From contig NZ_CP010904.1 in assembly GCF_001017655.1 (NCBI RefSeq), positions 30,001 through 62,000 on the forward strand: a stretch of 32,000 bases of DNA, read 5' to 3'. Every line of letters begins with the position of its first letter. Positions within the stretch are counted from its first letter, which is position 1. This DNA is from Kiritimatiella glycovorans (GTDB taxonomy: Bacteria > Verrucomicrobiota > Kiritimatiellia > Kiritimatiellales > Kiritimatiellaceae). The notes beneath the pieces were generated by a model that was given only the letters and a program-made list of their open reading frames with translations, ran no database searches and was not told the DNA's origin. The translations under genes were made by a program, and so were the position numbers. Positions 1 through 32,000 of this stretch are shown piece after piece.

Positions 1-427
1 CGTCGCGATGGAATTCCGGGACCCCGTACACGGCCTCTTCGAGCAGGTCCGGCGAGGCGTGTTCGGGTTCGCGTCCAATGAAGTTCGCGTAATCGGCGTA
101 CGATTCGGCGGACCCGAACCGGAAATCGCCGCTGTAATCGATCACCTTCGCGCCCCGTTCCAGTTCCCCGGCCGCCGCCTGCATCCCGACCCCGTCGGGG
201 GTGGAAAAGAACACCACATCGTACGTTTCGCATGCGCGGTCCGAATCCGGCGTGCAGATCTCCAGATCGCAGTACCCCGCCAGGTGCGGGTAGAGATCCG
301 AAATCGGCCGGCCTGCGTCCACCACATCGACAAGGGCGGCCGGTTCGACTTCGGGATGCCGCATGAGCAGTTCCAGTATCCCGACGCCGCCGTAGCCGCC
401 CGCGCCCACAATTTTGGCCTTGATCAT
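1..427 (-). CDS. argC: N-acetyl-gamma-glutamyl-phosphate reductase, N-terminal part (gene runs past the window start)
   Basis: Absent from the ORF track because it runs off the edge. Reverse-strand translation from ATG at 427 gives MIKAKIVGAGGYGGVGILELLMRHPEVEPAALV...VVFFSTPDGVGMQAAAGELERGAKVIDYSGDFRF...EEAVYGVPEFHRD. This is the typical ArgC N-terminal NAD-binding half. The track ORF 8..568 (+) is its antisense artefact. Confidence 0.85.
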   Translation of the reverse strand, partial: MIKAKIVGAGGYGGVGILELLMRHPEVEPAALVDVVDAGRPISDLYPHLAGYCDLEICTPDSDRACETYDVVFFSTPDGVGMQAAAGELERGAKVIDYSGDFRFGSAESYADYANFIGREPEHASPDLLEEAVYGVPEFHRD

Positions 428-575
428 GACAGGTCTCCGTTTCCCGGTTTGAAAGGGCGCGACTATAAGCCTTTTCGCCCGCCTCCGCCAAGAAATCCCG
501 GGCCCGGACCTGCTCATAAAAAGGTTCCCTCGTTTCCGGCTGGACGTCGCCTTAGCGTTCAACTATGAATCCCCG

Positions 576-1571
576 ATGCTTCTTTCGCGGCCAGCGGTAA
601 ACTCAGGGATTCTGCGGCGCGCCGGGGTGTGTGCGGTCCTCCTGGCGGCGCTGTGTGCCGGTTCCGTTTCGGCGGATGTCCTCGTACTCAAGAACGGCGA
701 CCGGCTCAAGGGGCAGTTCGTCAAAAAAGACGCGGGCGTCATTCATTTCCGTTCGGGGATGCTCGGCCTGCTTCAGGTGCCGCAGGCCAAGGTGCGGAAT
801 GTCATCCGCCCCAAACCGGAACCCAAGCCGAAGCCGCAGGCGAAAAAGGCCCCGCCGAAGCCGGAAAAGAAGTTCGAATGGCGCAAATATTTCTCCGGTC
901 GTCTCGGCGGCGGCTACACGCTGCGCGACTCGGATTACGAGCAGCGTCAGGGGGCCTCCAGTAATGTGCGGCGCATCAAGCGTGAGGACGAGATATTCCG
1001 GCTCTATGGGAATGTCGACTTCGACTACAAGAACGAGCACCTCAAGTGGGACCTGAACTACCGCTACATGGAACAGGACGATCTGCGCCGCATCGATTTT
1101 CTCGAACTGTCCCAGCTCTACCGCCACGACGTCGGAAAGAAATGGTTCCTGCAGGAGGAAACGAGTTACCACAGGGATTTCCAGCGGCTGGTGGACCGGG
1201 AGATCTGGCAGACCGTCGGCATCGGCTACCGGTTCTTGGACCAGCCGCGGTTTAAACTCCTTGTTGCGATCGGTCCGGCGTACCAGAACCTGGAACAGGA
1301 GGACGTGGGCAGCACCGAACGGATGCTCTTCGCCGTCGATCAGAATCTCGACTGGCGCACGGAAAAGAACCAGCTCCGCTTTTTTGAACAACTTGAGGTG
1401 AGGGCCAACAGCGACCGGCGGCTCATTACCGCGCGCGCCGGCGTCGACAACCGCATGGTCCAAAACCTCTTTCTGCGCCTCGAATACCGCTACGACTACG
1501 ACAGCATCGTCAACCTCGAGGACCCCTTCCTGCGGAAGATGCTGATCACCAGCGTGAACTACCGGTTCTAG
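576..1571 (+). CDS. Outer-membrane beta-barrel protein, DUF481 (YdiY-like) pattern
   Basis: Signal-like N-terminus (AVLLAALCAGSVSA), VLVLKNGDRLKGQFV motif and a Pro/Lys linker (PKPEPKPKPQAKKAPPKPEKK). The rest is strand-like sequence ending ITSVNYRF, an aromatic C-terminus typical of OM barrels. The family call is from remembered family pattern, not a search. Confidence 0.65.
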   Translation: MLLSRPAVNSGILRRAGVCAVLLAALCAGSVSADVLVLKNGDRLKGQFVKKDAGVIHFRSGMLGLLQVPQAKVRNVIRPKPEPKPKPQAKKAPPKPEKKFEWRKYFSGRLGGGYTLRDSDYEQRQGASSNVRRIKREDEIFRLYGNVDFDYKNEHLKWDLNYRYMEQDDLRRIDFLELSQLYRHDVGKKWFLQEETSYHRDFQRLVDREIWQTVGIGYRFLDQPRFKLLVAIGPAYQNLEQEDVGSTERMLFAVDQNLDWRTEKNQLRFFEQLEVRANSDRRLITARAGVDNRMVQNLFLRLEYRYDYDSIVNLEDPFLRKMLITSVNYRF

Positions 1572-1754
1572 CGTGAATGATGCACCGGCACCCCTTGTCT
1601 GACCTGTAACACACGATGGATACGCGCCTTACGGGGGCCGCCACCGAATCGGCGGTCTTGAGCTTGCTTACAGGGTAGACCAGGCGGGCGACGCGAGGGG
1701 TTCTGTACGTGAACATGGCGCGCACGCGTACGTTTCGGTGCGTTCGGACGTGTG

Positions 1755-1776
1755 AGGGCCCGAAAAGGGCTTTTTT
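1755..1776 (+). terminator. Weak intrinsic terminator downstream of the OMP gene
   Basis: aGGGCCCgaaaaGGGCtttttt: GCCC/GGGC stem, extendable by G-U/A-U pairs, then T6. Repeat copy A begins immediately after the T tract. Confidence 0.35.
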
Positions 1777-1779
1777 GGA

Positions 1780-2270
1780 TTCTTCGCAGATTTTTGTGGT
1801 GGAGCCGTTCGGGGAAGAGGCGGGATGGAAGACGACAAACGTTCGTAGTAGCGCCGCACGCCTGCCCCGGCAGGCCAGGCGCGTGAAAGATAACGGCCCT
1901 TGTCCGCTACGCGGACCTGCGGGCCTACTACGAACGTAAGAGAGAACGCACCATTTCTTTGCCTGTGCTCTTCTCATCCATCTTTGCGATTTCCGGGTAG
2001 GGCGCGCTCTCTCCGCCTTCGGCCCTTTATGCCTTCGGCGGACAGGCTAAGCGCGCCGGTTTTGCGGACGGCCTTCTGCTGTCCGGCAGAATCCCTACCT
2101 TCACATGAAGAGCATGAAGGTGGGTTGAGGGGGGGGGACGAATACTCGCACTCGTACTCGTACTCGGTACGCGTACTCGGAGGATCCCATCCCCCGATTC
2201 AAGGAATTCGAGTACGAGTACGATGTGACGCGAGCGGACTTGCCGCCGCTCACCATAAATTTACGAAGAA
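1780..2270 (+). mobile_element. MITE-like non-coding repeat element, full copy A (about 490 bp)
   Basis: Collinear with the reverse complement of 9536-10045 along its full length; the first 47 nt are identical and the rest differs by scattered substitutions and small indels. Ends TTCTTCGCAGATTTTTGTGGTGGAG / CTCACCATAAATTTACGAAGAA are imperfect inverted repeats. Flanks cttttttgga (1770-1779) and ctttttttga (2271-2280) match 9/10. Track ORFs inside are not frame-conserved between copies. Confidence 0.7.
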
Positions 2271-2373
2271 CTTTTTTTGAGCGCACTCCGTCTATTACGG
2301 CTAACGATGGCGCGTAGGCTGAGGCGTCGTGCCTGCCCACGCGGGGCGGCGGGACGTTTCACCTTACAAAACG

Positions 2374-2410
2374 CCCCGCGACGCAAGTCGTCAGGCGCTG
2401 CGCTGCGGGG
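2374..2410. terminator. Possible bidirectional hairpin terminator between copy A and tRNA-Ser
   Basis: CCCCGC (2374-2379) pairs with GCGGGG (2405-2410) around inner hairpins (gacg/cgtc). Flanked by acaaaac upstream and ggttttgc downstream, so it has an A tract on one side and a T tract on the other. Confidence 0.3.
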
Positions 2411-2540
2411 GGTTTTGCAAGAGGCTCTGCAAGATGGCGATCTTGGTGTATGGGTGACGGAAGAGGTTGTGTTATGAGTCGGAAGCAGGGGCAGATGCCG
2501 AATATTCGTAAACCACTACCGGGCAAGGTATTCCGTTGTA

Positions 2541-2632
2541 TGGCGGAGGAGGAGGGATTCGAACCCTCGGTACTCCTTACGAAGCACACACGCTTTCCAG
2601 GCGCGCCCGTTCGACCGCTCCGGCACTCCTCC
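2541..2632 (-). tRNA. tRNA-Ser, anticodon GGA
   Basis: Reverse complement GGAGGAGTGCCGGAGCGGTCGAACGGGCGCGCCTGGAAAGCGTGTGTGCTTCGTAAGGAGTACCGAGGGTTCGAATCCCTCCTCCTCCGCCA. It has a 7-bp acceptor stem GGAGGAG/CTCCTCC, anticodon stem CGCGC/GCGTG with loop CTGGAAA, a long variable arm, T arm GAGGG-TTCGAAT-CCCTC and encoded CCA. Confidence 0.9.
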
Positions 2633-2661
2633 GAGCAATAGGCGGCACGATGAGATTGCGC

Positions 2662-2690
2662 AGGCTATCAGAGGGCCCGCGGGATTGCAA
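2662..2690 (-). promoter_or_regulatory. Candidate sigma70-type promoter for tRNA-Ser
   Basis: The minus strand reads TTGCAA-17 nt-TAGCCT, about 30 nt upstream of the tRNA 5' end, within the 95-bp divergent spacer shared with prmC. Confidence 0.3.
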
Positions 2691-2727
2691 TCACACGGCG
2701 TGACGGATTAGGTTCAGCGTCCATCCC

Positions 2728-3561
2728 ATGAGCGATATCCGAAATCCGGAGAGCTGCCGGGAGCACCCCGGAGAAAAGCGCGCAGGATTCGAGCGCAGGT
2801 TCCGCGCGGCCGGGATCGCGTGGCCGGAGTATTGCGCACGCTGGCTGGCGGCCGAACGGTGCGGCGGGAAACGGCGGGAGGCTCTGGCGCGAAAAATCGA
2901 GTCGGGCGAGCCGCTGGCCTACGCGCTCGGCCACGTGCCCTTCCGCGAGCTGGACCTCGGCATCGACCGGCGTGCCTTGATCCCGAGACCGGAGACGGAG
3001 GAACTGGCGGGACTCGCCCTCGAGGCCCTCCGCGGTATGCCCGGCCCGCCCGAACGACGGCGGGTGGTCGATGTGGGCACGGGTTCGGGCTGCGTGGCGC
3101 TCTCGCTCGCGCACGAGTTCCCGGGTCCGGCGTACGTCGCCACGGACGCGTCGTCCGCCGCGCTGGAGCTGGCCCGCGAAAATGCTGTGCGCAACGGCCT
3201 CGATCCCGGGCCGGAATGGCGGGAGACGGATCTGCTCGCAGGGATCGAGGGGGCCTTCGACCTCGTGGTCTCCAATCCCCCGTATGTGACCACGGCGGAG
3301 TGGGAGGCCCTGGAGCCGAGTGTGCGCAAGTACGAACCCGCCGCAGCGCTCCGCGCGGGTGCGGACGGCCTCGACCTGATCCGCCGCCTGCTGCCCGCCG
3401 CCCATGCCGTTTTGGGGTCGGGCGGGGTGCTGCTGATGGAGATCGGCGCCGGCCAGGCGGATGCCGTGCGAGGGCTCCTGCGTGCCGCCGGCTTCGGCCG
3501 GATCGACGTGATCCGGGATCGGGCAGGGAAAGATCGTTTCGCGCGGGCGCACAAAACGTAG
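2728..3561 (+). CDS. prmC: Release-factor glutamine N5-methyltransferase (HemK/PrmC)
   Basis: NPPY catalytic motif (VVSNPPYV), SAM-binding VVDVGTGSGCVAL, LIPRPETEEL, and a length of 277 aa typical of PrmC. Confidence 0.85.
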   Translation: MSDIRNPESCREHPGEKRAGFERRFRAAGIAWPEYCARWLAAERCGGKRREALARKIESGEPLAYALGHVPFRELDLGIDRRALIPRPETEELAGLALEALRGMPGPPERRRVVDVGTGSGCVALSLAHEFPGPAYVATDASSAALELARENAVRNGLDPGPEWRETDLLAGIEGAFDLVVSNPPYVTTAEWEALEPSVRKYEPAAALRAGADGLDLIRRLLPAAHAVLGSGGVLLMEIGAGQADAVRGLLRAAGFGRIDVIRDRAGKDRFARAHKT

Positions 3562-3624
3562 GCTTGCCTGTTTATGGTCCCGGCCCGTTCGTGTACCCTT
3601 CCGCCTTTTTATCGGGAGATAAAC

Positions 3625-4557
3625 ATGGCGGAAGTACGGGCACATCGAGGCGCGGGGAAAGGGTTGAGTCCTTCCGGTTTATCGGCGCTGCTGATCGGCA
3701 TCGCGCTGTTCAGCACGATCGAGGTGGCCTCGAAACTGATGCAGACCGGCGGCGGTGTAGCGGGAGATCACCCGTTCTGGCTCGCGTTCTTCCGCTTCAC
3801 GGGTTCCGGCCTCCTGCTCGCCCCGCTCGGGCTGAGACTCCTGCATTCCGGGGGAGTGACCCCGGGAAACAGGGACGCGCTTCGCTTCGCCGGACTCGGT
3901 CTGCTCGGCATTACGGTGATGGCCGCTTTCTTCCACTCGGCGATCACGTATCTGCCCGCGAACATCGCCGCGCTGGTGTTCAGCTGCAACCCGGTGTTCG
4001 TCGTGCTGTTCGCCCCGCTGGTCCTGCCGGAACGAATTACGCCGCGCCGCGTGATCGCCGTCGCCGTCTGCCTGGCGGGCATCGCCGTGCTGGCCCGGGA
4101 CGGCACGGACGGCCCCTCCACGGTCGGCCTGCTTCTGATGGTGGCGGCCCTGATCGCCTTCGCCTTTTACACGGTGATCGCCCGGCGTCTGACCCCGCGC
4201 TACGGGGCGCTGCCGGTGACCGCCTTCGCCGTGCTCGCGGGCGGGATCTTCCTGCTGCCCCTCGCGTGGGTCTTTGAAGGCCTGCCGCCGGGAAATTACG
4301 GCGCGGCGGACTGGCTCGGCATCGCCTATCTCGCGGTTTTCGCAACCGCGCTCGGCTACTTCCTCTACTTCTACGGCCTGGGCCACGTCGATGCCGGGAT
4401 CGGTTCGATGGCGTTCTTCCTCAAACCCGTGCTCGCCGCGGTCTTCGCATGGTTCGTCCTCGGGGAAGGCCTCTCCCCGCACGAATTCGCGGGCGGCGCA
4501 CTGATCCTCGCCGGCATGGCCGTCGCCCTGTGGAGGCGGAAGCCGCGAAGAACCTGA
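3625..4557 (+). CDS. EamA/DMT-family transporter
   Basis: About ten hydrophobic helices in two similar halves, characteristic of EamA-domain permeases. Start chosen at in-frame ATG 3625 after GGGAGA; the track ORF starts at 3574. Confidence 0.8.
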   Translation: MAEVRAHRGAGKGLSPSGLSALLIGIALFSTIEVASKLMQTGGGVAGDHPFWLAFFRFTGSGLLLAPLGLRLLHSGGVTPGNRDALRFAGLGLLGITVMAAFFHSAITYLPANIAALVFSCNPVFVVLFAPLVLPERITPRRVIAVAVCLAGIAVLARDGTDGPSTVGLLLMVAALIAFAFYTVIARRLTPRYGALPVTAFAVLAGGIFLLPLAWVFEGLPPGNYGAADWLGIAYLAVFATALGYFLYFYGLGHVDAGIGSMAFFLKPVLAAVFAWFVLGEGLSPHEFAGGALILAGMAVALWRRKPRRT

Positions 4558-4661
4558 GCCCTGGCTGCACGCGAAGCCGCAGGGCAACTAATCGTCGACG
4601 GCTCCCGAGCCCCATGGTATCAGTAACCCGTGGTGGTCGCGGGCAGGAAGGGAGGCAAGCC

Positions 4662-5189
4662 GTGAACGAACGCGAACAGAGCCGGTCAACGGAATCCGCC
4701 TCGAGCGGCGGCATGGTCAGGCGCATCGGCGGGTATCTGCATCGCGTAGTTCCCGTGGCGGGCGGTGCGGGGAAGGCCGCCCAGTATGTCCTGCTGCCCC
4801 TGATGGTGGAGTTCCGTCCCAGGGACCTGATGCAGGTGATCGTCGGCGCCTCCATCCTAGCCGTCCCGGTGGCGTTTACGGAGGAAACGTGGCGCCTGGG
4901 CGAGACGCTCCCCGCAGGCAACGTGATAGCCCTGTCCACGATCTCGCTGCTGTTCATCGGCCTGTTTGTCTACTTCAATTTCTATCGTTACGTGTTTCGG
5001 GAACACGTGGTCGAGTATGTAAAGCGGGTCGCCGCGATCTATCTCCTCTCGCTGTTCGTGGTAGGGGTGCTGCTCTCGCTGATCGGTAAGTGCCCCTGGG
5101 GGACCGACGCCGTGCTCGCGCTGAAGCGGATCCTGATCGTCGCCTTCCCCGCCTCCATGAGCGCCGCCGTGAGCGACACGCTCAAGTAG
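4662..5189 (+). CDS. Small integral membrane protein (four hydrophobic helices), possibly DUF2391-like
   Basis: C-terminal part of track ORF 4449..5189. Hydrophobic helices include LMQVIVGASILAVPVAF, VIALSTISLLFIGLFVYFNFY, VAAIYLLSLFVVGVLLSLIG and ILIVAFPASMSAAV. Start proposed at in-frame GTG 4662 after GGAAGGGAGG; ATG (MVRRIGG...) is an alternative. The family call is tentative. Confidence 0.5.
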   Translation: MNEREQSRSTESASSGGMVRRIGGYLHRVVPVAGGAGKAAQYVLLPLMVEFRPRDLMQVIVGASILAVPVAFTEETWRLGETLPAGNVIALSTISLLFIGLFVYFNFYRYVFREHVVEYVKRVAAIYLLSLFVVGVLLSLIGKCPWGTDAVLALKRILIVAFPASMSAAVSDTLK

Positions 5190-5236
5190 ATTGGGGTGGA
5201 TATCAGGACCGGTACGCCAAAAAAATGACCCCTATA

Positions 5237-5266
5237 TTGACGGCCGCTTTCCGGTTCGTCTATAAT
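5237..5266 (+). promoter_or_regulatory. Sigma70-type promoter upstream of the PEP-CTERM gene
   Basis: TTGACG (5237-5242), an 18-nt spacer, then TATAAT (5261-5266), about 75 nt upstream of the proposed start. Confidence 0.5.
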
Positions 5267-5342
5267 GGCAGAAGGAGGGCGCATCGGGGATAAGTGGATG
5301 TCGGAGCAGCATGGTTAGCACATGGCAGGAAAGGGGACTCTT

Positions 5343-6212
5343 GTGAAGAAGTACGCATTAATAATGATCCTGGCTATTGGGGCTTTTTCAGGCGGCGTCC
5401 ACGCGGATCTCGTCGCAGCCTTCGACGCGAATGGTTCAACGGGCGCCTTCAGCGGCCTGTCCTCCGCGGACGGCGTGTCCGGCCTGAGTTATACGGCGGG
5501 CTCGGGATTGAATAACTACGGATATCTCGGGTCGTGGGCAACGGTAGCCGAATTCAGCCGGGAATCGTTGCTGACCAATGCCCTGGCCGACGACAGCTAT
5601 CTGGAGTTTTCTTTTCAGACGGCCGGCGGCACACAAATCACCGCGCTGGACCAGTTTTACATGGATAATGATATCGTCGTCACCGTCGATAGCGGGGTCA
5701 CAACATTCAAAATGGGCCTGGCTTATGACAATGGATCGGGATCGTTTTCCGAATTGATTTCGGATATTGATCCGCAGGACATCAACGCGGGGATCGACAT
5801 AAGCGGGTTCTCGGCTGCAGACGCCAACTCCACCGTTCGGTTCCGCGTGGGCTTTTATGACGATGTGCGGGATAATCCCCACTCCGCGCTCTATGTGGTC
5901 AACAGCACCCTCGGTGGCGTGGATGATTCGGCGGCTGTTTTCACCGGAACCGTGATCCCCGAACCGGCCACATCCCTGCTTCTCCTTCCCGGCGTAGGCG
6001 GAATTCTCGCATGGCGAAGGCGGCGTTTTGCGCTCAAGGCTTCGGACCCGGATAAAGAGAACCCGGCCGGGGTTCGGAGCCTGTCCGGAGAGCGTCCGCC
6101 CGCGAATGAAACGGCCTGGCTCGAAGCCATCGAGCGCCTGGTCCAGTGGGTGAAACATCTGGACCCGCTGGGCAGCACGCTGCTGGCCATCGACCGAACC
6201 TTCCGGCGCTGA
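5343..6212 (+). CDS. PEP-CTERM sorting-domain protein with an unusual 61-aa extension after the anchor
   Basis: Signal peptide VKKYALIMILAIGAFSGGVHA from GTG 5343 after AGGAAAGGGGA (track start 5322). PEP-CTERM signature VIPEPATSLLLLPGVGGILAWRRRR. A further 61 codons (6027-6209) with G/C-rich third positions precede the stop. Confidence 0.8.
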   Translation: MKKYALIMILAIGAFSGGVHADLVAAFDANGSTGAFSGLSSADGVSGLSYTAGSGLNNYGYLGSWATVAEFSRESLLTNALADDSYLEFSFQTAGGTQITALDQFYMDNDIVVTVDSGVTTFKMGLAYDNGSGSFSELISDIDPQDINAGIDISGFSAADANSTVRFRVGFYDDVRDNPHSALYVVNSTLGGVDDSAAVFTGTVIPEPATSLLLLPGVGGILAWRRRRFALKASDPDKENPAGVRSLSGERPPANETAWLEAIERLVQWVKHLDPLGSTLLAIDRTFRR

Positions 6213-6244
6213 AGTCGAAGGGGATCGCCGGTGAAACCGGGGTC

Positions 6245-6478
6245 GCGAAGATGAATGAGAAGAGCACAGGCAAAGAAATGGTGCGTTCTCTCTCACGCTC
6301 GTAGTAGGTCCGCAGGTCCGCTCAGCGATAAAAGTTCGTAGTAGGCCCGCAGGCCTGCGAAGCAGGGCCAGGGCCGTTATCTTCACGCGCCTGGTCTGCC
6401 GGGGGCAGGCGTACGGCGCTACTACGAACGATATCACGCGCCTTGGCCCTTCGGGCGCTTACGGCGCTGCTACGAACG
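6245..6478 (-). repeat. Partial copy D of the repeat family (hairpin module only, with duplicated arms)
   Basis: gatgaatgagaagagcacaggcaaagaaatggtgcgttctctc... matches 9845-9985 (copy B) and the reverse complement of 1840-1975 (copy A). Both arm motifs (CGYTCGTAGTAGG... and ...GCGCTRCTACGAACG) occur twice, giving nested inverted repeats. No terminal inverted repeats are present. Confidence 0.65.
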
Positions 6479-6599
6479 TCCGGAAGAAAATCCCCGGCGG
6501 CCTGGCGAGAGAAAAACGGGTTGAAGTCACTTCAGCGGACGGAGTGCCGCCGCTGCTTCAGGCGGATATCGAGTCCCTCCCACTTCTGGACCTGATCCT

Positions 6600-6715
6600 C
6601 TTACTCAGGTTTCAGGTTTCAAATTCAAACTCCGAATTTCCCCCTAATTCCTTCTTACTCAGGTTTCAGGTTTCAAATTCAAACTCCAACTCTCCGACTC
6701 TCCCCCTAATTCCTT
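6600..6715. repeat. AT-rich tandem duplication (54 + 62 bp) upstream of nadA
   Basis: Unit cttactcaggtttcaggtttcaaattcaaactcc...cccctaattcctt occurs at 6600-6653 and 6654-6715, differing by one short indel block. Each unit contains an internal aggtttc doublet. Visibly AT-richer than its surroundings. Confidence 0.85.
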
Positions 6716-6777
6716 GCCGAGCGCGGGCGGGAACGGCAGAATGTAAAAGGTGACCCGAAAACAGGGGTTTTGCGCCG

Positions 6778-7695
6778 ATGGACACTCTGACCAAAGAGAT
6801 TCAGGAGCTGCGCGAGCGGCGGAATGCGATCATCCTGGCCCACTACTACCAGCGGCCGGAGGTGCAGGATCTTGCGGACCGCGTGGGCGACAGTCTGGGG
6901 CTGGCGCGGGCCGCGACGGAGGTGGAGGCGGACGTCATCGTCTTCTGCGGGGTGCACTTCATGGCCGAGACGGCGGCGATCCTGAACCCGGACACGCCCG
7001 TGCTGCTGCCGGACACGAAGTCGGGCTGCCCGATGGCGGATATGATCACGCGCGAGGCACTGGAGGAACGCAAGGCCGACGACCCTGACGCCGTGGTGGT
7101 GACGTATGTGAATTCCAGCGCGGCGGTAAAGGCCTCGAGCGACATCTGCTGCACCTCGGCGAACGCCGTGCGCGTGGTCGAGGACGTTCCCGCGGAGCGG
7201 CCGGTCCTCTTCACGCCGGACCGCAACCTCGGCCACTACGTGCGCCGCCGGACCGGACGGAACATCATGCTGTGGGAGGGCTGGTGCCCGACGCACGAGC
7301 GCATTCTTCCGGAACACATCCTTGAACGGAAGCGCGAGCATCCCGACGCCGCCGTGGTCGTCCATCCCGAGTGTCCGCCCGCGGTGATCGATCTCGCCGA
7401 CGCCGTCGCGAGCACCGGCGGCATGCTCGATTACTGCGCCGCGTCGGAGTGCGGGGCGTTCATTATCGGAACCGAATCGGGCTTTCTCTACCCGCTCGAA
7501 CGGCGCTGTCCGGATAAAAAATTCTACGCCGCCTCGCCCGTCGCCGACTGCCCGAACATGAAGCGGATCACGGCCGGGAAAGTGCGCGATGCACTCGAAT
7601 CGATGCAACCGCGCGTGACGGTTCCGGACGACATTGCCCGCGATGCCCGGGCCCCGATCGAGCGGATGCTGGCCGCCGGGCGCGACCGGCCCTGA
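6778..7695 (+). CDS. nadA: Quinolinate synthase
   Basis: ILAHYYQRPEVQDLAD, FCGVHFMAETAAILNP and VVTYVNSSAAVKA, with a length of 305 aa. This is the classic NadA pattern. Confidence 0.93.
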   Translation: MDTLTKEIQELRERRNAIILAHYYQRPEVQDLADRVGDSLGLARAATEVEADVIVFCGVHFMAETAAILNPDTPVLLPDTKSGCPMADMITREALEERKADDPDAVVVTYVNSSAAVKASSDICCTSANAVRVVEDVPAERPVLFTPDRNLGHYVRRRTGRNIMLWEGWCPTHERILPEHILERKREHPDAAVVVHPECPPAVIDLADAVASTGGMLDYCAASECGAFIIGTESGFLYPLERRCPDKKFYAASPVADCPNMKRITAGKVRDALESMQPRVTVPDDIARDARAPIERMLAAGRDRP

Positions 7696-7717
7696 GCACG
7701 GAATCACGGAGGACCCC

Positions 7718-8896
7718 ATGCCTGAACGGAACGTCTATCTGGACCACAACGCCACCACGCCGCTGCATCCCGAGGTGAAGCGGAGCATGAACGAGGCGAT
7801 GGACCTCTACGGGAATCCCTCGAGCATGCACGCCGCCGGGCGCGAGGCGCGCGCGCGGGTCGAGGCCGTCCGTGAGGACCTCGCCGCGTTCCTGAACGCC
7901 TCGGCGGACGAAGTCATCTTCGCCGGAAGCGGATCGGAGGCCAATAACACCGTCCTGAATCTCTTCACCTGCAACACCGAATGCCCGCGCAAGGGACTGG
8001 AAGGCCGCGACGAAATCCTGGTGGCTTCGATCGAGCACCCCTGCGTACTGGAGACCTCCAAATGTCTGCGCGCGCGCGGACTCACGGTGCACGAAATCCC
8101 GGTGGACGGGACCGGTAAGGTGGACATGGACGCCCTCGGCGCACGGATTTCGGAGCGGACGATGCTCGTCTCGGTCATGACCGCGAACAACGAGATCGGA
8201 ACCATTCAGGACATTCGCCCGATCGCCGATCTCGTACACCGTCACGGCGCGTATCTGCACACCGACGCCGTGCAGGCGGTCGGCAAAATCCCGGTCGATG
8301 TGCGGGACCTCGACGCGGATTTTCTGACCCTTTCCGCGCACAAGATGTACGGCCCGAAGGGCGTGGGGGCGCTCTACGTGAAGAAGGGCGTCCCGTTCTG
8401 CCCGTTCATACGCGGCGGGCACCAGGAGCGGGGACGGCGGGCCGGAACCGAGAACACGCTCGGGATCATCGGCATGGGCCGGGCGGTGGAGCTGCGGCGG
8501 CGGGAGATGGACGCGGAGGCCGGGCGGCTGCGCGCGCTGCGGGCGCGGCTGCGCGCCGGGATCGAGGCCCATATCCCCGATCCGCGCTTCAACGGCCACC
8601 CGGAAGACAGGCTGCCGGGCACCATGAACGTGTCCTTTCCGGGGACCGAAGGCGAAGCCCTGCTGCTCTACCTCGATTTCGAAGGCATCATGGTCTCGAC
8701 CGGGTCCGCCTGCTCCTCCGGTTCACTCGACCCCTCGCACGTGCTCCTCGCGGCCGGGCTGCCCGCCGAAGCCGCGCACGGGTCGCTGCGCATCAGCCTC
8801 GGGCGCGACACGTCCGAAGAGGATATCGATTACGTCATTGAAAAACTGACCGCCGTCGTCGCGCGGGTGCGCGCGATGTCGACGGTGTACAACTGA
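7718..8896 (+). CDS. nifS: Cysteine desulfurase (NifS/IscS class)
   Basis: Starts MPERNVYLDHNATTPLHPEV at in-frame ATG 7718 after ACGGAGGA. PLP-lysine motif SAHKMYGPKGVGALY and active-site loop STGSACSSGS are present. Confidence 0.9.
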   Translation: MPERNVYLDHNATTPLHPEVKRSMNEAMDLYGNPSSMHAAGREARARVEAVREDLAAFLNASADEVIFAGSGSEANNTVLNLFTCNTECPRKGLEGRDEILVASIEHPCVLETSKCLRARGLTVHEIPVDGTGKVDMDALGARISERTMLVSVMTANNEIGTIQDIRPIADLVHRHGAYLHTDAVQAVGKIPVDVRDLDADFLTLSAHKMYGPKGVGALYVKKGVPFCPFIRGGHQERGRRAGTENTLGIIGMGRAVELRRREMDAEAGRLRALRARLRAGIEAHIPDPRFNGHPEDRLPGTMNVSFPGTEGEALLLYLDFEGIMVSTGSACSSGSLDPSHVLLAAGLPAEAAHGSLRISLGRDTSEEDIDYVIEKLTAVVARVRAMSTVYN

Positions 8897-8910
8897 ACGG
8901 GAGCCGCGCG

Positions 8911-9510
8911 ATGGACTGGGTCTACAACGATACGGTCAAAGATCATTTCATGAACCCGCGCAACGTGCTCATGGACGAGGACGGATTCGGGGAGGACGGC
9001 CGCGGCCTGACCGGCAACGTCAAGTGCGGCGACCAGATGCTGATGCTGATCAAGGTCGATCCGGACGAAGAACGGATCACGGACTGCCGCTGGAAGACCT
9101 ACGGCTGCGCCAGCGCGATTGCGAGCACGTCGATCCTGTCGGAAGTCGTCAAGGGCCTGACGCTCGACGAGGCGTTCAACCTTACCCCGAAGGACATCAC
9201 CGCCCGGCTCGGCGGCCTGCCCGAACACAAGATCCACTGCTCCGTGCTCGGCGACAAGGCGCTGCGCGCGGCGGTCAACGACTACTATCAGCGCACCGGC
9301 CGCCCGGAGAAGGTCCGCGAGGACAAGGCGAAGCTGGTCTGCCAGTGCATGGCGGTGACCGACCACGAGATCGAGGATGCCGTGCTCGAGGGCGTGCGCG
9401 ATTACCAGGCGCTCCAGGAACACACCAAGCTGGGCACCGTATGCGGCCAGTGCCGCGGGGAAGCCGAAAAGCTGATGGGTGCATGCATCGGGAAGCACTT
9501 CGACCACTAA
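8911..9510 (+). CDS. nifU: Fe-S scaffold protein, NifU N-terminal (IscU-like) domain plus BFD-like [2Fe-2S] domain
   Basis: Scaffold cysteines in VKCGDQM, KTYGCASAIAS and HCSVLG. BFD-like CQCMAVTDHEIEDAV...GTVCGQC follows. No C-terminal Nfu domain. Confidence 0.88.
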   Translation: MDWVYNDTVKDHFMNPRNVLMDEDGFGEDGRGLTGNVKCGDQMLMLIKVDPDEERITDCRWKTYGCASAIASTSILSEVVKGLTLDEAFNLTPKDITARLGGLPEHKIHCSVLGDKALRAAVNDYYQRTGRPEKVREDKAKLVCQCMAVTDHEIEDAVLEGVRDYQALQEHTKLGTVCGQCRGEAEKLMGACIGKHFDH

Positions 9511-9512
9511 GG

Positions 9513-9535
9513 CCACAAAAGCGGCCCCTTTGTGG
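9513..9535 (+). terminator. nifU terminator hairpin, separated from its original downstream T tract by repeat copy B
   Basis: CCACAAA-agcggcccc-TTTGTGG lies 2 nt after the nifU stop. Its 3' arm is duplicated at 10047-10057, where the original downstream sequence ccccgattcagttttttc continues. Confidence 0.45.
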
Positions 9536-10045
9536 TTCTACGTAATTTTTTGTGGTGAGGCGACGGGAAATCCGCTCGCGTCCCGTCGTACTCGTACTCA
9601 GCGAAGCGGTACTCGTACTCGAATTCCTTGAATCGGGGGATGGGATCGCGCCTTCGGCGCTCCGAGTACGAGTACGAATTATGTTCACCCCCCCCTCAAC
9701 CAACCTTCATGGCCTTCATGTGAAGGTAGGGATTCTGCCGGACAGCAGAAGGCCGTCCGCAAAAGAGCGGCGCGCTTAGCCTGTCCGCCGAAGGCATAAA
9801 GGGCCGAAGGCGGAGAGATCGCGCCCTACCCGGAAATCGCAAAGATGAATGAGAAGAGCACAGGCAAAGAAATGGTGCGTTCTCTCTTACGTTCGTAGTA
9901 GGCCCGCAGGCCTGCGAAGCAGGGCCAGGGCCGTGATCTTCACGCGCCTGGTCTGCGGGGCAGGCTTACGGCGCTACTACGAACGTTTGTCGTCTCCCAT
10001 CCCGCCTCTTCCCCGAACGGCTCCACCACAAAAATCTGCGAAGAA
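9536..10045 (-). mobile_element. MITE-like non-coding repeat element, full copy B (about 510 bp)
   Basis: Reverse complement aligns with copy A end to end. Termini TTCTACGTAATTTTTTGTGGTGAGG ... CTCCACCACAAAAATCTGCGAAGAA are inverted repeats. Perfect direct duplication CCCCTTTGTGG at 9525-9535 and 10047-10057. Confidence 0.78.
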
Positions 10046-10135
10046 CCCCCTTTGTGGCCCCGATTCAGTTTTTTCTTTATGGCCCCGGCGTCCCCCAGCC
10101 GTTAATGTGGCCCATTGAGGCGGGGGGTGGAACTT

Positions 10136-11218
10136 ATGAGCAGCACATTCGGGACGGTATTCAGGACGACGACATTCGGGGAATCGCACGGACTCGCCGT
10201 AGGCGCGGTTATCGACGGTTGTCCGCCCGGGCTCGCCCTCTCCGAGGCTGACATCCAGCCCCAGCTCACGCGGCGCCGGCCGGGTCAGAGCGCGCTGACC
10301 ACTCCGCGCGACGAGCAGGACCGCGTGCGGATACTCTCCGGCGTGGAGGCGGGGATGACGCTCGGCACGCCGATTGCGCTGGAGGTGATGAATGAGGCCC
10401 AGCGCCCCGGCGATTACCGCGAGCTGCAGTCCGTGCCCCGTCCCTCGCACGCCGATTACACCTACCGGATGAAGTACGGCGTCGCCGCCCGCAGCGGCGG
10501 GGGGCGGGCCAGTGCGCGCGAGACGATCGGCCGTGTGGCCGCCGGGGCCGTGGCGGAAAAGATGCTGCGGGACCGCCGGGGCACGGAGATCGTGGCGTTC
10601 GTAAGCGCAGTCGCCGACGTCGAACTCGAGGGCGAACCGCCCGCCGATCTCTCGCGGGATCGGGTGGATGCCACGCCCGTGCGCTGTCCCGACGCCGGGA
10701 CCGCGGAGCGGATGCGGGAGCGCATCGAGGCGGCAAAGGCCGACGGGGATTCCGTCGGCGGGATCGTCACCTGCGTCTGCCGCGGAATTCAGGCGGGCTG
10801 GGGCGAGCCGATTTTTGACAAGCTCACCGCCATGCTCGGACGCGCCATGCTGTCGATCCCCGCCACGAAGGGAATCGAGATCGGTTCCGGGTTTGCCGGG
10901 ACGCGGATGCGCGGGTCGGAACACAACGACCCGTTCGTCGCCCGCGGCGGGTGCGGACTCGGCACCGCCACCAACCGCAGCGGCGGCATCCAGGGCGGGA
11001 TCAGCAACGGCGAGCCGATCGTATTCCGGGTTGCGTTCAAACCCACCGCCACCATCGGCCGCGCGCAGCACACCGTGGACTACGAGGGAAACGAGGTGGA
11101 GCTGGCCGCGCGGGGGCGCCACGATCCGTGCATCCTGCCGCGCGCCGTCCCGGTGGTCGAAGCGATGGCCGCGCTCGTGCTGGCCGACCTGGCCCTCAGA
11201 CAGGCCGCTCGCGGATAG
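10136..11218 (+). CDS. aroC: Chorismate synthase
   Basis: [28 protein letters not shown] and [18 protein letters not shown]. Start at in-frame ATG 10136. Confidence 0.93.
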
Positions 11219-11232
11219 TCGCGGGACGCCCC

Positions 11233-11532
11233 CTATTCCTCCCCGTCTTCAAGCTCGCGCATGATCCGGTCCGCCGGGGTTTCGAGCTTCTTGTCGCGGT
11301 TGCATTCGGGGCAGGCGGGCACCACGTTGCCCTTCGTGCTCTTCCCGCCGCGGGCGACGGGGACGACGTGGTCCATTGTCAGGCGGCCGGGAGTCAGGGT
11401 CTTTCCGCAGTAATGGCAGCGGCCCTCCGCAATGCGGTTCTTCCACCACGACGTGCGGCGGAGTTCGCGGGCACGTTTGCGCTCGCGGCGCATGTGCTCC
11501 TCGTCGGCGTTGATGTCGAACCAGTCGTCCAT
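11233..11532 (-). CDS. Small HNH endonuclease
   Basis: CHYCGKTLTPGRLTMDHVVPVARGGKSTKGNVVPACPECNRDK is an HNH/zinc-finger core in a 99-aa protein. Confidence 0.85.
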   Translation of the reverse strand: MDDWFDINADEEHMRRERKRARELRRTSWWKNRIAEGRCHYCGKTLTPGRLTMDHVVPVARGGKSTKGNVVPACPECNRDKKLETPADRIMRELEDGEE

Positions 11533-11553
11533 AGGCAGACAGGCCGTCCGGCG

Positions 11554-11967
11554 TTACTTCTTTTTCTTTTCGACCGTGACCTGCTTGTCGGTCATGAATT
11601 TCCCGTACAGGTCGTTGAATGCCATGAGTTCGCGGATTTTCGCCTCCAGATCCCTCTGCTCCTGCTTCGCGGAGGTCTGGTGCTTCATCAGGTACTGCGC
11701 GAAGCGCTCCTGCACGAATATCGGGTCATGGCGGCCTTCGTTCTGGTACCACACGAGACAGTTGTAGATGAACTGGGCGGCTTCATATTTCTCCGACCCG
11801 TGCTGATGATTGAAGAAGTCGCTCCACATCGAGCGGTAGATCTTCACCAGGTCGGTCTGGACATCCTTGAGGTCCATATTCGAGTCGATCAGGTATTCGC
11901 GTTCCGCGGCCGGGCAGGCCGCGGCGGCCGTCAACGCGGCGGCGATCAGGAAGGCTTTCATCTTCAT
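11554..11967 (-). CDS. Hypothetical secreted protein or lipoprotein (137 aa)
   Basis: C-terminal part of track ORF 11554..12348. Start at ATG 11967, 6 nt after AGGAGA. Signal peptide MKMKAFLIAAALTAAAAC, with a possible lipobox Cys. Lys-rich tail VTVEKKKK. Visibly less GC-rich than neighbours. No family recognised. Confidence 0.55.
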   Translation of the reverse strand: MKMKAFLIAAALTAAAACPAAEREYLIDSNMDLKDVQTDLVKIYRSMWSDFFNHQHGSEKYEAAQFIYNCLVWYQNEGRHDPIFVQERFAQYLMKHQTSAKQEQRDLEAKIRELMAFNDLYGKFMTDKQVTVEKKKK

Positions 11968-12028
11968 CGGCGTTCTCCTCATTCGGCGCTGGACGCGCGT
12001 CCGTGGTGGGCGTCTATAATAAAGGGCT

Positions 12029-13378
12029 ATGAAAACATCCCGCACCCCGCCGGACAATGGAAAAGAGTCGCCCCCGATCGTGAAGTGGCGGCCGGGCCGT
12101 ACTTCCGCCGCGGTCCGCGCCTTTCTCGAACGGCCGCCCGTGGACCGCGAGATCGAGGACCGCGCCCGTGCGGTGCTCGACGACATTCGCCGCCGCGGCG
12201 ACGAAGCCGTGCTGGAGTACGCTGAACGATTCGACGGTGCCGCGCTCACCTCCCGCCGGCTGCGCGTCCCCGCGCGCAGCGTCAGGGCGGCGGCGAAGCG
12301 CGTGGACGCCGACTTCAGACGCGCGGCGCGCGAGGCGTCCGCGCGCATCCGCCGTTACGCCGAGGCCGGCATGCACGGAGACTGGTCGGTGCCGACGCCC
12401 GGCGGCGGAGAGCTGGGCGAGCGCTGGGAGCCGCTCGACCGGGTCGGCGTCTATATTCCCGGCGGCGAGGCCCCGCTGGCGTCCACGGCGCTGATGACCG
12501 TCTGCCTGGCGAAGGCGGCGGGGGTTGCGGAGATCGTCGCCTGCACGCCCCCGGACGAAAAGGGGCAGATCAATCCGTATGTGCTCTACGCCCTGGATCT
12601 GGCGGGCGCCACGGAGATTTACCGCCTCGGCGGCATCCAGGCGATCGGGGCCATGGCCTTCGGTACGGCGACCGTGCCCCGGGTGCGGATGATCGCCGGC
12701 CCGGGCGGACCCTACGTCACCGCCGCCAAGCGACTCGTCTACGGCGAGGTCGCCCTGGACATGGTGGCCGGGCCGAGCGAGATCGCGGTGCTGGCCGACG
12801 ACTCGGCGCGGCCGGCGGAGGTGGCCGCCGACCTGCTCTCGCAGGCCGAACACGGCACCGGGTCGGAAAAGACCCTGCTCGCGACCCCCTCGCATGAACT
12901 CGCGGCCGGGGTGCGCCGGGAGCTGCGGCGGCAGGTCGGCGGCCTCGCCCATCGCCGCGCGGCGGAGACGGTGCTGGAGCGCGGCACGCTGCTGGCGGTG
13001 ACCCCCGATCTGGATGCGGGCGCGGAGCTGTGCAACCAGTTCGCTCCCGAGCACATGGAGCTGATGGTCCGGCGGCCGGAACGATGGGCGAAGAAGATTA
13101 CCCGGGCCGGCGCGCTGTTCGTGGGCAGGTGGACCCCGGAGAGCGTCGGGGACTTCGCCGCGGGCCCGAGCCACGTGCTGCCGACGGGCGGGACGGCTGC
13201 CTTTTTCAGCGGGCTGACCGTCGACGATTTTCGCCGCCGCATCAGTGTCGTGCGCTACAGCGAGCAGGATTTGAGGGATGCGCTGCCGATCACGGACGCC
13301 TTCGGGCGGGTGGAGACGCTCGACGGCCACGCCCGTTCCGCGCGAAGCCGTTTCCCGAGGGGGGAGGAGGAGCGATGA
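12029..13378 (+). CDS. hisD: Histidinol dehydrogenase
   Basis: RRRGDEAVLEYAERFDG, GGIQAIGAMAFGT, SQAEHG and APEHMEL motifs in 449 aa. Confidence 0.93.
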   Translation: MKTSRTPPDNGKESPPIVKWRPGRTSAAVRAFLERPPVDREIEDRARAVLDDIRRRGDEAVLEYAERFDGAALTSRRLRVPARSVRAAAKRVDADFRRAAREASARIRRYAEAGMHGDWSVPTPGGGELGERWEPLDRVGVYIPGGEAPLASTALMTVCLAKAAGVAEIVACTPPDEKGQINPYVLYALDLAGATEIYRLGGIQAIGAMAFGTATVPRVRMIAGPGGPYVTAAKRLVYGEVALDMVAGPSEIAVLADDSARPAEVAADLLSQAEHGTGSEKTLLATPSHELAAGVRRELRRQVGGLAHRRAAETVLERGTLLAVTPDLDAGAELCNQFAPEHMELMVRRPERWAKKITRAGALFVGRWTPESVGDFAAGPSHVLPTGGTAAFFSGLTVDDFRRRISVVRYSEQDLRDALPITDAFGRVETLDGHARSARSRFPRGEEER

Positions 13379-14421
13379 ACCCTTCTTTGCTGAGACGCGC
13401 GGTGCGCGAAATGGAGGCGTACGTTCCGGGCGAACAGCCGGCGGACACCGGCATCATCAAGCTCAACACCAACGAAAACCCCTACCCGCCCTCTCCCGGC
13501 GTAAGCAGGGTGCTCGCCTCGTTCGATCCGCAGCGGCTGCGGAAGTATCCCGACCCCGGATGCGCCCCGCTCCGCACGCTCATCGCGCAGCGCACCGGAT
13601 TCCGGGACGACGAAATCCTGATCGGCAACGGTTCCGACGAAATCCTGGCCCTGGCGATGCGCGTCTTCGTCGAGCGCGGCGGGGCGGCGGGTTGGTTCGA
13701 CCCCTCCTACTCGCTCTACCCCGTCCTCGCGGATATCGAAGAAATACGGCACCGACCGACCGCACTGGACGAGGATTTCGGCTGGAACGATCCGGACACG
13801 GAAGGCCTGGACCTGTTTCTGCTGACCCATCCGAACGCGCCTACGGGTATGCTCTACGAACAGGAAGCCATAGCGGATCTGGCGCGGCGGTTCGACGGCG
13901 TGCTCCTGATCGATGAGGCCTACGCGGACTTCGCGCCCCGTAACTGCCTCGATATGGCGCGGGAATTCGGGAACGTGCTCGTCGCCCGCTCGTTCTCGAA
14001 ATCGTATTCGCTGGCCGGGCTGCGGGTGGGCTATGCCGTCGGCTCGCGGGAGCTGATCGGCGCCATGGGCAAAATCCGCGACTCGTACAATGTGGACATG
14101 CTGGCGCAGGAGATCGCCTGTGCGGCGTTCGCGGACGACGACCACATGCGGCGCAATACGGACCGGATTCTGGCGACGCGTGAGCGCATCGCCGAGGCGC
14201 TTCGGGAGCGGGGATGGACGCTTCCGGATTCGGCGGGGAATTTCCTGTGGGCGCGGCCGCCGGGCTCCGCGGCGGAATGGTTCGAGGCGCTGCGCGCGCG
14301 CGGGATTCTGGTGCGTTATTTCGATGCCCCGCGCACCCGGAGGCATCTGCGGATCACGGTCGGCACGGATGAAGAGATGGATGCTTTTCTGGACGCCGTC
14401 GACGCAGCCGGGAAAGACTGA
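13375..14421 (+). CDS. hisC: Histidinol-phosphate aminotransferase
   Basis: Starts MNPSLLRRAVREMEAYVPGEQP at ATG 13375, overlapping the hisD stop (ATGA). KLNTNENPYPPSP and the PLP-lysine motif RSFSKSYSLAGLRVGY are present. Confidence 0.9.
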   Translation: MNPSLLRRAVREMEAYVPGEQPADTGIIKLNTNENPYPPSPGVSRVLASFDPQRLRKYPDPGCAPLRTLIAQRTGFRDDEILIGNGSDEILALAMRVFVERGGAAGWFDPSYSLYPVLADIEEIRHRPTALDEDFGWNDPDTEGLDLFLLTHPNAPTGMLYEQEAIADLARRFDGVLLIDEAYADFAPRNCLDMAREFGNVLVARSFSKSYSLAGLRVGYAVGSRELIGAMGKIRDSYNVDMLAQEIACAAFADDDHMRRNTDRILATRERIAEALRERGWTLPDSAGNFLWARPPGSAAEWFEALRARGILVRYFDAPRTRRHLRITVGTDEEMDAFLDAVDAAGKD

Positions 14422-14443
14422 TCCCCGAGGCTCATGAAGAGCT

Positions 14444-14800
14444 TCAGGATTCCCCGGCCTGCCTGCGGCGCAGTTCGTCGCTGAACAGGCGGACGCCCTC
14501 CCAGTCCTCCATCTCCAGCGCCATTTCCGCCATGCGCTTCACCGTTTCCTGTCGCAGGCCCGCCAGGGACGCCGCCTGATATGGTTCGCCGTTCTTCTCG
14601 CGCACGGCATGATTCTTCAACGTTTCTTCGGGAATCTCAAGGTAACGGGCGATCTTTGCGCGCGACGCCTCGCTGAGCCCCCGGCGCCCGGTTTCATAAT
14701 TTCCTATAGTGGAAAGCGCAACGCCCGTAGCCTCCGAGAGGTCCTTCAGCGTCAGGCCCCGGTCCCTGCGAAGATCACGAAGTGTAGAATTATTCACCAT
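14444..14800 (-). CDS. XRE-family helix-turn-helix transcriptional regulator
   Basis: LRRDRGLTLKDLSEATGVALSTIGNYETGRRGLS is a canonical Cro/CI-type HTH, followed by a roughly 55-aa C-terminal extension. Confidence 0.85.
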   Translation of the reverse strand: MVNNSTLRDLRRDRGLTLKDLSEATGVALSTIGNYETGRRGLSEASRAKIARYLEIPEETLKNHAVREKNGEPYQAASLAGLRQETVKRMAEMALEMEDWEGVRLFSDELRRRQAGES

Positions 14801-14814
14801 TCTGCATATTATTC

Positions 14815-14834
14815 TTGCGTCGCAAAGAAATTCT
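14815..14834. promoter_or_regulatory. Adjacent palindromes in the divergent XRE / Ner-like spacer (candidate operators)
   Basis: TTGCGtCGCAA (14815-14825) is followed directly by AGAAaTTCT (14826-14834), in the 74-bp AT-richer spacer between the divergent genes. Confidence 0.3.
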
Positions 14835-14874
14835 GGTAGTGTGTCCCGTGAACACAGTCGAAAAGTAGCGGATT

Positions 14875-15147
14875 ATGAATGCACCACAAGTAAAAAGGGG
14901 TTCGGTTCCGGGGGAGGAGATGCCCTCGCCCGCGGCGGTGAAGGCGTTTTTTGTGTCCCGCGGCGGCTCGCTGCGTCAGTGGGCGCTCGCCAGGGGGTAT
15001 TCGCCGTCCACGGTATTCATGGCCCTGCGCGGAGAGCGGGACGGTCCGCGTTCGAGGGATGTCCGCCGCCTTCTCCTGGAGGAGATGGGTCTCGATGGCG
15101 GAGAGGGGGAGGGGCATGGCGACACCGGTCTACGGCAGAATGAATGA
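14875..15147 (+). CDS. Small DNA-binding protein, Ner/Nlp-like HTH (tentative)
   Basis: VKAFFVSRGGSLRQWALARGYSPSTVFMALRGERDGPRSRDVRRLLLEEMG resembles the Ner/Nlp layout, in which K-R-G-x-SL-x-x-LAR-x-x-G-x-S-x-ST-x-x-x-AL is followed by a short helix. Judged from memory of Mu Ner and E. coli Nlp. The start could instead be the internal ATG (MPSPAAV...). Confidence 0.5.
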   Translation: MNAPQVKRGSVPGEEMPSPAAVKAFFVSRGGSLRQWALARGYSPSTVFMALRGERDGPRSRDVRRLLLEEMGLDGGEGEGHGDTGLRQNE

Positions 15148-15427
15148 CGAGGCCGTCCGGCGGGCGGCGCGGCGCGCGCTCAAGGCCGTGCGCGAGCTTT
15201 GCGATGCGAGGAGGCGGGCCGAGCTGGCGCGATATATTCTCGCCGAGGAAGCGGAACGGCTCCAGCGCATCGAGCGCCGGAGTGATATCGAATCGGAGGC
15301 GCTGGCACTCCATCACGATCTGGAGGCCCTGGTCCGGGATCTCGATACGGCCGTCAACCGCCTGCCCGGTTCGGCGGTGCTGCGCGGATTGGCGTCGTTC
15401 AGGGGTCCCCCGGGGGATAGACCATGA
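15116..15427 (+). CDS. Hypothetical helical or coiled-coil protein (103 aa), stop codon lies inside repeat copy C
   Basis: In-frame ATG 15116 after GGGAGGGG, inside track ORF 14951..15427. Third positions are G/C-rich. Arg/Glu-rich helical sequence RRALKAVRELCDARRRAELARYILAEEAERLQRIERR. The TGA at 15425-15427 falls in the first bases of the repeat. Confidence 0.4.
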   Translation: MATPVYGRMNDEAVRRAARRALKAVRELCDARRRAELARYILAEEAERLQRIERRSDIESEALALHHDLEALVRDLDTAVNRLPGSAVLRGLASFRGPPGDRP

Positions 15428-15657
15428 AGGGCATGAAGGTTGTTTGAGGGGGGACATAATCCGTACTCGAACTCGTACGCGTACTCGGAGCGCCGAAGGC
15501 GCGATCCCCCTCCCCCCTGTTCAAGGAACTCGAGTACGAGTACCGCTTCGCTGAGTACGAGTACGATGTAACGCGAGCGGACTTGCCGCCGCTCACCATA
15601 AAAATTTACGAAGAACTAATTATGTTCATTCCTTCATGCTCTTCATGTCCTTCATGG
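15422..15657 (+). repeat. Rearranged partial copy C of the repeat family (right-hand module with its own inverted termini)
   Basis: 15423-15616 aligns with 2104-2271 of copy A and with the reverse complement of 9535-9719 of copy B (GTACTCG-arm hairpins, ...gctcaccataaaaatttacgaagaac). Positions 15617-15657 are an inverted copy of the catgaag..gcatgaagg..acataat segment, so the unit ends CCATGAAGG...CCTTCATGG. Confidence 0.65.
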
Positions 15658-15764
15658 TGAATCCCATTCTCTCTCCCCCCTTTTGGCTTGCACAAATCTA
15701 ATACATTCAATTAAACCCATGTGAATTGCATTAGGTTTGCATTAGAGCACGGGGGGGGCGGGAA

Positions 15765-16955
15765 TTGGAGTATAGATTACTTAAGTGTTTCGCGCCGTGT
15801 ATATTATCTTTCTTGATGGCTTGTCCTGTCGTTGGTGACGAAGCTCGCCGGGAAATCCCCGGCGAGCTGAGTTTTTCGGCCGGTTCGGTGTACAGCCGGT
15901 ACGGTCGCGGGGGAGGGTCGGCGGACGAGCATGGAATCGGATGGATCTACGGGGCGGCGGGGTATGAAACGCCGGCCTGGCGTGGATTCCGGGCCGGGGC
16001 GTCGGGCGTGGTGCTGCAGCCGCTCTTTGAAGACACGTCGCTGAGCGGGGCATACAATGATGTGATGGAGCGCAACTACGGATTGAGCGCGTTATACCTC
16101 GAGTACTCCATCCCGCGCTCGCGTTCCATGGTTCTTTCGGGCTGGAGCCCGTTTAAGAAAGTGGAGGCGATGGACGGCGATGTCTACGAGGGGGTGCAGT
16201 TCACCTCGCGCGACATCCCCGGAGTGGAGATTACGTTCGAGGCCATCGACCGCTGGCAGGACAATCTTTCGATGTCGATGGACGCGGACGGGGTCGATGC
16301 CGACCGCCGCAATCCCGCTGAAGATGTTCGCGGTGCGGACCACTGGGTATACGCGATAATCGTGGAGGCGGGCCAGCCCGGGACCACCGGGTTGTGGCGG
16401 CCGTTCTGCATCTTTCAGCGCGACGCCTATTACACCGCCGGGGCTGAGGCGCAGTACCTCGCGCCGCTGCGCGGGGAATGGTCGCTGCAGCTCGACGGGA
16501 TCGCCGCGGTGTACGGTGAGCAGACCCCCGACCGCGTTTCGTCCACGGACGAGGATGCGTATTCCTGGCTGCTCCACGCTTCGCTGGTCCACGAAGTCAC
16601 CGCCTTCGGCATCGGGTACTACACCATGAGTGAAGACGAGCGGATGGACGCAAAGGCCGTGGGCACCTATCCGTTTGACCCCATGGAGATCGGGCCCGAG
16701 GGGGGCGCGCCGGGAGACCGGACGTGGTACGCCGATGCGGGGGTGACCCTGGGGCCGGCCGAGGTTCTGTTCATGTACGGACTTACGGAGATCACGAGTT
16801 CCGGGGCCCGTTACAGCGAGTTTGACGCCTACGTCGACGTGGAGTGCACGGAGGAGGCCTCGCTGGAGGCTTACTGGGCGGTGGCCGACGTGCATCGGGG
16901 CCTCGGATACGACAGCCGGACCGAGACCGGTCTCCGGTTCAGTTACGCCTTTTGA
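15765..16955 (+). CDS. Putative outer-membrane beta-barrel / porin-like protein
   Basis: TTG start as in the track. Signal-like LLKCFAPCILSFLMACPVVG. Gly/Tyr/aromatic-rich strand-like sequence ends LRFSYAF. No specific family recognised. Confidence 0.55.
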   Translation: MEYRLLKCFAPCILSFLMACPVVGDEARREIPGELSFSAGSVYSRYGRGGGSADEHGIGWIYGAAGYETPAWRGFRAGASGVVLQPLFEDTSLSGAYNDVMERNYGLSALYLEYSIPRSRSMVLSGWSPFKKVEAMDGDVYEGVQFTSRDIPGVEITFEAIDRWQDNLSMSMDADGVDADRRNPAEDVRGADHWVYAIIVEAGQPGTTGLWRPFCIFQRDAYYTAGAEAQYLAPLRGEWSLQLDGIAAVYGEQTPDRVSSTDEDAYSWLLHASLVHEVTAFGIGYYTMSEDERMDAKAVGTYPFDPMEIGPEGGAPGDRTWYADAGVTLGPAEVLFMYGLTEITSSGARYSEFDAYVDVECTEEASLEAYWAVADVHRGLGYDSRTETGLRFSYAF

Positions 16956-16976
16956 GCCCGGGGTGCCGGAATCGGC

Positions 16977-17552
16977 TCAGCGCAGTGCCCTGACGAGTTC
17001 CGCCACCCGTTTCCCCAGGGCGGCAAAGGTGCGCGTCGCCTCCTCGTCCTGCTCCAGGTCACCGGGGGCGGCGCCGAAGCCCACGGGCCAGTAGAGGCTG
17101 CCCGCCCGGGTCATGTCGAGGGGGCCGAAGCTCATCTCGATCTCGGCGACGGTGAAGTTCTGTCCGGCGCGGCGGGCGACGGCGACGCCGGCGCCGATCA
17201 TCCCCCGCATGGGGTTCGGGTCCATGCCGCGTGCGACATACCCCGTGCGCTGGAGGAATGCGAACGTTTCTGCGGACGCAGAACCGAAGTAGACGGGGCT
17301 TCCGATCACGAGGGCGTCGGACTCGTACACGCGCGGCAGAATATCGTTCAGCCCGTCTCTGCGGCCCGGGCAGGTGCCGTCGGCTGTTTTGCGGCAGGCG
17401 CCGCACGCCGTGCAGCCGCGGATGTCATAATCGCGCAGGGCGATCAGTTCCGTGTCGAGTCCGCTTTCGGCGGCGCTTTTGAGCACCATGTTCAGGGCCG
17501 TTTTCGTATTGCTCGGGTTGCGGGGGGATCCGCAGATCGCGGTAACTTTCAT
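16977..17552 (-). CDS. Iron-sulfur flavoprotein-like NAD(P)H-dependent FMN reductase / flavodoxin-fold protein
   Basis: MKVTAICGSPRNPSNT flavodoxin-like N-terminus from in-frame ATG 17552. Compact Cys motif CTACGACRKTADGTC (CX2CX2CX7C), as in Isf-type proteins. LVIGSPVYFGS also present. Confidence 0.78.
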   Translation of the reverse strand: MKVTAICGSPRNPSNTKTALNMVLKSAAESGLDTELIALRDYDIRGCTACGACRKTADGTCPGRRDGLNDILPRVYESDALVIGSPVYFGSASAETFAFLQRTGYVARGMDPNPMRGMIGAGVAVARRAGQNFTVAEIEMSFGPLDMTRAGSLYWPVGFGAAPGDLEQDEEATRTFAALGKRVAELVRALR

Positions 17553-17553
17553 T

Positions 17554-18069
17554 TCAGACCTTTTTCTCCAGCATGTAGTCGTCCATGACAAACCCGCGGC
17601 CGATTTTCTTCACCCGCTTGCCGTAGACGTTGAATCCCATTTTGCGGTAGGCGGCGATGGCGCCGCGGTTGTTGCGGTTGACCCCGAGTCGCAGCCGCTG
17701 GAGGCTCCACTCCCGCGCCCGTTCCGCGAGGAAATCCACCATGTGTCGTCCCCCGCCGCGTCCGCGGCAGTCCTTCCTGACGTAGAGCTTACTCACCCAG
17801 AGCGTCCTGCGGGGAATCTCCGGATCGCCGGCGCAATATCCCGCGGGTTCGTCGTCCACCTGCCACAGGTAATAGCGGCATCCGTCTGCACACTGTCCCC
17901 GGATGGCCGCCATGCTCTGCAGATAGTCGAGCATATACTCGACCTGCGCGGCACCGATGATGGGGGTGTAATGCTCCGTCCAGATTTCCCGCGCCAGCGC
18001 CGCCACCGTCCGCATGTCCGCTGCGGTTTTCACGGCGGAAATGCGGCCCTCTGTGTGCGGGACGCTCAT
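17554..18069 (-). CDS. GNAT-family N-acetyltransferase
   Basis: The acetyl-CoA-binding region is VRKDCRGRGGGRHMVDFL (R-x-x-G-x-G), with NRGAIAAYRKMGF further on. Its stop lies 1 nt before the start of the next gene. Confidence 0.85.
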   Translation of the reverse strand: MSVPHTEGRISAVKTAADMRTVAALAREIWTEHYTPIIGAAQVEYMLDYLQSMAAIRGQCADGCRYYLWQVDDEPAGYCAGDPEIPRRTLWVSKLYVRKDCRGRGGGRHMVDFLAERAREWSLQRLRLGVNRNNRGAIAAYRKMGFNVYGKRVKKIGRGFVMDDYMLEKKV

Positions 18070-18081
18070 AACGGCTCCGGG

Positions 18082-18429
18082 TTACGATTCGCAGGCCTCC
18101 AGGGCATGCAGGACTTTAGGCAGATACGTAAACGCGGGACCGCCCTGCATCATCACGGCGGTCTGGGCGGCTTCCATGATTTCTTCGCGGCTTGCGCCGG
18201 CTTTGAGGCAGTCCCTCGTATGGAGGTAGATGCAGGGTTCGCAGCGAACCGCCACCCCGATCGCCAGCGCGATCAACTCCTTCTGCTTCTCCGAAAGCGC
18301 GCCTTCCGTCATCAGGGCCTTGTGCAGCTGCCCCATGGCGCCCATGGCTTCGGAGGAGGACTCCTTCAGCGCCCCCATATCCTTCTTATAGTCCTGATAG
18401 AATTTCTTCACCTCTTCACTCGACATCAC
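18082..18429 (-). CDS. Carboxymuconolactone decarboxylase-family (AhpD-like) protein
   Basis: SEKQKELIALAIGVAVRCEPCIYLHTRDCLKAGASREEI has the AhpD-fold CxxC motif, in 115 aa. Confidence 0.85.
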   Translation of the reverse strand: MMSSEEVKKFYQDYKKDMGALKESSSEAMGAMGQLHKALMTEGALSEKQKELIALAIGVAVRCEPCIYLHTRDCLKAGASREEIMEAAQTAVMMQGGPAFTYLPKVLHALEACES

Positions 18430-18543
18430 CGGGCTCCCTTTCTTCCAGGTGTTGCAAAAACAGTTGCGGACATACGCAATAAACTCGACGCAATTTTATC
18501 ATGCATGGACCCGAAATCAAGAACCGCCCGAAGGAAATCAGCA

Positions 18544-18677
18544 GTTCTCATTATGGCCGCATTCCGACCGCGGACGGCGTGGCAGCCGTCCCTCCCGAGT
18601 CGATATCCGACGCATTTTCGGGCACTGGGAGGGTCGGGTGCCACCCCGACCGAAAAGGGTGAAGCCATAATGAGAAT
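18544..18677. other. 134-nt multi-hairpin element closed by a 13-bp perfect inverted repeat (structured RNA or tiny MITE)
   Basis: TTCTCATTATGGC (18545-18557) pairs with GCCATAATGAGAA (18664-18676). Inside are the hairpins GGACGGC-gtggca-GCCGTCC (18572-18591) and GGTCGGG-tgccac-CCCGACC (18632-18651), plus CTCCC...GGGAG (18592-18596 / 18627-18631). Confidence 0.5.
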
Positions 18678-18690
18678 CGCTGGATGGAAA

Positions 18691-18740
18691 TTGACAGATG
18701 TCGATCGGGCAGATATAAACATCGTTATATAACAATATAT
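18691..18740 (+). promoter_or_regulatory. Sigma70-type promoter with overlapping AT palindromes (candidate ArsR operator) upstream of arsR-like gene
   Basis: TTGACA (18691-18696), a 17-nt spacer, then TATAAA (18714-18719). Palindromes ATATAA-n6-TTATAT (18713-18730) and ATATA-acaa-TATAT (18727-18740) overlap the -10 and the start region. Confidence 0.5.
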
Positions 18741-18770
18741 GAATGTCGCGGACAGAACGGGAGTGTGAGC

Positions 18771-19085
18771 ATGGAAGAGGAGAAACGGGATGCGGCCGCG
18801 GAGGTGCTGAAAGCCCTTGCACACCCCGTTCGACTGGGGGTCGTCGAGCTGCTCGGGGAGGGTGAAAAAACGGTGACGGAACTCTACTCCGCGCTCGAAT
18901 GCAGCCAGCCCCTGATGTCGCATCAGCTGTCCGTGCTTCGGAACCGGGGGCTGATCGAGATTCGCAGGGAGGGCAGTCTCAAGTACTGCTCGTTGCGCGA
19001 CCGCAGGATCCTGCGGCTTTTTGAATGCCTTAACAGTCATCTCGAGGAAATAACCGAACCGAAGGAAAGGAAGGGTGCACGATGA
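18771..19085 (+). CDS. ArsR/SmtB-family transcriptional regulator
   Basis: LKALAHPVRLGVVELL...TVTELYSALECSQPLMSHQLSVLRNRGLI is a winged-HTH of the ArsR family. Cys at positions 44, 73 and 86. Start at in-frame ATG 18771. Confidence 0.85.
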   Translation: MEEEKRDAAAEVLKALAHPVRLGVVELLGEGEKTVTELYSALECSQPLMSHQLSVLRNRGLIEIRREGSLKYCSLRDRRILRLFECLNSHLEEITEPKERKGAR

Positions 19086-20782
19086 GCGAGGGACGACGCA
19101 TCGTAGTGATAGGGGGGTCCGCCGCGGGTCCGAAAGCAGCCGCCCGGGCGCGGCGGGTCGATCAGCATGCCCGGGTGACGATCATCCAGAGGGAACCGGA
19201 TCTTTCGATGGCCTCCTGCGGCTACCCGTATTACGTGGGGGGCTTTTTCGAGGACCGCAACAAGCTGCTGTGCACGCCGACCGGCGTGGTGCGCGATCCC
19301 GTGTTCTTCATGAACACGAAGGGGATCGAGGCGCGCACGAAAACGGAGGCGGTCTCCATTGATCGCGACCGCCGGGTGGTCCGCTGCCGCGACCTCGAGA
19401 GCGGCGAGGAAGACGAGGTCCCGTACGACAAACTGGTCATCGCCACGGGCGCCTCGCCGGTGATGCCGCCCGTTCCGGGGACGGATCTTGAGGGGATCAC
19501 CACGCTTCAGTCGATGCGGGACGCGGACCTGCTCCGCCGGATCCGCGACGAGCGCAAAATCAAAAATGCCGTGGTCGTGGGCGGCGGCCTGATCGGCGTC
19601 GAAACCTGTGAGGCGCTGGAGCTGGCGGGCATCCACATCACCGTCGTGGAAATGCTGCCGCAGATCCTGATGTTCCTGGACTGGGAACTCGCCAAGCTGC
19701 TTGAAAACCACATGAAAGCCAAGGGCGCCCACGTCATCACGGAAAATCCCGTTTCGGCTTTTCTGGGCGAAGAAGGGAAACTCACGGGCGTGAAGCTCGC
19801 CAACGGGACGGAGCTGCCCTGCGAACTCGCTGTGGTGGCCGCCGGCGTGCGCCCGAACGTCGGGCTCGCGGGAGATGCGGGTCTCGACGTGGGCTCCGCC
19901 GCGGGCGGCATCGTCGTGAACGGGGAAATGCAGACCAGCGACCCCGACATTTACGCGGCCGGCGATTGCGTCGAAATCCCCAATCTGCTCACCGGCAGGA
20001 GTGTTCACGCTCCCTACGGCGACCTCGCCAACCTCCAGGGGCGTGTGGTGGGGACCAACGCGGCGGGGGACGAACACGACACGTTTCCCGGCACCATCCA
20101 GACCGGCGTGTGCAAGGTGTTCGATTACGCGGCGGGGGCCACGGGGCTCTCGGAACGCAGCGCGCGCGAAGAGGGATTCGATGTGGAGACCGTGGTTCAC
20201 GCCGAACCCGACAAGCCCGGATTCATGGGCGCGAAGCTGATCGTGATGAAAATGGTGGCGGAGAAGGGGTCGGGACGCCTCCTCGGGGTGCAGTGCATCG
20301 GTCCGGGCGACGTAAGCAAGCGCATCGCGATCGGCGCCATGGCCCTGCACGGGAAGTTGACCGTCGACGACCTCACCGTGGCCGATCTTCCCTATGCTCC
20401 GCCCTTCTCGCCGGCCGTGGATAACATCATCGCCTGCGCCCAGACCCTGCAGAACAAGATGGCCGGGCGTCTGCGGGGCATCCCCGCCCGCGAGGTGAAG
20501 GGGCGCGTCGACGCCGGCGAAGACCTGTTCATTCTCGATGTGCGCGGGGCGGATGAATATGAGCAGATGCGCCTCGGCATCGGAGAGGTTCTCGTGCCGC
20601 TCGGAGCGCTCAGAAAGCGTCTGGACGAATTGCCGCAGGACAGGGCGAAGGAAATCATCTGCTACTGCAAGATCTCGCTGCGCGGCTACGAGGCCGCCCG
20701 CCTGCTCGAGGCCCACGGCTGGACGGACGTGAAGGTGATGGAGGGCGGGATTATGGCCTGGCCTTTCGCGCGCGAAAAATGA
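19082..20782 (+). CDS. CoA-disulfide reductase / NADH oxidase-type flavoprotein fused to a C-terminal rhodanese domain
   Basis: IVVIGGSAAGPKAA FAD motif, single redox Cys in SMASCGYPYY, and a second dinucleotide motif VVVGGGLIGVE. The C-terminal rhodanese active-site loop is CYCKISLRG. The start overlaps the arsR stop (ATGA). Confidence 0.85.
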   Translation: MSEGRRIVVIGGSAAGPKAAARARRVDQHARVTIIQREPDLSMASCGYPYYVGGFFEDRNKLLCTPTGVVRDPVFFMNTKGIEARTKTEAVSIDRDRRVVRCRDLESGEEDEVPYDKLVIATGASPVMPPVPGTDLEGITTLQSMRDADLLRRIRDERKIKNAVVVGGGLIGVETCEALELAGIHITVVEMLPQILMFLDWELAKLLENHMKAKGAHVITENPVSAFLGEEGKLTGVKLANGTELPCELAVVAAGVRPNVGLAGDAGLDVGSAAGGIVVNGEMQTSDPDIYAAGDCVEIPNLLTGRSVHAPYGDLANLQGRVVGTNAAGDEHDTFPGTIQTGVCKVFDYAAGATGLSERSAREEGFDVETVVHAEPDKPGFMGAKLIVMKMVAEKGSGRLLGVQCIGPGDVSKRIAIGAMALHGKLTVDDLTVADLPYAPPFSPAVDNIIACAQTLQNKMAGRLRGIPAREVKGRVDAGEDLFILDVRGADEYEQMRLGIGEVLVPLGALRKRLDELPQDRAKEIICYCKISLRGYEAARLLEAHGWTDVKVMEGGIMAWPFAREK

Positions 20783-20803
20783 CGCCGCGGAGCGGACACG
20801 TCC

Positions 20804-21238
20804 TTAAAGTTGACGTGCGACCAAACTGTTGTAGCTCTCACGACAGCGGGCTCTGCGGCGACGATAATACACCGTGAAAACCCCGATGGCCGCCAGCCCT
20901 ATCGTTGCAGGCTCCGGGATCGCGACAAACGGCTCTGACCCCACATTCTCAGCGGATGCCACATAAATCGTATCCTCGCTCCAGTTGTCCGGCTCAAGAC
21001 TGAGACGCAGCCAGTCCCAGTTTCCGCTTGCCGCGGCCTGAACGGCGTTTGATACATCAATGTACTGCCATCCGCTCTGAGTCGAATCCACGCGCGTAAT
21101 AAAAGTCCCTCCGGTATCCCCGTATTCGAGCGTACCGTTACCTTGGGCATAATAAAGGGAGAAACCGCTTCCATCCGCATCCGACCCCGCCTGTGTGAGA
21201 TAGAGATTGAGCGTTCCGGCCAGGTTTTCGTTTGAGGG
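20804..21238 (-). pseudogene. N-terminally truncated PEP-CTERM protein gene
   Basis: The frame is open from 21238, just after an in-frame TGA at 21239-21241, down to the stop at 20804. It encodes PSNENLAGTLNLYLTQAGSDADGSGFSLYYAQGNGTLEYGDTGGTFITRVDSTQSGWQYIDV...IPEPATIGLAAIGVFTVYYRRRRAR. There is no ATG and no signal peptide; the only in-frame start is an internal GTG at 21091. Confidence 0.6.
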
Positions 21239-21241
21239 TCA

Positions 21242-21532
21242 GCCCGCACATTGCGTCATTTTTCCCTTGGATCTGCAGGATTTTTAGTGGGCGGCAATCT
21301 TCACGGATCAGAAGGGCTTCGGCTTAAGATCCTTGCCGGATACATTGTGACGGCTTCGAAATACGCACACTCCAGTTCTTTGAGATGCTTGTCCATATCT
21401 TCACCCACCAGGCCGGTCAGTAATCGCTGCACCCGTCCATTGAATATCATCTTATCGATGTGCACACCGTAACTGGAGACGAAGGTGAGGCTGCTGCATG
21501 AGGGGTTTCTTTTGCCGCGAAGGAGCGAAGGC
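21242..21532. other. AT-richer non-native-looking segment between truncated PEP-CTERM gene and tRNA 3' end
   Basis: Visibly lower GC than flanks. The minus strand carries only a short ORF remnant (...SSYGVHIDKMIFNGRVQRLLTGLVGEDMDKHLKELECAYFEAVTMYPARILSRSPSDP*). It abuts the 3' end of tRNA(CAU). Confidence 0.4.
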
Positions 21533-21609
21533 TGGTGGCTGAGGAGGGACTTGAACCCCCGACACGTGGATTATGATTCCACTGCTCTGACCACCTGAGC
21601 TACTCAGCC
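21533..21609 (-). tRNA. tRNA with CAU anticodon (elongator Met or lysidine-modified Ile2; not initiator)
   Basis: Reverse complement GGCTGAGTAGCTCAGGTGGTCAGAGCAGTGGAATCATAATCCACGTGTCGGGGGTTCAAGTCCCTCCTCAGCCACCA. Acceptor GGCTGAG/CTCAGCC with a paired 1-72, anticodon stem GTGGA/TCCAC with loop ATCATAA, and encoded CCA. Confidence 0.85.
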
Positions 21610-21746
21610 TCGAAAATACGGGAGCGGGAATATATTCCCAAAACGCACGGCAACTCAAGATCAATTTCGGGGATGAAGAAGAACGACGCGCGCGATGCGG
21701 GGTGTGCGGAGTCGAGGGCGAAATCGATATTCACCGGGGATCTTGC

Positions 21747-22622
21747 ATGACCTGCGGGCGGAGCCCATGGCATGCTGAACCCGTGAACGAACTGGAACAT
21801 AAACTCAAACAACGGCTCGCAGAACTCGCCCCCGTCCTCGTCGCGTTCAGCGGCGGAGTGGACAGCACGTGGCTGGCCCGGGCGGCCCGCCACGCGCCCG
21901 GCGGAGACGGGATGCTCGCGGTCACGGTCGACCTGCCGATGATGCCGCGGCGCGAAGTGGAGGACGCCCGCGAGCTGGCGGAACACCTCGATCTCCCCTA
22001 TGAACAGGTCGACATGGAAGGTCTGCTTCAGCTGCCCGCGTTTACGGTTCATCCTCCGGGGCGGTGCTACTACTGCAAACGCGCCATCTTTGAACGTCTC
22101 AATACCGTGGCGCGCGAGCGGGGATTGGCGACAGTGGTGGAGGGATCGACCTGCGACGACCGCCCGGAAGACCGGCCCGGCCTGCGCGCGCTTCGCGAAC
22201 TCCATGTGCTCAGCCCGCTCGAAGAGACGGGGTTTACCAAGCAGGACGTCCGCGAGGCATCACGACGACACGGGCTGCCGACGGCGGATAAGCCCGCCTC
22301 CCCCTGCCTCGCGACGCGGGTTCCCTTCGGCGAAGCGGTCACGCCCGGGCGTCTGCGGCGTATCGAGGCCGCGGAAACGGCCGTGCGCGAGTGCGGCTTC
22401 CGTGAACTCCGCGTCCGCGACGAATGGCCGACGGCCCGCGTGGAGATCGAGCTTCCCGCGGACGAGGTGCAGGCGCGCCGGGCCCTCTGCGCGCAGATCG
22501 AGGCCCGCCTTCGCGCCCTCGGCTACCGGGAGGTGAAGTTTGACGCACGCGGCGTACGCAGCGGGCGCTACGCCGATCAGGCCCGCGACGGCGAGGACGG
22601 CCATGAACCTGATCCTGATTGA
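21747..22622 (+). CDS. larE: PP-loop ATP pyrophosphatase, LarE-like (TIGR00268-type) sulfur transferase
   Basis: PP-loop LVAFSGGVDSTWL, GRCYYCKR (CxxC) and ASPCLATRVPFGE. The start is uncertain: ATG 21747 or GTG 21783 within track ORF 21702..22622. Confidence 0.7.
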   Translation: MTCGRSPWHAEPVNELEHKLKQRLAELAPVLVAFSGGVDSTWLARAARHAPGGDGMLAVTVDLPMMPRREVEDARELAEHLDLPYEQVDMEGLLQLPAFTVHPPGRCYYCKRAIFERLNTVARERGLATVVEGSTCDDRPEDRPGLRALRELHVLSPLEETGFTKQDVREASRRHGLPTADKPASPCLATRVPFGEAVTPGRLRRIEAAETAVRECGFRELRVRDEWPTARVEIELPADEVQARRALCAQIEARLRALGYREVKFDARGVRSGRYADQARDGEDGHEPDPD

Positions 22623-23349
22623 ACCCGGTGAGATCGACCCCGAAGGGCGCGCGCAACTCAAAGACGCCCGGGCCGTCCACATCCGGAAGGTGCTCGGGGC
22701 GCGGGCGGGACAACGCCTCCGGATCGGACTGATCGACGGCCCGCGCGGAATCGGGACGGTGGAGCGCGCAGAAGAATCGGGCGTGGTTCTCTCGTGCAGC
22801 GTTGAAATCGCGCGCCCGCCCCGTCCGCCGGTCGACCTGCTCCTCGCCCTCCCGCGGCCTAAAATCCTCAAGCGCCTGCTCGCCCAGCTCGCCGCCGTCG
22901 GTGTGGGGCGGATCATGCTCACCAACGCCGAAAAAGTAGAGCGCTACTACTTTGACAGCCATGTGCTCGACGCGGCGTTCATACGCGCAAGACTCGTGGA
23001 AGGCCTCCAGCAGGCGGGCGACACCCGCGTACCGGACGTCTTCATACGCAGGGAGCTGAAGCCGTTTCTCGAAGATGAACTCGATGCGCTCGAACCGGAA
23101 TCGGTCCGCCTGCTCGCCCATCCGCGCGCGGGCCGCCCCCCGGAGGACGCACTGCGCGCCGCCGACCCCCGCGGCGAGCGCCGCGTGCTGGCCGCACTGG
23201 GCCCCGAGGGCGGATGGACCGACTACGAACTCGACATGATCGGACAGCATTCATTTATTCCGGTGACCATGGGACCGCGCACCCTGCGGTCCGACACCGC
23301 TGCCATCGCGTTGCACGCAAGGATAAGGGGCCGTATGAGGGAGGCGTGA
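22603..23349 (+). CDS. rsmE: 16S rRNA (uracil1498-N3)-methyltransferase
   Basis: Starts MNLILIEPGEI at in-frame ATG 22603. LLLALPRPKILKRLLAQLAAVGV and LGPEGGWTDYELD...MGPRTLRSDTAAIAL form the typical RsmE C-terminal knot region. Overlaps the larE-like gene by 20 nt. Confidence 0.85.
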   Translation: MNLILIEPGEIDPEGRAQLKDARAVHIRKVLGARAGQRLRIGLIDGPRGIGTVERAEESGVVLSCSVEIARPPRPPVDLLLALPRPKILKRLLAQLAAVGVGRIMLTNAEKVERYYFDSHVLDAAFIRARLVEGLQQAGDTRVPDVFIRRELKPFLEDELDALEPESVRLLAHPRAGRPPEDALRAADPRGERRVLAALGPEGGWTDYELDMIGQHSFIPVTMGPRTLRSDTAAIALHARIRGRMREA

Positions 23350-23425
23350 GATGAGGGCGAGACCTGTGCAGGAGGAGCTGACAGGCGCGTGCTCCGCCTT
23401 CAGGTTTTCCAGCTCGACAGGGGGG

Positions 23426-23454
23426 TTGACAAATCCCCGCAGTTTTCGTAAGTT
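23426..23454 (+). promoter_or_regulatory. Sigma70-type promoter upstream of PEP-CTERM gene
   Basis: TTGACA (23426-23431), a 17-nt spacer, then TAAGTT (23449-23454). An AAAGGGAGG ribosome-binding site precedes ATG 23488. Confidence 0.45.
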
Positions 23455-23487
23455 GTTAAGCGAAAAGGGGAAAAAGGGAGGTGCGCC

Positions 23488-24348
23488 ATGAAGCGACGCC
23501 AACATATAGTATACATGATAATCGCGCTCACCATTACTTGTGGTTTCGCCGCAAGTTCGGGTGCTGCCTACGTGATGGGGGTGGACGAGGATAACGAACG
23601 CCTCGACCTGTTCAACACGGACGACAACTCCATCACGCCGATCGGATTCGGGTTGCCGGATGAGATTGAGAGTCTGGCATACGCGGGGGGGCCGACCTAT
23701 TACGGTTTCCAGTCCTACAATGCCTCCCTGCAGAGCCAGCTCTACAAGTTCGATGTGGACGTGGGGCTCTCGGGGTTTTCCTCGACGCCGGTGGGCGGAC
23801 CGCTCGACATCTCCAACATCGATTCGGCGGCCTATGTGGACGGCAAGCTGTACACGGTCAATAACGTCTCCCGGAAGCTCTACCGCGTGGAGACCGACGG
23901 GTCCGGTTTTACCGAGGTCATGGATCTCAGTTCGGAAGGCATTCATTCCAAGGTGGAGGGCATGACCCTCGATCCGTCTTCCGGCAAGCTCTACCTGATG
24001 GATTCGGCCTCGGGCGGGGTGATCTATACGATCGACGGTCTGGATACCACGCCGGTACTCGCCGAGCTGGGTGACACCGGGTTCCAGAACGTGGAAGGTC
24101 TCGCCTTTGCCGAGGACGGGAATCTGTACGGGATCGCGGACGCCTACGGGGGGAACACGGAGCTTTTCGTGATCAGTCTCGCGGACGGGAGCGGCACTTC
24201 GCTTTTCGACGGCTGGGGCAGCGACATCGAAGGTCTCGCCTCGTTCAGCAGCTACCTTATCCCTGAACCGGCGAGTGCGATCGCCTTTCTAACCGTCGTG
24301 GTGGTCGGCATCGGAGCGGCGCGGCGCCCCCGCAGGGCCTGCGCCTAG
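23488..24348 (+). CDS. PEP-CTERM sorting-domain protein with propeller-like repeats
   Basis: Signal-like N-terminus MIIALTITCGFAASSGAA. Repeated GKLY/GNLY blade-like motifs (KLYTVNN, KLYRVETDGSG, GKLYLMDSASG, GNLYGIAD). C-terminal IPEPASAIAFLTVVVVGIGAARRPRR. Confidence 0.8.
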   Translation: MKRRQHIVYMIIALTITCGFAASSGAAYVMGVDEDNERLDLFNTDDNSITPIGFGLPDEIESLAYAGGPTYYGFQSYNASLQSQLYKFDVDVGLSGFSSTPVGGPLDISNIDSAAYVDGKLYTVNNVSRKLYRVETDGSGFTEVMDLSSEGIHSKVEGMTLDPSSGKLYLMDSASGGVIYTIDGLDTTPVLAELGDTGFQNVEGLAFAEDGNLYGIADAYGGNTELFVISLADGSGTSLFDGWGSDIEGLASFSSYLIPEPASAIAFLTVVVVGIGAARRPRRACA

Positions 24349-25139
24349 GGGCTGATCCCGGGATCCGGGAGCGGCTTGTAGCCGAGCCGCTCCCGCAGCC
24401 GGGCGATGCGCTCTGATTCGCGTATCACGCTCGCGAGGTGCCGGTTGGCATAATCGGTCGGCGGCGGCGGCTGCACCTGCAGTGAGCGGATTTTTGTTCC
24501 GCCATCGTCTTTGCCCCAGGACCATTTATGATGCGTCGGGGGATTGTAGCTATTGACCCCCTCTTCCCGTGCAGACCCGATGAAGCTGAACAGGCGTCGG
24601 GTTACTTCCTCCGGCTGGACGACGAGGTCTTCGTAGCGGACGGGTATGGTGGCTTCCGGATCGTTTTCCTGCACGTTCAGCAGGTTCTCCGTCACCCGGC
24701 ACCAGTAGTGTTCGGCGAGCAGAGAATTGAAAAAGGGTTCCGTCCATCCCGAAAGTCGGTGAAAAATCATTTTCCTGAGCGAGCGGACAGTTTCGTAGGC
24801 GTCCCGGAACAGGACGATTTTGCGCACTCCCTCGAAACGCGGCAGTTTGGGATAGCTCAGAACCTCATGAAACCAGGCGGGGCGTTTCAGCACCACGACC
24901 GGCGCCCCGCTCATATCGCGGATGTCGGCGAGGTGTCTGCGATGCCGGAAGCGCTGGAAGTCGACCTCCGGAAGGTCCGAAACGTCCGGGGCCGTCGCGA
25001 GCAGGGCCTTCAGGAGCGTGGAGCCCGAACGCATGGTCGAGAGCACGACCACCACCGAGCGCTCGCGCCGCGTCGCGGGTTCGCGCGCGCGGGCGCGGTC
25101 GTCGATCTCCATTTTTTTTCGCACGTGCGGAAGCCTCAT
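24345..25139 (-). CDS. Sulfotransferase-family protein
   Basis: PAPS-binding 5'-PSB-like loop VVVLSTMRSGSTLLKALL. Start at in-frame ATG 25139 after GGGAGGAGG (track ORF extends to 25226). The 3' end overlaps the convergent PEP-CTERM gene by 4 nt. Confidence 0.72.
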   Translation of the reverse strand: MRLPHVRKKMEIDDRARAREPATRRERSVVVVLSTMRSGSTLLKALLATAPDVSDLPEVDFQRFRHRRHLADIRDMSGAPVVVLKRPAWFHEVLSYPKLPRFEGVRKIVLFRDAYETVRSLRKMIFHRLSGWTEPFFNSLLAEHYWCRVTENLLNVQENDPEATIPVRYEDLVVQPEEVTRRLFSFIGSAREEGVNSYNPPTHHKWSWGKDDGGTKIRSLQVQPPPPTDYANRHLASVIRESERIARLRERLGYKPLPDPGISP

Positions 25140-25310
25140 GGTCCTCCTCCCGTTGAAACCAGAGAGATAACCATGCCGACCCGGCCTTGACGAACACAAA
25201 AAGCCCGCATCCTTTATGCGCCGCATTGAAAAGAAGGGGCGCTTCGGATTATGGTGGCCGCACGGCAGCGGCAGTCCGTTCGGACACCAACCCCCGGGAG
25301 CTGAAGTGGC

Positions 25311-26054
25311 ATGATGATGGAATCGTTAATCCCCGTTCCGCCGGTCGCAGACGTCTTTTTCGCTTTTCGCGAGAGTACGCTGCCCGGGCAGGTGATCGTC
25401 GCGGTCCTCTTTCTGAGCTCGATCGGCGTCTGGACGGTGATGATCTCGAAGTTTCTGGAGCTGGGGAGAGCGAGGCTGGCCTCCGAACGTTTTCTGAAGG
25501 AATTCCGGAGTGAGGCGCACCCCCTCGGTCTCTACATGAAGCGCCGCCGCTATCCTGAAAGCCCGCTGCAGTATGTCTACGAAGCCGGGTGCAAGGCGGT
25601 CGGAACCGAACTTCGGGCGCAGGGGGTCAATCCCGACGACCTGTTCATGGGCGGGCTGGAGGTCTCCGAAAAGCGCCACCTGACCCCGCGGCAGTGCGAA
25701 GGGGTGCGGGCCGCCGCCGAGCGCACCGTCGCCGACCGCGTCCTCGTACTTGAGAACAATATGGGCACCGTCGCCACCGCCGTCAGCGCCTGCCCCTTTC
25801 TCGGCTTGCTCGGTACGGTCTGGGGCGTGATGGACGCCTTCGGCGGAATGGCCACCGCCGGATCCGCGTCGCTCTCCGCCGTGGCCCCCGGCGTCGCCGG
25901 CGCCCTGCTCACCACCGTGGTCGGCCTCCTCGTCGCCCTCCCGTCCGCCGTGGGCTACAATATGCTGACCACCCGTATCCGGCGCCTGTCCGTTCAGATG
26001 GATAATTTCGCCCAGGAATTCACCGGCTCCGTACAGCGGACGCTGACATCCTAG
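25311..26054 (+). CDS. MotA/TolQ/ExbB-family proton channel
   Basis: Three TM helices and the conserved C-terminal region FLGLLGTVWGVMDAF...VAPGVAGALLTTVVGLLVALPSAVGYN. Confidence 0.85.
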   Translation: MMMESLIPVPPVADVFFAFRESTLPGQVIVAVLFLSSIGVWTVMISKFLELGRARLASERFLKEFRSEAHPLGLYMKRRRYPESPLQYVYEAGCKAVGTELRAQGVNPDDLFMGGLEVSEKRHLTPRQCEGVRAAAERTVADRVLVLENNMGTVATAVSACPFLGLLGTVWGVMDAFGGMATAGSASLSAVAPGVAGALLTTVVGLLVALPSAVGYNMLTTRIRRLSVQMDNFAQEFTGSVQRTLTS

Positions 26055-26066
26055 GAGGACCCGTTC

Positions 26067-26483
26067 GTGGCTCGTAAAACCAGCCTGGTCTCCCTGAAGG
26101 AAATCAGCGAAATCAATATGACCCCGCTGATGGACCTGACCTTCATCCTGCTGATCACCTTCATGATCACGTTTCCGCTGATCGAGGAGGGCATCCCGAT
26201 CAACCTTCCGCAGGGCCGCGCGGAGGACATGGACGAGCCGCGCAGCCGGTCGATCAGCATCGACGGCCAGCGGCGGCTCTATCTGGACGAGGTGCCGGTC
26301 GGACGCGCCGAACTGGCCGCGGAAATGGCGCAGCTCGGTGCGGAAGAGCCGGACACCACCGTCTACCTGCGCGCCGACCGCGAGCTTCCCTACGGTGCCG
26401 TAACGGAGGTCCTCACGCTCCTCCGCCGTAACGGAGTGAGCCGCACCGCCCTCGTGCTCAAGGGCAGGGAGGCCGGGGAGTGA
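26067..26483 (+). CDS. ExbD/TolR-family biopolymer transport protein
   Basis: INMTPLMDLTFILLITFMI single TM helix with the conserved Asp. GTG start 8 nt after AGGAGG. LRADRELPYGAVTEVL periplasmic domain. Confidence 0.85.
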   Translation: MARKTSLVSLKEISEINMTPLMDLTFILLITFMITFPLIEEGIPINLPQGRAEDMDEPRSRSISIDGQRRLYLDEVPVGRAELAAEMAQLGAEEPDTTVYLRADRELPYGAVTEVLTLLRRNGVSRTALVLKGREAGE

Positions 26484-27217
26484 AGTCGAACGTGGTCAGG
26501 TGGGTCGTACTGGCGCATCTCGCCGTAGTGATGGCCCTGCTGACCGCTCACCTGATCCGGGGTTGTCCGCGCAGGCCGGACCCCGGCGCGCAGGGCATGA
26601 CCGCCGTCGTGCAGCTCGAGGCCGATCCGGCTATCCTTCCCCGCCCCCGGGAGGTGGAGGAGCTCCCGGCCGACCGCCGCCCCGAACCGGAGCCGCAACC
26701 CGAACCGCAGCCGCAGCCGCAACCGGAAAAAACGCCCGCTCCGGAGCCGCAGCCCGAACCGGAGCCGGAAAAGCCGAAGTGGCGGCCGAAGTCGCCGGAA
26801 GAGATCCGCAAGAGCGCCAGACGGGTGCGGAAGGATCCCCCCCTTACGCAGCCGCGCCCCCGCATCGATGCCGACGACCTCGAAAAAAAACTGAGCAAGG
26901 CGGTGACCGGCGCGGCGACCCGCGGACAGACCGAGGTGCCCGCGAGCTACTTCAACCGCGTGGGCCTGATCATGAGGCGTGCGTGGAATCAGCCCGGCGG
27001 GGCGGCGGCGCGCAATGCCGGGGTCGCGGAGGTGCGGTTCCGCGTGCGGCGCGACGGGACGATCGTCTCGCGCGAGCTGGTCGGGAGTTCCGGCAGCGGC
27101 GTGGTCGATGCCAGCGTCATAGCCGCCGCGCGCTCCGTATCCAGCTTCCCCCCGGTCCCCGCCTCCGTGCGCGGCTCGGGTGTGATCGACTTCACCATCG
27201 AGTTTAAGCTGGAGTGA
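26480..27217 (+). CDS. TonB-family (TolA/TonB-like) energy transducer
   Basis: The GTG start overlaps the ExbD stop. N-terminal TM WVVLAHLAVVMALL and a Pro-rich spacer PEPEPQPEPQPQPQPEKTPAPEPQPEPEPEKPK. The C-terminal domain is TonB-like (VAEVRFRVRRDGTIVSRELVGSSGSGVVDASVIAA). Confidence 0.75.
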   Translation: MKSNVVRWVVLAHLAVVMALLTAHLIRGCPRRPDPGAQGMTAVVQLEADPAILPRPREVEELPADRRPEPEPQPEPQPQPQPEKTPAPEPQPEPEPEKPKWRPKSPEEIRKSARRVRKDPPLTQPRPRIDADDLEKKLSKAVTGAATRGQTEVPASYFNRVGLIMRRAWNQPGGAAARNAGVAEVRFRVRRDGTIVSRELVGSSGSGVVDASVIAAARSVSSFPPVPASVRGSGVIDFTIEFKLE

Positions 27218-27340
27218 GGGAAGAAAGCATGGGCGGGAGTCCTTGTCTTGAGACCTGAACCCTGAGACCGCATCGAGGCCGGATTCGGGATGGGGAAGGG
27301 CCATGAAGAATATGAGGGTAAGTCCAAATGCTCTTCGCCC

Positions 27341-27369
27341 TTGACTCCCCCGGTCTATCTGACTAACGT
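27341..27369 (+). promoter_or_regulatory. Candidate promoter of the nusA-infB operon
   Basis: TTGACT (27341-27346), a 17-nt spacer, then TAACGT (27364-27369), about 90 nt upstream of the nusA start. Confidence 0.4.
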
Positions 27370-27396
27370 CTTGAGGTTCAGCTTGGCTTTGTCGGG

Positions 27397-27421
27397 AAAG
27401 TGGGTGTCGGCCCACTTTTTT
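27397..27421 (+). terminator. Intrinsic terminator-like hairpin in the nusA leader (possible attenuator)
   Basis: AAAGTGGG-tgtcgg-CCCACTTT followed by further Ts (T6 run 27416-27421). It lies between the candidate promoter and the nusA start codon at 27459. Confidence 0.5.
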
Positions 27422-27458
27422 GTTTCCGGGACGGAGCACGTCTTCGTCAGGGAGGTGG

Positions 27459-28736
27459 ATGTTGAACGAACAACTGCAGTCTATGGTGGATTACCTGCAG
27501 CGGGAACGCGGTGTGGACCGCGAGATCGTGCTGCAGGCGATCGAGTCCGCGATGGAGAACGCGGCGCGCAAGGACTCCGAATCCGAAGAAGAGGAGTTCC
27601 GGATCGAGATCGATCGCAAAACACTGGACATGAAGGCCTTCGCGCAAAAACAGGTCGTTTCTCCGCCGGCCGTTACCGACCGCCAGATCGCGCTCGACGA
27701 CGCGCGGAAGATCAATCCCGCCGCGCGGATCGGCGAGACGGTCGAGGTGACCGTGCCGACGCGCAAGCTCGGCCGCATCGCGGCGCAGACCGCGCGCCAG
27801 ACCATCATGCAGAAGCTGCGCCAGGCCGAGAAGGACCGCATCTACGAATTGTTCAAGGACCGGGTCGGCGACATCGTGACGGGCGTGGTCCGTCGTTTCG
27901 AGAAGAGCGACGTGTTCATCGAGATCGAGAACGCCGAAGCCGTCATGCCCGGCCGGCAGCGCATCCCCATCGAGGAATACGAGGTGGGGGAGCGGATCCG
28001 CGCCCACATCGCCCAGGTCACCAACGAGGCGAGCGGCCCCCGGATCGAGCTTTCGCGCAATCACCCCGATTTCGTCCGGCGGCTCTTTGAACTCGAAGTC
28101 TCCGAGATCGCCGACGGGACGGTGGAGATCATGGGGATCGCGCGCGAAGCGGGCTACCGGAGCAAGGTGGCGGTGCTCTGCCACGACGAGCATATCGACC
28201 CCGTCGGAGCCTGCGTCGGTATCCGCGGGATGCGCGTGAAAAACATAGTGCGCGAGCTGTCCGGCGAGAAAATTGACATCGTCCGCTGGAGCGATGATAT
28301 TAAGAAGCTGGTCGCCAATTCTCTGGCCCCGGCCAAGCTCAGTTCGATTGAGATCGACGAGGAGACGCGGACGGTCCGGGTGTTGGTGGATCCGGATCAG
28401 CTTTCGCTCGCGATCGGGAAGCGCGGACAGAACGCGCGGCTCACGGCCAAGCTCACGGGATGGCGTGTCGATATCGAGCGCAAGGAGAGCGAAGAGGAGA
28501 AGGACTTCGAGCGCAAGATCCAGGAAGCGGTCGAAAGCCTGGCCGCGATCGAAGGCATCGGCTTCGAACGCGCCGAAAAGCTGGTCTCCGCCGGCTTCCT
28601 GTCGCAGGAAGGCATTTTGATGGCGGAAATCGGGGACATCGCGGAAGAAGTGGAAGGGATCACGGCCGGGGAAGCCGAAGAGGTGTGGCACGCCGTCGCG
28701 GCCGCCCACGAAAAAGAACACGGCGAACTCGAATAG
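27459..28736 (+). CDS. nusA: Transcription termination/antitermination factor NusA
   Basis: Starts MLNEQLQSMVDYLQRERGVDREIVLQAIESAM at in-frame ATG 27459 after GGGAGGTGG. It has an S1 domain and KH domains (ACVGIRGMRVKNIVREL, AIGKRGQNARLTAKLTGW). Confidence 0.93.
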   Translation: MLNEQLQSMVDYLQRERGVDREIVLQAIESAMENAARKDSESEEEEFRIEIDRKTLDMKAFAQKQVVSPPAVTDRQIALDDARKINPAARIGETVEVTVPTRKLGRIAAQTARQTIMQKLRQAEKDRIYELFKDRVGDIVTGVVRRFEKSDVFIEIENAEAVMPGRQRIPIEEYEVGERIRAHIAQVTNEASGPRIELSRNHPDFVRRLFELEVSEIADGTVEIMGIAREAGYRSKVAVLCHDEHIDPVGACVGIRGMRVKNIVRELSGEKIDIVRWSDDIKKLVANSLAPAKLSSIEIDEETRTVRVLVDPDQLSLAIGKRGQNARLTAKLTGWRVDIERKESEEEKDFERKIQEAVESLAAIEGIGFERAEKLVSAGFLSQEGILMAEIGDIAEEVEGITAGEAEEVWHAVAAAHEKEHGELE

Positions 28737-28740
28737 TTTT

Positions 28741-30885
28741 ATGAAAGTAAGCGAACTGGCCAGACAAGCCGAGGTGTCGGCGGAAGAGATGCTGGAGATC
28801 CTCTCCGATCTGGGCATCGAGGGCAAGACGGCCGACGATGAACTGACGGACGAGCAGAAGGATCTCGCGCTCGACGATCTCGGCATGCTTCCGGAAGAGG
28901 CGGAAGAGACGGAGGATACGCAGGAGGCGCAGGCGGAAACGGAGGCCCCCGCCGAAGCTGAAGACGTCGCCGCGGAGCCGGATGAGGGGGAACAACCGTC
29001 CGGAGAAGCTTCGGAGGCCGGACCGGAAGAGTCTTCGGCCGCCGCGGAGTCCGCGCCGGCTGAAGAGGAGTCCCTGAAACCCGACCAGATCCTGCTCACC
29101 GGCCCCATCAAGGTGCGCGACTTCGCCGAGCGGCTCGGGGTGCGTCCTAACGTACTTATCGCCGAACTGATGAAGATGAACATCTTCGCGTCGATCACGC
29201 AGGGCATCGACGCGAAGGTGGCGCGGGAAATCGCCGAAAAGCGCGGGTTTACGGTTATCCGTGAAAAACCGGGCAAAAAACGCGCGGAAGAGACGCCCGC
29301 CGGAAAGCCGAAGAAGACCAGGGAGGGCCGGGAAAAGAAGAAAGGGGCGGACGTCGGCGAGGCCCTGCCCCGTCCGCCGGTGGTGACCTTTCTCGGACAC
29401 GTGGATCACGGCAAGACTTCACTGCTGGACCGCATCCGCAGCGCCCGCGTGGTCGAGGGCGAATCGGGCGGGATTACGCAGCATATCGGCGCTTATTCGG
29501 TGGAAGTCGAGCACGAGGGCAAAACGCATCCGATCACCTTTCTCGACACGCCGGGTCATGCCGCGTTCACTTCGATGCGGGCGCGCGGAGCCAATCTCAC
29601 CGATATCGCCGTGCTGGTGGTGGCGGCGGACGACGGCGTGATGCCGCAGACGATCGAGGCGATCCAGCACGCCCGGGCCGCGGGCGTCTGTATTGTGGTT
29701 GCGATCAACAAGACGGACCTGCCCGGCGCCAGCCCCGACCGCGTCCGCCAGCAGCTCCAGCAGCATGAACTGATGCCCGAGGAGTGGGGCGGCGAGATCG
29801 GCTGTGTCGAGGTCAGCGCCGCGACGGGCGAGGGCATGGACCAGCTCCTCGAAAGGCTGGCGCTCGAATCCGAGCTTCTCGAACTCACCGCCCATCCCGC
29901 CAATCCGGCCGAAGGATTCGTCATCGAGGCCCGGCTGGAACCGGGGCGCGGACCCGTCGCGAACCTGCTGATCAAAGACGGCACGCTCAAGTCCGGACAG
30001 GGCATCCTGTGCGGAACGCAGGCGGGCAAGGTCAAGGCCCTGTTCAACGATCAGGGGCAGGCGATCGGGGAGGCCGGTCCCGCCAGCGCCGTGCAGGTGC
30101 TCGGGCTCAACGGCGTTCCGGAAGCCGGGGACATGTTCGACGTCTATAAGAACGAACGCGAGGCGCAGAAAGTCGCCGACGAGCTGGTGGAGGAAGAGTC
30201 TGCGGGATCAGGCGCGGGCGAGCAGCAGAAGAAGCTCTCGCTCGAAGACCTGTTCGGCGGCGGCGAAGAGACGAAAGAGCTCCCGCTGGTGGTCAAGGCC
30301 GATGTGCAGGGTTCGCTCGAGGCGGTCTGCCAGTCGCTTGAGAATATCAAGAGCGATAAGGTGAAGATCAAATTCATCCTGACCGGTGTGGGCAATGTGA
30401 CCGGTAACGACGTCATGCTCGCGAGCGCATCGAACGCCATCATCATCGGGTTCCACGTGGGCGTCGAGAGCGGGGTCCGCGGCACGGCGGAACGTGAGGG
30501 CGTGGAGGTGCGCCTCTACAGCATCATCTACGAACTCCTCGAACAGGTCGAGGCCGCCATGAAGGGCATGCTCGAGCCCGAGCAGCGCGAGCGCGCCCTC
30601 GGCAGGGCCGAGATCCGCCAGATCTTCACCATCGGCAAGCGCGCCCGCGTGGCGGGCTGCCTGGTTTCCGAGGGACGCATTCCCGCCCGCAGCCGTGTCC
30701 GCGTCCTGCGGGGCGGCGATGTCGTCTACGAGGGCCGGATCGTCTCGCTCAAGCACTACCAGAACGACGCCTCGGAAATACGCCACGGACAGGAGTGCGG
30801 GATCCAGCTCGACAATCCGGACTCCTTCCAGGAAGGCGACATGATCGAGGCCTTCGAAGTGGAACGGATCGCGCCCGAACTCTGA
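28741..30885 (+). CDS. infB: Translation initiation factor IF-2
   Basis: G domain [25 protein letters not shown] and NKTD. Acidic N-terminal region. 714 aa. Confidence 0.95.
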
Positions 30886-30920
30886 TTCGCCGGCGCGGTC
30901 GCAACGGCGGTCGGGATACT

Positions 30921-31337
30921 ATGGGTTCGCAACGCATGATCCGGGTCAACGAGCTGCTCAAACGGCAGATCTCGGAAGACCTCTACCATCTCCATAATCC
31001 GCCCGTTAAGCCGGGCGAGATCACCGTGACCCGTGTGGACACCAGTGCCGATCTGCGCCAGGCGCGGGTCTATATCTCGGTGATCCAGGGGGAGGAGAAG
31101 CGGCAGCAGGCCGTGGACTACCTCAACAAACGTCACGGGGAGCTGCAGCGGCTCGTCATGAAGCGCGTCAGGCTGAAGTATACGCCGCGCTTCGAATTCG
31201 AGGCCGATCCCACCCTGGAGGAGGGCGACCGCGTGTTGAAACTGCTGGAAGAAATGGAAGAGTCCGGCGGGTCCAGCCCGCCGGAAAAGCCGGACCCGTT
31301 CGACCTGCCGGACGCTTCAGACAGGGGGAACTCATGA
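30921..31337 (+). CDS. rbfA: Ribosome-binding factor A
   Basis: Starts MGSQRMIRVNELLKRQISEDL at in-frame ATG 30921. ITVTRVDTSADLRQARVYIS and LKYTPRFEFEAD are present, with an acidic tail. Confidence 0.9.
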   Translation: MGSQRMIRVNELLKRQISEDLYHLHNPPVKPGEITVTRVDTSADLRQARVYISVIQGEEKRQQAVDYLNKRHGELQRLVMKRVRLKYTPRFEFEADPTLEEGDRVLKLLEEMEESGGSSPPEKPDPFDLPDASDRGNS

Positions 31338-32000
31338 CTCGCCGGGAACGATCGCGTAAAGGACCGCCGCGCACGGATCCGTGCGAGGGCCTGCTGCTGG
31401 TCGATAAGCCCGCGGACTGGACCTCCCACGACGTGGTCGCCAAGGTCCGCAATCATTTCCGGCTTCGTAAGGCAGGTCACGGGGGCACGCTCGATCCGAT
31501 GGCCACGGGACTGCTGGTACTGCTGATCGGTCGCGGCACCAAACTGGCGCCGTACATGACCGGCGCCGACAAGGAATACGAGGGCGTCATGCTGCTGGGA
31601 CGGACGACCGACAGCCATGACCGGCAGGGCAAGACCCTGGAGGAGCGGCCGTACGATACCGTTACCCGCGAGGCGCTGGAGAACGAGACGGCGAAATTCA
31701 TCGGCGAGATCGAGCAGATCCCCCCGATGGTCTCTGCAAAAAAACAGTCCGGCGTTCCCCTCTACAAGCTGGCCCGGAAAGGACAGGAGGTGGAGCGCGA
31801 GGCGAGAAGCCTGCGGATCGACCGCTTCGAACTTAAATCGTTCGACCCCCCGCACGTATCCTTTGAGCTGCGGTGTTCCAAGGGCACCTATGTACGGACG
31901 CTGGTGCATGACATGGGCGAAGGGCTGGGATGCGGCGCCTGCCTGAACGACCTGCGGCGCCTGGCCTCCGGCTCGCTCCGCGTGGAAGACGCGCACACGC
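31334..32000 (+). CDS. truB: tRNA pseudouridine(55) synthase, N-terminal part (gene runs past the window end)
   Basis: Absent from the ORF track because there is no stop in the window. ATG 31334 overlaps the rbfA stop (ATGA). The translation contains GLLLVDKPADWTSHDVVAKVR, KAGHGGTLDPMATGLLVLLIG, IEQIPPMVSAKK and RCSKGTYVRTL. Confidence 0.9.
   Translation, partial: MTRRERSRKGPPRTDPCEGLLLVDKPADWTSHDVVAKVRNHFRLRKAGHGGTLDPMATGLLVLLIGRGTKLAPYMTGADKEYEGVMLLGRTTDSHDRQGKTLEERPYDTVTREALENETAKFIGEIEQIPPMVSAKKQSGVPLYKLARKGQEVEREARSLRIDRFELKSFDPPHVSFELRCSKGTYVRTLVHDMGEGLGCGACLNDLRRLASGSLRVEDAHT

Follow-up and report, generated by a model that had tools for sequence, protein, structure and literature searches.

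A MITE-like repeat family with an internal REPIN-like hairpin in Kiritimatiella glycovorans

Introduction

Kiritimatiella glycovorans was the first of its phylum to be brought into culture. Between its genes nifU and aroC lies a non-coding segment of 510 bp. Is this segment a mobile element, a mosaic of smaller repeats, a stretch duplicated together with its surroundings, or an RNA gene? The K. glycovorans genome is reported to harbor 75 transposase genes, and its repeats were not described in the genome paper (PMC5148204). An earlier note, made from this DNA alone, had interpreted the segment as a non-autonomous transposable element (MITE) that had entered the terminator hairpin of nifU.

The window, i.e., the whole 32-kb stretch of DNA analyzed here, is a housekeeping region. 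It starts with genes for a DUF481 outer-membrane protein, tRNA-Ser, and prmC-like, EamA, DUF2391 and PEP-CTERM proteins, followed by nadA, nifS, nifU and aroC. The order after aroC is a small HNH protein, hisD, hisC, an XRE regulator, redox enzymes, exbB and nusA. Within the window, two tRNAs are the only sequences reaching the Rfam gathering score, and no transposase gene was found.

Results and Discussion

Termini and flanking duplication of the nifU-aroC element

The earlier note had described a segment of 510 bp, a flanking duplication and imperfect inverted ends, and all of these were recovered between nifU and aroC (copy A in Table 1). The nifU product carries NifU_N and BFD domains; the stop codon of the gene occupies positions 9508-9510, and aroC extends from 10136 to 11218. 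The left end of copy A reads TTCTACGTAATTTTTTGTGGTG and the right end, reverse complemented, reads TTCTTCGCAGATTTTTGTGGTG. The arms of this imperfect inverted repeat comprise 24 nt with 83% complementarity. The terminus consensus, (G)TTCTTCG-Y-A-R-ATTTTT-R-TGGTG, spans about 25 bp, and four matches to a 22-nt end motif were counted in the window versus 0.00 expected.

Table 1. Positions of the repeat copies, their termini, flanking duplications and associated features in the 32-kb window.
Feature	Position	Strand	Remarks
Full-length element copy A	9536..10045	+	510 bp, non-coding
Left terminal inverted repeat, copy A	9536..9560	+	TTCTACGTAATTTTTTGTGGTGAGG
Right terminal inverted repeat, copy A	10021..10045	-	reverse complement TTCTTCGCAGATTTTTGTGGTGGAG
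Left target-site duplication, copy A	9525..9535	.	CCCCTTTGTGG; shortened to the 10-mer 9525-9534 when G9535 is counted with the inverted repeat
Right target-site duplication, copy A	10047..10057	.	CCCCTTTGTGG
Target hairpin just 3' of the nifU stop	9511..9535	+	GGCCACAAA / loop / TTTGTGG
T6 tract	10069..10074	+	11 nt after the hairpin before insertion, by reconstruction
REPIN-like hairpin	9888..9987	+	100 nt; two inverted GTAG-headed REP-like units
Full-length copy B	1780..2270	-	491 bp; identity to A 86% over the full length and 94.5% within the right 325 bp
Copy B duplication, element's left side	2271..2280	.	tcaaaaaaag on the minus strand
Copy B duplication, element's right side	1770..1779	.	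tccaaaaaag on the minus strand
Partial copy C	6208..6480	+	element positions ~268-450, 75% identity, no termini
Partial copy D	15423..15615	-	element positions 1-185, 84% identity, left terminus intact
Extra inverted sub-module X	15617..15662	+	AATTATGTTCA...CCTTCATG repeats, outside the left terminus of copy D

The duplication around copy A is perfect over 10-11 bp, as had been claimed, and the boundary of the element is ambiguous by 1 nt. With the boundary given in Table 1, one additional C (position 10046) is located between the right end and the right duplication. Alternatively, the preceding G and this C can be given to the inverted repeat (GTTCT...AGAAC), in which case the duplication is the perfect 10-mer CCCCTTTGTG directly abutting both ends. 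The window has three left junctions (copies A, B and D), each with a G preceding TTCT, and the flank shared by these copies is limited to this G. In a simulation on the window, an exact 11-mer flank repeat with an offset of 0-2 nt around a segment of 400-600 bp was obtained with P ~9e-6.

The duplicated target includes the 3' arm (TTTGTGG, 9529-9535) of a hairpin located 2 nt after the nifU stop, and a T tract follows downstream of the element, both in agreement with the earlier note. In the present sequence, this hairpin is composed of GGCCACAAA at 9511-9519, the loop agcggcccc and the 3' arm, which falls within the left duplication. The sequence bears out its designation as a terminator only in part. 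Reconstruction of the empty site (predicted spacer taaGGCCACAAAagcggccccTTTGTGGCCccgattcagTTTTTT) gives a 9-bp hairpin with -13.3 kcal/mol; its z-score of -0.67 is unexceptional in comparison to shuffled sequences. Moreover, the T-run is 11 nt off, and the terminator scan made no call at this hairpin. The target of copy A is a hairpin, though its status as a terminator is not demonstrable.

Further copies in the window

When the window was searched with the element by sensitive BLASTN, the related sequence, previously said to occur three more times, was found to correspond to one further full copy (B) and two partial copies (C and D), so that two full and two partial copies are present within 32 kb. 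All four are intergenic, and A, B and C are each located just 3' of a co-oriented gene.

Copies A and B are in opposite orientation, 7.3 kb apart and between unrelated genes. Their homology ends exactly at the inverted termini, which are of an identical kind in both copies, and the flanks beyond are unrelated. The flanks of copy B, TCAAAAAAAG and TCCAAAAAAG, directly abut both of its ends and match at nine of ten positions (consensus TC[A/C]AAAAAAG; P ~3e-4 in the same simulation); this duplication has a mismatch and is located within a homopolymer run, a context in which agreement by chance is more readily obtained. The right-side flank is the T-tract of a plus-strand hairpin (GCCCgaaaaGGGC-T6) downstream of the DUF481 gene. 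The earlier note would have been contradicted by a lack of further copies with duplications of their own; copy B combines the same termini with a different 10-bp repeat. Since the flanks differ between the two full copies, a repeat carried by the element itself or a fixed recombination core is excluded. Flanking repeats that differ between copies are a signature of transposition and therefore support the interpretation as a MITE.

Decay or recombination has reduced copies C and D to fragments. For copy C, the BLASTN match covers 6208-6430 and is followed by REP-like units up to 6480; this cluster is located just 3' of the PEP-CTERM protein gene. Between copy C and nadA, a low-GC unit unrelated to the element, TCTTACTCAGGTTTCAGGTTTCAAATTCAAACTCC, was observed in two direct copies (6599-6641 and 6653-6695) that are 93% identical over 43 nt with a spacing of 54 nt.

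A mosaic of palindromic modules

The interior of the element is a mosaic of separately repeated palindromic modules, and modules 1-185 and 268-450 occur apart from each other in copies D and C, respectively. The left module (1-185) is composed of the terminus, a small hairpin differing between A and B/D, arms of (GTACTC)n and (GAGTAC)n, and sub-module X, which holds CCTTCATG repeats. The number of repeats in the GTACTC/GAGTAC arms varies between copies A, B and D. Identities over the left terminus and first hairpin are 78% for A-B, 80% for A-D and 94% for B-D, and those over the GTACTC core are 64%, 82% and 60%, respectively. Relationships between the copies are thus discordant between blocks, which indicates that family members have recombined and exchanged segments. 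The partial copies and the modularity of the interior show that processes beyond transposition of the whole element also spread its parts.

Within the left module, the GTACTC/GAGTAC hexamers are microsatellite-like (2143-2180, 9588-9621, 9663-9677 and 15470-15565). Furthermore, copy D is bracketed by inverted copies of X (15617-15662 versus 15423-15462), with three of the 9-mers outside and two inside. The entire D locus (15415-15670) folds as one hairpin or long palindrome of -110 kcal/mol.

A REPIN-like hairpin inside the element

The right part of the element includes a hairpin formed by two inverted REP-like units, which in copy A occupy 9888-9937 on the plus strand and 9939-9987 on the minus strand. 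Each unit of about 45 nt starts with a GTAG-containing head (CGTTCGTAGTAG) followed by an imperfect palindrome that folds as a two-tier hairpin. In total, eight GTAG-headed units belonging to two subtypes were found in the window, and the head motif CGTTCGTAG(T/C)AG is present in all eight. The outer stem is 100% paired in all seven complete units and covaries, with two pairs that are G-C in one subtype and C-G in the other; the inner stems vary in sequence and keep their pairing. One of these inner stems is a 5-bp hairpin that is preserved by two compensatory changes between A and B. The units form inverted doublets in A and B, and in C one doublet is nested in another: four GTAG-headed units with nested doublets occupy 6290-6480, without the termini of the 510-bp element. 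A covariance model detected no further REP-like units in the window beyond those of A, B and C.

REPs are imperfect palindromes of 20-40 nt with a GTAG tag at one end, and the units of segment 9888-9987 conform to this type, being arranged as an inverted pair with a short spacer. GTAG-tagged REPs and REPINs are built in the same way, from a GTAG head plus palindrome in inverted doublets (PMC3733652, PMC3337134), and the PVC superphylum is known to contain GTAG REPs (PMC3733652). Of the 510 bp of the element, the REP-like units account for only about 100. The element is a mosaic with a REPIN-like hairpin and not a simple deleted IS.

Coding capacity and folding

Open reading frames across the copies range from 40 to 143 aa, differ between copies and are not conserved in frame, and none of those in the element copies has a match in Pfam. 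A six-frame query, a pseudo-protein of 1756 aa assembled from every open stretch of 25 aa or more in copies A and B, gave no match among 5.8 billion proteins. The element folds into many hairpins with a z-score of about -6. Both previous statements, lack of a frame-conserved ORF and abundance of hairpins, are therefore sustained. The z-scores of the two strands are -6.05 and -5.67; both strands fold equally well, and hence the folding points to symmetry in the DNA and not to a strand-specific RNA. In Rfam, no family was assigned to the element at gathering score or at E values up to 10, the best match reaching 17.5 bits versus a threshold of 168. Likewise, promoter and terminator scans gave nothing in or at the element, including no sigma-70-like promoter.

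Some ORFs of 89-143 aa cross the copies into their flanks, namely 1546-1977 (-), 1900-2280 (+) and 9849-10118 (+). They are absent from the protein collection and, if annotated, would be false gene calls. A 17-codon ORF, MNEKSTGKEMVRSLLRS, is open in copies A (9851-9904), B (1981-1928, minus strand) and C (6257-6310), with changes from N to D and from L to S among the copies.

Searches outside the window

In a genome contig collection that excludes the source genome, the 22-nt terminus had no match. An internal 20-mer had 11 matches in the same collection, none extending beyond about 38 nt. Two of these loci were read and represent coding sequence for the Walker-A motif of sigma-54 activators (GTGKEMV), and all 11 were counted as chance. 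These spurious matches arise because the DNA of the MNEKSTGKEMVRSLLRS ORF matches the Walker-A coding sequence of unrelated genomes, a likeness that is probably coincidental. Among metagenome contigs, one exact match to the 22-nt terminus was obtained (Ga0185299_10001140, 5639-5719), with an inverted TTTTTGTGGT 50 nt upstream. It was considered as a relic mini-element and rejected as chance, as it is part of the sequence coding for the conserved N-terminus of an acidobacterial purine-nucleoside phosphorylase, an enzyme with conservation over its whole length in many soil Acidobacteria. No related sequence was found in viral contigs, and BLASTN for distant matches to the element yielded nothing related in plasmid and phage records.

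The AroC protein encoded in the window is 100% identical to the K. glycovorans chorismate synthase, whereas the next best matches, from the nearest relatives, have about 72% identity. No close relatives are thus present in the databases. Furthermore, these relatives do not keep nifU beside aroC, and for this reason a synteny-based search gave no empty site.

Weighing the possible origins

Based on shared termini, copy-specific duplications and lack of coding capacity, the segment is most probably a MITE, i.e., a non-autonomous DNA transposon, with a size of about 490-510 bp that belongs to a K. glycovorans repeat family, as the earlier note had proposed. Its 24-nt inverted termini exceed the minimum of 10-15 bp for a MITE, its duplication differs between the two full copies, and it is small and non-coding (491-510 bp). 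Most likely, the family is an undescribed one with a REPIN-like passenger. Points against this assignment are that only two full copies were available, that the flanks of copy B match imperfectly, that parts of the element also spread separately, that the metagenome, viral, plasmid and phage collections yielded no related sequence, and that the duplication is long: a review gives 2-10 bp for prokaryotic MITEs (PMC11602168), so that 10-11 bp is at the upper edge. Other explanations are much less likely; the combination of common inverted termini with duplications specific to each copy follows from none of them.

One of them regards the segment as a BIME-like mosaic of REP/REPIN units and palindromes. 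Recombination or a REP-associated tyrosine (HUH) transposase would have assembled and dispersed it, instead of cut-and-paste of the entire 510 bp, and the flank repeats would be coincidental. The eight two-tier GTAG units with their covarying outer stem, the inverted doublets that also occur nested and free of termini at 6290-6480, the separate occurrence of the two modules and the presence of GTAG REPs in the PVC superphylum (PMC3733652) all speak for such a mosaic. Nevertheless, HUH/RAYT transposition proceeds without target duplication and does not need terminal inverted repeats, whereas the two full copies are bounded by the same inverted termini of 22-25 nt and flanked by copy-specific repeats, for which the joint chance is of the order of 1e-9. 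Since transposon-type termini and a duplication are foreign to the REP/BIME type and copies A and B have both, and since the REP-like units account for so small a part of the element, this explanation is considered improbable. Palindrome elements derived from IS200/IS605 have neither inverted termini nor a duplication and insert 3' of a fixed tetra- or pentanucleotide; the inverted termini and duplications observed here do not fit this class.

Copies A and B could also be paralogues from segmental duplication or gene conversion, their likeness to a transposon being fortuitous. The window indeed contains only two full copies, and the mosaic relationships of A, B and D reveal recombination acting on the family. 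On the other hand, the A/B homology stops at the termini, the copies are inverted relative to each other at a distance of 7.3 kb among unrelated neighbors, and each has its own flanking repeat, which makes this origin very improbable. According to the least probable explanation, the copies would be large, structured and possibly mobile genes of a non-coding RNA family, and their hairpins would function as RNA helices. The strong fold, the compensatory changes in the 5-bp hairpin, the covarying REP-like stems and the position of A, B and C just downstream of co-oriented genes would suit an RNA. However, the reverse strand folds equally well, as expected for DNA palindromes, and neither an Rfam match even at E values up to 10 nor a predicted sigma-70-like promoter was obtained. 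Moreover, no homologue was found in the genome (source genome excluded), metagenome and viral collections searched, and RNA genes do not characteristically possess terminal inverted repeats plus duplicated targets.

Proposed insertion mechanism and target choice

For the MITE interpretation, we infer mobility from anatomy. A transposase encoded elsewhere in the genome, presumably of the DDE type, would bind the imperfect terminal inverted repeats of about 25 bp and mobilize the element in trans. Insertion would occur via staggered target cuts about 10-11 bp apart, and repair of these cuts would leave the flanking direct repeat. Target choice may be guided by likeness to the inverted-repeat core TTTGTGG, and the 3' ends of neighboring transcripts may be affected.

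Within the 32 kb, TTTGTGG/CCACAAA is present only in the element termini (1793, 9549 and 10032 (-)) and in both arms of the nifU hairpin, the positions being 9519 (-), 9529 and 10051. In the target of copy B, CTTTTTTGGA, a T-run likewise precedes GG. The insertion site of copy A is in the 3' arm of the nifU hairpin, and that of copy B is in the T-tract just 3' of another gene-end hairpin. Because terminus and target have the heptamer in common, the left junction of copy A retains a hairpin with a T6 about 10 nt further on; for the same reason, the terminus (CCACAAA) can pair with the duplication (TTTGTGG) at the right junction, where the original T6 comes next. A target preference is put forward as a hypothesis derived from two sites. 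Site-specific integration at a TTTGTGG core was considered and rejected: the core would sit differently in the junctions, and the flank of copy B differs.

A wider, joint reading would be that the family picks gene-end hairpins resembling its own core (TTTGTGG or T-run-GG), that the junctions rebuild a hairpin plus T-run, and that the REPIN-like passenger is a second, nested mobilization system. This combination is speculative and unlikely. If it were true, insertion would hardly disturb the formation of 3' ends in the flanking genes, and a DDE transposase acting on the whole element and an HUH/RAYT enzyme acting on the doublet would be nested in one repeat.

Relation to known elements and significance

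Target duplications of 10-12 bp are characteristic of groups within the IS4 family (IS231, IS4, ISH8), the ends of which are of the CA/CT type. The element resembles these in the length of its duplication and differs in its termini, which start with (G)TTCTTCG, in a comparison made by description only. With bacterial MITEs such as RUP, NEMIS/Correia, ERIC and Nezha (PMC3733652), it shares small size, lack of coding sequence, terminal inverted repeats of 15-30 bp, target duplication, robust hairpins and an intergenic location beside gene ends. Its size is also within the range of 50-800 bp given for prokaryotic MITEs (PMC11602168). In contrast to most of these families, it has a longer duplication of 10-11 bp and a mosaic interior with a REPIN-like doublet, and searches of Rfam, protein, plasmid, phage, viral and metagenome collections detected no sequence similarity to known MITE families.

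A further counterpart is ISH2 of Halobacterium salinarum, an element of 521 bp, or 531-532 bp including the duplication (PMC7002104). This non-coding element is of nearly equal size and has a duplication of about 10-11 bp, and its host, like K. glycovorans, is an inhabitant of hypersaline environments; it is archaeal with a GC content of about 46%, and its likeness is one of dimensions only. REP/REPIN sequences with RAYTs (PMC3116915, PMC3337134, PMC3733652) correspond to the internal hairpin with its inverted units of about 45 nt and to the clustered and nested units at 6290-6480, and they lack the terminal inverted repeats and duplications of the 510-bp element.

For Kiritimatiella glycovorans, these results provide a first account of the anatomy of a MITE-like family and of REP-like hairpins with GTAG heads; general concepts are left unchanged by them. 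Such repeats mislead gene callers, as exemplified by the ORFs running through the copies, and they mark sites of genome plasticity. Moreover, they can alter the 3' ends of adjoining transcripts, here those of nifS-nifU and aroC.

Additional features around aroC

The nifU-aroC spacer harbors an array of TTT(G/A)TGGCC(CCG)-like motifs at 9511-9519 (-), 10051-10062, 10076-10087 and 10104-10112. It consists of an inverted pair with a 9-nt spacer, a direct copy identical at 12 of 13 positions (CTTTATGGCCCCG) and a weaker one (AATGTGGCC), and could represent regulator-binding sites upstream of aroC instead of a terminator. Immediately 3' of aroC and on the opposite strand, a stand-alone HNH endonuclease ORF of 99 aa was observed at 11233-11532 (-).
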